In this document: piece by piece, positions 1 through 40,486 of the stretch
Layout of the letters: the number at the start of each line of letters is the position of its first letter
How positions within the stretch are numbered: position 1 is the stretch's first letter
Origin: a virus
Lineage: Duplodnaviria; Heunggongvirae; Uroviricota; Caudoviricetes
Length of the DNA stretch: 40,486 bases
IMG/VR virus record: IMGVR_UViG_2526164661_000012
Direction: 5' to 3' (one strand)
Program-made: the position numbers and the translations under genes
The notes under the pieces: generated by a model
Told to the model about the DNA's origin: nothing
Database searches by the model: none
What the model saw: only the letters and a program-made list of their open reading frames with translations

Positions 1-1053
1 TTACGGGGTAATGCCAACCGCTGCCGCCACTTTGTCGCCACTTGGCAGCGTTGCCAGAGGATTGAAACGGAGCGCCGTTTCCAGATGATCCGGTGCCAGA
101 TGTGCGTAACGCATCGTCATTTTTATATCGTGATGTCCGAGAATTTTTTGTAAGGCCAGGATGTTTCCACCCGACATCATGAAGTGCGCCGCAAACGTAT
201 GGCGCAGAACGTGTGTGAGTTGACCGCGAGGGAGCACGATAGACGTTTTTTCCATCACGGATAAAAATTGAAAATAGCAGTCTGTGAAGAAATTGAACCC
301 ATCAAGCGCCATGATCTCTTCGTAAAGCTCTTTACTGATAGGGATGCTTCTGTTTTTCTTCCCCTTCGTTCTTACAAATGTAATTCGGTATTTGGTCACC
401 TGTGAACGAGTAAGATTTACGGCTTCTCGCCAGCGTGCGCCTGTGCTTAAGCATATCTTAACTACCAGTGCCAGAATTGGGTCCTGACGTTTGCAATCAG
501 CCAGTAATTCAACAATCTGCTCATGGGTAAGCCATGCCATCTCTTTTTCAGCGATGGTGAATTTTCGCATGTTCTCCAGTGGGTTCGGATACGACCATTC
601 GCCCAGGCGGGATAGTTCGCTAAAAACACTACTAAGATAGCTTTGCTCCAGGTTAATGGTGACCGGGCTTGCTCCTTTCTTCCATTTTTCGCTGAAGTAG
701 ATCTCTCCTGTCAGGCGTTTATCTCGATAGTGGGCAAACATTTTAGAGGTGAGATCGGTTGCAAGGGGATTGCCCAGAGCGTCAACTATCAACAGCAATT
801 TGTCATAGACATGCTGCCCAGCTGTCAGAGATTTACCATGTAGTTTGAACCATAGCTCAACCACGTCTTTCAGTGTTCGACGATCCACTGATTCACCCAG
901 CCAGGGCTTTGCTTCGGTTTCTTCCATCGTGTGACGCTCAAAAGCCAGAGCTTCACCTTTGGTGGCGAATTGTTTACGCACACGACGTCCACTACGTCCC
1001 GCGGGGTAACATTCGCATAGCCATTTTCCTGTGGTGAATTTTCGTACTGCCAT
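1..1053 (-). CDS. int: Tyrosine integrase, P2/186 family
   Basis: ORF track 1..1131 minus; likely start Met at 1053 (MAVRKFTTGKW...); C-terminal catalytic region (LRHTFAAHFMMSGG...KMTMRYAHL) typical of tyrosine recombinases; stop codon at 1..3; sits at prophage edge as in P2/186. Confidence 0.9.
   Translation of the reverse strand: MAVRKFTTGKWLCECYPAGRSGRRVRKQFATKGEALAFERHTMEETEAKPWLGESVDRRTLKDVVELWFKLHGKSLTAGQHVYDKLLLIVDALGNPLATDLTSKMFAHYRDKRLTGEIYFSEKWKKGASPVTINLEQSYLSSVFSELSRLGEWSYPNPLENMRKFTIAEKEMAWLTHEQIVELLADCKRQDPILALVVKICLSTGARWREAVNLTRSQVTKYRITFVRTKGKKNRSIPISKELYEEIMALDGFNFFTDCYFQFLSVMEKTSIVLPRGQLTHVLRHTFAAHFMMSGGNILALQKILGHHDIKMTMRYAHLAPDHLETALRFNPLATLPSGDKVAAAVGITP
19..40. repeat. 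Putative attL core (cgctgccgccactttgtcgcca), 21/22 identical to 37633..37654
   Basis: Direct repeat found by eye at both prophage ends; overlaps 3' end of int, as in P2-like phages; flanks on either side do not match. Confidence 0.55.
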
Positions 1054-1142
1054 AAAAAATGCCCTCCAGTGGAGAGCATTTTTACTGTATGTATAACCAG
1101 TGTCAATGTATATGAATTGAGATTCATACATTGAGGTTAATT

Positions 1143-1631
1143 TTATCTTTCTACTTCCCAGCGTAGAGATTGCATTAACATAGCATAAATATTGAACAGG
1201 AAAGTTTTTAAAGTTAATACAAGGAACACTGCACTGCTTCCTACGAGTATATATAGTATTTGAACTCCAACAACTTTAGTGCAATGAGAAAACATTAAGG
1301 CTCTGAGTAATTTTGTAGCCAATCCATTTTCTTGCCCGAAAAGAAGGACTAAAAGATAGATAACAGACCAAAATATGAAATATATAAATACTCTCATAAA
1401 TACGCCATAAACATATTTTAAGTAACTTATCCCGTATAATGGATGCTTATACTCCATTAATGAAAGGAAAAGTTCAGGTTTATTTATGGTTGCAAATATT
1501 GTAAATCCAGTAATTAAAAAACCTAATGTTGTTGTAGTGAATCCGAATACTAAAGGTGTCCATTGTCTAATAGATGAAATTAACTCTGGTGATGAAGATA
1601 GACAAAAAGCATTAATAGATAATAATATCAC
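1143..1631 (-). CDS. Hypothetical multi-pass membrane protein (lysogeny-operon cargo)
   Basis: 162-aa ORF in AT-rich DNA; several hydrophobic segments (LVFGFTTTTLGFLITGFTIFATI, IYFIFWSVIYLLVLLF, ILYILVGSSAVFLVLTL); same strand as cI and int. Confidence 0.55.
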   Translation of the reverse strand: MILLSINAFCLSSSPELISSIRQWTPLVFGFTTTTLGFLITGFTIFATINKPELFLSLMEYKHPLYGISYLKYVYGVFMRVFIYFIFWSVIYLLVLLFGQENGLATKLLRALMFSHCTKVVGVQILYILVGSSAVFLVLTLKTFLFNIYAMLMQSLRWEVER

Positions 1632-1748
1632 TAATAATAATGTGAAATAAAAGTCAAATGAATTGACCTTTATTTTTTAGTTAATTTGTAAACATCATGC
1701 AAAGATCGCTCTTTGGTCAGATCTTCTGGGTTGAATGTATATTTCATA

Positions 1749-2213
1749 CTATAGCCACCTAGAAATTATTGATGTTAACTTGGAAAAAATTTTAGTATAA
1801 TCTTCACGTTCTGGAATAATAATATTTCCTGCATCCTTTAATTCTGTGAATGCAGAATACGCCTCTTGAGCAGCTCTTTCCAAATCAGAACTAAGTTGTG
1901 GCCTTGATGCTTTTAGAGTAAAACTATCATTATTCCCTGATAGCCTTGCTCCGTGTTCATCTTTACCACTTATAATTACTTTAGAGTTGGCCATTCGGGT
2001 TGCACTTGTTGTTTTTTGAATGACGGCCTCAGAATTTAAACCATCTTCATTTTTATTTGTGTATACTAATTGAGCTTTACTACTATTAAGTTCTTCTTTT
2101 TCTTGTTCAATTTTCCTCCAGAAGCCATCAAGAGATATATTTTCACTATTTGTTGGCAATAACTCAATTGATAATCTATTAACAACAGAAAAGAGTTCAA
2201 CAAAATTGCTCAA
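1749..2213 (-). CDS. Hypothetical protein (lysogeny-operon cargo)
   Basis: 154-aa ORF in AT-rich DNA, co-oriented with cI/int; no recognisable motif. Confidence 0.5.
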   Translation of the reverse strand: MSNFVELFSVVNRLSIELLPTNSENISLDGFWRKIEQEKEELNSSKAQLVYTNKNEDGLNSEAVIQKTTSATRMANSKVIISGKDEHGARLSGNNDSFTLKASRPQLSSDLERAAQEAYSAFTELKDAGNIIIPEREDYTKIFSKLTSIISRWL

Positions 2214-2257
2214 TGATCTTGGGTCTGTTAAGGGGGTAACCCGTAATTTGGGGGCTC

Positions 2258-2797
2258 CTAGTTTACGATAAATATCTTTTTTATACAGTCGATCAATGTA
2301 TGATTTTTTCTTTCTAATTCTTTTATTTTTTTTACTTCGTAATCCACAAAAGAATTATATCGCTGTGCAAGGCAATACTTGCTAGTATTTTCAAATTCTT
2401 CTAGGGTAGGGGCTCCAGAAACCTCTTTGCAAAGCATTAATCTGTGCTCATTAAGCATAAGAATAAAAATAGAGCTGGGGTGACTTTCTAGCGTCCTGTG
2501 ATCTCGAATTAATTGACCATCTTGAAATATTTGATCTCGTTTAAATATGGTCTTTTTTATAATGCGGCCACACAATGCAATTGTTGGAACTATAGGACCA
2601 ATAAAATCTGAATCTGTAGTATCTAACGTAATAATTTTTGTGTCAGTAAAGAAATATTCTGTATCTTTAAATTTTCTAACGTATTTTTGTGCGAAAAATG
2701 AAGGAAAAACAATGCAATCAAAAGCATCTAAGAGAACTTTGTCCTCTCCAAAATTTAAGGTATAGTTTGCAAATTCAATAGTTTTCGTAAAGCTCAT
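2258..2797 (-). CDS. Hypothetical protein (lysogeny-operon cargo)
   Basis: 179-aa ORF starting 2 nt after the stop of the repressor gene (2800), implying co-transcription; AT-rich; no recognisable motif. Confidence 0.55.
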   Translation of the reverse strand: MSFTKTIEFANYTLNFGEDKVLLDAFDCIVFPSFFAQKYVRKFKDTEYFFTDTKIITLDTTDSDFIGPIVPTIALCGRIIKKTIFKRDQIFQDGQLIRDHRTLESHPSSIFILMLNEHRLMLCKEVSGAPTLEEFENTSKYCLAQRYNSFVDYEVKKIKELERKNHTLIDCIKKIFIVN

Positions 2798-2799
2798 TG

Positions 2800-3741
2800 T
2801 TAAACCCTTTTTCTAATTATTCCTTTAACTTTATTATTAAATTCCAAATCTTCTTTATCGCATTCAAAGCTATATTTTGTGTTTTCAACGCGGATGCGAT
2901 TGTTTGGAAGTTTAAATATGTCTCTAAAAGTAAATTCTCCGTTAATAGATACTAACCATAGACCATCGCTAAGATACTCCTCTTTGCTAATGATATATGA
3001 ATCATTTGCGGAATTAACTATATAGGGATGTTTTAAATTTTGAGGTAAAATTTCGCTCGAAACGATTAATTCTCTTTGATCAGTAAGTTTGCCGTCACGT
3101 AGATCATAGCAGTCTAATGTAAGCAACCCACTTAGCTTTGTTTGATTGGAATGCCCCTTACCAAAAGATAACCACTCGAGAGACACTCCTGTTTCTAAAC
3201 AGCATTGGATGATCCAGTCTGCCGGAAAAATGTCTCGCATGTATCGTGTAGCTAATGTGCTTTTTGAGATACCAAGGTGATCGGCTAAGGCTTGGCGCGT
3301 TTTGTAACCGTAAGCCTTAACAATTCGCTCTATTGCTGCTTTACCCCCTCGAGTGAAATCCATGTGGTTTTCATTATCGAACTTTATCGTGGGGGTGTGA
3401 ACTTCATTGCAAAATTCATCTGCAGACTGTTTTTCAGCATGCCGTTCTGGCGAAGGAGCTGGCACTCCTTCTTCAGCATCTAAACCAAATGCTAACCATT
3501 CGATTGATGCGCCAGTTTCCATTGAACATATAACAACCCAATCAGCAGGGAAGGTATCGCGTGCATATCTGTTAGCCATTGTACTTTGTGAAATACCAAG
3601 GTGGTTACAGAATGCTTGGCGTGATTTGAAACCATAGGCCATGAGTATTCTCTCAATGACTTTTTGCCCTCCTCGATTCTGCATGACCATGGCTTTCAGA
3701 TGATCTTCAATATGGCGAAATGTGATTTTATTAGTTGACAT
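2800..3741 (-). CDS. cI: CI-type immunity repressor with tandemly duplicated HTH domain and S24/LexA-like C-terminal domain
   Basis: 313 aa; two homologous HTH repeats (GGQKVIERILMAYGFKSRQAFCNHLGISQSTMANRYARDTFPADWVVICSMETGASIEWLAFG vs GGKAAIERIVKAYGYKTRQALADHLGISKSTLATRYMRDIFPADWIIQCCLETGVSLEWLSFG); C-terminus aligns by eye to the LexA S24 domain (SINGEFTFRDIFKLPNNRIRVEN vs ARIDDEVTVKRLKKQGNKVELLPEN); divergent from apl/cII and co-oriented with int. Confidence 0.7.
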   Translation of the reverse strand: MSTNKITFRHIEDHLKAMVMQNRGGQKVIERILMAYGFKSRQAFCNHLGISQSTMANRYARDTFPADWVVICSMETGASIEWLAFGLDAEEGVPAPSPERHAEKQSADEFCNEVHTPTIKFDNENHMDFTRGGKAAIERIVKAYGYKTRQALADHLGISKSTLATRYMRDIFPADWIIQCCLETGVSLEWLSFGKGHSNQTKLSGLLTLDCYDLRDGKLTDQRELIVSSEILPQNLKHPYIVNSANDSYIISKEEYLSDGLWLVSINGEFTFRDIFKLPNNRIRVENTKYSFECDKEDLEFNNKVKGIIRKRV

Positions 3742-3763
3742 ATTCTTTATGCGAACCTATTCT
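3735..3763 (+). promoter_or_regulatory. Sigma70-like promoter (TTGACA-17 nt-TATTCT) reading toward apl/cII (lytic pR-like)
   Basis: Consensus -35 hexamer with 17-nt spacer and TAnnnT -10 read by eye; -35 overlaps the repressor start codon; about 60 nt upstream of the apl-like ATG. Confidence 0.4.
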
Positions 3764-3829
3764 CCGTTTTGTGAAGTTTTCGTCACGATTAATACCGGCT
3801 CACCACAAGCCAATAGGAGATGTTGCATC

Positions 3830-4051
3830 ATGACCCCTAACATTTCAATAACTCTGAATACGCCGCACGTCACAATTGAGCGTTATAGCGAACTTACTGG
3901 TCTTTCTATCGACACAATCAACGATATGCTGGCTGATGGTCGCATCCCTCGTCATCGCCTTCGGAAAGACAAGAAAAGAGAAAAGGTAATGATCAACCTT
4001 GCTGCTCTTACCGTTGATGCACTTACTGATTGCAATGTTGTATTCAACTAG
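3830..4051 (+). CDS. Apl/Cox-like small DNA-binding protein (putative excisionase / lysis-lysogeny regulator)
   Basis: 73-aa product from internal Met of ORF 3722..4051 ([10 protein letters not shown]...), AGGAGA Shine-Dalgarno upstream; first gene of the rightward operon immediately before cII, the position of apl in 186 and cox in P2. Confidence 0.55.
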
Positions 4052-4083
4052 TTCCATTTTGGGATACATCAGGGGTGTCGACT

Positions 4084-4593
4084 ATGTTTGATTACCAAGT
4101 TTCCAAACATCCACATTTTGATGAAGCCTGTCGTGCATTCGCGCTGCGCCACAACCTGGTGCAACTGGCAGAACGTGCTGGCATGAATGTGCAGATTCTG
4201 CGGAACAAGCTGAACCCGGCTCAACCTCATTTATTAACCGCACCAGAAATCTGGCTGCTTACCGATCTGACTGAAGATTCAACGCTGGTAGATGGTTTTC
4301 TGGCTCAGATTCACTGCCTGCCATGCGTACCGATTAATGAGGTGGCAAAAGAGAAACTGCCACATTACGTCATGAGTGCAACCGCAGAGATCGGGCGTGT
4401 TGCTGCAGGTGCGGTATCTGGCGATGTAAAAACCAGTGCAGGTCGTCGTGATGCTATCAGCAGCATTAACTCTGTAACACGACTGATGGCGCTGGCGGCT
4501 GTTTCATTGCAGGCCCGTTTACAGGCTAATCCTGCGATGGCGAGTGCAGTTGATACCGTGACTGGCCTCGGTGCTTCATTCGGTTTGCTGTGA
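4084..4593 (+). CDS. cII: CII-like lysogeny establishment activator (186 CII family)
   Basis: 169 aa from internal Met ([45 protein letters not shown]...); recalled close similarity to coliphage 186 CII; position after apl. Confidence 0.75.
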
Positions 4594-4600
4594 GGTGCTT

Positions 4601-4774
4601 ATGCTTACTAAAGAACCATCATTTGCATCGCTGCTGGTAAAACAAAGTCCGGCAATGCACTACGGTCACGGCTGGATCATGGGGGAGGATGGTAAACGCT
4701 GGCATCCGTGCCGTTCACAAGATGAATTGCTGGCAGAACTATCTACGAAAAAAGGGGGAACAAATGGCTATTGA
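4601..4774 (+). CDS. Hypothetical small early protein
   Basis: 57-aa ORF (MLTKEPSFASLLVK...) with GAGGTG Shine-Dalgarno; overlaps next gene start; position corresponds to 186 fil/dhr region but no similarity established. Confidence 0.35.
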   Translation: MLTKEPSFASLLVKQSPAMHYGHGWIMGEDGKRWHPCRSQDELLAELSTKKGGTNGY

Positions 4775-5105
4775 AGGCGCTGCGGCGACTGTTCCATTAA
4801 GCCCCGGTGAACGCCTGAGTGGACTTAATCACATAGCGGAATTAAGGGCGAAAGTTTTTGGCCTGAATATTGAGTCAGAGCTTGAGCGGTTTATTAAAGA
4901 TATGCGTGATCCACGGGATATCAATAATGAACAAAATAAACGGGCACTGGCTGCTATATTCTTTATGGCAAAAATTCCGGCTGAACGTCATAGCATCAGC
5001 ATTAATGAGCTGACCACTGACGAAAAGCGGGAGCTGATTAAAGCAATGAATCATTTTCGTGCAGTGGTGAGCTTATTTCCCAGACGGCTAACCATGCCGA
5101 ATTAA
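4764..5105 (+). CDS. Hypothetical early protein
   Basis: 113 aa from internal Met (MAIEGAAATVPLSPGERL...), AAGGGGGA ribosome-binding site upstream. Confidence 0.5.
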   Translation: MAIEGAAATVPLSPGERLSGLNHIAELRAKVFGLNIESELERFIKDMRDPRDINNEQNKRALAAIFFMAKIPAERHSISINELTTDEKRELIKAMNHFRAVVSLFPRRLTMPN

Positions 5106-5172
5106 CCAACTAATGAAATTAATGGCGTAAACCCGCCGGGCATCCCTTTATCTAAATTCAGGAGAATTGATT

Positions 5173-5406
5173 ATGCGTAATATTGAAACCCTCACGACTA
5201 AAACCGGACCGGATGACGCAGGGCTTAATATTTTACTGACAGAGGCTCGTCTGGAAGAACGCCGGGCAAGGGCTGAAGCAATGGCAGCTCGCCTTGATCG
5301 CCTGGCGTGTCATATCACATCCCGCCAGTTAAACCACGTCGAAGCGGCAGAACTGCTGCGTGTGACTGCTGAAGCAATCCAGAACGAAGCGCAGGAGATC
5401 CACTGA
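5173..5406 (+). CDS. Hypothetical early protein
   Basis: 78 aa (MRNIETLTTK...), GGAGA ribosome-binding site; stop overlaps start of next gene. Confidence 0.5.
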   Translation: MRNIETLTTKTGPDDAGLNILLTEARLEERRARAEAMAARLDRLACHITSRQLNHVEAAELLRVTAEAIQNEAQEIH

Positions 5407-5633
5407 TGGCTGATGCAATGGATCTCGTACAGCAGCGCGTTGAAGAAGAACGCCAGCGTCATATCCGTGCTGCCCGTGCCAAAACGCCGGGAGTGTCCCG
5501 CGTGCTTTGCGTTGAGTGTGAAGCGCCAATTCCGCCAGCACGCCGCCGTGCCATTCCGGGTGTGCAACTTTGCATTACCTGTCAGGAAATCGCAGAGCTG
5601 AAAGGCAAACATTACAACGGAGGTGCTGTATGA
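5406..5633 (+). CDS. TraR/DksA-family C4 zinc-finger protein
   Basis: 75 aa with CxxC...CxxC (CVECEAPIPPARRRAIPGVQLCITC), typical of phage TraR-like proteins (P2 orf82-like). Confidence 0.7.
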   Translation: MADAMDLVQQRVEEERQRHIRAARAKTPGVSRVLCVECEAPIPPARRRAIPGVQLCITCQEIAELKGKHYNGGAV

Positions 5634-6483
5634 GCACCATCCTGAAATGGGCGGGAAATAAAACTGCCATAATGTCCGAACTGAAAAACATCTTCCTGCT
5701 GGCCCGCGACTGGTTGAACCTTTCGCGGGTTCCTGTGCTGTGATGATGGAGACGGATTATCCCAGCTATCTGGTTGCGGATATTAATCCTGATTTAATCA
5801 ACCTCTATAAAAAGGTTGCCGCTGATTGTGAATCGTTTATATCTCGCGCCAGAGTTTTATTTGAGATCGCAAACAGGGAGGTGGCTTATTACAACATAAG
5901 GCAGGAGTTTAATTACTCAACTGAAATTACTGATTTCATGAGAGCGGTATATTTCCTGTATCTCAATCGTCACGGTTACCGTGGTTTATGTCGCTATAAC
6001 AAGAGCGGGCATTTCAACATTCCCTACGGTAATTATAAAAATCCGTATTTCCCTGAAAAAGAAATTCGCGCATTTGCAGAAAAGGCCCAGCGAGCAACGT
6101 TTATCTGCGCCAGCTTTGATGAAACGCTGGCGATGTTGAAGGCGGGGGATGTGGTGTATTGCGATCCGCCGTATGACGGTACGTTTTCCGGCTATCACAC
6201 TGATGGTTTCACTGAAGATGACCAGTATCACCTGGCATCCGTTCTTGAACATCGAGCATCTGAAGGACATCCGGTCATTGTTTCTAACAGTGACACGTCT
6301 TTGACCCGGTCTCTTTATCGTAATTTCACTCACCACTACATCAGGGCGAAACGCAGCATCGGCGTTGCAGCGGGGGAGGGAAAATTTGCAACAGAGATGA
6401 TTGCCACTAAATCTGCTAATTGGTTTAGTGCCGATTTTAGTAGGGGACGTGACTCTACTGTTATTTTCGGGGTGCAAGTGTGA
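5630..6483 (+). pseudogene. dam: DNA adenine methyltransferase (Dam-like, DPPY motif), N-terminal ~19 codons out of frame
   Basis: ORF 5740..6483 carries the DPPY catalytic motif (VYCDPPYDG) but lacks the N-terminus; ATG at 5630 (ATGA overlap with upstream stop) encodes MSTILKWAGNK... and runs to a stop at 5741..5743; adding one A to the A5 run at 5684..5688 restores ...SELKKHLPAGPRLVEPFAGSCAV..., the AdoMet-binding motif. Confidence 0.75.
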
Positions 6484-7310
6484 AAGAAATGCACCACGGA
6501 ATTCATCATTTCCATGGGACGCCTGTCTGGGGAAGTGCTGGCGACGTTCATCGTATTGCGGTGAGCGGAGCTGGTGCTTTCGTCTCCTATGTACGACCAG
6601 ATCAGATTGCGGCGTCCATTCAGCACGCCCAGGTCGTTGGCATTGATAACGGCGCATTTTCTGCATGGGTGCGTGGGCTAAAAATTAACTGGAATGATTT
6701 TTATAAATGGCTCCTGAACTATTACCACCATCCTAAGGTCGCTTTTTTTGTCATTCCTGATGTTGTGGACGGAGGTGAACGTGACAATGATGCCCTGATA
6801 AACGAAGTTCCGAAAATGTTCTACGGGAAGGCAACTCCCGTCTGGCATCTGCACGAGTCAATCGATCGGCTTATCGAGCTATGTCGTGAATGGCCTCGTG
6901 TCTGCTTTGGATCGTCTGGTGAATATGCGGCTATTAGAACTGCGCACTGGCATCGTCGTATGCAGGACGCTTTTGAAGCAATTTATTGCCGACACAATTT
7001 CAAAACAGCTGTTCATGGTTTGCGCATGCTTGACGGTCGTGTGTTGGGAAATTACCCACTGGCGACTGCCGACAGTACAAATCTTGCCTGCAATGTCCCC
7101 AAATTTAATAGCAAATATCCTGAGCTTACGCGGGCTATTCAGGAGGCTGAGTATTCGCGCAATCTGACGGAAAAGGAGCTGAAAGCTGTCATTCTGAAAA
7201 ACCGTTGCGCAATTTTAAAAGGTGCAATTGAAGCTGTTCGCCCACCTTCAGTTTCTGACTGGCTGTCGAATGGTTTGCAGCCTTCACAGCTCGAACTGGA
7301 GATTGCGTAA
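6480..7310 (+). CDS. Hypothetical protein, translationally coupled between dam and A
   Basis: 276-aa ORF; start overlaps dam stop (GTGA) and stop overlaps A start (TAATG); no motif recognised. Confidence 0.6.
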
Positions 7311-9682
7311 TGAACTACAGCTATTCCTGGAATGCTGAGAAAAAAGCAATCAATCCTTACGTAGAGACAGAAGAGCAATCTTCAGTTTCTGCGCTTTCAA
7401 ACCTGATCGCTCTGTACGCTGCCGATAACGAGCAGGAACACCTGCGCCGCGAGGTACTGAGTGATCAGGTCTGGGAGCGTTATTTCTTTAATGAATCCCG
7501 TGATCCTGTCCAGCGCGAAATGGAGCAGGATAAGCTCATTAGTCGGGCAAAGCTGGCGCATGAGCAGCAGCGTTTTAATCCAGATATGGTCATTCTGGCG
7601 GACGTCAATGCCCAGCCTTCCCATATCAGCAAGCCGCTGATGCAACGTATTGAATACTTCAGCAGCCTTGGCAGGCCAAAGGCTTATTCCCGCTATTTGC
7701 GTGAGACGATTAAGCCATGTCTGGAACGGCTGGAGCATGTGCGCGACAGTCAGCTATCCACTTCTTTTCGCTTTATGGCAAGCCATGAAGGGCTGGACGG
7801 CCTGCTGATTCTGCCTGAAATGAGTCAGGATCAGGTGAAACGCCTGTCCACCCTTGTTGCTGCGCATATGAGCATGTGCCTTGATGCAGCTTGTGGCGAT
7901 TTGTATGCCACCGATGACGTTAAGCCAGAAGAAATCCGCAAGACATGGGAAAAGGTGGCAGCAGAAACCCTGCGACTGGATGTCATACCGCCTGCGTTTG
8001 AGCAACTCCGCCGGAAAAGAAACCGCCGTAAACCCGTGCCCTATGAACTCATTCCGGGTTCGCTGGCGCGTATGTTGTGCGCCGACTGGTGGTACCGGAA
8101 ATTATGGAAGATGCGTTGCGAATGGCGGGAAGAGCAGTTGCGTGCTGTTTGCCTGGTCAGCAAAAAAGCATCTCCCTATGTCAGCTATGAAGCCGTGATG
8201 CATAAACGTGAGCAGCGCCGTAAGTCGCTGGAGTTTTTCCGTTCTCATGAACTGGTGAACGAAGACGGCGACACGCTGGACATGGAGGATGTGGTAAACG
8301 CCAGCAGCAGCAACCCTGCGCATCGCCGCAATGAGATGATGGCCTGTGTTAAAGGTCTGGAGCTTATCGCGGAAATGCGCGGTGACTGCGCCGTTTTCTA
8401 CACCATCACCTGTCCGTCACGTTTCCATTCCACGCTAAATAACGGCAGGCCCAACCCAACCTGGACAAATGCGACGGTAAGACAAAGCAGTGATTATCTG
8501 GTCGGCATGTTTGCTGCATTTCGTAAGGCGATGCACAAAGCCGGATTGCGGTGGTATGGCGTGCGGGTGGCTGAGCCGCATCATGACGGTACAGTTCACT
8601 GGCACCTGTTGTGTTTTATGCGCAAAAAAGACCGCCGCACCATCACTGCATTACTGCGTAAGTTTGCCATCCGTGAAGACCGCGAGGAGCTGGGCAATAA
8701 CACTGGGCCGCGCTTTAAGTCTGAGTTGATTAACCCGCGCAAAGGTACGCCAACAAGCTACATCGCGAAATACATCAGTAAGAACATTGACGGGCGTGGT
8801 CTGGCTGGCGAGATCAGCAAGGAAACGGGGAAATCCCTGCGTGATAATGCTGAATACGTTAATGCCTGGGCGTCTCTGCATCGTGTTCAGCAATTCCGCT
8901 TCTTTGGCATTCCGGGGCGTCAGGCTTACCGTGAACTGCGATTGCTGGCTGGTCAGGCGGCAAGGCAACAGGGGGACAAAAAAGCAGGTGCGCCGGTACT
9001 GGATAACCCGCGCCTTGATGCCATTCTGGCTGCTGCTGATGCTGGTTGTTTTGCCACCTACATCATGAAGCAGGGTGGCGTACTGGTTCCCCGCAAATAT
9101 CACCTCATCAGAACTGCTTATGAAATCAACGAAGAGCCGACCGCCTATGGCGATCACGGCATTCGTATTTATGGCATCTGGTCACCTATTGCAGAGGGCA
9201 AGATCTGCACTCATGCCGTGAAGTGGAAAATGGTTCGTAAGGCCGTTGACGTTCAGGAGGCGGCAGCCGACCAGGGCGCTTGCGCCCCTTGGACTCGTGG
9301 CAATAACTGTCCCCTTGCTGAAAATTTGAACCAACAGGAGAAAGATAAATCAGCTGATGGGGGCACTAGAACGGACATTACCCGCATGGATGACAAGGAG
9401 TTGCACGATTACCTGCACAGTATGAGCAAAAAAGAGCGCTGGGAACTGGCAGCAAGGTTACGCCTGGTTAAACCGAAACGGCGTAAAGACTACAAACAGC
9501 GAATTACAGACCATCAGCGACTGCAGCTCGTCTATGAGCTGAAGTCCAGAGGATTTGATGGTAGCGAGAAAGAGGTCGATTTACTCCTTCGCGGCGGCAG
9601 TATTCCGTCAGGAGCAGGCCTGCGTATCTTCTATCGGAACCAGCGTTTGCGGGAAGATGATAAGTGGCGGAACCTGTATTAA
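7310..9682 (+). CDS. A: Replication initiation protein gpA (rolling-circle HUH endonuclease)
   Basis: 790 aa; HUH-like motif ([11 protein letters not shown]) and tyrosine-containing motif ([12 protein letters not shown]); size and position match P2/186 A. Confidence 0.9.
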
Positions 9683-9774
9683 TTCCGCGGGCTAACAATT
9701 CGTGCTCTTAATAATACCAGGCATATCATGCTAATGAATGTAAAAAAACGTTTTACATCAGTAAGATTATTATA

Positions 9775-9794
9775 TACTGTAAATATAAACAGTG
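9775..9794. promoter_or_regulatory. LexA (SOS) box TACTGTAAATATAAACAGTG
   Basis: Exact CTGT-N8-ACAG palindrome in AT-rich spacer about 45 nt upstream of the ATG at 9836, overlapping plausible -10 region. Confidence 0.65.
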
Positions 9795-19074: not shown

Positions 19075-19277
19075 TGAAAGTGCGTGCGCATCAGTATGAC
19101 ACGGTGGACGCGCTTTGCTGGCGTCATTACGGGCGCACGCAGGGTGTCACGGAGCAGGTACTGAAGGCAAATCCGGGGCTTGCCGAATATGGCCCCTTTT
19201 TACCTCACGGGCTGCAGGTGGAGCTGCCGGACATTCCGACCACCACCACCGTGCAGACCGTCCAGCTATGGGACTGA
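19074..19277 (+). CDS. X: Tail protein gpX-like
   Basis: 67 aa (MKVRAHQYDTVDALCWRHYGRTQGV...), matching size and recalled sequence of P2 X. Confidence 0.8.
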   Translation: MKVRAHQYDTVDALCWRHYGRTQGVTEQVLKANPGLAEYGPFLPHGLQVELPDIPTTTTVQTVQLWD

Positions 19278-19280
19278 ATT

Positions 19281-19496
19281 ATGACGCTTGAGCGAATCAG
19301 CGCCTTTATCACGTACTGCATCGCCGTTGTGCTGGCCTGGCTGGGCGATTTGTCCATCAAGGATGCCTCAACGCTGGGCGGCCTGATGATTGGTGTGCTG
19401 ATGCTGGCTATCAACTGGTACTACAAACACAAAGCCTACCAGCTTTTGCGCGACGGGCAGATCTCGCGGGAGGACTATGAATCCATCAATCGTTAA
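19281..19496 (+). CDS. Putative holin (two transmembrane segments, pinholin-like size)
   Basis: 71 aa with two hydrophobic helices (ISAFITYCIAVVLAWLG; LGGLMIGVLMLAINWYY), immediately upstream of endolysin. Confidence 0.6.
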   Translation: MTLERISAFITYCIAVVLAWLGDLSIKDASTLGGLMIGVLMLAINWYYKHKAYQLLRDGQISREDYESINR

Positions 19497-19992
19497 ACGC
19501 TGCCTTGTCGGGGCCGTGCTGGCTATTGCTGCCACGCTGCCGGGTTTTCAGCAGCTTCACACCTCCGTGGAAGGGCTGAAACTGATTGCCGATTACGAAG
19601 GTTGTCGTCTGCAGCCGTATCAGTGCAGCGCGGGTGTCTGGACCGACGGCATTGGTAATACATCGGGCGTCATCCCGGGCAAAACCATTACGGAACGACA
19701 GGCAGCGGAAGGGCTGATCTCCAACATGCTGCGTGTGGAGCGGGCGCTGGAAAGGTGTGTGAAGCAACAGCCGCCGCAGAAGGTGTATGACGCGGTGGTG
19801 TCGTTTGCCTTCAACGTGGGAACGGGCAATGCCTGCAGTTCCACGCTGGTGAAATTGCTCAATCAGCGGCGCTGGGCGGATGCGTGCCGACAGTTGCCGC
19901 GCTGGGTTTATGTGAAAGGTGTTTTTAATCAGGGGCTGGATAACCGCCGTGCGCGGGAGATGGCCTGGTGCCTTAAAGGAGCTGGACTATGA
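19477..19992 (+). CDS. Endolysin, T4-lysozyme-like with N-terminal signal-anchor-release-like segment
   Basis: 171 aa; Ala/Gly-rich weakly hydrophobic N-terminus (CLVGAVLAIAATLPGF) followed by E...D...T catalytic region (DYEGCRLQPYQCSAGVWTDGIGNT), resembling phage 21 R endolysin. Confidence 0.85.
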   Translation: MNPSIVKRCLVGAVLAIAATLPGFQQLHTSVEGLKLIADYEGCRLQPYQCSAGVWTDGIGNTSGVIPGKTITERQAAEGLISNMLRVERALERCVKQQPPQKVYDAVVSFAFNVGTGNACSSTLVKLLNQRRWADACRQLPRWVYVKGVFNQGLDNRRAREMAWCLKGAGL

Positions 19993-20417
19993 CGCGTGCG
20001 CTGGCAGTAGTGGTGGCGCTGGCACTCGTTGCGCTGGGCTGGCAGTCGTGGCGGCTTAACAGCGCCAGCCACACCATCGAAACGCAGCACGCGGCGCTGA
20101 AAAGTAAAGCGCAGGAACTGACGAAGAAAAACAGCCAGCTTATCAGCCTGTCCATTCTGACTGAAACCAATAACCGGGAGCAGGCGCGGCTCTATGCCGA
20201 AGCAGAACAGACCAGCGCACTGCTGAGACAACGACAACACCGGATCGAGGAACTGAAACGTGAGAACGAGGATTTACGCCGCTGGGCTGATACTCCTTTG
20301 CCTGCTGACATTATCCGGCTGCGGGAACGTCCGGCACTCACCGGAGGTACAGCTTACCGTCAGTGGTTGTCCGCGAGTGACGCCGTGTCGGCTGGATCAG
20401 GCAACGCCGCGCACTAA
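19989..20417 (+). CDS. Inner-membrane spanin (LysB/Rz-like)
   Basis: 142 aa, N-terminal transmembrane helix then coiled-coil-like region; ATGA overlap with endolysin stop. Confidence 0.7.
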   Translation: MTRALAVVVALALVALGWQSWRLNSASHTIETQHAALKSKAQELTKKNSQLISLSILTETNNREQARLYAEAEQTSALLRQRQHRIEELKRENEDLRRWADTPLPADIIRLRERPALTGGTAYRQWLSASDAVSAGSGNAAH

Positions 20418-20550
20418 CGGTGATCTGAACGCGTTGCTGGATGAAACGGAGGCCGCCTGGGCGGTCTGTGCAGACAAAGTGGACATGATTATTGCGTGTC
20501 AGGAGCGAAACAGTGAACAAACCACAATCCCTGCGCCACGTCCTCAATAA
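20260..20550 (+). CDS. Outer-membrane lipoprotein spanin (LysC/Rz1-like)
   Basis: 96 aa with lipobox LTLSGC; starts inside LysB in another frame. Confidence 0.7.
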   Translation: MRTRIYAAGLILLCLLTLSGCGNVRHSPEVQLTVSGCPRVTPCRLDQATPRTNGDLNALLDETEAAWAVCADKVDMIIACQERNSEQTTIPAPRPQ

Positions 20551-20944
20551 AGCGGTGCCTTATGTCCGCAATAACCCGGACAAACTGCATCTGTTTGTGG
20601 ATAACGGTTCGCTGGTTGCCACGGGGGCCAGTTCCATGTCGTGGGAGTACCGTTACACCCTGAACGCGGTGATTGAGGATTTCAGCGGCGACCAGAATCT
20701 GCTGATGGCCCCGGTTTTGCTGTGGCTGCGGGATAACCAGCCCGATGCCATCAATAACCCGGCGTTACGGGAAAAACTATTTACCTTTGAGGTGGATATT
20801 CTGCGCAACGATGTCTGTGATATCAGCCTTAACCTGCAACTGACGGAACGTGTGCTGGTCAGCACTGACGGCAGTGTGTCGAGCGTTGAAGCTGTAGCAG
20901 AACCCGATGAACCTGAAGAAATGTGGACGGTGAAACGTGGCTGA
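20513..20944 (+). CDS. R: Tail completion protein gpR-like
   Basis: Track ORF from TTG at 20492; preferred GTG at 20513 preceded by AGGAGC; resembles P2 R by recall. Confidence 0.75.
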   Translation: MNKPQSLRHVLNKAVPYVRNNPDKLHLFVDNGSLVATGASSMSWEYRYTLNAVIEDFSGDQNLLMAPVLLWLRDNQPDAINNPALREKLFTFEVDILRNDVCDISLNLQLTERVLVSTDGSVSSVEAVAEPDEPEEMWTVKRG

Positions 20945-21383
20945 ACTGCAGAAGGTGGACGACTGGCTTAGTGCCTTACTGGCGAATCTGGAACCAGTCG
21001 CAAGAAGCCGCATGATGCGCCAGCTGGCGCAGGAACTGCGCCGGACACAGCAGCAGAATATCAGGATGCAGCGCAATCCAGATGGCAGCAGTTATGAACC
21101 GCGCAAGGTCACGGCGCGCAGTAAAAAAGGCCGCATCAAACGTCAGATGTTTGCAAAGCTGCGCACCACCAAATACCTGAAAACCGCCGCCAGCGCCGAC
21201 TCTGCCAGCGTACAGTTTGAAAGTAAGGTGCAGCGCATTGCCCGCGTTCACCATTATGGCCTGCGCGATCGCGTCAGCCGCAAAGGACCGGAAGTGCGTT
21301 ACGCAGAGCGTCGTTTGTTGGGTCTTAATGGTGAGTCTTACGTTCTAACTCTTGATATATTGAATAGATTCCTTCTGTCTTGA
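20937..21383 (+). CDS. S: Tail completion protein gpS-like
   Basis: 148 aa, GTG start overlapping R stop; MAELQKVDDWL... resembles P2 S by recall. Confidence 0.75.
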   Translation: MAELQKVDDWLSALLANLEPVARSRMMRQLAQELRRTQQQNIRMQRNPDGSSYEPRKVTARSKKGRIKRQMFAKLRTTKYLKTAASADSASVQFESKVQRIARVHHYGLRDRVSRKGPEVRYAERRLLGLNGESYVLTLDILNRFLLS

Positions 21384-21843
21384 ATTCACCATATGCCCAA
21401 TGAATTGCATTTTTTTGTTCAGTCAGAATATATTTCCTAACTTTTTTAGAATAGTGAATGGTCAGTATAAAACCCAAAGAAATCCATAATAGAATAAATA
21501 TGGTTGTTGGGGCAAAGGAATAGATAAAGAATTTGTCTTTAACGAAATTCTTGACTTCTTCATCAATGTAAGCATTCCCTTCATCAGTGGTTAGTAGTTT
21601 ACAAAGAATTTCTTTATGCTCGATAGTTAATGATTTGTACTTCTCTGTACTGGCAGAGGATGACTCTTCGCAATCATCCTTTGATATTTCCCAATCAGGA
21701 GTGGTTAATATTGTAGCTGCAGTCGCCAGTTTTTTTGACATATAAAATGATTCACCGGATTTTATCCAATAAAGCAATGTGCTATTTGGTGGGGTTCTAA
21801 TGGCTTGGATGAAAACTGGACCAAAAATATAAATTGCACACAA
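21325..21843 (-). CDS. Hypothetical membrane protein in AT-rich insert between S and V
   Basis: 172-aa ORF (true start may be the internal Met MSKKLATAAT...); one strong hydrophobic helix (FFIYSFAPTTIFILLWISLGFILTI); opposite strand to the late operon. Confidence 0.4.
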   Translation of the reverse strand: MCAIYIFGPVFIQAIRTPPNSTLLYWIKSGESFYMSKKLATAATILTTPDWEISKDDCEESSSASTEKYKSLTIEHKEILCKLLTTDEGNAYIDEEVKNFVKDKFFIYSFAPTTIFILLWISLGFILTIHYSKKVRKYILTEQKNAIHWAYGEFKTEGIYSIYQELERKTHH

Positions 21844-21905
21844 AAAAAGAAGTGAAAAGAGAACCGTGATTGATTTTTCAGCCCATGTGATAGTAGGCAG
21901 CCTTT

Positions 21906-22130
21906 TTAATGATATTCGTATAAGAAAAAATTTAATATAAACGCAGGTATTCCTGATTTTTTCAAAATTACATCATGAGATTTTCTATATTTGAATAGTG
22001 CTCTTATAACTATCGTCACCAAAGTTATAACAGCTCCAATAATGGAAATCCATGCGGCAAGTGCCGCTGCCGGGGTGTTTAAAAATTCAGCATTAAATAT
22101 ATTAGAACTTATTGGATTCATAACACTCAT
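21906..22130 (-). CDS. Hypothetical small membrane protein in AT-rich insert
   Basis: 74-aa ORF with one transmembrane helix (AAALAAWISIIGAVITLVTIVIRALF); same orientation as 21325..21843. Confidence 0.35.
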   Translation of the reverse strand: MSVMNPISSNIFNAEFLNTPAAALAAWISIIGAVITLVTIVIRALFKYRKSHDVILKKSGIPAFILNFFLYEYH

Positions 22131-22169
22131 TTATCCACCTATTGGTTGTTTTTTATCCTTTTATCAATT

Positions 22170-22187
22170 TGTACCATCGATACCACA
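22170..22187. promoter_or_regulatory. TGT-N12-ACA dyad upstream of V (possible Ogr site)
   Basis: TGTACCATCGATACCACA centred about 55 bp upstream of the V start codon, which is closer than expected for a promoter with a normal leader. Confidence 0.3.
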
Positions 22188-22233
22188 ATTTGCAAGAAGT
22201 TATAAACAAGTTTTCAGCTGTCATCATATATCT

Positions 22234-22812
22234 ATGAACGCACAACTAACCGAAATCATGCGCCTTATCACCAATCTGATCCGCATAGGTGTAGTCACCG
22301 AAGTGGACCGGGAAAACTGGCTTTGTCGGGTGAAAACGGGCGACCTTGAAACCAACTGGATTAACTGGCTGACGCTGCGCGCGGGTAATGCCCGCACATG
22401 GTGGCGACCATCGGAAGGTGAGCAGGTGGTACTGCTGAGTCTGGGCGGCAATCTGGAAACAGCCTTTGCTTTGCCCGCCATCTATTCTAATCAGTTTGCA
22501 CCGCCGTCGCAGTCGGTGGACGCCTGTGTGACAGAACATCCTGATGGTGGCTGGTTTGAATACGAACCCACTACCGGGCGCTGGTATGTCAGGGGCATCA
22601 AATCCATGGTCATTGAGGCTGCCGACAACATCACCCTGAAAACCAGTGAGTTTGTGCTGGAGGCTGACCGCACGCGTATTAACAGCGAAGTAGTGATCAA
22701 TGGTGGCGTTACCCAGGGCGGCGGTGCAATGAGTTCTAACGGAATTGTGGTTGATGCACATCAGCATACTGGCGTCCTGAAAGGCGGCGACACAACCGGA
22801 GGCCCGGTATGA
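22234..22812 (+). CDS. V: Baseplate spike/assembly protein gpV-like
   Basis: Internal Met of track ORF (MNAQLTEIMRLITNLIRIGVVTEVD...); similarity to P2 V by recall. Confidence 0.8.
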   Translation: MNAQLTEIMRLITNLIRIGVVTEVDRENWLCRVKTGDLETNWINWLTLRAGNARTWWRPSEGEQVVLLSLGGNLETAFALPAIYSNQFAPPSQSVDACVTEHPDGGWFEYEPTTGRWYVRGIKSMVIEAADNITLKTSEFVLEADRTRINSEVVINGGVTQGGGAMSSNGIVVDAHQHTGVLKGGDTTGGPV

Positions 22813-23168
22813 CGCTTTATAGCGGGATGAACAATACCAGCGGCAAAGTCATTACTGATATTGACCATCTGCGCCAGTCGGTGCGGGACATTCTGCTGAC
22901 GCCGCAGGGTAGCCGCATTGCCCGTCGGGAATATGGTTCCCTGCTGTCGGCACTGATAGATCAGCCACAAAATCCGGCGTTACGCCTGCAGGTCATGTCG
23001 GCAGTGTATGTGGCGCTGAGTCGCTGGGAGCCACGGCTGACGCTGGATTCCATCACCATCAACAGCCATTTTGACGGTTCAATGGTGGTGGAGCTGAGCG
23101 GGCGGCGTAATAACGGTGTGCCTGTTTCCCTTTCCGTATCAACAGGAGCAGAGAATGGCAGTGATTGA
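22809..23168 (+). CDS. W: Baseplate wedge protein gpW-like
   Basis: 119 aa following V. Confidence 0.85.
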   Translation: MTLYSGMNNTSGKVITDIDHLRQSVRDILLTPQGSRIARREYGSLLSALIDQPQNPALRLQVMSAVYVALSRWEPRLTLDSITINSHFDGSMVVELSGRRNNGVPVSLSVSTGAENGSD

Positions 23169-24063
23169 CCTTTCGCAGTTGCCTGCGCCGCAGATTGTGG
23201 ATGTGCCGGACTTTGAGACGCTGCTTGCCGAACGCAAGGCCGAATTTGTGGCGCTTCATCCGAAAGATGAGCAGGAAGCAGTGATCCGCACGCTGGAACT
23301 GGAATCTGAACCCGTTACCAAATTGTTGCAGGAGAACGCTTATCGTGAGTTGCTTCTGCGCCAGCGCATTAACGAAGCCGCGCAGGCGGTGATGGTGGCT
23401 TACGCGATGGGCGGCGATCTTGACCAGCTCGCTGCTAACTACAACGTGAAACGCCTGACGGTGACACCTGCTGATGATGACGCTGTACCGCCCGTTGCGG
23501 CTGTGATGGAAAGTGATGAAGCGTTACGCCTGCGTGTGCCTGCAGCCTTTGAAGGGCTTTCTGTTGCGGGGCCAACTGCCGCTTATGAGTTTCATGCACG
23601 AAGCGCCGACGGTCGGGTGGCGGATGCCAGTGCAACCAGTCCGGCACCTGCAGAGGTGGTACTGACTGTCCTTAGCCGCGAAGGCGACGGAACAGCAGAA
23701 AAAGACTTGCTGGATGTGGTGGAGAACGCCCTGAACAGTGAGAACGTCCGCCCGGTGGCTGACCGTCTGACGGTTCGCAGCGCAGAAATCATCCCGTACC
23801 GCGTGGAAGCCACCATTTTTCTTTATCCGGGACCGGAAGCAGAGCCGGTAATGGCAGCGGCAAAAGCCAGCCTGCAGAAGTACATCGCCAGTCAGACGCG
23901 GCTTGGTCGGGATATTCGCCGTAGTGCCATTTTTGCCGCGCTGCATGTTGAGGGGGTTCAACGTGTGGAGCTGACTTCACCGCTGGCTGATGTGGTCCTG
24001 AACAAAACACAGGCCGCCTCATGTACGCAGTGGAGCGTAACCAACGGAGGAACGGATGAATAG
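23155..24063 (+). CDS. J: Baseplate protein gpJ-like
   Basis: 302 aa from internal Met (MAVIDLSQLPAPQ...), same length as recalled for P2 J. Confidence 0.85.
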   Translation: MAVIDLSQLPAPQIVDVPDFETLLAERKAEFVALHPKDEQEAVIRTLELESEPVTKLLQENAYRELLLRQRINEAAQAVMVAYAMGGDLDQLAANYNVKRLTVTPADDDAVPPVAAVMESDEALRLRVPAAFEGLSVAGPTAAYEFHARSADGRVADASATSPAPAEVVLTVLSREGDGTAEKDLLDVVENALNSENVRPVADRLTVRSAEIIPYRVEATIFLYPGPEAEPVMAAAKASLQKYIASQTRLGRDIRRSAIFAALHVEGVQRVELTSPLADVVLNKTQAASCTQWSVTNGGTDE

Positions 24064-24661
24064 TCTGCTGCCACCAGGTTCAACGCTACTGGAGCGCCGA
24101 CTGGCGCAGACCTGTAGCGGGATTTCTGATCTGCAGGTGCCGCTGCGTGACTTGTGGAATCCGGCAACCTGTCCGGTCAGTTTCCTGCCTTATCTCGCTT
24201 GGGCGTTCTCTGTGGATCGCTGGGACGAGGGCTGGACTGAAAGCGTCAAACGTCAGGTGGTGAAGGATGCTTTTTATATTCATCAGAATAAAGGAACCAC
24301 CAGTGCCGTGCGGCGGGTGGTGGAACCGTTCGGATTCCTGATCCGCATTATTGAGTGGTGGCAGACCGGCGAAACACCGGGCACGTTTCGCCTGGATATC
24401 GGCGTGCAGGATCAGGGCATCACTGAAGATACCTATCTGGAACTTGAGCGACTGATAAGCGATGCCAAACCATGTAGCCGTCACATGATCGGCATGTCCA
24501 TCAATCTGCAGACCAGCGGCCCGCATTGGGTGGGAGCCGCCAGCTATCTTGGCGAAGAAATCACGATCTATCCGTATATCAACGAAACAATTATTTCCGG
24601 CGGCACCGCGCATGAAGGCGGGGCGGTCCATGTTATTGACACAATGAGAGTGAATCCATGA
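24056..24661 (+). CDS. I: Baseplate protein gpI-like
   Basis: 201 aa following J. Confidence 0.85.
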   Translation: MNSLLPPGSTLLERRLAQTCSGISDLQVPLRDLWNPATCPVSFLPYLAWAFSVDRWDEGWTESVKRQVVKDAFYIHQNKGTTSAVRRVVEPFGFLIRIIEWWQTGETPGTFRLDIGVQDQGITEDTYLELERLISDAKPCSRHMIGMSINLQTSGPHWVGAASYLGEEITIYPYINETIISGGTAHEGGAVHVIDTMRVNP

Positions 24662-26049
24662 GCACAAAATTTTATACCCTGCTGACGGATATTGGCGCGG
24701 CGAAACTTGCCAGCGCCGCCGCGCTCGGTGTGCCTTTAAAAATTACCCATATGGCGGTCGGCGATGGCGGCGGAACATTACCAACGCCGGACGCAAAGCA
24801 GACAGCACTGGTAAATGAGAAACGCCGGGCTGCGCTGAATATGCTCTATATCGACCCGCAGAACAGCAGCCAGATTATTGCTGAACAGGTGATCCCTGAA
24901 AACGAGGGCGGTTGGTGGATACGTGAAGTGGGCTTGTTTGATGAGTCCGGGGCATTGATTGCCGTGGGTAACTGCCCGGAAAGCTATAAGCCGCAACTGG
25001 CTGAAGGCAGTGGGCGTACCCAGACCGTGCGCATGGTGCTGATTACCAGCAGTACGGGCAATATCATCCTGAAAATCGACCCTGCTGTAGTGCTGGCAAC
25101 CCGCAAGTATGTGGATGACAAGGCACTGGAGCTGAAGGTGTACGTGGATGACCTGATAGCAAAACATCTTGCCGCACTGGACCCGCATTCACAGTATGCA
25201 CCCAAAGAAAGTCCGACATTTACCGGAACCCCCAAAGCGCCAACGCCAGCGGCGGGGAATAATACCACTCAGCTTGCGACCACCGCATTTGTTCAGGCGG
25301 CACTGACGGCCCTGATTAATGGTGCGCCAGCCACGCTGGACACGCTGAAAGAAATAGCCGCAGCCATTAACAATGACCCGAAATTCAGTACCACCATTAA
25401 CAATGCGCTGGCACTGAAAGCGCCGCTGTCGAGTCCGGCACTCACCGGAACGCCAACAGCCCCCACGGCGGCGCAGTCGGTCAACAATACACAGATTGCC
25501 ACTACGGCTTTTGTGAAATCGGCGATTGCGGCAATGGTGGGTTCTGCACCTGCGGCACTGGATACACTGAACGAACTGGCGGCGGCACTGGGGAATGATC
25601 CGAACTTTGCCACGACAATGCTTAATGCGCTGGCAGGTAAACAACCGCTGGACAATACGCTGACTAATTTGAGTGGAAAGGATGTAGCTGGTCTTCTCAC
25701 ATACCTTGGTTTGGGAGAAGCCAGATATGTCATTCAGCGAGGAGCTAATGTCAATGGTGCATGGATACGCTGGTCAGATGGTGCAATAGAAGTATTTGGA
25801 ACTGGTGGTTCCAATGATAATGGGCTGGCTAAAGTCGTTTATCCAATTGCACTACCTAAGCTTTCACGTTTTATCAGCATAGCGGAAAGAATAAGAACAG
25901 ATTACGAGGCCACACCTAATAACGTTCACGTTTCAATGATCGTGGATGACCAGGTCAGTAATACAGGTTTTTATGTCCGCTGCCAGATGTACGACGGAAG
26001 ACCATCAACAAGTGCTTTTTCCTGGAGAGTTTATTGTGCGCCTGTTTAA
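24658..26049 (+). CDS. H: Tail fibre protein gpH-like; C-terminal ~110 codons lie inside the invertible segment
   Basis: 463 aa; N-terminus MSTKFYTLLTDIGAAKLA...; repeated ...NTQIATTAFV...LDTL.E.AAA..NDP.F.TT..NALA.K.PL blocks; crossover site within the gene at 25694..25719. Confidence 0.85.
   Translation: MSTKFYTLLTDIGAAKLASAAALGVPLKITHMAVGDGGGTLPTPDAKQTALVNEKRRAALNMLYIDPQNSSQIIAEQVIPENEGGWWIREVGLFDESGALIAVGNCPESYKPQLAEGSGRTQTVRMVLITSSTGNIILKIDPAVVLATRKYVDDKALELKVYVDDLIAKHLAALDPHSQYAPKESPTFTGTPKAPTPAAGNNTTQLATTAFVQAALTALINGAPATLDTLKEIAAAINNDPKFSTTINNALALKAPLSSPALTGTPTAPTAAQSVNNTQIATTAFVKSAIAAMVGSAPAALDTLNELAAALGNDPNFATTMLNALAGKQPLDNTLTNLSGKDVAGLLTYLGLGEARYVIQRGANVNGAWIRWSDGAIEVFGTGGSNDNGLAKVVYPIALPKLSRFISIAERIRTDYEATPNNVHVSMIVDDQVSNTGFYVRCQMYDGRPSTSAFSWRVYCAPV
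25694..25719. repeat. DNA-invertase crossover site (left), TTCTCACATACCTTGGTTTGGGAGAA
   Basis: 26-bp site resembling gix/hix/cix half-site consensus (TTnTCnnAAACC); inverted relative to site at 27148..27173; encodes GLGEA in both fibre frames. Confidence 0.55.
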
Positions 26050-26233
26050 TCCTGTTACTTTGACTGAAGTAATCCCCGGTCTTCATGACGTGACCGGGGC
26101 TGTGGAATTACCAGAAGATAACTGGTTTTTTACTGCATCTGAAATCCCTGAAGGAATGGAAATATCTGTTAACGAGAAGGGCGAACCCATTCTGATTGAG
26201 ATTAAACCATCTCAGGTGGAACTGGCCAGATAA
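26036..26233 (+). CDS. Putative short tail-fibre assembly/chaperone protein for the currently expressed fibre
   Basis: 65 aa from GTG overlapping the H stop; position equals P2 G / Mu U; no sequence similarity established. Confidence 0.4.
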   Translation: MRLFNPVTLTEVIPGLHDVTGAVELPEDNWFFTASEIPEGMEISVNEKGEPILIEIKPSQVELAR

Positions 26234-26468
26234 CCCCCGGCGCGGTGCTGGTATCTGCTTCCATCACCGCGTCGATATTACCAACATCATATTCAGTCAT
26301 TTCCGGTTCCGGTGGTGCTATAAACTCTCCGTCAGAATAGAACCAACCGACGCCTGCATCTATATGATCAACATTTATAATTTCGCAATTAGAGAATAAA
26401 TCACCCTCTCCATCCCAGATAATAATATTTTTCACCACGCCATGTTCAATCAGAGCAAAATTACTCAT
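26202..26468 (-). CDS. Tail-fibre assembly protein-like (alternative, inverted orientation)
   Basis: 88 aa ending ...EADTSTAPGVIWPVPPEMV, resembling the conserved Tfa C-terminus (DTSTAPDIEWP); 3' end overlaps the plus-strand tfa convergently. Confidence 0.5.
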   Translation of the reverse strand: MSNFALIEHGVVKNIIIWDGEGDLFSNCEIINVDHIDAGVGWFYSDGEFIAPPEPEMTEYDVGNIDAVMEADTSTAPGVIWPVPPEMV

Positions 26469-27147
26469 CAGGCATACTCCTCAACAATAACTATTCCCGG
26501 GGCACCGTCACCTCCCGATTGAGCCTCACTTCCAGCAGGTGCGCAGGCTCCGCCTCCGCCAGCACCAAAGCCCTCAGCTTTACCACCACCACGTCCTCTG
26601 AATGATGAAGAACTTGCACCACCTATACCGCCTGAACCTAATGGTGTATCCCCCCCGGTACCACCTGCTACAGCTTTAACAGAGATAACCATTGCTCCTG
26701 GTGTTTTTGCACTACAGCGAAATGCTCTTAGTACAGTGCCGGACGATGTCGGACTGGCACCCCATGAAATACCCTGAATATATGATGTGTTTGCAGATGC
26801 TCCCCCCGCGCCACCGCCTGTACCACCAGGTGCAGTTATCATGGAACCGAAATAAGTTGTGCCACCTTCACTACCTGAATTTCTTCCGGCTCCCCCCCTT
26901 TACCTGCAGCACCGATAATAACGTTGACTTCGAAATCATTATCAACCTCGAAAAATGCTTCAATAAATGCGCCGCTCAATCCAGCTCCGGCTGTTGCCTG
27001 CTGATTTTCTGTTGTTTCAGGAACCCCACCGCCGCCGCCGCCACCACCAGAGGCAATGACCCTTATCTTTTTTGTCCCTGGTGTTGGGATATATTTTCCA
27101 GAACTTTTAAAAATATTCGTGTTTAACAAACGACCAGAGAATCTGGC
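26468..27147 (-). pseudogene. Alternative tail-fibre C-terminal cassette (Gly-rich), split by a frameshift in a G7 run
   Basis: Track ORFs 26839..27201 and 26468..26842 are consecutive in different frames; frame at crossover site encodes GLGEA as in H; one extra G in the run (plus-strand C7 at 26892..26898) joins them. Confidence 0.5.
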
Positions 27148-27173
27148 TTCTCCCAAACCAACGTTTATGAAAA
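27148..27173. repeat. DNA-invertase crossover site (right), TTCTCCCAAACCAACGTTTATGAAAA
   Basis: Near-perfect inverted copy of the 25694..25719 site, about 55 bp upstream of the invertase start. Confidence 0.55.
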
Positions 27174-27228
27174 TGCAGAGATAACGGCTAACTGGCATCA
27201 TCCCCGGTTTTTATTCAGGGGATTGATC

Positions 27229-27792
27229 ATGCTTATTGGCTATGTACGCGTGTCAACAAATGACCAGAACACTGATTTGCAACGTAATGCACTGAACTGC
27301 GCGGGATGTGAGCGGATTTTTGAGGACAAAATCAGTGGCACTAAGTCCAACAGACCGGGGCTGAAAAAACTGCTCAGGACACTATCGGCAGGAGACACGC
27401 TGGTTGTCTGGAAGCTGGACAGGTTGGGGCGCAGTATGCGGCATCTTGTTACGTTGATAGAAGAGTTGCGCCAGCGAGGTGTGAATTTCCGAAGCCTGAC
27501 TGACAGTATTGATACCAGTACCCCAATGGGCCGTTTCTTTTTTCATGTCATGGGTGCCCTGGCTGAAATGGAACGCGAACTGATAGTTGAACGTACCAGG
27601 GCGGGGCTTGCTGCAGCTCGCGCCAAAGGCAGAGTAGGTGGACGCCGTCCTAAGTTGACTACCGAACAGTGGGCACAGATTGGACGCTTACTCGAGGCCG
27701 GAGAATCAAGACAGCGTATTGCACTGATTTTTGATGTGGGTGTTTCCACAATTTATAGAAAATTTCCGGCAAATAAGAGTAATGAATCGTAA
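27229..27792 (+). CDS. Serine DNA invertase, Hin/Gin/Pin/Cin family
   Basis: MLIGYVRVSTNDQNTDLQRN...VVWKLDRLGRSMRHL...FFHVMGALAEMERELI..., very close to recalled e14 Pin; track ORF starts at TTG 27223, ATG at 27229 preferred. Confidence 0.9.
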   Translation: MLIGYVRVSTNDQNTDLQRNALNCAGCERIFEDKISGTKSNRPGLKKLLRTLSAGDTLVVWKLDRLGRSMRHLVTLIEELRQRGVNFRSLTDSIDTSTPMGRFFFHVMGALAEMERELIVERTRAGLAAARAKGRVGGRRPKLTTEQWAQIGRLLEAGESRQRIALIFDVGVSTIYRKFPANKSNES

Positions 27793-27818
27793 GCGTCAAC
27801 GGAGCACCGTATTGACGC

Positions 27819-40486: not shown

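Follow-up and report, generated by a model that had tools for sequence, protein, structure and literature searches.

A probable RexAB-type gene pair between the repressor and integrase genes of a 186/P2-like Escherichia coli prophage

The interval between the CI repressor and integrase genes in the DNA analysed here (IMG/VR record IMGVR_UViG_2526164661_000012; 40,486 nucleotides, hereafter the window) probably represents a two-gene RexAB-type cassette, carried as cI–int cargo (1143–2797) by a 186/P2-like (Peduoviridae) prophage of E. coli. We infer a defence role for this cassette, for which the most fitting description is an exclusion or abortive-infection module of the prophage with its effector in the membrane. 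As written in the window, both of its genes are frameshifted and, judged by the reading frames, the cassette is inactive. An initial annotation of this locus had proposed a new exclusion or defence module. Its description as AT-rich, mobile cargo of the lysogenic operon with a membrane protein stood, while the claim of novelty did not: the cassette, with its RexAB-type features, is probably a relative of a long-known phage-exclusion system and neither a new kind of defence nor a three-gene module.

With regard to the layout of the locus (Table 1), CI is the first gene of the leftward (lysogenic) operon on the minus strand, and the integrase gene is the last in the same-strand block; the integrase frame is open over 1–1131, its real start being the ATG listed in the table. 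CI was identified by Pfam matches to Phage_CI_repr (E=2.5e-57, in two stretches) and Phage_CI_C (E=1.3e-19), and its counterpart is labelled 'phage repressor protein CI' in the records of relatives. The ORF listing recovered the three minus-strand ORFs that the initial annotation had placed between the repressor and int, and the coordinates agreed with its statement that the first of them starts 2 nt past the repressor stop. Equally borne out was the AT-rich composition of the cargo relative to the phage core, the GC content being 0.26–0.35 across 1050–3150 compared to about 0.45–0.55 on either side. From geometry only (same strand, gaps of 2 nt and 1 nt between successive genes), we infer that the cassette is co-transcribed with CI; a promoter and terminator scan of 900–4200 gave no signal above shuffled expectation.

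Table 1. Positions of the features of the cI–int region in the window.
Feature	Position	Strand	Basis
P2-type tyrosine integrase, 350 aa from ATG at 1053	1..1053	(-)	Pfam Int_N + Phage_integrase; annotation of relatives
Exchangeable immunity block, CI + cargo	1110..3733	(.)	blastn homology boundaries
Gene B, predicted four-transmembrane partner (201 aa if intact); the 162-aa ORF is its remainder	1143..1747	(-)	
162-aa ORF	1143-1631	(-)	six-frame ORF listing
T6 run (coding A6; intact A7), frameshift site of the partner gene	1673..1678	(-)	
Gene A, RexA-like by predicted fold (349 aa if intact), split into 179-aa + 154-aa ORFs	1749..2797	(-)	
154-aa ORF	1749-2213	(-)	six-frame ORF listing
179-aa ORF	2258-2797	(-)	six-frame ORF listing
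T8 run (coding A8; intact A9), frameshift splitting the RexA-like gene	2326..2333	(-)	
CI repressor, 186 type, 313 aa	2800..3741	(-)	Pfam + annotation of relatives

Two further observations concern the neighbours of the cassette. CI consists of two tandem Phage_CI_repr HTH domains (approximately residues 21–92 and 135–197) followed by the CI C-terminal domain, and the 186-type CIs found in this slot elsewhere are 189–203 aa long, with one HTH only; the double HTH looks like a duplication of the N-terminal domain, which could change operator recognition. The 89-nt gap from the stop of the partner gene to the start of int contains a short imperfect inverted repeat at about 1105–1131 (core TATGAAT/ATTCATA), and a CTCCAcTGGAG palindrome followed by a T run lies just upstream of the int ATG (1054–1075). 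The repeat and the palindrome might be regulatory or terminator-like elements for int.

The comparison of the cassette with its closest relatives showed two genes where three had been counted. Megablast of 1100–2850 retrieved 11 complete E. coli chromosomes (98.2–99.9% identity), and blastn of the same stretch retrieved 13 Klebsiella phage records (99.1% identity). The matching interval measures 1753 bp in 24 of 24 near-identical public records, compared to 1751 in the window. There, gene A encodes a 349-aa protein (WP_040038354.1), named 'DUF4747 family protein' or 'hypothetical', and gene B, which starts 1 nt past the gene A stop, encodes a 201-aa protein (WP_001556498.1). Examples of the intact cassette are those of E. 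coli 98193 (NZ_CP173591.1, 527629–529285) and of Klebsiella phage 4LV2017, in which gp02 is followed by an ORF lacking annotation. When 1100–2850 was compared base by base with two E. coli copies, the sole differences were T7->T6 at about 1672 and T9->T8 at about 2325, so that the window ORFs are split by 1-nt deletions. The A8 tract of gene A lies inside a Lys-rich segment (VKKNKRIRKKK), and, reading back from the 154-aa ORF, no stop interrupts the frame as far as 2324, at the run; this frame is an exact continuation of the 349-aa sequence. In the window, gene B starts at 1747, and a stop ends it once 25 codons have been read; the 162-aa ORF lacks the greater part of the first transmembrane helix. 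This last ORF, which had been described as a multi-pass membrane protein, is indeed strongly hydrophobic, but it is only the remainder of the 201-aa four-transmembrane gene.

In view of this comparison, we regard it as extremely improbable that the locus holds three separate cargo genes making up a prophage defence system not known before. Three ORFs are physically present, and PADLOC and NCBIfam gave no match and Pfam none that was significant. Against this stand the two-gene organization of every near-identical record, the fact that only 1-nt homopolymer deletions set the window apart and that the frames join across both of them, and the RexA fold predicted for the intact first protein. Homopolymer frameshifts can thus make two genes look like three novel ORFs. 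The two genes themselves are real and not chance ORFs, because their homologues (32–77% identity) form a conserved pair in many bacteria.

The likeness to RexA was found at the level of predicted structure. Foldseek of the model of the intact gene A protein (pLDDT 81.9, pTM 0.83) against the PDB returned lambda RexA (8TWQ) as the sole significant match (E=6.7e-6, prob 1.00), the next match having E=0.07. The model comprises an N-terminal beta-rich domain (1–131), a second alpha/beta domain (183–298) and C-terminal helices, and the order of its secondary-structure elements agrees with the RexA layout as described; an added long, very basic Lys-rich helix (residues 132–164) is where the A9 tract falls. 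The global TM-score against RexA was low (0.31–0.36), which fits a different inter-domain angle and the extra Lys-rich helix, yet it shows real divergence too. According to this model, the product of gene A is soluble and shares its two-domain fold with lambda RexA, contrary to the initial statement that no match to Rex could be made.

Sequence searches gave no comparable result. Neither the fragments nor the intact proteins matched the Pfam models of RexA (PF15969) or RexB (PF15968) at E<=1, lambda RexA and RexB themselves matching their own models at E=1e-97 and E=8.5e-92, respectively. Comparison by hhalign of gene A family profiles (24 and 114 sequences) with lambda RexA was not significant (Prob 1.6%), and a low-stringency alignment of the two was collinear and likewise not significant. 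Nothing was found by phmmer and profile searches of PDB sequences with gene A, PADLOC-DB v2, searched up to E<=10, matched none of the fragments and neither intact protein, and the NCBIfam scan of the cassette proteins gave none. The DUF4747 model (PF15931) matched the C-terminal fragment only (17.3 bits, E=0.0035, compared to a gathering cut-off of 27 bits) and, at E<=0.1, no full-length family member among the 34 scanned (24 close, 10 distant). About one third of the gene A homologues carry precomputed (weak) PF15931.11 matches, and some bear the name 'DUF4747 family protein' in RefSeq and UniRef. The only other match of gene A in the PHROGs scan was phrog_10040, of unknown function, and Pfam scans of the fragments and the intact protein gave no sign of an enzymatic toxin domain. 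The initial remark that the ORFs show no recognisable motif or catalogued match therefore held for PADLOC and NCBIfam, as well as for Pfam, with its sub-threshold DUF4747 match only. Of the HMM and structure searches proposed with it, the sequence profiles gave no significant match, whereas Foldseek of the gene A model found RexA.

The second protein is predicted to be a four-helix inner-membrane protein. Its AF2 model (pLDDT 81.8) and its hydropathy agree on four long hydrophobic helices (30–50, 53–88, 109–137 and 155–200), preceded by approximately 30–32 N-terminal residues that are predicted to be soluble. Strongly conserved motifs mark helix 2 (LGFLIxGFTIF), helix 3 (LKY...FMxVFI) and the end of the protein (KxFxFNIY...RWE). 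The hhalign comparison of the gene B profile with RexB was not significant (Prob 0.15%), and Foldseek of the model against the BFVD viral models gave nothing significant (best E=0.41); the second-ranked model (E=1.3, also non-significant) was a 165-aa Sbash protein, which has the length reported for the RexB-like gp31. The partner protein of the Pseudomonas putida system could likewise not be linked to RexB by HHpred.

Both genes belong to a conserved and mobile pair. The set of gene A homologues comprised 25 clusters, of which 24 were aligned. With a profile search the family grew to 126 clusters (90% identity) from Gamma- and Betaproteobacteria; at 50% identity, 702 clusters (E<=1e-3) were counted, nearly all of them 320–350 aa long. 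This uniform length, together with many invariant residues, indicates purifying selection. In eight of eight contexts, a gene A homologue (35–44% identity) was followed by a gene B homologue (32–45%) at a distance of -8 to +3 nt. Enterobacter and Serratia 186-like prophages again hold the pair between CI (different single-HTH alleles) and int, and no prophage immunity region could be recognised around it in Pseudomonas, Pseudoalteromonas, Vibrio and a Rhodocyclales genome, where it lies in non-prophage islands. In every host examined, the cassette is AT-rich compared to its surroundings.

The cI–int slot, in turn, is a site of variable cargo. In blastn comparisons with Klebsiella phage KP12 and an Enterobacter prophage, homology ended at about 1109–1111 and resumed at about 3734–3782; these breaks on either side of CI and cargo indicate that both are exchanged as one block. 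The contents of the slot differ among other relatives of the integrase: KP12 carries another CI and a 558-aa ATPase there, a Yersinia phage has a 185-aa protein of no known function between CI and int, and the slot of Vibrio phage kappa/K139 holds kp3 and glo, the latter annotated as 'involved in phage exclusion'. The slot of ST258-KPC3phi16.1 is empty. As a side observation, the KP12 protein (1765–3441, in a phage with a 98% identical integrase) is annotated as a 'chromosome segregation ATPase', and it is probably another defence cargo. The cI–int interval of K139-like (P2-related) phages has been described as a defence hotspot in a preprint by Rousset et al. (10.1101/2021.01.21.427644). The glo locus of K139/kappa and this Vibrionaceae hotspot resemble the present locus in the cI–int slot itself, the lysogenic strand and the variable exclusion or defence cargo; however, the proteins encoded by glo and by the other slot cargo are unrelated to those of the window cassette, and the hotspot was described for K139-like Vibrio phages, whereas the window belongs to an enterobacterial 186-like lineage. 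The present results would add the enterobacterial cI–int slot to the known prophage defence hotspots.

The position of gene A directly downstream of CI, and its exchange together with the CI allele as one block, could also be taken to mean that the RexA-like protein mainly serves the lysis–lysogeny switch of the prophage itself, with defence being secondary or absent. A second, switch-biasing function of lambda RexA is documented (PMC11077077): the protein tips the switch towards the lytic state, and does so without RexB. We consider such a role an unlikely main function here. The A–B pair also occurs outside prophages and without CI, in Pseudomonas, Pseudoalteromonas, Rhodocyclales and Vibrio, which argues against a purely switch-related role; moreover, the pair is found with three different CI alleles, and the membrane partner is always retained.

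Elsewhere in the window, two more intervals differ from the closest complete E. coli prophage. The 10.3–13.1 kb interval does not align with that prophage and holds different cargo, namely a 176-aa ORF without a family match (10535–11065, minus strand) and one of 360 aa whose C-terminal part is Peptidase_M48-like (11783–12865, plus strand); the closest complete prophage encodes an AIPR family protein at the equivalent place, flanked by its DinI-like and portal genes. A 172-aa ORF (21325–21843, minus strand) with a DUF6216 match (E=4.3e-10) lies on the opposite strand between tail/virion morphogenesis and baseplate genes, and a different hypothetical gene occupies this position in the closest complete prophage. 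The right end of the window (33208–40486) aligns at 97.4% with the same prophage over the tape-measure end, a tail gene, late control D and ogr, and the aligned counterpart extends into genes of the E. coli chromosome (ybjL, ybjM and grxA); the window therefore comprises an integrated prophage and host flank. In related genomes, the prophage lies between rcdA and ybjL.

In order to place the two frameshifts in context, indels between the window and this closest complete prophage, from a related E. coli, were compared over well-aligned parts only. Every clean indel was a 1-nt deletion in the window within an A/T run of at least 6, and the five sites were 1672, 2325, 4747, 5683 and 30809. The deletion at 4747 disturbs the Fil/DUF5347 overlap region, that at 5683 disturbs the start of the Dam methylase (ORFs 5570–5743 and 5740–6483), and that at 30809 splits the essential tail-sheath gene into 112 and 278 aa (30486–30824 and 30821–31657). 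Since deletions also affect these three further phage genes or gene regions, part of the window's frameshifts is probably sequencing error, and the window deletions probably reflect, at least partly, undercalling of homopolymers.

Frameshift alleles at the two tracts nevertheless recur in other assemblies. NCBI and Logan assemblies hold the exact 179-aa truncated product in 30 index blocks, representing at least 24 contigs. At five loci from different assemblies, A9->A8 was the only homopolymer indel in 5–6 kb of 98.8–99.5% identical DNA, and one of these five clean A8 loci came from a different host background. Relatives with A9 exist for each of the SNP backgrounds, three or more in number, on which the A8 allele of gene A was seen. 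For the partner gene, tract lengths of A6 (window), A7 (most records) and A8 (+1; three contigs) were observed, and in diverged homologues of gene A, a run of 6–9 A recurs at the same Lys-rich position. Sequencing error as the sole cause of the frameshifts was considered and rejected: the five window deletions fit it, but clean independent assemblies share A8. Judged by these alleles, both poly-A tracts are real mutational hotspots, and the tracts of genes A and B may be hypermutable or phase-variable. That the A9 and A7 tracts are functional slippage sites, making the cassette a phase-variable abortive-infection system or one tuned by transcriptional slippage, is a rather speculative extension to which we assign a low probability; if it were true, lysogen populations could switch a costly sensor on and off or set the ratio of sensor to effector.

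These alleles also bear on two other accounts of the cassette. With both window genes frameshifted and frameshift alleles recurring in other assemblies, the pair could be a decaying or non-defence moron, such as an addiction module, a membrane conversion factor or a pseudogenised remnant that no longer has a function. This seems improbable to us: intact copies predominate, in 11 of 11 complete E. coli genomes and 13 of 13 phage records, and the approximately 700 clusters at 50% identity bear the marks of purifying selection described above. The second account draws on the skew of the alleles, which are commoner in gene A (at least 24 contigs) than in gene B (three). A more frequent frameshift in gene A might be expected if A carried the cost, as it would if the antiviral or toxic activity lay in the soluble RexA-like protein and its membrane partner did no more than sequester or temper it. 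Such an arrangement has been described for gp30/gp31 of mycobacteriophage Butters, which have a similar two-gene architecture (PMC7542560, PMC12894663). On the other hand, four of the five RexAB-type systems described have their membrane protein as effector (PMC12894663), and the gene A sequence gives no indication of an enzymatic toxin domain; we give this arrangement little credence for the present cassette.

We favour the reading in which the membrane partner is the effector. In this proposal, which is modelled on lambda RexAB, CarolAnn gp44/43, Sbash gp30/31 and RexABpp of P. putida, the A–B pair would be co-transcribed with CI in the lysogen. When another phage infects, the RexA-like protein would sense a phage product or a DNA–protein intermediate and, once triggered, would activate the membrane partner. 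The latter would then compromise the membrane, with growth arrest and an aborted infection as the outcome. No experimental test of the enterobacterial cassette turned up in the literature searches.

Should experiments bear this out, RexAB-type abortive infection would reach, with the cassette, the P2/186-like prophages of E. coli, Klebsiella, Enterobacter and Serratia. The RexAB type would also gain a family of approximately 700 clusters in Gamma- and Betaproteobacteria that is missed by current Pfam, NCBIfam and PADLOC models and whose first protein is recognisable by fold alone. This would be a sixth RexAB-type lineage and the first borne by P2-like phages, a 2026 paper having counted five.

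Compared with lambda RexA and RexB, the cassette shows no detectable sequence similarity (Pfam, hhalign). Its A protein is 70 aa longer than RexA, with the extra Lys-rich helix (132–164), and its B protein is 57 aa longer than RexB, with a soluble N-terminal extension of approximately 30 aa; moreover, lambda RexAB belongs to a lambdoid phage, whereas the phage carrying the cassette is P2/186-like. RexABpp (PP_5643/PP_5644) of P. putida prophage P1 is an experimentally validated system, the present cassette a candidate one. Closer in protein size than lambda are the actinobacteriophage-type systems of CarolAnn and Sbash. DUF4747 has been tied to lambda RexA, Sbash gp30, CarolAnn gp44 and Butters gp30, and the RexA-like proteins of Sbash, CarolAnn and Butters are each paired with a four-transmembrane protein (PMC6426596, PMC6426606, PMC7542560). 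CarolAnn gp44/gp43 are co-expressed with the repressor (PMC6426606), and a 'DUF4747/CarolAnn prophage system' has been named as a class (PMC13373217). The CarolAnn (gp44/gp43) and Sbash (gp30/gp31) pairs come from a different host phylum, and no significant sequence link between them and the cassette was found, but they share with it a cytoplasmic protein of 340–370 aa with a weak DUF4747/RexA-like signal and a four-transmembrane partner. Two features of the RexAB-type class, namely the two-domain RexA fold and an adjoining four-transmembrane protein, are predicted for the cassette.

Follow-up and report, generated by a model that had tools for sequence, protein, structure and literature searches.

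For phage 186 CI, as for few other repressors, the cooperative wrapping and looping of DNA is understood in structural terms, and the protein assembles into dimers and a 14-mer wheel (PDB entries 2FJR and 2FKD). It is titrated by Tum, which acts by stoichiometric sequestration (PMC7708051). [quoted passage not shown] A published comparison of PSP3 noted only 'a longer C-terminal domain' for its CI (PMC3448106). P2 C has the repressor role in the same phage family (Peduoviridae), but is an unrelated sequence of about 99 residues with no C-terminal β domain (PMC3448106).

The locus described here lies in a stretch of DNA of 40,486 nucleotides (the 40.5 kb window) and follows the plan of 186, with cI and int leftward, apl-cII-fil rightward and a LexA-controlled Tum module after the replication gene. 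Its CI differs from 186 CI in having an additional N-terminal HTH domain, a 22-residue extension and a 40-residue disordered tether, so that each chain carries two HTH domains (heads) where 186 CI has one. The gene and its parts are as follows.

2800..3741, minus strand: cI gene, predicted two-headed 186-type immunity repressor, 313 aa plus stop (ORF, Pfam and 2FJR alignment)
3676..3741, minus strand: N-terminal extension, codons 1–22, typical of the 207-aa CI class; these codons share DNA with the pR −35 and candidate operator O1
3478..3675, minus strand: HTH1 (the extra head), residues 23–88, recognition helix SQSTMANRYARD (AF2 pLDDT 76–85)
3364..3477, minus strand: disordered tether, residues 89–126, about 40 residues (AF2 pLDDT <50)
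3154..3363, minus strand: HTH2, residues 127–196, recognition helix SKSTLATRYMRD, equivalent to the 186 CI N-domain (aligns with 2FJR 10–75)
2803..3153, minus strand: C-terminal domain, residues 197–313, predicted 186-CI-type oligomerization domain, LexA-like in fold but lacking the catalytic dyad

An earlier sequence-only reading had proposed a repressor with two copies of one HTH domain on this 313-codon ORF, and both the frame and the copies are borne out. Residues 23–86 and 131–194 share 41 of 64 positions (64%; E = 3e-34, BLASTP of the two halves), and Pfam assigns Phage_CI_repr (PF07022) twice (residues 23–87 and 131–195, combined E = 2.5e-57), followed by Phage_CI_C (PF16452). Full-length 186 CI (PDB 2FJR) is collinear with residues 136–309 (E = 1.8e-28). 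By this homology, residues 127–313 are a complete 186-type CI, a relationship that the sequence-only reading had overlooked. The AF2 model, calculated as a monomer, contains two helical domains, the disordered 89–126 tether and a confidently predicted β domain with the fold of the 186 CI C-terminal domain. An internal start giving an isoform with HTH2 only was considered and rejected, as Met126 is not conserved and no Shine–Dalgarno sequence precedes it.

The sequence-only reading stated that neither 186 CI nor P2 C is built in this way, and both do have a single HTH domain; it missed the CI of Salmonella phage PSP3 (NP_958086, 286 aa), which is annotated as an immunity repressor and has the same architecture (two Phage_CI_repr domains and Phage_CI_C), the immunity position and split tumA/tumB genes. 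PSP3 CI belongs to a separate lineage, with a shorter tether and no 22-residue extension. Its heads are 34–48% identical to those of the window, less than the 63% by which the two window heads match one another.

The two heads of the window protein have different origins. HTH1 is up to 86% identical to the N-domains of single-head CIs of 207/208 residues (P0053), compared with only 63% to its own HTH2, whereas HTH2 shares 82% identity with its counterpart N-domain in a CI of the 196-aa class (P0118). Forty HTH1 sequences of the window type nest inside 47 N-domains of CIs of 200–209 residues, and in all 47 of these single-head proteins the HTH domain starts at residue 23. At its C-terminal end, the tether matches the N-termini of CIs in the 196-aa class, and HTH2 together with the tail corresponds to a complete CI of the 186–196-aa class. 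By these relationships, HTH1 and the 22-residue extension descend from single-head CIs of the 207-aa class, a lineage other than that of HTH2, and the protein is therefore the product of a fusion. Thus, the homology of the two copies stands, but their description as a tandem duplication, in the sense of duplication in situ, does not.

HTH1 is the most constrained part of the protein (dN/dS 0.01–0.10, with saturated dS), with HTH2 at 0.07–0.20 and the tether, which is only 15–55% identical between relatives, at 0.3–0.8. Codons 1–22 show low synonymous divergence (dS 0.09–0.5, against 1–2 in the next domain) and a dN/dS of about 1. In its recognition helix, HTH1 does not differ from the single-head class. 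This purifying selection and the retention of a helix from repressors that work alone suggest that HTH1 is functional. A pseudogene or an assembly-artefact fusion was rejected on the basis of the dN/dS values, the ∼1,800 member sequences and the presence of the protein at 100% identity in four complete E. coli genomes.

The switch region between cI and the lytic operon contains the following features, the operators being candidates defined by GYGAW half-sites.

3735..3763, plus strand: predicted lytic promoter pR, TTGACA, 17-nt spacer, TATTCT (consensus scan, 10/12 match)
3711..3776, plus strand: candidate CI operators (same-strand GYGAW half-sites)
half-sites at 3715 and 3722, plus strand: candidate O1
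half-site at 3751, plus strand: candidate O2, in ATATTC-N5-GCGAAC at 3740–3756
half-site at 3771, plus strand: candidate O3, in ATTCTC-N6-GTGAAG at 3759–3776
3830..4051, plus strand: apl/cox-like gene, 73 aa, first of the lytic operon (ORF without a Pfam match; position and size as for the 73-aa genes adjoining cI in related loci)
4084..4593, plus strand: cII (Phage_CP76, PF06892, E = 3.2e-42)

The −35 hexamer of pR abuts the cI start codon (3739–3741), an arrangement that differs from 186 and is kept in related prophages. A scan of the window for the 186 operator consensus, ATTCAC-N5-GTGAAT, with spacers of N4 to N7 showed no enrichment, matches being no better than background; the best one at pR fits at 10/12 positions across an N6 spacer. 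Instead, pR carries the densest same-strand GYGAW cluster of the window (at least four in 60 nt, a density reached at 0.04% of positions), a statistic that is optimistic because the degenerate half-site pattern was refined after the window had been inspected. The motifs TGTGATTTTA and GCGAAATGKRAT occur only at pR and the ogr/B promoter, which is marginally above chance (empirical P of about 0.03–0.07), and a general search for repeats in the switch region yielded only short families of two copies. The layout of candidate O1–O3 is common to the window and a single-head class-208 phage (L089), while candidate O2 also matches phages whose CI carries the HTH2-type helix; single-head phages with that helix have three GATTTC-N5-GYGAWC sites around pR. 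The GYGAW half-sites at pR may thus be CI operators, and the earlier suggestion that a two-headed CI implies a different operator geometry is plausible. The Klebsiella phage ST15-OXA48phi14.1, tried as a further class-208 phage, carries a Fels-2-type CI and was not usable for this comparison.

It is fairly probable, in our judgement, that the protein is a two-headed immunity repressor with a fused, operator-reading HTH1 and Tum-type induction without cleavage. Such a repressor would maintain lysogeny of the prophage, which is P2-like, of the 186/Fels-2 type, and lies between rcdA and ybjL in E. coli. Its C-terminal domain, by homology to 186 CI, would dimerize and build higher oligomers, and its heads would bind the row of GYGAW-type half-sites from just upstream of the pR −35, inside the first cI codons, to +1, shutting off the apl-cII lytic operon. 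Since the site layout copies that of phages whose sole repressor has an HTH1-type head, HTH1 would be a working operator-reading head. HTH2, with a nearly identical half-site preference, could occupy a neighbouring site 20–29 bp away, such that one dimer would clamp two adjacent operators.

Alternatively, HTH1 and HTH2 could read different operator sets and render the lysogen immune to phages of both the 207-aa and the 186–196-aa classes. The heads do derive from two CI lineages, each of which provides the sole repressor in other prophages, and two-headed proteins vary in HTH1 type, HTH2 being more constant. The switch DNA itself is mosaic: on the apl side it is almost the same as in a 196-class phage, and on the cI side it resembles a 208-class phage. 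Ordinary modular recombination, however, explains this mosaic equally well. The recognition helices differ at just four of 12 positions and both classes have similar-looking candidate half-sites (GYGAW). There is thus no clear sign of distinct specificities, and we regard dual immunity as unlikely. An association between HTH1 type and switch DNA is also seen, confounded by the physical adjacency of the two.

The fused operator-reading repressor would be relieved through the SOS module of the window, which has three elements.

9775..9794, plus strand: LexA box TACTGTAAATATAAACAGTG, overlapping the −10 of a p95-like promoter, arranged as in the annotated 186 p95/LexA site
9836..10024, plus strand: tumA-like gene, 62 aa, predicted antirepressor (97% identical to Fels-2 STM2728)
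10035..10268, plus strand: tumB, DinI-like, 77 aa (Pfam DinI, E = 7e-23; 99% identical to Fels-2 STM2726.1)

A LexA-box/Tum-like module had been noted here before, and a box of the form CTGT-N8-ACAG does lie upstream of the Tum-like genes. Box, tumA and tumB have the same order and position as in Fels-2 and PSP3, whereas 186 Tum is one 146-aa protein. BLASTP detects no similarity between the 62-residue protein and the N-terminal half of 186 Tum, and the ORF was identified as TumA through Fels-2 and PSP3. By analogy with PSP3 and 186 (PMC3121763), TumA is inferred to act as an antirepressor of the two-headed CI. In the proposed sequence of events the repressor is not cleaved; SOS would clear LexA from the 9775–9794 box, and the TumA then made would titrate the repressor as in 186, PSP3 and Fels-2.

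HTH1 might instead serve mainly for protein binding, giving TumA-type antirepressors one more place to dock or a sink, and so shift the dose of TumA required for induction or the set of antirepressors able to induce the prophage. The same TumA (97–98% identical) is found in phages whose CI tails are only ∼27% and whose heads are 53–60% identical to those of the window CI, so the conserved head would be its likeliest target; 186 Tum works by stoichiometric sequestration (PMC7708051), and two heads per chain double the binding sites. The HTH1 recognition helix, however, is exactly that of repressors acting alone on DNA, and the window retains the pR-proximal sites of single-head phages of the HTH1 type, which makes a primarily protein-binding role distinctly unlikely.

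That the two-headed protein is the immunity repressor, as first proposed, is supported by its position: cI diverges from apl/cII across a gap of 88 nt and lies upstream of int, with cargo genes intervening, unlike in 186. Contig searches, limited to one genome per species, returned mostly single-head relatives, and locus contexts were therefore taken from exact-protein look-ups. In ten of the 11 related prophage and phage loci examined the two-headed gene is the sole CI gene at the immunity position, and there is no other CI-type gene within the window. The exception is E. coli E2348/69, where a canonical single-head CI (189 aa) lies between the two-headed gene and apl; the two-headed protein is thus not always the promoter-proximal repressor. 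This arrangement, and the variable cargo genes that always follow the two-headed gene in related loci, could point to an accessory regulator, for example of downstream cargo or defence genes, or to a relic, with the true immunity repressor encoded elsewhere. PADLOC gave no match for the repressor or the cargo genes. An accessory role or a relic is very improbable given the absence of a second CI-type gene in the window and in ten of 11 loci, the strong purifying selection on both heads, the start codon abutting the pR −35, as expected for a switch repressor, and the viable phage PSP3, which has this type of cI only. From its sequence and setting, the two-headed CI is very probably the immunity repressor.

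The C-terminal domain of this repressor had been read as S24/LexA-like. The LexA-type β fold is present, but a functional S24 domain is not: Peptidase_S24 (PF00717) has no Pfam match in the 313-residue protein at E ≤ 1, and the hhalign probability is only 33%. In the profile–profile alignment the nucleophilic serine loop (G-x-S-M; LexA segment SGMSMKDIGIMDG with Ser119) falls within an 11-residue deletion, and the general base Lys156 of LexA aligns with Arg273, a position that is Arg in 101 and Lys in 17 of 121 homologues. The residues previously suggested as catalytic do not fit, with Ser244 and Ser248 being Ser in only six and 15 of the 121 homologues, respectively, and Lys277 aligning with LexA Lys159. 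The absence of an Ala-Gly cleavage site had been noted and extends to the entire translation, which contains neither an Ala-Gly nor a Cys-Gly dipeptide. On these alignments, the tail is a non-catalytic 186-CI oligomerization domain that merely shares the LexA fold. A working S24 autopeptidase, inactivated by RecA-stimulated self-cleavage in addition to the Tum module, appears already contradicted by these sequence features and by the induction of 186 by Tum (PMC7708051), and is scarcely credible. The tail not being a functional S24 domain, the suggested two routes to SOS induction have no basis, and only the LexA-controlled TumA/TumB route is left. Compared with LexA, lambda CI and UmuD (family S24), the window CI lacks the Ser-Lys dyad, the serine loop, the Ala-Gly site and the PF00717 match, and is predicted to be inactivated by an antirepressor instead of cleavage. 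Having a tail without self-cleavage residues, the two-headed CI would be a known repressor in a recurrent variant form, and not a new kind of SOS sensor. Relatives are annotated as 'HTH and peptidase S24 domain', a label that would wrongly predict RecA-dependent cleavage and is best regarded as an annotation trap. The residue of 186 CI with the E-to-K change that apparently separates dimeric 2FJR from wheel-forming 2FKD is Asn in the two-headed CI, and wheel formation therefore cannot be assumed for it.

Roughly 1,800 database sequences, which form about 45 clusters at 90% identity, have the two-headed architecture, as does phage PSP3, and the same architecture has evolved independently in Shewanella. 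A literature search found no paper describing it. Tentatively, two heads per subunit could represent a recurrent, selected alternative design of the 186-type switch, in which a four-HTH dimer clamps operators 20–29 bp apart. If so, cooperativity would be built into the molecule, possibly with recognition of two operator dialects, and twice as much TumA would be required for stripping the repressor, resetting the SOS induction threshold. Independent origins in the E. coli/Salmonella/Klebsiella lineage, the PSP3 lineage and Shewanella would follow, as would the strong constraint on head 1 and the free swapping of C-terminal oligomerization cassettes. A natural version of 186 CI with twice the heads would also serve as a test of how head number and tether length affect operator occupancy, immunity range and induction threshold. 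Such prophages are often found in clinical E. coli, Salmonella and Klebsiella, with defence cargo directly downstream of the two-headed cI, and knowledge of their induction therefore has practical value. Relatives of PSP3 CI occur in Pantoea, Hafnia, Citrobacter and Enterobacter.

The cI gene is a 313-codon open reading frame on the minus strand (window 2800..3741). In its product, Pfam detects Phage_CI_repr twice (PF07022; combined E value of 2.5e-57) and then Phage_CI_C (PF16452) at residues 213–305 (E value of 1.3e-19). Aligning the two halves of the protein pairs residues 23–86 with 131–194 without gaps (41 of 64 identical, E value of 3e-34), which, with the duplicate PF07022 match, bears out the two homologous HTH domains recognized in the sequence-only reading. 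Among PDB sequences, full-length coliphage 186 CI (2FJR) matches residues 136–309 end to end (E value of 1.8e-28); the two proteins are collinear here and differ by the second HTH domain at the N-terminus of the window CI. These domain assignments and the 186 alignment show the window CI to be, on sequence grounds, a complete 186-type CI with an additional 186-type HTH domain in front. It belongs, as a variant, to a repressor family already known and does not represent a system of a new kind. An AlphaFold2 model (input alignment of 39 family members) agrees with this architecture, with two five-helix domains (residues 25–85 and 133–193, within HTH1 and HTH2), a disordered tether (89–126, pLDDT <50) and a confidently modelled β domain (206–310, pLDDT >90).

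The C-terminal domain had been taken as S24/LexA-like, with candidate catalytic residues in NSANDSYI (Ser) and DIFKLP (Lys). As an enzyme it fails: Pfam finds no Peptidase_S24 match in the window CI even at E ≤ 1, the domain being PF16452 instead. In a profile of 121 C-terminal domains aligned to LexA, λ CI and UmuD, the LexA segment bearing the nucleophile Ser119 (SGMSMKDIGIMDG) corresponds to an 11-residue deletion, and the general base Lys156 of LexA lies opposite Arg273 (Arg in 101 of the 121 homologues, Lys in 17). The proposed lysine, Lys277, is opposite LexA Lys159 and not Lys156, and the two serine positions of NSANDSYI hold serine in just six and 15 of the 121. A working S24 peptidase is thus contradicted by the deleted serine loop, the Lys156-to-Arg273 change and the unconserved candidate serines. 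The Ala-Gly cleavage site, earlier noted as not visible, is indeed found nowhere in the window CI sequence, and neither is Cys-Gly. The tail is best assigned as the non-catalytic oligomerization module of 186-type repressors.

Identity between HTH1 and the N-domains of single-head CIs of 207–208 residues (e.g. the Salmonella protein P0053), which have the same 22-residue N-terminal extension, reaches 86%, against only 63% between HTH1 and HTH2 of the same chain, which rules out local duplication of the heads. The 40 HTH1 sequences of the window type group as one clade in a neighbour-joining tree (175 HTH domains), nested among 47 N-domains from single-head CIs (200–209 residues), in all 47 of which the HTH starts at residue 23. 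HTH2 shares 82% identity with the N-domain of the 196-residue CI P0118, and the C-terminal end of the tether corresponds to the N-terminus of the 196-residue class (consensus ..P.E..IN.NQGG). With HTH1 nearer to one class and HTH2 and the tether end nearer to the other, sequence comparison identifies the two-headed CI as the N-domain of one CI lineage fused onto the whole CI of another, and not as the tandem duplication first proposed. P0118 itself (single-head; locus L091, 1303–1893) keeps MSTSK followed by the tether end, YPNEIKINPNQGG, as though a two-headed CI had undergone an in-frame deletion.

Comparison of the window cI with seven other genes of the same type gave, by segment:

Codons 1–22, N-terminal extension: amino-acid identity 55–91%, dN/dS ∼1, dS only 0.09–0.5
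Codons 23–88, HTH1: identity 88–97%, dN/dS 0.01–0.10, dS ∼1–2 (saturated)
Codons 89–126, tether: identity 15–55%, dN/dS 0.3–0.8
Codons 127–196, HTH2: identity 74–84%, dN/dS 0.07–0.20
Codons 197–313, C-terminal domain: identity 22–34%

The HTH1 values exclude a decaying fusion and mark HTH1 as a functional, strongly constrained domain, as judged from substitution patterns. The low dS in codons 1–22 fits a constraint at the DNA level, since these codons overlap the predicted lytic promoter pR and a candidate operator. Because switch DNA is 95% identical between prophages whose C-terminal domains diverge to 22–34%, the oligomerization domain, along with downstream cargo, is apparently swapped as a cassette. 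In comparisons of window 2803–3153 with loci L083, L084, L086, L093, L097 and L101 (tails 22–34% and HTH1 88–97% identical), the cargo beside the exchanged tails is highly variable (GmrSD with HEPN, an AAA ATPase with DUF4276, an ATP-dependent nuclease and others).

The gene occupies the immunity locus, where pR directly adjoins the cI start codon:

3735–3740: −35 element of predicted pR, TTGACA, followed by a 17-nt spacer
3758–3763: −10 element of predicted pR, TATTCT
3830–4051, rightward: apl-like gene, 73 residues
4084–4593, rightward: cII (PF06892)

The other two-headed loci compared were those of Klebsiella phages 4LV2017 and ST437-OXA245phi4.2, E. coli CFSAN064036 and 98193, the Salmonella/E. 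coli proteins P0002, P0004 and P0005, P0007, and P0036 (Kosakonia), P0046 (Edwardsiella) and P0047 (E. coli). The two-headed gene is the sole CI-type gene in ten of 11 related loci, lying 88–127 nt from a divergent apl-like gene; on its other side, one to three variable cargo genes precede int. The exception, E. coli E2348/69 (NC_011601; L001 3590–5133), has tandem CI genes: next to apl stands a canonical 189-residue CI that has a switch of its own, and 50 nt downstream of it comes the two-headed gene (307 residues), whose HTH2-plus-tail is 56% identical to the canonical CI. This pair may be an intermediate, or it may have arisen by switch replacement; beyond the two-headed CI comes a KAP P-loop NTPase gene.

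The annotated 186 sites FL, FR and pB conform to ATTCAC-N5-GTGAAT, which is not enriched across the window. The best matches to FL/FR-type operators are two TCAC-N5-GTGA-like sites 18 bp apart within the tail sheath gene (30989–31021), but such sites as a whole do not exceed the number expected by chance. In single-head phages with the exact HTH2 recognition helix (SKSTLATRYMRD), an imperfect inverted repeat, GATTTC-N5-GYGAWC, occurs three times at 29-bp intervals: upstream of −35, within the spacer and beyond −10. The window has same-strand GYGAW half-sites at 3715, 3722, 3751 and 3771, its densest such cluster; four in 60 nt occur at 0.04% of positions, for a pattern refined after the window had been seen. 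With spacings of 29 bp and then 20 bp, they are arranged as in L089, a single-head phage of class 208, which also shares ATTCTC-N6-GTGAA over −10/+1; this suggests that HTH1 reads the pR-proximal candidate sites. The spacer site ATATTC-N5-GCGAAC resembles those of HTH2-type phages. HTH2 could occupy a site neighbouring that of HTH1, because the half-site preferences of the heads are so similar. L091, with an HTH2-type head only, has a different palindrome over −10/+1 (a different operator after −10); the apl-proximal part of the window switch is nearly identical to that of L091 and is probably part of the Apl module. The tail would oligomerize as in 186 and the heads would bind the GYGAW cluster over pR; one dimer might clamp two adjacent operators, since 20–29 bp (∼70–100 Å) is within reach of the 40-residue tether.

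Upstream of the ogr/B-like gene (37380–37631), region 37309–37388 holds three CG(A/C)AATGGA(A/G) repeats (37309, 37327 and 37351); the only other exact copy in the window of the 10-mer TGTGATTTTA found there is at 3721, next to pR. Motifs common to both promoters reach marginal significance only. By analogy with 186 pB, the repressor might control this late activator.

The predicted SOS module comprises:

9775–9794: canonical LexA box, TACTGTAAATATAAACAGTG, overlapping a promoter −10 as at p95 of 186
9836–10024: tumA-like frame, 62 residues, downstream of the box
10035–10268: DinI-family frame, 77 residues (Pfam E value of 7e-23)

BLASTP finds no similarity between the 62-residue protein and the N-terminal half of 186 Tum. 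Fels-2 STM2728, however, matches it at 97% identity, and STM2726.1, labelled in the Fels-2 record as similar to TumB of PSP3, matches the DinI-like protein at 99%; the LexA-box/Tum-like module proposed from sequence therefore stands. The tum genes of Fels-2 and PSP3 are split by a stop codon (Lemire et al., PMC3121763), antirepressor activity of the PSP3 split tum residing in the upstream half (G.E. Christie, personal communication in Lemire et al., PMC3121763). Phage 186 is induced when LexA-controlled Tum titrates CI (PMC7708051). Of the two SOS routes envisaged earlier, that through S24 is refuted by the missing catalytic residues, and a single one is predicted, in which TumA would titrate the two-headed CI. 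Near-identical TumA serves phages with CI tails ∼27% and heads 53–60% identical, so that its target may be the heads, in which case a second head would also shift the induction threshold.

Two cargo genes lie between cI and int (1143–2797, minus strand). Their sole differences from those of E. coli 98193 (cI 100% identical) are in two homopolymer runs (at about 1673 and 2327), each short of one T; the two deletions split a 349-residue gene (weak DUF4747 match) into 179 and 154 residues and shorten a 201-residue predicted membrane protein. Either the genes are true pseudogenes or the homopolymers were misread in sequencing. After the tum module, ORFs 10535–11065 (minus strand) and 11783–12865 (plus strand; weak Peptidase_M48 match) lie between the replication and portal genes, the chief hotspot for defence genes in P2-like phages (PMC13586616). 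PADLOC matches neither the cargo genes nor these two ORFs.

Homologue searches retrieved ∼45 clusters (90% identity; ∼1,800 member sequences) of two-headed proteins of 285–330 residues from E. coli, Salmonella, Klebsiella, Enterobacter, Citrobacter, Kosakonia and Edwardsiella. The gene recurs, identical or nearly so, in 11 complete E. coli genomes and 13 records of Klebsiella phages. Searching exhaustively with HTH2 gave only 228 family representatives (E ≤ 1e-3); of the 150 best, many match it over two stretches. A second two-headed lineage, the PSP3 group, occurs in Pantoea, Hafnia, Citrobacter and Enterobacter; phage PSP3 cI (NP_958086, 286 residues, annotated immunity repressor) has the same two PF07022 and one PF16452. 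In a further, Shewanella lineage the two heads share 54–69% identity, but no more than 37% with those of the other lineages, implying an independent duplication. Full-text literature searches (Pfam name, tandem-HTH repressors) found no description of a tandem-HTH 186-type repressor; the two-headed CI is real and deserves a specialist's attention. Among the representatives are also five proteins of 484–1426 residues (P0192, P0201, P0205, P0228 and P0255) with five to ten tandem repeats matching the HTH domain, ten of them in the 834-residue P0201.

Follow-up and report, generated by a model that had tools for sequence, protein, structure and literature searches.

The dam genes carried by Felsduovirus and other P2/186-like phages belong to a gene family that is already well known. 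Described members, which include RE-2010 gp10, Klebsiella phage KP12_335 and E. coli WP_085381329, follow genes for DUF2732 and TraR/DksA proteins and precede gene A, are tied to their neighbours by overlapping stop and start codons, and are all intact, with either A6 or AAAAAG at a site near the 5′ end. Two further systems offer points of comparison for a methyltransferase gene in which a run has changed length. In phasevarions, mod genes carry simple-sequence repeats, and a change in the length of a run near the 5′ end of the methyltransferase gene shifts the reading frame; the tracts concerned are long and conserved as repeats, and ON and OFF states are both found in populations. Under-calling of homopolymers in flow-based or long-read draft assemblies also shortens runs, always by one base, only within runs and at a rate that rises with run length; it differs among sibling assemblies of identical DNA and breaks conserved host genes. 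Here we analyse a phage dam gene of the first kind, recorded one base short, and argue that the missing base is very probably a homopolymer under-call in a draft assembly and that, in the strain itself, the run is most likely A6 and the gene intact.

The window, the whole 40,486-nucleotide stretch of DNA that was analysed (IMG/VR record IMGVR_UViG_2526164661_000012), is 100% identical to contig AIGT01000013.1 of the E. coli DEC10E draft (GCA_000250075.2), which is probably a product of 454 sequencing. It contains a P2/186-like prophage (Peduoviridae, Felsduovirus-like) integrated between rcdA and ybjL. From the left, the gene order is integrase, two cargo genes, CI, cII, fil, DUF5347, DUF2732, TraR-like, dam, an ORF of 273 or 276 amino acids (aa), gpA, cargo genes and late genes, ending at ogr, which adjoins the host genes ybjL, ybjM and grxA. 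No finished genome in the collection carries the exact DEC10E prophage, the best match being 98.5% over dam and 99.8% over 1..2800; the Felsduovirus-type dam genes named above share 94–98.5% DNA identity with the copy described here. The features around dam are as follows.

5406..5633, plus strand: ORF for a TraR/DksA-type zinc-finger protein (Pfam PF01258; PHROG 54), with an ATGA overlap with dam.
5630..5743, plus strand: 37-aa stub ORF, comprising 19 true Dam N-terminal residues (ILKWAGNK, motif X region), then 18 out-of-frame residues and TGA.
5684..5688, plus strand: A5 run, which is A6 or AAAAAG (Lys-Lys) in relatives.
5689..5739, plus strand: codes for HLPAGPRLVEPFAGSCA (motif I, FxGxG) when read in the frame of the Dam body; translated correctly by neither ORF.
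5743..6483, plus strand: downstream ORF of 246 aa, or 247 aa if GTG 5740 is the start; it supplies motif II and the Dam body beyond, with DPPY at 6163..6174.
6480..7310, plus strand: 276-aa ORF (273 aa from ATG 6489), DpdA/TGT-like (PHROG 887, E = 6.5e-96).
7310..9682, plus strand: P2 gpA-type replication endonuclease (Pfam PF05840, E = 9e-128), the last gene of the coupled chain.

An earlier reading made from the sequence alone (the sequence-only reading) had placed dam in a translationally coupled chain running from the TraR-like gene through dam and the 276-aa ORF to A, and all four stop/start overlaps are indeed present (TGATG 5404..5408, ATGA 5630..5633, GTGA 6480..6483 and TAATG 7308..7312). 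The break that it had described near the 5′ end of a Dam-type gene is likewise there. The dam start codon, ATG 5630, overlaps the TGA of the TraR/DksA-like ORF; its frame reads MSTILKWAGNKTAIMSELK, reaches the A5 run and continues out of frame to TGA 5741..5743, and this stop overlaps the downstream ATG within dam (TGATG). The frame of the Dam body is open from 5659 to TGA 6481..6483, with GTG 5740 and ATG 5743 as its earliest starts. One base inserted anywhere in 5659..5742 clears all stops from dam, and adding an A to the A5 run, the repair that had been proposed, yields a 284-aa Dam that matches Pfam PF02086 from end to end (profile 1–253 of 253; 256 bits against a cut-off of 22; E = 4e-76) and TIGR00571 dam at 317.5 bits (cut-off 114.85). 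As recorded, the Dam-family profile match is divided between two frames, and GenBank holds two entries, EHW93594.1 for the 37-aa stub and EHW93595.1 for the 246-aa ORF, the latter present on one contig only. Relatives carry one more base at precisely this position, which makes the frameshift a genuine property of the sequence record.

The division between the two frames differs in one respect from that first proposed, in which an AdoMet-binding N terminus and the DPPY catalytic body lay in separate frames. Only the N-terminal KWAGNK motif is in the upstream frame; motif I (LVEPFAGS, FxGxG) lies within 5689..5739, downstream of the run and in the same frame as DPPY (motif IV), yet upstream of any start codon in that frame. 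The FAGS-coding stretch thus precedes the start of the 246-aa ORF and is not in the frame of the stub, and DPPY and FxGxG come together in one polypeptide only after one A is added. Since neither dam ORF translates motif I, the A5 allele, if real, would leave a dead enzyme. We also considered the suggestion that an active enzyme might arise from the downstream GTG or ATG start; this is contradicted by the 246-aa ORF itself, which begins at position 41 of the 267 positions of the Dam profile and lacks motifs X and I.

The repaired protein would be an orphan N6-adenine DNA methyltransferase of the Dam family (D12 class, GATC-type), an ordinary member encoded in the early lytic operon. It aligns with E. 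coli Dam (PDB 2G1P, 4GOL) over residues 4–260 (E = 9e-74, with 2G1P as the alignment partner), and the KWAG(G/N)K, EPFxGxG, ADIN and DPPY motifs occur in the same order in both. The residues K9, Y119, L122, R124, P134 and Y138, which we take to be the GATC contacts of 2G1P, are conserved in the alignment. The phage protein differs from the host enzyme in being phage-borne and orphan, in the replacement of N120 and R137 and, as recorded, in its frameshift. Its score against the host Dam equivalog NF008152 (289.6 bits) falls below the cut-off of 441, so that by profile it is a paralogue carried by phage, distinct from the host Dam. Judging from homology and gene order, translational coupling on the early lytic transcript would yield the intact Dam, which, by its likeness to E. 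coli Dam, would presumably methylate GATC on phage DNA.

The position immediately downstream of dam is occupied here by the 276-aa ORF, whose PHROG 887 match is named ‘queuine tRNA-ribosyltransferase’; the ORF (6480..7310) has no Pfam, NCBIfam or PDB sequence match, and no preQ0 synthesis genes were seen near it. In many Felsduovirus-type loci, by contrast, the DpdA-like gene is missing from this position, or its place is taken by a PAPS-reductase-family gene: the slot is empty in RE-2010 and KP12 and holds a PAPS-reductase-family gene in two of the relatives compared (L005 and L006). Given the PHROG 887 match and this variation among relatives, the slot beside dam may be a variable DNA-modification position.

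One comparison for the A5 run comes from other drafts of the same prophage. In the sibling draft L018 (AIHN01000039.1) the run is A6 and the 284-aa dam is unbroken; a third copy of the prophage (L019) also has A6. Over 12.2 kb, 5 substitutions separate L018 from the window, along with five run indels of one base in both directions; over the 1,078 nucleotides (nt) of the TraR-like gene and dam (5406..6483) there are 0 substitutions. A5 is therefore private to the DEC10E draft and missing from a sibling that is otherwise identical across these two genes. The host flanks were tried as a clean control that might have favoured prophage-specific decay, but they failed in this role, as the flanks of both DEC10E and another sibling draft, L031, carry private run contractions. 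The left flank of DEC10E matches L018 over 4,372 nt save for a private A7>A6 in DEC10E, and 4,025 nt of host flank match L031 save for one run, contracted from A8 to A7 in L031, where ybjL, a conserved host gene, is split as a result. Run contractions split or truncate ybjL and ybjM in L031 (AIHL01000041.1, 9619..11303) and in L025 (AFDV01000032.1, 19082..19378), both of which are otherwise identical or nearly so to DEC10E; genes that look like pseudogenes in these sibling drafts therefore call for caution.

Besides dam, eight more runs in the window are contracted by one base; with another just beyond its edge, the total is ten in 46 kb of contig. The eight are listed here without strand.

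1673..1678: T6 (T7 in L018 and L005), truncating a 201-aa cargo gene.
2326..2333: T8 (T9 in L005), splitting a 349-aa cargo gene into 179 and 154 aa; common to L018 and L019.
4748..4753: A6G5 (A7G5 or A6CG5 in relatives), truncating fil; common to L018 and L019.
11122..11127: T6 (T7 in L018 and L006), intergenic; private to DEC10E.
21925..21930: A6 (A7 in L006, L020 and L022), breaking a minus-strand DUF6216 gene.
26892..26898: C7 (C8 in L007), splitting an alternative tail-fibre segment into 124 and 120 aa.
28346..28349: T4 (T5 in a finished-genome copy of ISEc47 and in the sibling L031), splitting the IS66-family transposase.
30810..30815: A6 (A7 in intact relatives), splitting the tail sheath gene into 112 and 278 aa.

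No run in the window is longer than in every relative compared. Measured against L005, the rate of contraction rises with run length, from 0/80 for runs of 5 through 1/30 for runs of 6 to 3/8 for runs of 7 and 1/1 for the run of 9; the A6 length that dam has in relatives belongs to the shortest class affected, a point against an artefact there. Compared with L018 and L031 together, DEC10E shows 15 one-base-pair indels and 7 substitutions in 30 kb, whereas the roughly 94 kb compared in six clean assembly pairs contain 32 substitutions and no indels (Fisher p = 2e-8). Set within this excess of one-base run indels in the draft batch, the frameshift in dam, private to one draft and absent from an identical sibling, is itself probably one more such error: a consensus in which, on this account, a homopolymer would have been called one base short, as at nine other places in the contig. 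We favour this explanation because A5 is private to a draft whose homopolymers are demonstrably under-called at other places too, among them host DNA and the copy of the insertion sequence. In addition, dam has no other sign of decay, because a protein identical to the repaired one is present on 62 public contigs.

Some of the other contractions may nevertheless be real. Those at 2326, 4748 and 30810 may be real alleles because they are common to other assemblies, and the number of proven artefacts would then be lower. Compared with every other prophage, the fil state, A6G5, lacks one base, but it is also found in L018 and L019 and may be a lineage allele rather than an error. The two minus-strand cargo genes between integrase and CI (1143..2797) are intact in E. 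coli 98193 (201 and 349 aa); the 349-aa gene is named DUF4747 in some records, and its T8 at 2326 is common to three assemblies of the prophage. The tail sheath is recorded as two ORFs (30486..30824 and 30821..31657), and with A6 the stop of the N-terminal fragment overlaps the ATG of the C-terminal fragment (ATGA). The sheath tract is also A6 in L026, L028 and L033, three clean assemblies with no indels among them, and two clean metagenome contigs (L030 and L032) have A8; A6 on this background was found in 0 of 971 complete-genome records. The sheath tract thus varies in both directions in good data, whereas the dam tract does not.

An ISEc47 (IS66-family) element occupies about 27800..30300, with the tail-fibre invertase gene (27229..27792) on one side and the sheath gene on the other; it is found at the same place in L031, and the two copies differ by 7 one-base indels and 2 substitutions. 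The invertible tail-fibre region spans 24658..27792, with the resolvase-family recombinase at 27229..27792; its minus strand carries alternative segments for the fibre C terminus and chaperone (26468..27201), and the alternative segment is split by the C8>C7 change at 26892. A cargo hotspot between dinI and the portal gene (10535..12865) contains a 176-aa ORF on the minus strand and a 360-aa ORF (11783..12865), the latter with only a faint Peptidase_M48 match and no PHROG. The same 360-aa gene stands beside GAPS4 defence genes (PDDEXK_GAPS4 and GAPS4b_N) in L020–L022 and L024, and other relatives carry retron St85, AIPR or SIR2 genes at P2 cargo hotspots.

Among annotated relatives, including Salmonella phage RE-2010, Klebsiella phages and many E. 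coli prophages, dam is intact, one base longer at the site in every case and 284–285 aa in length. A5 was found in 0 of 1,237 matching records from 5,426 complete E. coli genomes, of which 127 are identical to the 116 nt examined in the window save for the extra A, and in 0 of 119 IMG/VR viral contigs (A6 in 78, AAAAAG in 41). Metagenome contigs gave 2 of 39 with A5 (A6 in 20, AAAAAG in 17), so that the combined metagenome and viral set (n = 158) comprises 98 AAAAAA, 58 AAAAAG (about 37%) and 2 A5 alleles. The 37-aa stub is also present on about 24 other contigs. Most of its carriers are shattered assemblies, in which even ilvD and ilvG are broken (L008–L010 and L013), or gap-rich ones (L015, L017 and L043). 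Four others (L011, L014, L016 and L074) form one clean lineage, with 0–13 substitutions and 0 indels among its members. This lineage is a P2-like prophage at the same rcdA/ybjL site, with dam at L011:10001..10857; it was found in an isolate run and several gut metagenomes, at least 11 samples in all, and no finished E. coli genome is closer to it than 97.6%. Because its assemblies are clean and dam alone is split, a genuine A5 allele exists in nature in this unrelated lineage, to which A5 among clean assemblies is confined.

This lineage bears on the alternative that slippage removed one A from A6 in DEC10E itself, leaving an inactive pseudogene (the 37-aa stub and the 246-aa fragment) that is tolerated since the host has its own Dam. 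We consider such a null mutation unlikely, though it deserves more weight than the other alternatives that we examined. A heritable A5 in a lineage whose other genes are intact indicates that the site can mutate in nature; the DEC10E prophage looks degenerate, with its ISEc47 insertion and a sheath frameshift shared with clean assemblies (L026, L028 and L033); and the TGATG overlap of the stub stop with an in-frame ATG means that downstream coupling could survive. Losing the phage enzyme would also cost little, because E. coli has a Dam of its own. These points are outweighed by the confinement of A5 to one draft among siblings whose technical run indels occur at about twice the rate of substitutions, by the absence of any substitution in dam relative to the A6 sibling, and by the restriction of real A5 in clean data to a single lineage. 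We also considered recombination as a source of the allele and rejected it: across the TraR-like gene and dam, DEC10E differs from the real-A5 lineage at 42 sites and from its A6 sibling at 0. It is more doubtful still, and in our estimate improbable, that −1 changes recur naturally at the Lys-Lys A6 tract near the 5′ end of dam in P2-like prophages, a hotspot at which the A5 of DEC10E, like that of the clean L011 lineage, would be a genuine OFF allele.

The least credible possibility, which we hold to be extremely improbable, is that the run is a slippery site, either a phase-variable ON/OFF tract or the site of a programmed −1 ribosomal or transcriptional slip that restores full-length Dam. 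The tract does lie early in the dam gene, A5 occurs on several backgrounds, and a stable hairpin (5702..5730; z = −3.4, computed for a folded segment of 102 nt) begins 13 nt 3′ of the run. As in phasevarions, the run sits early in a methyltransferase gene, whose frame shifts when the run changes length; unlike phasevarion tracts, it is merely 5–6 nt long, often interrupted and essentially always ON. The frequency of AAAAAG among relatives (58 of the 158 metagenome and viral alleles) indicates that the homopolymer is not maintained by selection, and the tract is not conserved as a repeat. Nor are ON and OFF lengths both common in high-quality genomes: OFF alleles are absent from the complete-genome and IMG/VR records, most other A5 carriers are shattered assemblies, and a single OFF lineage is found among clean ones. 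A programmed frameshift was rejected after a check of the heptamer, RNA folding, comparison of the hairpin across relatives and an Rfam scan, which found no element at the site. The zero-frame codons are CUG AAA AAC and the heptamer is G AAA AAC, not an in-phase X XXY YYZ; no relative requires recoding, all close relatives being in frame; and the structure is not specific to the shifted allele. The hairpin, perfect and GC-rich (GCCCGCGA...TCGCGGGT), lies inside the motif-I coding region of dam, is invariant in all the in-frame relatives examined and simply encodes motif I. The sequence-only reading had offered an inactive pseudogene, a sequencing error and a slippage-prone contingency site side by side; the evidence favours the error, leaves the pseudogene as a minor possibility and does not support contingency.

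For the biology of these prophages, a real A5 in DEC10E would mean merely that a redundant prophage Dam had been inactivated in one strain, a minor finding. Should the tract instead prove to be a natural hotspot, prophage Dam would be repeatedly switched off in nature, perhaps because selection in Dam-positive hosts acts against GATC methylation that is redundant or over-expressed. On the reading that we prefer, an assembly error at the A5 run, the apparent pseudogenes in the DEC10E draft (dam, fil, tail sheath, IS transposase and cargo genes) call for read-level support, and broken genes in this contig should be taken as prophage decay, phase variation or recoding only when the reads bear them out.

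What the first reader, a model, noticed from the sequence alone, without database searches (positions are those of the whole stretch)
6480..7310. Unassigned 276-aa protein translationally coupled between dam and the replication initiator
A well-sized ORF with start and stop overlapping its neighbours, in a slot usually filled by small early genes in P2/186. I could not recognise a motif. Its coupling to a DNA methyltransferase hints at a role in DNA modification or replication, but this is inference from context only.
Basis: inference. Interest (0 to 1): 0.4.

Follow-up and report, generated by a model that had tools for sequence, protein, structure and literature searches.

The report
Prophage DNA 7-deazaguanine transglycosylase (DpdA)
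The "unassigned" gene between dam and the replication initiator of this E. coli P2-like prophage belongs to the phage DpdA family, enzymes that swap guanines in DNA for 7-deazaguanine bases; this family is already described in the literature but is still labelled "hypothetical" in the databases.

The parts
6480..7310 (+). dpdA-like gene: 276 aa from GTG 6480, or 273 aa from ATG 6489. It is a TGT-superfamily TIM barrel (residues ~10-207) plus a clade-specific helical C-terminal extension (208-276).
6645..6647 (+). Codon for Asp56 (motif IDNGAFSAW). Predicted general acid/base and base-contacting Asp, equivalent to 9g DpdA D72, bacterial DpdA D95 and E. coli Tgt D89 (LTDSGGFQ).
   Evidence: Invariant in 63 diverse homologues. 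Aligned to LDSGAFSAY of 9g DpdA. Lies at the C-terminal end of strand 52-56. Roles of the equivalent residues are taken from PMC10164549. The E. coli Tgt motif was read from the sequence printed.
6759..6761 (+). Codon for Asp94 (motif VIPDV). [quoted passage not shown]
   Evidence: Invariant. Lies just after strand 87-91. The equivalence is inferred from order and spacing; the hhalign register to 9g is ambiguous by 3 residues here.
6846..6848 (+). Codon for His123 (motif PVWHLHES). Predicted base-binding His, equivalent to bacterial DpdA H181.
   Evidence: Invariant. Lies at strand 121-123. The equivalence is inferred from spacing, using residue roles.
7014..7016 (+). Codon for His179 (motif HGLRML). 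The conserved His of DpdA1-type enzymes (9g H196), which DpdA2 lacks. Probably the H-bond partner of the nucleophile, as Cap10 H226 is.
   Evidence: Invariant. Aligned to H196 of 9g DpdA. DpdA2 lacks this His (PMC6884629). The Cap10 H226/D248 pair is described.
7071..7073 (+). Codon for Asp198 (motif TADSTN). Predicted catalytic nucleophile, equivalent to 9g CDSSS, bacterial DpdA D256, E. coli Tgt D264 (MFDCV) and Cap10 D248.
   Evidence: Invariant together with S199. Aligned to CDSSS of 9g DpdA. Lies at the end of strand 196-199.
5630..6483 (+). Upstream dam (D12-class N6-adenine methyltransferase), interrupted in this window by a -1 frameshift in the A run at 5684-5688. It is a neighbour, not an obligate partner.
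   Evidence: PHROG 56 'DNA methyltransferase', E 1e-92, for 5740-6480. Alignment with the intact 855-nt dam of NZ_AP031375 shows the 1-nt gap. SEN1 lacks dam at this position.
7310..9682 (+). Downstream replication endonuclease (P2 gpA-like). Its ATG overlaps the dpdA stop (TAATG).
   Evidence: ORF. Annotated 'replication endonuclease' in all matching RefSeq records.
6405..7385 (+). Approximate extent of the exchangeable cassette: the last ~45-80 nt of dam, dpdA, and the first ~75 nt of the replication gene.
   Evidence: blastn of 'empty-slot' (L011) and PAPS-reductase (L006) prophages against the window. Similarity stops at ~6404/6438 and resumes at 7385.
3735..3763 (+). Candidate early lytic promoter (TTGACA-17-TATTCT) at the head of the rightward operon that contains cII, fil, dam, dpdA and the replication gene.
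   Evidence: Consensus scan only. Promoter-like sites were fewer than in shuffles, so this is a positional guess, not evidence.

Best explanation
The ORF encodes a phage-type DpdA, a small TGT-superfamily TIM-barrel transglycosylase without a zinc site. It belongs to the 'singleton' clade found in gamma-proteobacterial phages that carry no 7-deazaguanine synthesis genes. It is probably transcribed with the early lytic operon and translated in step with the replication endonuclease. By analogy with TGT and bacterial DpdA, the proposed chemistry is as follows. It flips a guanine out of duplex phage DNA. [quoted passage not shown] The intermediate is then resolved with a 7-deazaguanine base taken from the host queuosine pathway (preQ0 made by E. 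coli FolE-QueD-QueE-QueC). The product would be dPreQ0 and/or dADG at a low density, roughly 4-25 sites per ~37-kb genome if the levels match the two measured relatives. The likely benefit is escape from particular restriction or defence systems on entering a new host. Shown here: family membership, fold, conserved catalytic set, absence of precursor genes, and cassette-like distribution. Inferred: DNA as the substrate, the identity of the base, the level of modification and the benefit.
Confidence: 0.7

Rival explanations
1. The protein has the DpdA fold but is functionally silent or vestigial in this prophage, or it acts only as a DNA glycosylase or base-binding protein without installing a modified base. 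It would then be a passenger cassette with no modification phenotype.
For: Mycobacterium phage Orion encodes a singleton DpdA and has unmodified DNA. 7-11 and MED16 carry only 0.02-0.13% modified G. The gene is absent from about 92% of related E. coli prophages. The neighbouring dam is already frameshifted and an IS66 element sits in the prophage, so this copy may be decaying.
Against: The ORF is intact, and all five predicted catalytic or base-binding residues are invariant across homologues down to 26% identity, which argues for selection on catalysis. Orion's lack of modification is explained by its host lacking preQ0 synthesis, whereas E. coli makes preQ0 (established knowledge; 9g DpdA alone works in E. 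coli).
Confidence: 0.15
2. It is a phage-encoded tRNA-guanine transglycosylase that modifies host or phage tRNA rather than DNA, as the PHROG and GenBank name 'queuine tRNA-ribosyltransferase' suggests.
Against: The name is inherited from remote homology. The protein lacks the Zn-binding subdomain of TGTs, which contributes to nucleic-acid binding in QTRT1: there is no conserved Cys cluster. It has no sequence-level match to E. coli Tgt. Its closest experimentally linked relatives are DNA modifiers (9g DpdA, MED16, 7-11). The host already has Tgt. tRNA genes were not looked for in the window.
Confidence: 0.06
3. It works like Cap10 of type IV CBASS: a TGT-like enzyme that handles a 7-deazaguanine attached to a protein, as part of a prophage-encoded defence or counter-defence.
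Against: No Cap9/QueC-like gene or CD-NTase is found anywhere in the window (tblastn with 9g Gat-QueC, best E 4.8). No PADLOC model hits it. It sits in the early replication operon, not in the prophage's variable accessory-gene slots. Sequence profiles link it to phage DpdA instead.
Confidence: 0.04

Closest known systems
Singleton DpdA of gamma-proteobacterial phages (Hutinet et al. 2019 'group 3': Salmonella phages SEN1, 7-11, SE131, SPN3UB, BTP1; Pantoea phage MED16)
   Same: Same protein family: 75% identity to SEN1 gp38, 55% to MED16 gp38 and 34% to the 7-11 DpdA, over nearly full length. Same situation: no preQ0 or G+ synthesis genes in the phage. In SEN1, also a P2-like phage, the gene occupies the same position directly upstream of the replication gene.
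   Different: This copy is in an E. coli prophage, follows a dam gene that SEN1 lacks, and is annotated 'hypothetical'. The BTP1, SfI and SPN3UB type proteins align only over residues 10-206 and lack the C-terminal helical extension.
DpdA1 of Queuovirinae (Enterobacteria phage 9g DpdA; Escherichia phage CAjan DpdA)
   Same: Profile-level homology (98.3%, E 1.4e-14). Shared motifs include the conserved His (9g H196 = H179 here) that DpdA2 lacks. Neither has a zinc motif.
   Different: Only about 18-20% identity. 9g and CAjan encode the full preQ0 pathway next to dpdA and replace 25-30% of G. The singleton clade has no pathway genes, and its measured relatives show <=0.13% of G modified, as dADG.
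Bacterial DpdA of the Dpd restriction-modification system (Salmonella Montevideo, PDB 7UI4)
   Different: Bacterial DpdA is 413 aa, has a structural Zn site and specific insertions, needs the DpdB ATPase, and works with DpdC to give dADG. None of these partners is in the window, and no PADLOC model (the library covers known and candidate defence systems) matches this protein.
tRNA-guanine transglycosylases (bacterial TGT, archaeal ArcTGT, eukaryotic QTRT1/2; Pfam PF01702)
   Same: Fold and catalytic logic. E. coli Tgt motifs TDSGGFQ, IFDEC and MFDCV (sequence printed) correspond to IDNGAFS, IPDVV and TADSTN here.
   Different: No Pfam PF01702 hit and no profile hit to E. coli Tgt. No zinc subdomain and no N-terminal lid. 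About 100 residues shorter.
Cap10 of type IV CBASS (PDB 9NTN)
   Different: Cap10 acts on a deazaguanylated protein N-terminus together with Cap9 and a CD-NTase. No such genes are present here.

Membership tests
TGT/DpdA transglycosylase superfamily | (beta/alpha)8 TIM-barrel fold with TGT-type enzymes as the nearest structural neighbours | tested here: met
TGT/DpdA transglycosylase superfamily | Three invariant active-site aspartates (general acid/base, base recognition, nucleophile) | tested here: met
   D56, D94 and D198 are invariant in 63 diverse homologues. D56 and D198 align with the corresponding motifs of 9g DpdA. The assignment of D94 rests on order and spacing.
TGT/DpdA transglycosylase superfamily | Structural zinc site (CxCxxC...H) in the C-terminal subdomain | tested here: not met
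   There is no conserved Cys cluster in A1 or A3. The validated phage 9g DpdA sequence and Cap10 also lack it, so this feature defines TGT and bacterial DpdA, not phage DpdA.
Canonical tRNA-guanine transglycosylase (Pfam PF01702) | Sequence match to the TGT family model or to E. coli Tgt | tested here: not met
   No Pfam hit. hhalign of A1 and A3 against E. coli Tgt gives probabilities of 0.1% and 1.3%. No PDB sequence hit with either profile. The literature reports HHpred 99.2% between the 55%-identical MED16 protein and T. maritima TGT; this was not reproduced here.
Phage DpdA (DpdA1-type, including the singleton clade) | Detectable homology to an experimentally validated phage DpdA | tested here: met
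   hhalign of A3 against 9g DpdA gives 98.3%, E 1.4e-14, 153 columns. PHROG 887, E 2e-96. The orthologue SEN1 YP_009217891 is listed as DpdA in Hutinet 2019 Supplementary Data 1.
Phage DpdA (DpdA1-type, including the singleton clade) | Conserved histidine equivalent to 9g DpdA H196 (absent in DpdA2) | tested here: met
   H179 is invariant and aligns with H196 of 9g DpdA.
Phage DpdA (DpdA1-type, including the singleton clade) | Exchanges guanine in DNA for a 7-deazaguanine base | not testable with these tools
   This needs LC-MS/MS of DNA or an in vitro base-exchange assay. The only indirect support is dADG in MED16 and 7-11 DNA.
'DpdA-only' (group 3) phages of Hutinet 2019 | No FolE, QueD, QueE, QueC or amidotransferase genes in the phage genome | tested here: met
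   tblastn of 9g FolE, QueD, Gat-QueC and QueE against the whole window gives a best E of 0.95. Pfam, PHROG and PADLOC scans of the unassigned accessory ORFs found none. QueF was not used as a query.
Bacterial Dpd system DpdA | Co-occurrence with DpdB (ATPase) and DpdC, and a match to the bacterial DpdA models | tested here: not met
   No PADLOC model hits the protein or the unassigned neighbours. The gene context is a phage early operon.
Type IV CBASS Cap10 | Operon with Cap9 (QueC-like) and a CD-NTase | tested here: not met
   No QueC-like sequence is found in the window and there is no PADLOC hit.

The most novel reading that the evidence does not exclude
The singleton DpdA clade, to which this protein belongs, may be functionally distinct from the preQ0-inserting DpdA1 enzymes. 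It might by itself, using only host metabolites, give 7-amido-7-deazaguanine (dADG) at a handful of defined sites per genome (about 4-25 here). That would make it a site-specific epigenetic mark rather than bulk anti-restriction armour. The support is limited. Both measured relatives (7-11, MED16) carry dADG rather than dPreQ0 at 0.02-0.13% of G. No DpdC-like enzyme is known in them. The DpdA ORF is the only protein-level similarity (E<=1e-3) between this prophage and the whole MED16 genome.
Probability: 0.2. Interest if true: 0.55.

Novelty: new member of a known kind. Interest (0 to 1): 0.3.

Why it matters
This is mainly an annotation gap. The family is large: 4297 database clusters at 90% identity, and 103 of 5426 complete E. 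coli genomes for this variant alone. It has no Pfam or NCBIfam model and is labelled 'hypothetical' in RefSeq, although the literature identified its orthologues as DpdA in 2019-2021. It also shows that temperate P2-like prophages of E. coli can carry a 7-deazaguanine DNA transglycosylase that depends on the host queuosine pathway. The gene sits in a recombination-exchangeable slot next to dam that alternatively holds a PAPS-reductase-like gene. An inducible E. coli prophage would be a convenient genetic system for the open questions about singleton DpdAs: which base they insert, at which sites, and what that protects against.

Tried and rejected
Searches that found nothing:
- Pfam, NCBIfam and PADLOC scans of the protein, and a PDB sequence search with the single sequence, gave no meaningful hit.
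- PDB sequence searches with the two family profiles also gave nothing; the coiled-coil hits are noise.
- Foldseek against PDB returned only generic TIM barrels at E>1e-3, so it was not used as evidence.
- hhalign against a single E. coli Tgt sequence failed with both profiles. I did not build a TGT family profile, so the direct sequence link to canonical TGT remains untested here.
- megablast of the gene against the phage collection found nothing. The protein-level search was needed.
- Two look-ups of distant homologues returned contigs too short to show gene context. One gave a lytic-phage replication module without preQ0 genes.

Ideas considered and rejected:
- Obligate Dam partner. SEN1 has the gene without dam, dam is frameshifted here, and MED16's methyltransferase is unrelated.
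- Terminator-like hairpin at 6438-6460 just upstream of the start. The number of such sites in the region equals the chance expectation.
- Cap10-like or Dpd-like defence role. No partner genes are present.

Full report
**Observation**

The window carries a P2-like (Peduoviridae) prophage from about position 1 to 37,400. An integrase (4-1131, -) and a CI repressor (2803-3741, -) lie at the left. Host ybjL and ybjM lie at the right.

On the + strand a rightward early operon runs through cII-, fil-, DUF5347-, DUF2732- and TraR-like genes, then dam, the ORF in question, and a 790-aa replication endonuclease. These names come from the RefSeq annotation of a near-identical prophage.

The ORF runs from GTG 6480 to TAA 7310 (276 aa). 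Its GTG overlaps the TGA of the upstream ORF (GTGA) and its TAA overlaps the ATG of the replication gene (TAATG). RefSeq starts the 99%-identical gene at the in-frame ATG that corresponds to 6489 (273 aa). Either way the genes are packed with at most 5 nt between them.

One correction is needed. In this window it is broken by a one-base deletion in an A run (5684-5688), relative to the intact 855-nt gene in NZ_AP031375.

**What the protein is**

Curated libraries are silent. Pfam gives nothing meaningful, NCBIfam gives nothing, PADLOC gives nothing, and PDB sequences give nothing, whether queried with the single sequence or with family profiles.

PHROGs matches phrog_887, "queuine tRNA-ribosyltransferase", at E 2.1e-96 over residues 2-275.

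A translated search of phage genomes gave these matches:

| Phage | Identity | Notes |
|---|---|---|
| Salmonella phages SI22 and SEN1 (P2-like) | 75% | nearly full length |
| Pantoea phage MED16 ("putative queuine tRNA-ribosyltransferase") | 55% | nearly full length |
| Salmonella phage 7-11 | 34% | nearly full length |
| BTP1, SPN3UB, SfI and many Vibrio phages | 36-41% | residues 10-206 only |

The family is large. It has 4297 clusters (90% identity) at E<=1e-3, every listed one unnamed and without a Pfam domain. It has 556 clusters at 50% identity in the representative library, most about 240-250 aa long and covering residues 10-207.

**Test of the DpdA assignment**

I tested the assignment directly instead of relying on the PHROG name.

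- *Profile match to a validated enzyme.* A profile of 63 diverse homologues (26-59% identity, alignment A3) aligns with the DpdA of phage 9g at 98.3% probability, E 1.4e-14, over 153 columns. 9g DpdA is experimentally validated: expressed alone in E. coli, it puts dPreQ0 into plasmid DNA (PMC6884629). The alignment pairs IDNGAFSAW with LDSGAFSAY, VHGLRML with VHGFGIT, and TADSTN with SCDSSS.
- *Invariant residues.* The only invariant columns in A3 are D56, D94, H123, H179, D198 and S199.
- *Fold.* The AlphaFold model is confident (pLDDT 89.5, pTM 0.86). It is an eight-stranded beta/alpha barrel followed by helices from about residue 208. Each invariant residue sits at or just after the C-terminal end of a strand, where TIM-barrel active sites lie.
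- *Viral structures.* Foldseek against viral predicted structures gives 32 hits at E<=1e-3, dominated by phage "queuine tRNA-ribosyltransferase" proteins.
- *Spacing of residues.* The order and spacing of D56 / D94 / H123 / Gly-rich FGSSG / H179 / D198 match two sets of experimentally characterised residues. One is bacterial DpdA: D95, D130, H181, G206-G207, L236 and D256, where D95A and D256A abolish activity (PMC10164549). The other is Cap10: D73, D122, K154, H226 and D248.
- *DpdA1 versus DpdA2.* H179 corresponds to H196 of 9g DpdA, the histidine that DpdA2 enzymes lack. The protein is therefore of the DpdA1 type.
- *Zinc site.* The zinc site of TGT and bacterial DpdA is absent, as it is in 9g DpdA and Cap10.
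- *Link to canonical TGT.* No significant profile match to E. coli Tgt was obtained. The link to canonical TGT therefore rests on fold, motifs and the 9g bridge. The MED16 authors also report HHpred 99.2% to T. maritima TGT.

**What the literature already says**

Hutinet et al. [quoted passage not shown] They noted that these singleton DpdAs form their own clusters, one of them in gamma-proteobacterial phages. They suggested that these phages rely on host preQ0.

Their Supplementary Data 1 lists SEN1 YP_009217891, which is the P2-like orthologue, 75% identical to the protein here. It is listed together with 7-11, SE131, SPN3UB and BTP1.

DNA of 7-11 carries dADG at 50 per 10^6 nt (~0.02% of G).

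The MED16 paper names SEN1 gp38 and SW9 gp39 as the closest viral homologues of the MED16 DpdA. It found dADG at 354 per 10^6 nt (~0.13% of G) with only a trace of dPreQ0, and little protection from the restriction enzymes tested.

So the family assignment is not new. What is missing is any experiment on a P2-like member.

**Context in this prophage**

No homologue of FolE, QueD, QueE or (Gat-)QueC is found anywhere in the window (tblastn best E 0.95). The best weak hit of 9g DpdA itself falls exactly on this ORF. The unassigned accessory ORFs give no relevant family hits. The prophage is therefore a DpdA-only element, and any deazaguanine must come from the host.

The gene is an optional cassette:

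- 103 of 5426 complete E. coli genomes carry it at >=95% nucleotide identity, always annotated "hypothetical protein" between "DNA adenine methylase" and "replication endonuclease".
- 1240 genomes have the flanking dam/replication-gene junction.
- In an evenly spaced sample of 60 of those, 5 have this gene, 2 have a PAPS-reductase-domain gene, 1 has an IS1, and about 50 have nothing between dam and the replication gene.
- Similarity to the empty and PAPS-type prophages breaks at about 6404-6438 and resumes at 7385. The exchanged segment therefore includes the end of dam and the first ~75 nt of the replication gene.
- In SEN1 the gene occupies the same place directly upstream of the replication gene, but with no dam.

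Dam is thus a neighbour and not a partner.

**Most likely mechanism**

The protein is made from the early lytic transcript together with the replication endonuclease. This is inferred from position and overlapping codons. The only promoter evidence is a consensus match at 3735-3763.

By analogy with TGT and bacterial DpdA, Asp198 attacks C1' of a flipped-out deoxyguanosine and Asp56 protonates the leaving guanine. Asp94 and His123 read the Watson-Crick edge. His179 positions the nucleophile, as in Cap10. A host-made 7-deazaguanine base then resolves the covalent intermediate.

The E. coli preQ0 pool is sufficient for a phage DpdA without its own pathway.

If the density matches 7-11 and MED16, the 18,824 G positions of the ~37.4-kb prophage would carry about 4-24 modified bases.

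I put 0.9 on membership of the DpdA family. I put about 0.7 on the full statement that it installs a host-derived 7-deazaguanine in phage DNA.

**Rivals**

1. A silent or vestigial enzyme (0.15). This is supported by the low or absent modification in other singleton phages and by signs of decay in this prophage. It is opposed by the strict invariance of the catalytic set.
2. A tRNA transglycosylase, as the inherited name says (0.06). This is opposed by the missing zinc subdomain, by the lack of similarity to Tgt, and by the DNA modifications found in relatives.

**An open point worth noting**

The base found in the two measured relatives is the amide (dADG), yet no DpdC-like enzyme is known in them. 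The DpdA ORF is the only protein-level similarity (E<=1e-3) between this prophage and the entire MED16 genome.

If this prophage also makes dADG, the amide must come from DpdA's own specificity or from host chemistry. That is the most novel reading still open. I give it about 0.2.

**Verdict**

The gene is a new E. coli prophage member of an already described family, the singleton phage DpdA. It is unannotated because no curated model exists. It is of modest interest, mainly as an annotation fix and as a tractable system for an unanswered question about singleton DpdAs.

Noticed in passing
window 5630-6483 (+), A run at 5684-5688: The prophage dam gene is split by a 1-nt deletion in an A run (A5 here, A6 in NZ_AP031375). 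It could be a sequencing error in a homopolymer or a real pseudogene.
   Followed up: partly
L006 (NZ_CP157327) 6478-7488; same slot as window 6480-7310: In closely related P2-like prophages the slot between dam and the replication gene holds a 336-aa PAPS-reductase-domain protein (PF01507, PHROG 424) instead of dpdA. Most relatives have the slot empty. The slot behaves as an exchangeable cassette site next to dam. The function of the PAPS-reductase-like gene was not examined.
   Followed up: partly
window ~27819-30246 (-): An IS66-family element sits inside the prophage: tnpA-like (29812-30246), TnpB_IS66 (29465-29812), and a transposase split into two ORFs (28298-29431 and 27822-28370). It lies between the tail-fibre region and the tail sheath genes. 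The prophage may be partly degraded.
   Followed up: partly
window 27223-27789 (+) and 26471-27201 (-): A Hin/Cin-type serine invertase (Resolvase + HTH_7) lies next to oppositely oriented small ORFs downstream of the tail-fibre gene. One of these ORFs has a glycine-rich domain. The arrangement looks like an invertible tail-fibre host-range switch.
   Followed up: no
window 10538-11065 (-) and 11783-12862 (+): Two accessory ORFs lie between the replication/DinI region and the portal gene. One is a 176-aa protein of PHROG 37247 (unknown function). The other is a 360-aa protein with a weak M48 peptidase match. Neither has a PADLOC hit. A related prophage carries an AIPR family protein at this position, so this is another variable slot.
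   Followed up: partly
window 1146-2797 (-): Three ORFs (162, 154 and 179 aa) between the integrase and the CI repressor have no Pfam or PADLOC hit, and only one has a weak PHROG hit. Related prophages carry different genes at this position.
   Followed up: partly
protein P0011 (421 aa, one metagenomic contig of 36.6 kb): This is a Dam (PF02086)-DpdA fusion. Residues 193-421 are 99% identical to residues 48-276 of this protein. It probably arose by a deletion or a misassembly that removed the end of dam and the first two barrel strands of DpdA.
   Followed up: no
L013 (Salmonella phage 7-11, HM997019) 10809-11537 (-) in locus coordinates: Homology to the DpdA family extends about 70 nt upstream of the annotated start of the 7-11 gene (record 30787-31491) and overlaps the neighbouring annotated CDS. 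The 7-11 DpdA is probably annotated with too short an N-terminus.
   Followed up: no
L005 (phage 9g) 3007-3960 (-): The experimentally validated 9g DpdA itself gets no Pfam TGT hit with hmmscan. Current curated domain libraries do not cover phage DpdA proteins in general, not only the singleton clade.
   Followed up: yes

Follow-up and report, generated by a model that had tools for sequence, protein, structure and literature searches.

The window, by which we mean the whole 40,486-nt stretch of viral DNA that was analysed, carries a P2-like prophage integrated beside ybjL. Between its tail genes S and V lies an AT-rich block occupied by an element that is already known, a gene of the Pfam family DUF6216 (PF19723) at the P2 orf30 locus, also present in E. 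coli B/BL21. The features of the region are the following:

20937 to 21383, plus strand: tail-completion gene S (PF05069, E 1.9e-38)
21325 to 22130, minus strand: DUF6216-family cargo gene, 268 codons once a missing base is restored (BL21(DE3) CDS at the same place, PF19723)
21325 to 21915, minus strand: C-terminal fragment of that gene, native residues 71-268 (predicted helix 2, two-cysteine domain, helix 3 and cytoplasmic tail)
21906 to 22130, minus strand: N-terminal fragment, 74 aa, native residues 1-70 plus 4 out-of-frame residues (predicted helix 1 and part of the cytoplasmic loop)
21925 to 21930, no strand assigned: A6 run (T6 on the coding strand), A7 in relatives; the frameshift site, from alignments to BL21 and to an IMG/VR contig
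22131 to 22233, no strand assigned: divergent intergenic region of 103 nt, separating the starts of DUF6216 and V
22135 to 22139, minus strand: GGTGG, a Shine-Dalgarno-like sequence 4 nt ahead of the start codon (ATG) of DUF6216
22170 to 22187, plus strand: TGT-N12-ACA, predicted Ogr-type late-activator site of pV, a pattern match at the expected P2 position
22234 to 22812, plus strand: baseplate spike gene V (PF04717, PF18946)

The block stands out by composition: its GC content (~21310-22233, in 200-nt windows) is 0.30-0.36 against 0.55-0.60 in the flanks, and amounts to 0.33 across 21330-22233. An earlier note, made from the window alone, had described an AT-rich insert of ~0.85 kb at the S-V junction with two minus-strand membrane-protein genes, and much of that description stands: the S stop and the V start are 850 nt apart (68 nt where a prophage has nothing in the junction), the ORFs are found at 21325-21843 (172 aa) and 21906-22130 (74 aa), and hydrophobic helices are present in both. 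The proposal that such ORFs exceed chance was upheld by 2000 dinucleotide-preserving shuffles, in which the longest stop-free stretch was 73 +/- 17 codons (maximum 171), compared with 214 in the block. The overlap of the minus-strand ORF with S, put at about 58 nt, is 59 nt (21325-21383); the final ~17 codons of S, themselves AT-rich, share DNA with the 3' end of the DUF6216 gene, and this arrangement is retained in distant loci. The S C-terminus (GLNGESYVLTLDILNRFLLS) matches in length and pattern that of empty-junction prophages (GVNDDVEAMTRDMILQWLAG). A consensus scan found no terminator after S, and an Rfam scan of the block returned no match. The evidence supports a block of horizontally acquired AT-rich cargo that is read antisense to the late operon and codes for a membrane protein.

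That this cargo comprises two genes was not borne out. The whole block is 99.4% identical in DNA to E. coli BL21, and the alignment contains a single gap, at 21925-21930. The BL21(DE3) counterpart, in the same orientation between S and V, is a single 807-nt CDS (WP_000115390.1; ECD_RS04470 in BL21), a 268-codon ORF of which the two pieces are the N-terminal 70 and the C-terminal 198 residues; the 172-aa ORF is simply the portion of the C-terminal fragment downstream of an internal TTG. Relatives were compared at the S-V junction, as the note had advised: the DNA is conserved, and conserved as one ORF, in 109 of the 110 complete E. coli genomes that carry the segment; the ORF is likewise intact and single in all 16 loci inspected, and every one of 31 homologue clusters has a length of 262-268 aa. 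Where an uninterrupted ORF of ~230-300 aa is expected, the window copy is broken at 21925-21930. A real pair of small genes for membrane proteins, such as a toxin/antitoxin or holin-like couple, would account for two ORFs with a hydrophobic helix in each, and the 74-aa piece does give a sub-threshold match to a holin family (17.2 bits, cut-off 28.8). However, that match reflects a resemblance between hydrophobic helices, and in every relative the two pieces line up with a single ORF. The 172-aa piece also lacks a start of its own, since its TTG falls within helix 2; in NZ_CP148423.1, the one genome with the same allele, PGAP resorted to an ATT start. A gene pair is thus extremely improbable, and no two-component or toxin-antitoxin reading of the pieces is supported, given that they are collinear halves of one ORF. 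We hold with good confidence that the block is a single-gene DUF6216 cargo cassette in the S-V slot, split by one missing homopolymer base that is probably an artefact.

Is the missing base an error or a real mutation? The run has seven bases in 109/110 complete E. coli genomes with the segment, and the 6-base allele occurs in the remaining one (NZ_CP148423.1), where the copy is annotated as two CDS. Because the closest complete E. coli genome reaches only 97%, a contig from IMG/VR (IMGVR_UViG_2627853795_000006) served to judge the quality of the assembly. Over ~27 kb, the window differs from this contig, the one near-identical sequence on which the sequencing-error reading rests, by 2 substitutions and 6 one-base gaps; A6/A7 is the only difference in 6001 nt. 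All six gaps are deletions on the window side within homopolymers (at 1673, 2326, 4748, 5684, 21925-30 and 26892), three or more of them interrupt an ORF, and restoring the bases at 1673 and 2326 turns three adjoining ORF pieces into two longer ORFs. For this reason the split is most likely an assembly or sequencing artefact: the assembly appears to under-call homopolymers throughout, so that the organism itself most probably has an intact gene. By the same token, other short or split ORFs in the AT-rich parts of the window need equal caution.

Alternatively, the frameshift could be real and the cargo gene a recently inactivated pseudogene, leaving at most a 74-aa peptide with one helix. The window as given does have the 6-base run, NZ_CP148423.1 shares this allele with its two CDS, real homopolymer frameshifts can arise (for instance in a mismatch-repair-deficient strain), and the prophage contains an IS66-family insertion, showing that some decay is under way. 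Yet six homopolymer deletions against 2 substitutions is the pattern of sequencing error and not of mutation, the run is intact in 109 of 110 genomes, and pseudogenes among the defence cargo of P2-like elements are reported to be rare (NAR 2026, PMC13586616); we consider inactivation unlikely. It is also conceivable that the 6-base allele is the off or low-expression setting of a slippage switch, with -1 ribosomal frameshifting or transcriptional slippage restoring the full-length product. The 6-base allele contains the heptamer U UUU UUC in the correct frame, a -1 slip on it would restore the exact wild-type sequence, and the allele is found on two different backbones. A contingency tract of seven bases would, however, be a short one, other alleles do not keep the T-run at the nucleotide level (TTC TTC, TTT TTC etc.), and the five further homopolymer deletions in the window point to error. 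Phase variation was rejected for want of a conserved tract and because only 1/110 genomes has the off allele, which makes a switch of this kind a very remote prospect.

The intact protein has three hydrophobic segments and is predicted to be an integral inner-membrane protein with three helices and a positive-inside charge pattern. Topology prediction, another check put forward in the note, gave three membrane helices over the joined ORF with a small outward-facing domain. In the resulting model, the N-terminus would lie outside, followed by helix 1 (~20-46), a cytoplasmic loop that is basic and carries the conserved motif KKSG-PAF-LN-F, helix 2 (~84-112), a periplasmic domain (~113-182), helix 3 (~201-228) and finally a basic cytoplasmic tail. 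The periplasmic domain would consist of four strands plus helices and contains the invariant C154 and C177, probably disulfide-bonded; these cysteines are the sole invariant columns across a family reaching 15-20% identity. The K+R/D+E counts are 9/2 and 8/5 for the two parts assigned to the cytoplasm, against 11/16 for the domain with the cysteines, and the AlphaFold2 model has a pLDDT of 79.

Assignment to PF19723 is clear for the intact protein (44.5 bits) and for the 172-aa piece (39.7 bits; gathering cut-off 27.3), and a precomputed match exists in all homologue clusters. The match is limited to the C-terminal half of the model (positions 114-265), which makes this a divergent branch of DUF6216. 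Other resources were silent: no functional study of DUF6216, PF19723 or WP_000115390 was found in the literature, PADLOC-DB v2 contained no family matching the protein at E <= 1, PHROGs and the NCBIfam models had no family for it, tblastn and megablast searches against 50,697 phage records gave no match, and BFVD and the PDB yielded no informative structural relative. The gene shows purifying selection, with dN/dS of 0.21-0.35 for diverged pairs. The V-DUF6216-S geometry is held at 47-50% identity (L014, L032) and at ~20% (L043); at one further locus (L033) only the V side is present. Between loci L018 and L028 the cassette dS is 0.05 while that of S is 0.90 and that of V 0.68, indicating that the cassette has moved between backbones. 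Moreover, intact orphan copies stand beside ybjL in Citrobacter sedlakii, Scandinavium and three further genomes, where the phage genes are gone or reduced to scraps; the persistence of these copies without a prophage points to a host benefit of some kind.

The 103-nt region at 22131..22233 must hold the promoter of the cargo gene as well as the late promoter pV, and its length is closely kept: V and DUF6216 lie 103 nt apart, give or take a few, in the Enterobacterales loci that were fetched, and ~90 nt apart in the most distant one. A consensus scan found no sigma-70 site in it. TGT-N12-ACA matches nine times in the window, and four of these matches fall at the four expected P2 late-promoter positions (15798, 15856, 22170 and 30392); P2 itself has an annotated activator site at the place equivalent to 22170..22187. 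For the cargo side, a preprint on BL21-AI, whose copy is 99.4% identical, reports that the DUF6216 gene carries an H-NS ChIP-seq peak and is up-regulated in an hns/stpA double mutant, from which we infer that the gene is largely silenced under laboratory conditions. Among the traits of H-NS-silenced xenogeneic cargo, AT-richness is seen here, and binding and derepression are those reported in the preprint for the BL21-AI locus. The independent, possibly lysogen-time expression once proposed from the orientation of the ORFs therefore holds in part: expression separate from the late operon fits the preprint, whereas free expression does not, the gene being largely H-NS-silenced.

Cargo in this slot lies between S and V of a P2-like prophage, is poorer in GC than the genes on either side and can be dispensed with: in most of the sampled related prophages the junction is empty, with 131 nt from one flanking query segment to the other and 68 nt of intergenic DNA. 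The orf30 site has been listed as a location of horizontally acquired genes (PMC3091744; PMC6823313). DUF6216 is the commonest occupant seen; others are a TIR protein (PDC-S66/SpbK-like), DUF2971 (PDC-S31), DUF6602 (PD-DExK/NucC-like) and FRG (PDC-S15). Five of the six alternative occupants are on the minus strand, and PADLOC models are matched by 4/6. In this the slot resembles the cargo hotspots of P2-like elements, old/tin, Z/fun and int-CI (Rousset 2022, PMC9122126; NAR 2026, PMC13586616): a variable single-gene slot between core genes, with low GC, quick swapping between backbones and defence-like occupants. It differs in that the S-V slot is not singled out in those papers (PMC9122126, PMC13586616).

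The contents of the slot in other prophages lend support to the guess of a defence function, although association with a hotspot counts as weak evidence, and a role in superinfection exclusion or defence is plausible. We propose, tentatively, that the DUF6216 protein is a lysogenic-conversion protein which protects the host from other phages at the envelope: the prophage would express it from a promoter of the gene's own, at a level held down by H-NS, and it would work as superinfection exclusion does, for instance by stopping incoming genomes at the inner membrane. A wider and somewhat more speculative proposal is that DUF6216 is an unrecognised inner-membrane anti-phage family and a long-term resident of the S-V slot, which may have co-evolved with the S end and the shared pV region, been silenced by H-NS and been repeatedly domesticated beside ybjL in several Enterobacterales genera, perhaps with P2 Orf30 as a very distant relative. 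If true, E. coli BL21 would hold a silent copy of an unrecognised defence gene.

The cargo could also be intact and serve another purpose, either a different envelope function (stress, colonisation, colicin or tailocin resistance) or one of the phage's own. This is a serious contender, which we regard as possible and would hold no more than tentatively: no defence model matches the protein, the orphan chromosomal copies would be explained by host benefit of any kind, and P2 orf30, in the same slot, is still described as "nonessential, function unknown". Against it, the other occupants are mostly defence candidates and the known P2 cargo genes old, tin and Z/fun all act in phage exclusion; a role in virion assembly is in addition unlikely because most related prophages sampled lack a gene in the slot. 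What was first described is, in all likelihood, an artefact on a catalogued gene and not worth pursuing as a new pair of small genes. The DUF6216 gene itself remains a fair lead: purifying selection acts on it, it outlives the prophage and its slot-mates are defence candidates. It is also present in a standard laboratory strain, BL21, where it is reportedly silenced by H-NS, in a slot that recent surveys of defence hotspots have left unresolved.

A counterpart in a known phage is P2 orf30 (AAD03281.1, 261 aa, "nonessential"), which shares the slot, the strand, the AT-rich cargo character and nearly the same size. The predicted order of elements is also the same, with helix 1, cytoplasmic helices, helix 2, four strands, a short helix with the first cysteine, a helix with the second and a long helix with helix 3, and there too two cysteines are invariant. 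In P2, a terminator lies between S and orf30 in place of the overlap. The two proteins were compared by BLASTP (E 0.043), two hhalign runs (probability 0.2% with a close profile; 29.6%, E 5.7e-4, with a wide one), an HMM-versus-decoy test, in which the scores of Orf30 were inside the decoy range, and a second AlphaFold model; Orf30 has no Pfam DUF6216 match. Homology is not established at this level of sequence and profile similarity, which is non-significant, and given the shared architecture we report Orf30 only as a positional and architectural counterpart.

A second comparison is with superinfection-exclusion proteins of the YmfE/Kunado type, from e14. Sequence or profile similarity to this validated exclusion protein is lacking (hhalign probability 0.5%); the likeness is that of small multi-pass inner-membrane proteins encoded by AT-rich prophage cargo and expressed apart from the lytic genes. 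P22 SieA, T4 Imm and HK97 gp15 belong, alongside YmfE, to the inner-membrane superinfection-exclusion proteins. By prediction, the DUF6216 protein shares with this class the property of being a prophage-encoded integral inner-membrane protein. The preprint on BL21-AI reports silencing by H-NS for Kunado as well as for the DUF6216 locus of BL21. The resemblance of DUF6216 to the inner-membrane exclusion proteins is one in kind only.

The window is a P2-like prophage with an integration site adjoining the host gene ybjL, and its genes run in the order integrase, CI repressor, A, Q, P, O, N, M, L, lysis genes, R and S, followed by V, W, J, I, H, tail genes and D. GC content drops from 0.55-0.60 to 0.30-0.36 between S and V, and the landmarks are:

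20937-21383, tail-completion gene S (PF05069)
21325-22130, minus strand, DUF6216 gene (Pfam PF19723), 268 codons once a missing base is restored
22234-22812, baseplate spike gene V (PF04717)
37867-39552, ybjL, the host gene flanking the prophage

The earlier note had read this AT-rich, minus-strand block as two small membrane-protein genes. Composition, position and strand are borne out, the two ORFs (172 and 74 aa) exist, and the longer one does overlap the 3' end of S, by 59 nt. The length of open frame is also beyond chance for AT-rich DNA: the longest stretch free of stops spans 214 codons, whereas 2000 dinucleotide-preserving shuffles gave 73 +/- 17 (maximum 171). A scan of the block with Rfam returned zero family matches.

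What fails is the reading as two genes. Of 5,426 complete E. coli genomes, 110 contain the block at 95-99.8% identity (111 with one more match at 80-90%); they include E. coli B, REL606 and BL21 derivatives, whose annotation gives one "DUF6216 family protein" at this place. The BL21(DE3) CDS (807 nt; WP_000115390.1, 268 aa) sits in the S-V interval on the opposite strand, as in the window, and the alignment of the two has one gap only: A6 at 21925-21930 in the window versus A7 in BL21 (T6 versus T7 on the coding strand). Because of this one-base gap, the 74-aa ORF consists of DUF6216 residues 1-70 with four out-of-frame residues appended; what follows, read from an internal TTG within the second membrane helix, makes up the 172-aa ORF. 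Both the intact protein (44.5 bits) and the long window fragment (39.7 bits) score above the PF19723 gathering cut-off of 27.3 bits. Comparison with relatives at the S-V junction therefore shows conserved coding, kept as one ORF rather than two, and the gene is not new: it is already catalogued in Pfam and sits at a known P2 cargo slot.

From the sequence comparisons, the split is most likely a sequencing artefact. Only one of the 110 complete E. coli genomes holding the segment, NZ_CP148423.1, has the 6-base run, and PGAP annotates two CDS there; in the other 109 the 76-nt segment is not the same as in the window, and 11/11 among the matches listed have the extra base. A near-identical contig, IMGVR_UViG_2627853795_000006, is the same as the window, the missing base apart, across 6,001 nt spanning the gene, and over the ~27 kb in common the two differ by 2 substitutions (12791, 14799) and 6 single-base gaps, all of them window deletions within homopolymers:

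Homopolymer deletions in the window relative to the near-identical contig
1673, T7 to T6
2326, T9 to T8
4748, A7 to A6
5684, A6 to A5
21925-21930, A7 to A6
26892, C8 to C7

Indels that outnumber substitutions, run in one direction and fall in homopolymers only point to homopolymer under-calling, not mutation; the window assembly appears to under-call such runs, which makes other split ORFs in it suspect. A true recent inactivation of the gene in the source strain is accordingly improbable. A slippage switch at the T-run has some appeal, since the 6-base allele reads U UUU UUC in frame and a -1 slip there would restore the wild-type protein, but the run varies at the nucleotide level in other DUF6216 alleles and such a switch is unlikely.

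Restoring the runs at 1673 and 2326 converts three fragmentary int-CI ORFs into two longer ones. This AT-rich block (1143-2797, minus strand; GC 0.29-0.33), between an integrase-like ORF (1-1131) and CI, carries ORFs of 162, 154 and 179 aa in the window; the corrected contig has instead a neighbouring pair of 201 and 349 aa (L048:1143-1748 and L048:1750-2799), neither with a Pfam or PADLOC match. Since int-CI is a cargo hotspot in P2-like phages, the pair could form a two-gene system not yet recognised. The CI-repressor ORF (2800-3741, minus strand, 313 aa) has two separate Phage_CI_repr helix-turn-helix matches and a CI C-terminal domain, so that either its N-terminal domain is duplicated or the ORF has been called too long. 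The A-Q ("old/tin") cargo slot, AT-rich with a GC of about 0.32, holds a 360-aa ORF (11783-12865, plus strand) that has a weak Peptidase_M48 match only (E 1.6e-5) and none in PADLOC. The E. coli B copy of the prophage contains retron Eco1. The segment at about 25706-27161, which adjoins a Hin/Gin-type serine invertase (27223-27792), is flipped in the near-identical contig, where 26738-27161 aligns in inverse orientation to 17328-25726; it is an invertible tail-fibre segment seen here in both of its orientations. An IS66-family element (28295-30246, minus strand), consisting of a 378-aa transposase (DDE_Tnp_IS66) preceded by two small ORFs, has inserted into the tail-fibre/Z-fun region; the near-identical short-read contig terminates near it.

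In P2 the S-V slot holds orf30 (261 aa, minus strand), annotated "nonessential", and this site is one of three for horizontally acquired genes in P2-like phages, with old/tin and Z/fun (PMC3091744; PMC6823313); the recent hotspot surveys consulted resolve old/tin, Z/fun and int-CI and do not single out the S-V slot. Using the joined R-S and V-W flanks as query against E. coli genomes, we found the flank backbone in 1,056 (851 at >=80% coverage). The junction is empty (68 nt from S to V) in most sampled E. coli prophages and holds DUF6216 in 111; other occupants are TIR-domain, DUF2971, DUF6602, FRG-domain and unnamed proteins. The six alternatives inspected (L035-L040) are each a single gene of 266-384 aa, five on the minus strand. 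Four match PADLOC models: the TIR protein PDC-S66/SpbK-like, the DUF2971 protein PDC-S31, the FRG protein PDC-S15 and the DUF6602 protein PD-DExK/NucC-type nuclease models. The two unnamed occupants (288 and 384 aa) match neither a PADLOC model nor, above threshold, a Pfam family, and DUF6216 and P2 Orf30 have zero PADLOC matches. The same S-DUF6216-V region occurs in NZ_CP148585.1 and NZ_CP148400.1, ~55 kb and annotated as plasmids, which may be a P2-like element that is kept, or was assembled, as an episome.

DUF6216 has long occupied the S-V slot and is no chance insertion. V, S or both flank it in the same arrangement in 24 of the compared loci (genomes and viral contigs), with the divergent V start ~103 nt upstream and the S end overlapping its end by 47-59 nt. 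This geometry is kept at 47-50% protein identity (L014 and L032, S and V 82-87% identical; another such allele, L033, retains V and has P/Q in place of S) and, in the complete P2-like prophage of L043, at ~20% identity (V ~90 nt away, S overlapping by 33 nt). In the window the final 17 S codons show AT-rich recoding, with length and residue pattern as in empty-junction prophages, and the 103-nt divergent region has its own version of the TGT-N12-ACA late-activator site (22170-22187; 4 of the window's 9 such sites mark the four expected late promoters), so the exchanged module comprises the S 3' end, the cargo gene and pV together. The protein is constrained, yet evolves faster than its neighbours, with dN/dS of 0.21-0.35 among diverged alleles versus 0.03-0.26 for R, S, V, W and J. 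The cassette also moves between backbones: loci L018 and L028 differ at dS 0.05 in the cassette, 0.90 in S and 0.68 in V, and the close backbones of L029 and L032 differ in their alleles, which have 80% and 50% identity to the query protein, respectively. Such movement has been described for P2 defence cargo in general (PMC13586616). In several genomes (Citrobacter sedlakii, Scandinavium sp., an uncultured Enterobacteriaceae MAG and those encoding the homologues P0039 and P0043) an intact DUF6216 ORF lies directly downstream of ybjL with phage genes absent or mere scraps; P0039 and P0043 are at 31-35% identity, one with a GC of 0.45, nearer its flanks than the window copy. Remnants in Serratia, Citrobacter youngae and Klebsiella aerogenes have DUF6216 adjoining S, R or V fragments, and the BL21 prophage is itself a remnant with the gene intact. 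Retention while structural genes decay argues for a benefit to the host.

The earlier note had also proposed expression independent of the late operon. A 2026 BL21-AI preprint reports three H-NS ChIP-seq peaks in the prophage, one over the DUF6216 gene, and up-regulation of these regions in an hns/stpA double mutant; these data support separate transcription and show the gene to be mostly silenced in ordinary culture. A GGTGG lies 4 nt 5' of the DUF6216 ATG; consensus scanning found neither a sigma-70 promoter in the 103-nt region nor a terminator after S. S and DUF6216 overlap convergently (21383/21325) without a predicted intrinsic terminator; P2 has an annotated S-orf30 terminator.

The membrane prediction stands, as three helices of one protein (hydropathy: about 19-48, 84-113 and 201-229) instead of two one-helix products. 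Loop 47-87 (9 K+R, 2 D+E) and tail 227-268 (8 K+R, 5 D+E) are basic and the central part 113-200 is acidic (11 K+R, 16 D+E), which by the positive-inside rule would place the N-terminus and the central domain in the periplasm. In the AlphaFold2 model (31 homologues in the input alignment; pLDDT 79, pTM 0.63) a pair of short helices sits in the loop between helices 1 and 2, and helix 2 is followed by four short strands, three further short helices and a single long helix containing helix 3; structural searches gave no relative in BFVD and generic helical hairpins only in the PDB. Among 1.84 billion representative proteins, profile searching recovered only 49 relatives (E <= 0.001), most of them 232-296 aa long. 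C154 and C177, in the central domain, are the sole invariant columns down to 15-20% identity (F129 and W147 are almost invariant), a pattern that would fit a structural disulfide within the periplasmic domain.

The best single hypothesis, which we hold tentatively, is that DUF6216 is a lysogenic-conversion protein acting against other phages at the envelope, of the superinfection-exclusion type. It is suggested by (i) the predicted envelope location and outward-facing disulfide domain, (ii) the own-promoter, anti-late orientation, (iii) H-NS silencing as reported in the BL21-AI preprint, (iv) the company of defence candidates in the slot and (v) orphan survival. The characterised P2 cargo genes, to our knowledge all phage-exclusion genes, also count in its favour. 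An abortive-infection-type membrane effector is possible, as is an envelope function unrelated to phage. DUF6216 is a good candidate for a prophage envelope defence gene, and easily tested in BL21. It has no similarity to YmfE/Kunado, the validated H-NS-silenced exclusion protein of the same preprint. Evidence for homology with P2 Orf30 is marginal in sequence (BLASTP E 0.043; hhalign probability 0.2% and 29.6%; HMM scores within the decoy range), but the two proteins are alike in slot, strand, size, two invariant cysteines and the order of predicted structural elements.

Follow-up and report, generated by a model that had tools for sequence, protein, structure and literature searches.

Genes and features of the tail fibre locus

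The 40,486-nucleotide stretch of DNA analysed here, referred to as the window, carries a tail fibre gene, H, at the end of a P2-type gene order (V-W-J-I-H), the 3' part of which lies in an invertible segment, and then a DNA invertase gene and an IS66-family insertion (Table 1). As it stands in the window, H occupies positions 24658-26049 and encodes 463 amino acids, reading ...TYLGLGEARYVI. Its N-terminal domain was assigned to Pfam Phage_tail_fib (E = 5.8e-64), and a match to phrog_2557 covers the protein through to the end of the expressed tip. The tip itself matched Gp53-like_C weakly (E = 0.006, under the Pfam cutoff). The window contains no tRNA genes.

Table 1. Positions, strands and basis of assignment of the features at the tail fibre locus of the window
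Feature	Position	Strand	Basis or composition
Tail fibre protein H, constant N-terminal part, ~349 aa, outside the segment	24658..25705	+	Pfam Phage_tail_fib
Left crossover site, pixL-like, 26 bp	25694..25719	.	TTCTCACATACC-TT-GGTTTGGGAGAA: outer half TTCTCACATACC, core TT at 25706-25707, inner half GGTTTGGGAGAA
Variable C-terminus now fused to H, GLGEAR + 108 aa	25706..26049	+	Reading frame, in-silico inversion
65-aa ORF 3' of the expressed tip; putative tip-specific accessory protein or chaperone	26036..26233	+	phrog_5400
88-aa ORF 3' of the silent tip; mini-Tfa-like protein	26202..26468	-	Tfa C-terminal motif
Silent alternative fibre C-terminus, Gly-rich	26468..27161	-	Two ORFs here: 26839-27201 and 26468-26842
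Right crossover site, pixR-like, 26 bp	27148..27173	.	TTCTCCCAAACC-AA-CGTTTATGAAAA: inner half TTCTCCCAAACC, core AA at 27160-27161, outer half CGTTTATGAAAA
Pin/Gin/Cin-family serine DNA invertase, 187 aa	27229..27792	+	Resolvase + HTH_7
Predicted recombinational enhancer, 5' end of the invertase gene	27247..27318	.	Homology to the P1 cin enhancer
Candidate Fis cores in the predicted enhancer	27250-27264, 27299-27313		Pattern matches only; Fis sites are degenerate
IS66-family insertion (context, outside the switch)	27789..30328	-	IS66 Pfam domains

Two inverted crossover sites bracket the segment

The segment is framed by an inverted repeat, the 33-nt arms of which (25694-25726 and 27141-27173) are 88% complementary and spaced by 1414 nt. 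These arms contain two 26-bp sites in inverted orientation, in which imperfect half-sites of 12 bp flank a 2-bp core that is the same in both. The first-pass annotation had described both as resembling gix, hix and cix and had suggested an alignment as a check. We derived a consensus from the real gix, cix and pix sites in the Mu, P1 and e14 records; both sites aligned with these, with one mismatch to the consensus in the left site and one in the right. Further, the right site matches e14 pixR at 26/26 bp (L003, 3606-3631) and recurs in phage Cartapus and in strain 214-4, while the inner half of the left site is the inner half of e14 pix.

When the whole 40.5 kb was scanned with TTNTCNNAAACCNNGGTTTNNGANAA, allowing up to three mismatches, the left and right sites were the only two matches, compared to none in 100 shuffled controls (0/100) and a chance expectation of 0. 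A multi-site, shufflon-like arrangement, of the kind seen in p15B Min, in a three-site P2-like prophage of EPEC and in shufflons, was rejected because the whole window holds just these two sites, even at three mismatches. The stretch that they bracket, put at about 1.48 kb in the earlier annotation, measures 1454 bp between the 2-bp cores.

The segment carries two alternative fibre tips

In line with the first-pass annotation, the C-terminal part of H lies inside the segment on the plus strand, and one peptide (GLGEA in that annotation, GLGEAR in our reading) is encoded across the site in both fibre frames. The minus-strand fibre ORF reads ...INVGLGEARFSG, and inversion in silico at the 2-bp cores joined it to H in frame, giving ...TYLGLGEARFSG..., as the predicted swap of C-termini requires. 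The expressed and the silent tips are unrelated in sequence, which is consistent with, rather than proof of, a difference in host range or adsorption specificity.

Each tip is followed by a small ORF, for both of which a Tfa-like identity had been proposed. The 65-aa ORF matched phrog_5400, a family of unknown function (E = 4.7e-23), and weakly the tail fibre assembly family phrog_188 (E = 0.004). It matched no family in Pfam or NCBIfam and showed no similarity to the Tfa of Cartapus, and the protein is conserved at that length on about 1000 contigs. The 88-aa ORF likewise matched no family in Pfam or NCBIfam, Tfa models included. It has in common with Cartapus Tfa only the C-terminal tail (DTSTAP..WP..PE; 11/20 identical, E = 6e-5), and some members of its cluster carry the name ‘tail fiber assembly protein’. 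Thus, the two ORFs stand, while their naming as Tfa is weak for the 88-aa protein, where it relates to a 20-residue motif, and unsupported for the 65-aa protein, where position is the only link.

The silent cassette is interrupted at a G-run

The Gly-rich alternative C-terminus is present on the minus strand as had been annotated, but its frame is not intact. A G-run at 26892-26898 is a G7, 1 nt short, and splits the cassette into two ORFs. All elements named for a ‘complete’ switch are in place, with the caveat that the silent cassette is frameshifted in this sequence. With the run repaired to G8, the alternative fibre H' has 580 amino acids and is identical to WP_000104767.1 of strain 214-4, and a full-length match to Pfam Gly_rich_2 (E = 8e-8) is obtained for the tip in this repaired form. 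Both the 463-aa H and the repaired 580-aa H' exist as annotated proteins.

Most relatives carry a G8 or an interrupted run at this position. If the G7 were real in E. coli DEC10E, the switch would toggle between a functional 463-aa fibre and, in the flipped state, a truncated, probably non-functional one of 456 amino acids. The same G7 does occur in two other assemblies, L022 from the lineage of the window and OkiPb01677 from another, making three assemblies in two lineages. However, three frameshifts relative to sister sequences fall within 4 kb (G8 to G7 in the silent cassette, T5 to T4 at 28346 in the IS66 tnpC and A7 to A6 at 30810 in the tail sheath gene), and since all three are single-base homopolymer under-calls, they bear the signature of sequencing error. 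Moreover, the G-run base is the one difference between the window and the sister assembly L019 across 5.6 kb, and the frameshifted product was found on 2 contigs vs. 41 for the exact intact forms. Judging from the homopolymer pattern and these frequencies, the G7 in the window is probably a homopolymer sequencing error, and a switch with one functional arm is unlikely.

A further reading takes the G8 run as a genuine slipped-strand hotspot that would add a second stochastic layer atop inversion, so that the fibre could carry tip A, carry tip B or be truncated and lack a tip, three states in all. The G7 of three assemblies in two lineages would fit this reading, as would the interruption of the run in several other lineages (GGTGGGGG) with the protein unchanged, as if instability had been selected against, but we consider it very unlikely.

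A Pin-family invertase with a predicted enhancer adjoins the segment

A Pin-like invertase had been noted immediately behind the segment, and its gene indeed starts 55 nt past the right site. The protein, whose 187 aa fall within the roughly 185-195 aa of the small serine recombinases of this family, contains the Pfam domains Resolvase (E = 2.7e-53) and HTH_7 (E = 1.4e-15), belongs to phrog_125 (DNA invertase, E = 1e-100) and matched the Gin structure 3UJ3 over its full length (E = 4e-92). Its identity amounts to 99.5% with the Cartapus enzyme, 85% with PinE, 77% with Cin and 73% with Gin. Ser9, the catalytic arginines, the helix-B residues K46/K47/R50 and the Fis patch Q150/R153/L154 are conserved as in Gin, Cin and PinE; the helix-B basic residues and the Q/R/L patch have been listed as unique to Fis/enhancer-dependent invertases (PMC3798978).

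In the 5' end of the gene, a predicted enhancer was located by comparison with the annotated enhancer of P1 cin (cin nt 19-90), to which it is identical at 57/72 positions (79%), compared to 144/210 in the next 210 nt. Identity at synonymous codons is also raised within it (55% vs. 41-44%). It contains two G-N13-C 15-mers, 49 bp apart, that are common to gin and pinE; P1 cin retains just one, at nt 71-85. Some 97 bp separate the predicted enhancer from the right site, similar to the distance of about 100 bp that has been reported for Hin. Taken together with the conserved Fis patch, these features suggest that the switch would depend on Fis and an enhancer; Din-family systems require negative supercoiling as well.

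Two other elements were sought around the invertase gene. A consensus scan for a sigma-70-like promoter of the invertase on the plus strand found none. A terminator-like hairpin flagged at 27190-27223, past the right site and ahead of the invertase gene, was discarded, its fold being no more stable than that of shuffled sequence (z = -0.64).

The IS66 element abuts the invertase gene, where it is flanked by an 8-bp target duplication (AATGAATC at 27781-27788 and 30329-30336), and the last codon (Pro188) is lost. Strain 214-4 is free of IS66 at the corresponding position. Gin, Cin, Pin and Hin are able to complement each other. The sites might thus be functional and yet be flipped mainly in trans by another Pin-family enzyme, for which e14 PinE, Qin PinQ, Rac PinR and a Mu-like Gin are the candidates in the host, with the clipped local enzyme dispensable or inactive. 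The crossover sites are identical or nearly so to e14 pix, and PinQ of one cryptic prophage acts in trans to invert the P segment of e14, which resides in another (PMC12529663). Nevertheless, all key residues are retained in the local enzyme, which is short only of a C-terminal proline located past the HTH domain, and in every relative examined the segment comes with one identical protein of 188 aa. We consider flipping mainly in trans unlikely; this copy of the invertase presumably performs the inversion, although its own share is not separable because Pin-family enzymes act in trans.

Both orientations occur in near-identical genomes

The observation of a single orientation would have spoken against a switch; both orientations were found in near-identical public DNA, namely in assemblies of relatives. 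Among complete E. coli genomes, 11 contain the arrangement of the window at full length and 16 the arrangement obtained by in-silico inversion, each genome being counted by a single collinear match. In the assembly of strain 214-4, an untrimmed overlap of 35 kb holds both orientations of one locus at 99.9% identity. In the parent strain UC4224 the segment is flipped, but in the mutant derived from it, UC4315, it lies as in the window. Among five assemblies that have the IS66-clipped invertase of the window, two show the window orientation and three the flipped one, the segment being otherwise identical. All orientation junctions fall at the 26-bp sites.

These differences might still be traced to a fossil, in which remnant repeats and an invertase persist and orientation changes through rare RecA recombination or through assembly artefacts. 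Draft as well as long-read assemblies can mis-orient segments flanked by repeats. However, the repeats are poor substrates for RecA because they are only 33 nt long with 4 mismatches. The orientation differences also recur: they were seen between near-identical genomes, among them a parent and its mutant, and within a single DNA preparation, with every junction at the sites, and the enzyme, the sites and the enhancer homologue are all intact. Finally, inversion of this class has been demonstrated by sequencing and PCR in P2-like prophages and in e14 of E. coli (PMC4272514). An inactive remnant is, on this evidence, extremely improbable.

Proposed mechanism of the switch

We conclude with high confidence that the locus is a Din-family (Pin/Gin/Cin/Hin-type) inversion switch, located in the tail fibre gene of an E. 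coli DEC10E prophage of the P2-like (Peduoviridae) type. In the proposed mechanism, the serine invertase encoded to the right of the segment would bind both 26-bp pix-type sites, assisted by host Fis on the enhancer that lies within the first part of the invertase gene. The enzyme would cut both sites at the central TT/AA dinucleotide and rotate the strands, so that the 1454-bp segment is inverted. In the orientation of the window, a 114-aa tip (H of 463 aa) followed by orf65 would be expressed; in the other, a 231-aa Gly-rich tip (H' of 580 aa) followed by orf88. Orientation would select both the tip and the small ORF because neither the late-operon promoter nor the first ~349 codons of H are part of the segment. 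With one tip per orientation, two types of virion would be expected from a population of lysogens.

The two tips may recognise different receptors. The label of host-range switch, which the first-pass annotation had used, is applied here by likeness to Mu, P1 and other phages.

Significance

Switches that flip DNA in tail fibre genes are a kind known since the 1980s, and the one described here adds little that is new, its mechanism being ordinary and well known. Its value is that of a clean and fully parsed Pin-type tail fibre switch, carried by a strain of the O26 STEC lineage in a P2-like prophage. Annotation pipelines label the parts only ‘phage tail protein’, ‘hypothetical protein’ and ‘recombinase family protein’, and none of the switch parts received a specific name as an invertase or a Tfa in an NCBIfam search; proper annotation of the silent cassette and of the sites would be possible. 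Assemblies may carry either or both orientations, which matters for comparative genomics and quality control. The compact cassettes with accessory proteins of 65 and 88 amino acids also provide a small lead towards minimal tail fibre chaperones and the engineering of phage or tailocin host range. Further, prophage switches of this type may affect the phage sensitivity of the host, since Pin acts in trans and the inverted e14 fibre can block adsorption of phage T2 (PMC12529663).

Comparison with known inversion systems

The closest counterpart in layout is the P segment of e14 with PinE in E. coli K-12 (stfP-tfaP / tfaE-stfE). As here, a constant fibre part is followed by a segment with two tail-to-tail cassettes of tip and accessory genes and then by the invertase; the right site, the inner half-sites and the TT core are identical, and the enzymes are 85% identical. 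The cassette pair of the window is carried, at 94.7% identity, by the e14-like element of strain ECE228, so that this cassette type is common to e14-like and P2-like elements. Nevertheless, e14 is a lambdoid remnant whereas the element of the window is a P2-like myovirus prophage, and the segments measure 1797 and 1454 bp, respectively. The tips of the window (Gp53-like_C-like and Gly_rich_2) also differ from those of e14, and where e14 encodes full-length Tfa proteins of 137 and 200 aa, the window has ORFs of 65 and 88 aa.

Among P2-like elements, Escherichia phage Cartapus and the prophages of EPEC E2348/69 show the same backbone (V-W-J-I-H ... invertase ... FI). The Cartapus invertase is 99.5% identical and its right site is the same as that of the window, but Cartapus has a different cassette pair, with Tfa proteins of 139 and 131 aa. 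None of the phage records in the collection contained the cassette pair of the window at a coverage of at least 80%. With three sites and four variants, one EPEC prophage contrasts with the two-site arrangement of the window.

The G segment of Mu with Gin and the C segment of P1 with Cin share the proposed mechanism and the architecture, with 26-bp sites, the half-site TTnTCnnAAACC, alternative S/S' tips with U/U' chaperones that resemble the paired tip cassettes of the window, and an enhancer inside the invertase gene, at its 5' end, where the window has its predicted counterpart. NC_005856 served as the P1 reference; record H94, in which the C segment is split across the record start, was left out. 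The gix core is TC rather than the TT of the window. G (3.0 kb) and C (4.2 kb) encode long tips and chaperones of ~175 aa, while the segment of the window is compact (1.45 kb). Finally, the Hin/hix system of Salmonella belongs to the same enzyme family and is controlled by Fis and an enhancer, as predicted for the window, with a similar distance between site and enhancer. Hin, however, flips a promoter from a gene inside the segment, whereas in the window a coding tip is swapped and the invertase gene lies outside.

Prophage context

The window matches contig AIGT01000013.1 (assembly GCA_000250075.2), which its source assigns to E. coli strain DEC10E, at 100% identity and contains a P2-like prophage. 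Its left end (integrase, CI, CII) is followed by portal, terminase, capsid, lysis and V-W-J-I-H genes, to the right of which lie the sheath, tube, tape measure, D and ogr genes and then the chromosomal ybjL/ybjM side. The invertible switch lies where the operon of baseplate and fibre genes ends.

Elsewhere, a DUF6216 protein and a hydrophobic ORF occupy what is presumably the place where P2 carries its orf30 moron; nothing in the prophage of strain 214-4 aligned with that stretch or with two cargo regions.

Coordinates of the switch and of other prophage features in the window
Feature	Coordinates	Strand	Remark
Cargo region	1143-2797		three unknown ORFs between integrase and CI repressor
Cargo region	10320-13087		
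Cargo ORF	10535-11065	minus	176 aa, unknown
Cargo ORF	11783-12865		360 aa, weak Peptidase_M48 match
DUF6216 protein and hydrophobic ORF	21325-22130	minus	172 and 74 aa; between tail-completion genes and V
H (tail fibre)	24658-26049		463 aa
Left crossover site	25694-25719		core TT
Right crossover site	27148-27173		core AA
Inverted repeat arms	25694-25726, 27141-27173		33 nt, 88% complementary
orf65, expressed cassette	26036-26233	plus	behind 114-aa tip
orf88, silent cassette	26202-26468	minus	behind Gly-rich tip
Gly-rich C-terminus	26839-27201, 26468-26842	minus	broken into two ORFs
Seven-G run	26892-26898	minus	G8 to G7 at 26892
Invertase	27229-27792		187 aa
Candidate enhancer	27247-27318		
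IS66 target duplication	27781-27788, 30329-30336		8 bp, AATGAATC
IS66-family element	27789-30328		2540 bp, GTAAGC ends
Indel in IS66 transposase tnpC	28346		T5 to T4; split here, whereas sister contig L021 has it unbroken (537 aa)
Tail sheath gene FI	30486-31657		split into 112-aa and 278-aa ORFs
Indel in FI	30810		A7 to A6 vs strain 214-4

Crossover sites and fibre reading frames

A repeat search returned the 33-nt inverted repeat at exactly the positions proposed in the first-pass annotation. Reference sites were taken from annotated records, without reliance on a remembered consensus: gixL and gixR of phage Mu, cixL and cixR of P1 with annotated crossover points (NC_005856) and the e14 sites of E. 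coli K-12. Aligned on the crossover dinucleotide, these twelve half-sites gave the consensus TTnTCnnAAACC, from which the window's four half-sites (TTCTCACATACC, TTCTCCCAAACC in two copies, and TTTTCATAAACG) showed 1, 0, 0 and 1 mismatches at specified positions, in line with the suggested resemblance to gix and cix. The right site is identical to e14 pixR across 26 bp, and the inner halves of both sites equal the pix inner half. Strand exchange requires the same core dinucleotide at both sites, and the two 2-bp cores are one dinucleotide in inverted orientation. Across the 40.5 kb, a degenerate 26-bp pattern (up to three mismatches) matched the two sites and no other, and 100 shuffles gave no match; the switch therefore has two sites and is no multi-site shufflon.

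At its N-terminus H has a fibre domain of the P2 type (Pfam Phage_tail_fib, E = 5.8e-64), and it reads ...TYL-GLGEAR-YVI... over the left site; the opposite-strand ORF reads ...INV-GLGEAR-FSG... over the right one. In-silico recombination at the cores, whose crossover points lie 1454 bp apart, yielded an in-frame ...TYLGLGEARFSGRLL..., bearing out the predicted GLGEA in both frames and the in-frame swap.

The expressed tip matched Gp53-like_C weakly, below threshold (E = 0.006). The small ORFs behind the two tips, orf65 and orf88, are convergent and overlap by 32 nt, as in the tfa gene pairs of e14 and the P2-like phage Cartapus. Their description as Tfa-like is weak for orf88 and unsupported for orf65: orf88 shares with Cartapus Tfa only the C-terminal tail DTSTAP..WP..PE (11/20 identical, E = 6e-5), and some members of its cluster are named tail fibre assembly protein; orf65 strongly matched phrog_5400 (unknown function) and weakly phrog_188 (tail fibre assembly, E = 0.004), with no similarity found to Cartapus Tfa. 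The Pfam and NCBIfam Tfa models matched neither ORF. Position and conservation suggest that both encode tip-specific accessory proteins, which may act as chaperones.

Invertase and candidate enhancer

The adjoining ORF encodes a serine recombinase with Resolvase and HTH_7 domains that matched phrog_125 'DNA invertase' (E = 1e-100) and, over its full length, the Mu Gin crystal structures 3UJ3 and 4M6F (E = 4e-92). It is 99.5% identical to the Cartapus invertase, 85% to e14 PinE, as befits its earlier designation as Pin-like, 77% to P1 Cin and 73% to Mu Gin. With the Hin numbering offset set through alignment to the Hin DNA-binding domain, it was found to have all residues listed as unique to Fis/enhancer-dependent invertases (Hin K47, K/R48, K/R51, Q151, R154 and L155; McLean et al., PMC3798978), together with the catalytic serine and arginines. 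The IS66-family element, lying between the invertase and tail sheath genes, was inserted seven bases ahead of the original stop codon (...NESP to ...NES), so that the enzyme is short by one residue only.

In the P1 record, cin nt 19-90 are marked as the Cin enhancer. The collinear window stretch is identical at 57/72 positions, compared with 144/210 in the next 210 nt. At positions with identical amino acids in the window, cin, gin and pinE, codon identity was 55% within this stretch vs 41-44% elsewhere (Fisher p about 0.006, the pairs not being independent). Two G-N13-C 15-mers (gene nt 22-36 and 71-85, 49 bp apart) are common to the window, gin and pinE, only that at nt 71-85 being kept in P1 cin; the proximal one lies ~97 bp from the right site's centre, much as in Hin, for which ~100 bp is given (PMC3798978). 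The stretch is consistent with a candidate Fis-dependent enhancer.

Orientation of the segment in public genomes

Both orientations occur in public data, which counters the refuting case of a single one set out in the first-pass annotation: the window's arrangement gave one collinear match in each of 11 complete E. coli genomes, and the arrangement flipped in silico was found in 16 (95-99.9% identity). Both are present in the strain 214-4 record (NZ_CP025840.1, 1-40146 and 5101295-5138709), whose ends share ~35 kb, from ybjO through potI, ybjL and the right prophage part to the DinI gene, with many frameshifted genes at both ends. The duplicated ends of this 'complete' genome are an untrimmed circular overlap, so that one locus from one DNA preparation was assembled twice, once per orientation. 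Strain UC4224 is flipped and UC4315, its mutant according to the record, has the window's orientation.

Five public contigs encode the exact IS66-clipped invertase, a shared derived marker; two are in the window's orientation and three flipped, the segment being otherwise identical except for the G-run. Flipping therefore continued after IS66 arrival. Since Pin enzymes act in trans (PMC12529663), it is not assignable to one particular invertase of the cell.

A frameshift in the silent cassette

All parts of the switch, proposed as complete, are present, although the silent Gly-rich cassette is frameshifted in the window, which the first-pass annotation had missed. The break lies in the seven-G run. 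Compared with the 214-4 prophage (99.4% identical), one base missing in this run is the sole indel in the fibre and invertase region; restoring G8 gives a post-inversion fibre, H', of 580 aa with the same sequence as WP_000104767.1, an annotated protein of 214-4. The repaired Gly-rich tip matched Pfam Gly_rich_2 from end to end, and the match passed the cutoff (E = 8e-8).

Among the copies examined, G8 was found in eleven (eight from complete genomes and sister assemblies L019, L020 and L021), and three (L011, L015, L017) had an interrupted run, GGTGGGGG, encoding unchanged residues. Three assemblies, belonging to two lineages, have G7: the window with its sister L022, and OkiPb01677 (L014). 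Genuine slipped-strand instability of the G8 tract, as a hotspot that adds a third state to the switch, seems very improbable. When every indel between the window and nearby sister sequences was located, all three that break ORFs were single-base homopolymer under-calls within 4 kb; over 5.6 kb, the G-run base is all that separates L019 from the window, and contigs with the frameshifted product numbered 2, vs 41 with exact intact forms. On these grounds the G7 frameshift is most likely a sequencing error; together, the G-run, IS66 and FI frameshifts suggest that the draft assembly of DEC10E contains errors at homopolymers.

Comparison with known systems

Sites, frames, enzyme and the occurrence of both orientations bear out the claim of an invertible tail-fibre switch, and all class features testable in silico, enhancer and chaperones aside, were found. 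This cassette pair was absent from the sequenced phages of the collection searched (no record at at least 80% coverage). An e14-like element (ymfQ-stfP ... pinE) of strain ECE228 (NZ_CP196312.1, 2632900-2637870) has these two cassettes as well, flanked by pix sites and 94.7% identical, so that lambdoid elements of the e14 type and P2-type elements have cassettes in common. The same inversion class was demonstrated in e14 and P2-like EPEC prophages by sequencing and PCR (Goldberg et al., PMC4272514). The closest relative in crossover sites and enzyme is e14 Pin, and in backbone phage Cartapus, whose cassette pair is different. The system, as read from its DNA, would work like Mu G/Gin, P1 C/Cin and e14 P/Pin; the switch is correctly identified but ordinary, a further example of a well-known kind.

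Follow-up and report, generated by a model that had tools for sequence, protein, structure and literature searches.

Does the alternative tail-fibre cassette of this prophage truly carry a frameshift, or does the break exist only in the deposited record? The question is raised by a run of seven cytosines on the plus strand (26892..26898), which is read as G7 on the coding minus strand of the cassette. The window, by which we mean the whole 40,486-nucleotide stretch of DNA that was analysed, is a P2-like prophage and is 100% identical over 21 kb to AIGT01000013.1, a draft contig of E. coli DEC10E. This strain is an O26:H11 calf isolate (PMC7693793). The original prediction left three readings of the run open, namely, decay, a slippage switch, and a sequencing error. 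Our comparisons favour the sequencing error and lend no positive support to a selected switch. Judged from the pattern of differences between the record and its near-identical relatives, G7 is most probably a pyrosequencing-type homopolymer undercall of the draft assembly.

The cassette is one of two alternative C-termini of an invertible tail-fibre module, which has the following parts.

24658..26049, plus strand: tail fibre gene H as assembled, an ORF of 463 aa with Pfam Phage_tail_fib at residues 1–150
25694..25726, unstranded: left crossover site (hix/gix/cix-like), a 33-nt inverted repeat inside gene H
25706..27161, unstranded: invertible segment of 1,456 bp, encoding both alternative C-termini of the fibre, each followed by a small ORF
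26036..26233, plus strand: small ORF 3′ of the expressed cassette, 65 aa, hypothetical protein WP_001236016.1 in relatives
26202..26468, minus strand: small ORF 3′ of the alternative cassette, 88 aa, "phage tail protein" WP_000064420.1 in relatives
27141..27173, unstranded: right crossover site, a 33-nt inverted repeat
27229..27792, plus strand: serine DNA invertase, 187 aa, with Pfam Resolvase (2.7e-53) and HTH_7 (1.4e-15)

Gene H, whose homologues in relatives are annotated "phage tail protein," joins a constant N-terminal part to the C-terminal cassette that is currently oriented for expression. At present it reads into the other C-terminus, and the cassette with the glycine-rich (Pfam Gly_rich_2) ending lies in the silent orientation. 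The two inverted repeats, 25694–25726 and 27141–27173, are 88% complementary. Two Logan contigs (L025 and L026) match 25706..27161 exactly, from end to end, and in four relatives (L017, L033, L034, and L029) the segment is flipped between identical flanks, which exchange exactly at 25706 and 27161. Relatives with identical flanks have an H protein either of 463 aa, as here, or of 580 aa with the Gly_rich_2 ending. Among 35 complete E. coli genomes with the cassette, the query together with its invertase-side flank, that is, the silent arrangement, was matched in 16 and not in the other 19. In one of the four relatives with the flipped segment, NJZB01000006.1 (L029), the flank proximal to the invertase stands at the distant end of the segment (positions 1–80), though the invertase is on the opposite side. 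This layout is the expected output of a short-read assembler if the culture that was sequenced contained both orientations.

An adjacent serine recombinase, inverted sites of which one lies inside the fibre ORF, and the existence of both orientations identify the locus as a switch of the Gin/Cin/Pin/Hin type. The invertase would flip the 1,456-bp segment of what appears to be an ordinary, intact switch of this kind, so that the constant part of H would be joined either to its present C-terminus (the 463-aa protein) or to the glycine-rich one (the 580-aa fibre). The Mu G segment with Gin, the P1 C segment with Cin, and e14 with Pin have the same design: a serine invertase adjoins a segment with inverted sites inside the fibre gene, the crossover sites are ~26 bp long, and each of the two alternative C-termini is followed by a small ORF of its own. 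By their position, the 65- and 88-aa ORFs are presumably the assembly partners of their respective cassettes; a Pfam search with the 88-aa ORF (26202..26468) returned no match. Both orientations occur in nature in those systems, as they do here, and inversions in P2-like prophages have already been detected in E. coli E2348/69 (PMC4272514). Unlike the Mu, P1, and e14 modules, the present one has Gly_rich_2 as its alternative C-terminus, short downstream ORFs (65 and 88 aa), and an ISEc47 element on the stop codon of the invertase; none of these features is unusual for the class. The same cassette was also seen outside the P2-like setting. In E. coli JNEC-KY208, the glycine-rich cassette, with G7, is in the expressed orientation within a non-P2 tail module adjoining pinE, which indicates that the cassette moves between phage types.

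Within the alternative cassette the reading frame is interrupted as follows.

26839..27201, minus strand: proximal half of the alternative fibre C-terminus, a 120-aa ORF that begins outside the invertible segment
26892..26898, minus strand (C7 on the plus strand): the G7 run, which is G8 in intact homologues and codes for Gly-Gly-Gly
26468..26842, minus strand: distal half of the alternative fibre C-terminus, a 124-aa ORF, out of frame in the record
26650..26656, minus strand (C7 on the plus strand): a second G7 run in the same cassette, in frame here

The proximal ORF, whose exact product is deposited as EGW95791.1/WP_001379639.1, reads through G7 and terminates 17 codons past the run; the distal ORF sits in the −1 frame relative to it. 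Addition of one G to the run fuses the two into a 244-aa ORF that is identical at 244 of 244 positions to an intact coding sequence, WP_235784204.1 (E. coli 214-4, LR4). A single Gly_rich_2 domain spans residues 38–241 of the repaired protein, across the break, at 33 bits (Pfam cut-off, 24.3 bits). The single domain and the full-length identity show that one gene has been cut in two and that the halves are not two chance ORFs. The C7 run, the two ORFs, and the repair thus all agree with the initial claim that the silent fibre C-terminus is split at G7 and rejoined by G8. The two G7 runs of the cassette are the only G/C runs of at least 7 in the 40-kb window; the second is shortened to 6 in three other assemblies (C21, 89-3156, and L056). 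Elsewhere in the cassette, the poly-Gly stretch encoded by GGN repeats at 27024–27048 has ten consecutive glycines in P0009 and P0012, as opposed to eight, so this repeat is also length-variable, in frame.

G8 is the ancestral and commonest state of the tract. Approximately 28 of the 35 complete E. coli genomes have G8 and three have G7, and the tract is 8 nt long in all 17 loci from IMG/VR and metagenomes, with a synonymous GGT interruption in three of them. For the haplotype of the window, intact forms were found on 26, 15, and 8 contigs, as against a few contigs with G7 forms. Exact-protein look-ups also placed G7 tails (...GKGGEPEEIQVVKVAQLISVP) on no fewer than four additional sequence backgrounds, and two backgrounds had G9 tails (...GKGGGSRKKFR). 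Tract length therefore varies among assemblies (G7, G8, and G9), and many of the G7 calls come from error-prone assemblies. The three complete G7 genomes were considered as instances of recurrent real slippage, an interpretation that is weakened by two of them: in C21 and 89-3156 the cassette has lost single bases at three more sites, which marks them as error-prone assemblies. The third, JNEC-KY208, has no other indel in the cassette. On the same haplotype as the window, G7 is present in NJZB01000006.1, where the sheath gene is intact, and in Logan contigs from SRR5330924 and ERR4899330; these records amount to five samples in all and have no other indels. A gapped-pattern scan of GTDB representative genomes gave no match, and in the phage collection the match was limited to the last ~70 bases of the query, which cover the right crossover site and the invertase-side flank. 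Complete genomes can have homopolymer errors of their own: at the runs that are A8 and A7 in the window (39295–39312), E. coli 214-4 reads A7 and A6, and its aspartate:alanine antiporter is annotated as frameshifted.

The closest relatives of the window can be recognised by an insertion sequence.

27789..30328, minus strand: ISEc47 (IS66 family), with an 8-bp target duplication, AATGAATC, at 27781–27788 and 30329–30336

ISEc47 has inserted at the final codons of the invertase gene. The end of the element supplies the last codon and the stop, and only the terminal proline is lost. Its junction is absent from all complete RefSeq E. coli genomes, and the lineage of the window was for this reason reached through exact-protein look-ups. 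The IS-altered 187-aa invertase led to the same insertion in six further assemblies, seven with the window, and an insertion common to seven assemblies is a real lineage marker. Four of the IS-bearing assemblies come from other sources (L017; PGBJ01, comprising L032/L052/L058; Logan SRR254190, L033; and JXBV01, comprising L034/L057). They show zero substitutions over ~4.6 kb around the cassette, and all four have G8. Among the IS-bearing contigs of the DEC project, the window and AIHL have G7, and AIHM has G8.

A comparison with these outside relatives over ~33 kb shows 2 to 6 substitutions in the window, together with eight one-base homopolymer contractions and zero expansions. Contractions thus outnumber substitutions in a comparison of nearly identical sequences. 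They are located at the following positions.

1672: T7 to 6
2325: T9 to 8
4747: A7 to 6
5683: A6 to 5
21924: A7 to 6, splitting the DUF6216 gene
26891: C8 to 7, the G7 of the fibre cassette
28345: T5 to 4, breaking the IS transposase gene (tnpC)
30809: A7 to 6, splitting the tail sheath gene

Two of the outside assemblies compared with each other differ by 8 substitutions and 1 indel. The sister assemblies of the DEC project show the same class of error at different sites: there are five such deletions in AIHL, four in AIHN, and five in AIHM, in sets of runs that overlap but are different, and the T9 run has lost a base in every one of the four DEC assemblies. Under-calling does not affect every long run, as A8 and A7 at 39295–39312 lie in an intact 561-aa ORF (37867..39552).

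The contractions break or shorten several genes beyond the fibre cassette. Within ISEc47, tnpC has T4 at 28346–28349, as against T5 in the intact copy. The other two split genes are listed below.

21325..22130, minus strand: DUF6216 cargo gene, flanked by phage genes S and V, split at A6 (21925–21930)
30486..31657, plus strand: tail sheath gene FI, which A6 at 30810–30815 (A7 in relatives) divides into parts of 112 and 278 aa

The DUF6216 gene has A7 and is intact, at 268 aa, in five relatives from other sources. The sheath A7 run is a recurrent site of miscalling or mutation. The identical 112-aa sheath fragment appears in 111 blocks of the protein collection, in P2-like prophages with quite different fibre modules, and many of these records are early draft or error-prone long-read assemblies. 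Compared with JXBV01 and PGBJ01, the window has more broken or shortened genes within 1143–2797, 4689–5105, and 5740–6483: a 201-aa ORF, a 349-aa DUF4747 protein, Fil, and a Dam-like methyltransferase, all affected at A/T runs.

Assemblies built from 454 pyrosequencing reads miscall homopolymer length. Such miscalls are contractions only, depend on run length, are scattered differently among sister assemblies, and are missing from other sources, and the differences described here have the same properties. Contractions only, run-length dependence, random scatter within the project, and absence elsewhere are the signature of undercalling and are unlike inheritance. Most probably, the assembly under-called its long homopolymers, as data of the pyrosequencing type do, and the strain itself is without the frameshift; the glycine-rich cassette would carry the G8 coding for Gly-Gly-Gly where the record reads G7. 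A particular parallel is DG131-3, which lacks the IS and is of a different serotype yet has three contractions (21924, 26891, and 30809) in common with the window. DG131 was assembled with Celera from 454 Titanium FLX reads only (PMC3491183). The sequencing platform is thus known for DG131; for DEC10E, we infer that it was sequenced through the same 454/Celera pipeline, in which case G7 would be artefactual.

The main competing explanation is a genuine slipped-strand mutation: DEC10E would truly be G7, with a neutral or tolerated loss-of-function frameshift at the position most prone to mutation in an unexpressed cassette, and inversion of the segment would then yield a truncated fibre of 456 aa. 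Several observations suit such an event. Every other G/C homopolymer of the prophage is shorter than G8, other assemblies have G7 and G9 alleles on several backgrounds, and G7 stands without other indels in NJZB01, in the SRR5330924 and ERR4899330 Logan contigs, and in JNEC-KY208; the silent cassette of a resident prophage is also probably under weak selection. We nevertheless consider a real mutation in DEC10E unlikely, since the closest outside relatives are all G8, seven more contractions of this kind are found in the window, where substitutions number only a handful, and three of the contractions recur in an assembly made from 454 reads only, which is not the closest relative of the window. 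Distribution of the alleles points the same way. The frame is indeed shifted with respect to intact homologues, as in a pseudogene, but its inheritance is not congruent with lineage markers: G7 and G8 occur in all four combinations with presence or absence of the IS, and again in all four with the alleles of SNP 26406, which indicates that the state of the tract is not simply inherited. The decay reading of the original prediction is improbable, since G7 is in conflict with both markers and with the G8 of the nearest outside relatives. A history of nested decay, in which G7 was followed by sheath A6 and then by the IS (as L029, L028, and the window might suggest), was rejected because IS-bearing relatives are G8.

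Two further explanations give the run a function. Under one, it is a selected contingency locus, a phase-variable G tract by which the alternative fibre would be switched ON or OFF stochastically, over and above the inversion. The run is an in-frame homopolymer whose length toggles the frame between G7 and G8, assemblies include both shortened and lengthened forms of it (G7 and G9 beside G8), and the state of the tract is homoplastic. There is also a precedent: hypermutable polyG tracts reportedly switch receptor-binding genes of Campylobacter phages (Sorensen et al. 2021, Cell Rep 35:109214, as cited in PMC10877375), where, as here, a G homopolymer lies inside a fibre or receptor-binding ORF and a change in its length shifts the frame. 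In contrast to that system, the host here is a mismatch-repair–proficient enterobacterium and the off-allele is probably an artefact; many of the off-alleles come from demonstrably error-prone assemblies. Selection on the tract is unsupported as well. In 20,000 synonymous codon shuffles of the glycine-rich ORF, a G run of at least 8 appeared with P = 0.12, so the run itself is unremarkable, and synonymous GGT interrupts it in the three loci mentioned above; it is neither longer nor better conserved than composition and codon usage predict. A contingency function therefore appears very doubtful, and it is scarcely less improbable that the G8 run is truly hypermutable in P2-like prophages, with ON/OFF switching of one ending superimposed on the choice made by the invertase. 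Under the other explanation, the G7 form is expressed by recoding, through −1 ribosomal or transcriptional slippage on the G run. By sequence logic, a −1 slip on GGG GGG G would restore the frame, but the run contains no in-frame canonical slippery heptamer and most homologues are plainly in frame with G8; for the latter reason programmed frameshifting was dismissed, and recoding has next to no credibility.

With homopolymer undercalling as the preferred reading, the locus is mainly a caution. Within 40 kb of this draft genome, homopolymers make eight genes or intergenic runs seem frameshifted or shortened; among them are the spare fibre cassette and the genes for the tail sheath, a cargo protein, and a transposase. 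Read literally, these breaks suggest a decaying, defective prophage and invite stories of layered switches. As far as comparison with independent assemblies can tell, the prophage has probably suffered no damage other than one IS insertion. If polymorphism of the G run, as observed in other assemblies, were real and frequent, it would modestly extend polyG variation of receptor-binding genes from Campylobacter phages to enterobacterial P2-like prophages.
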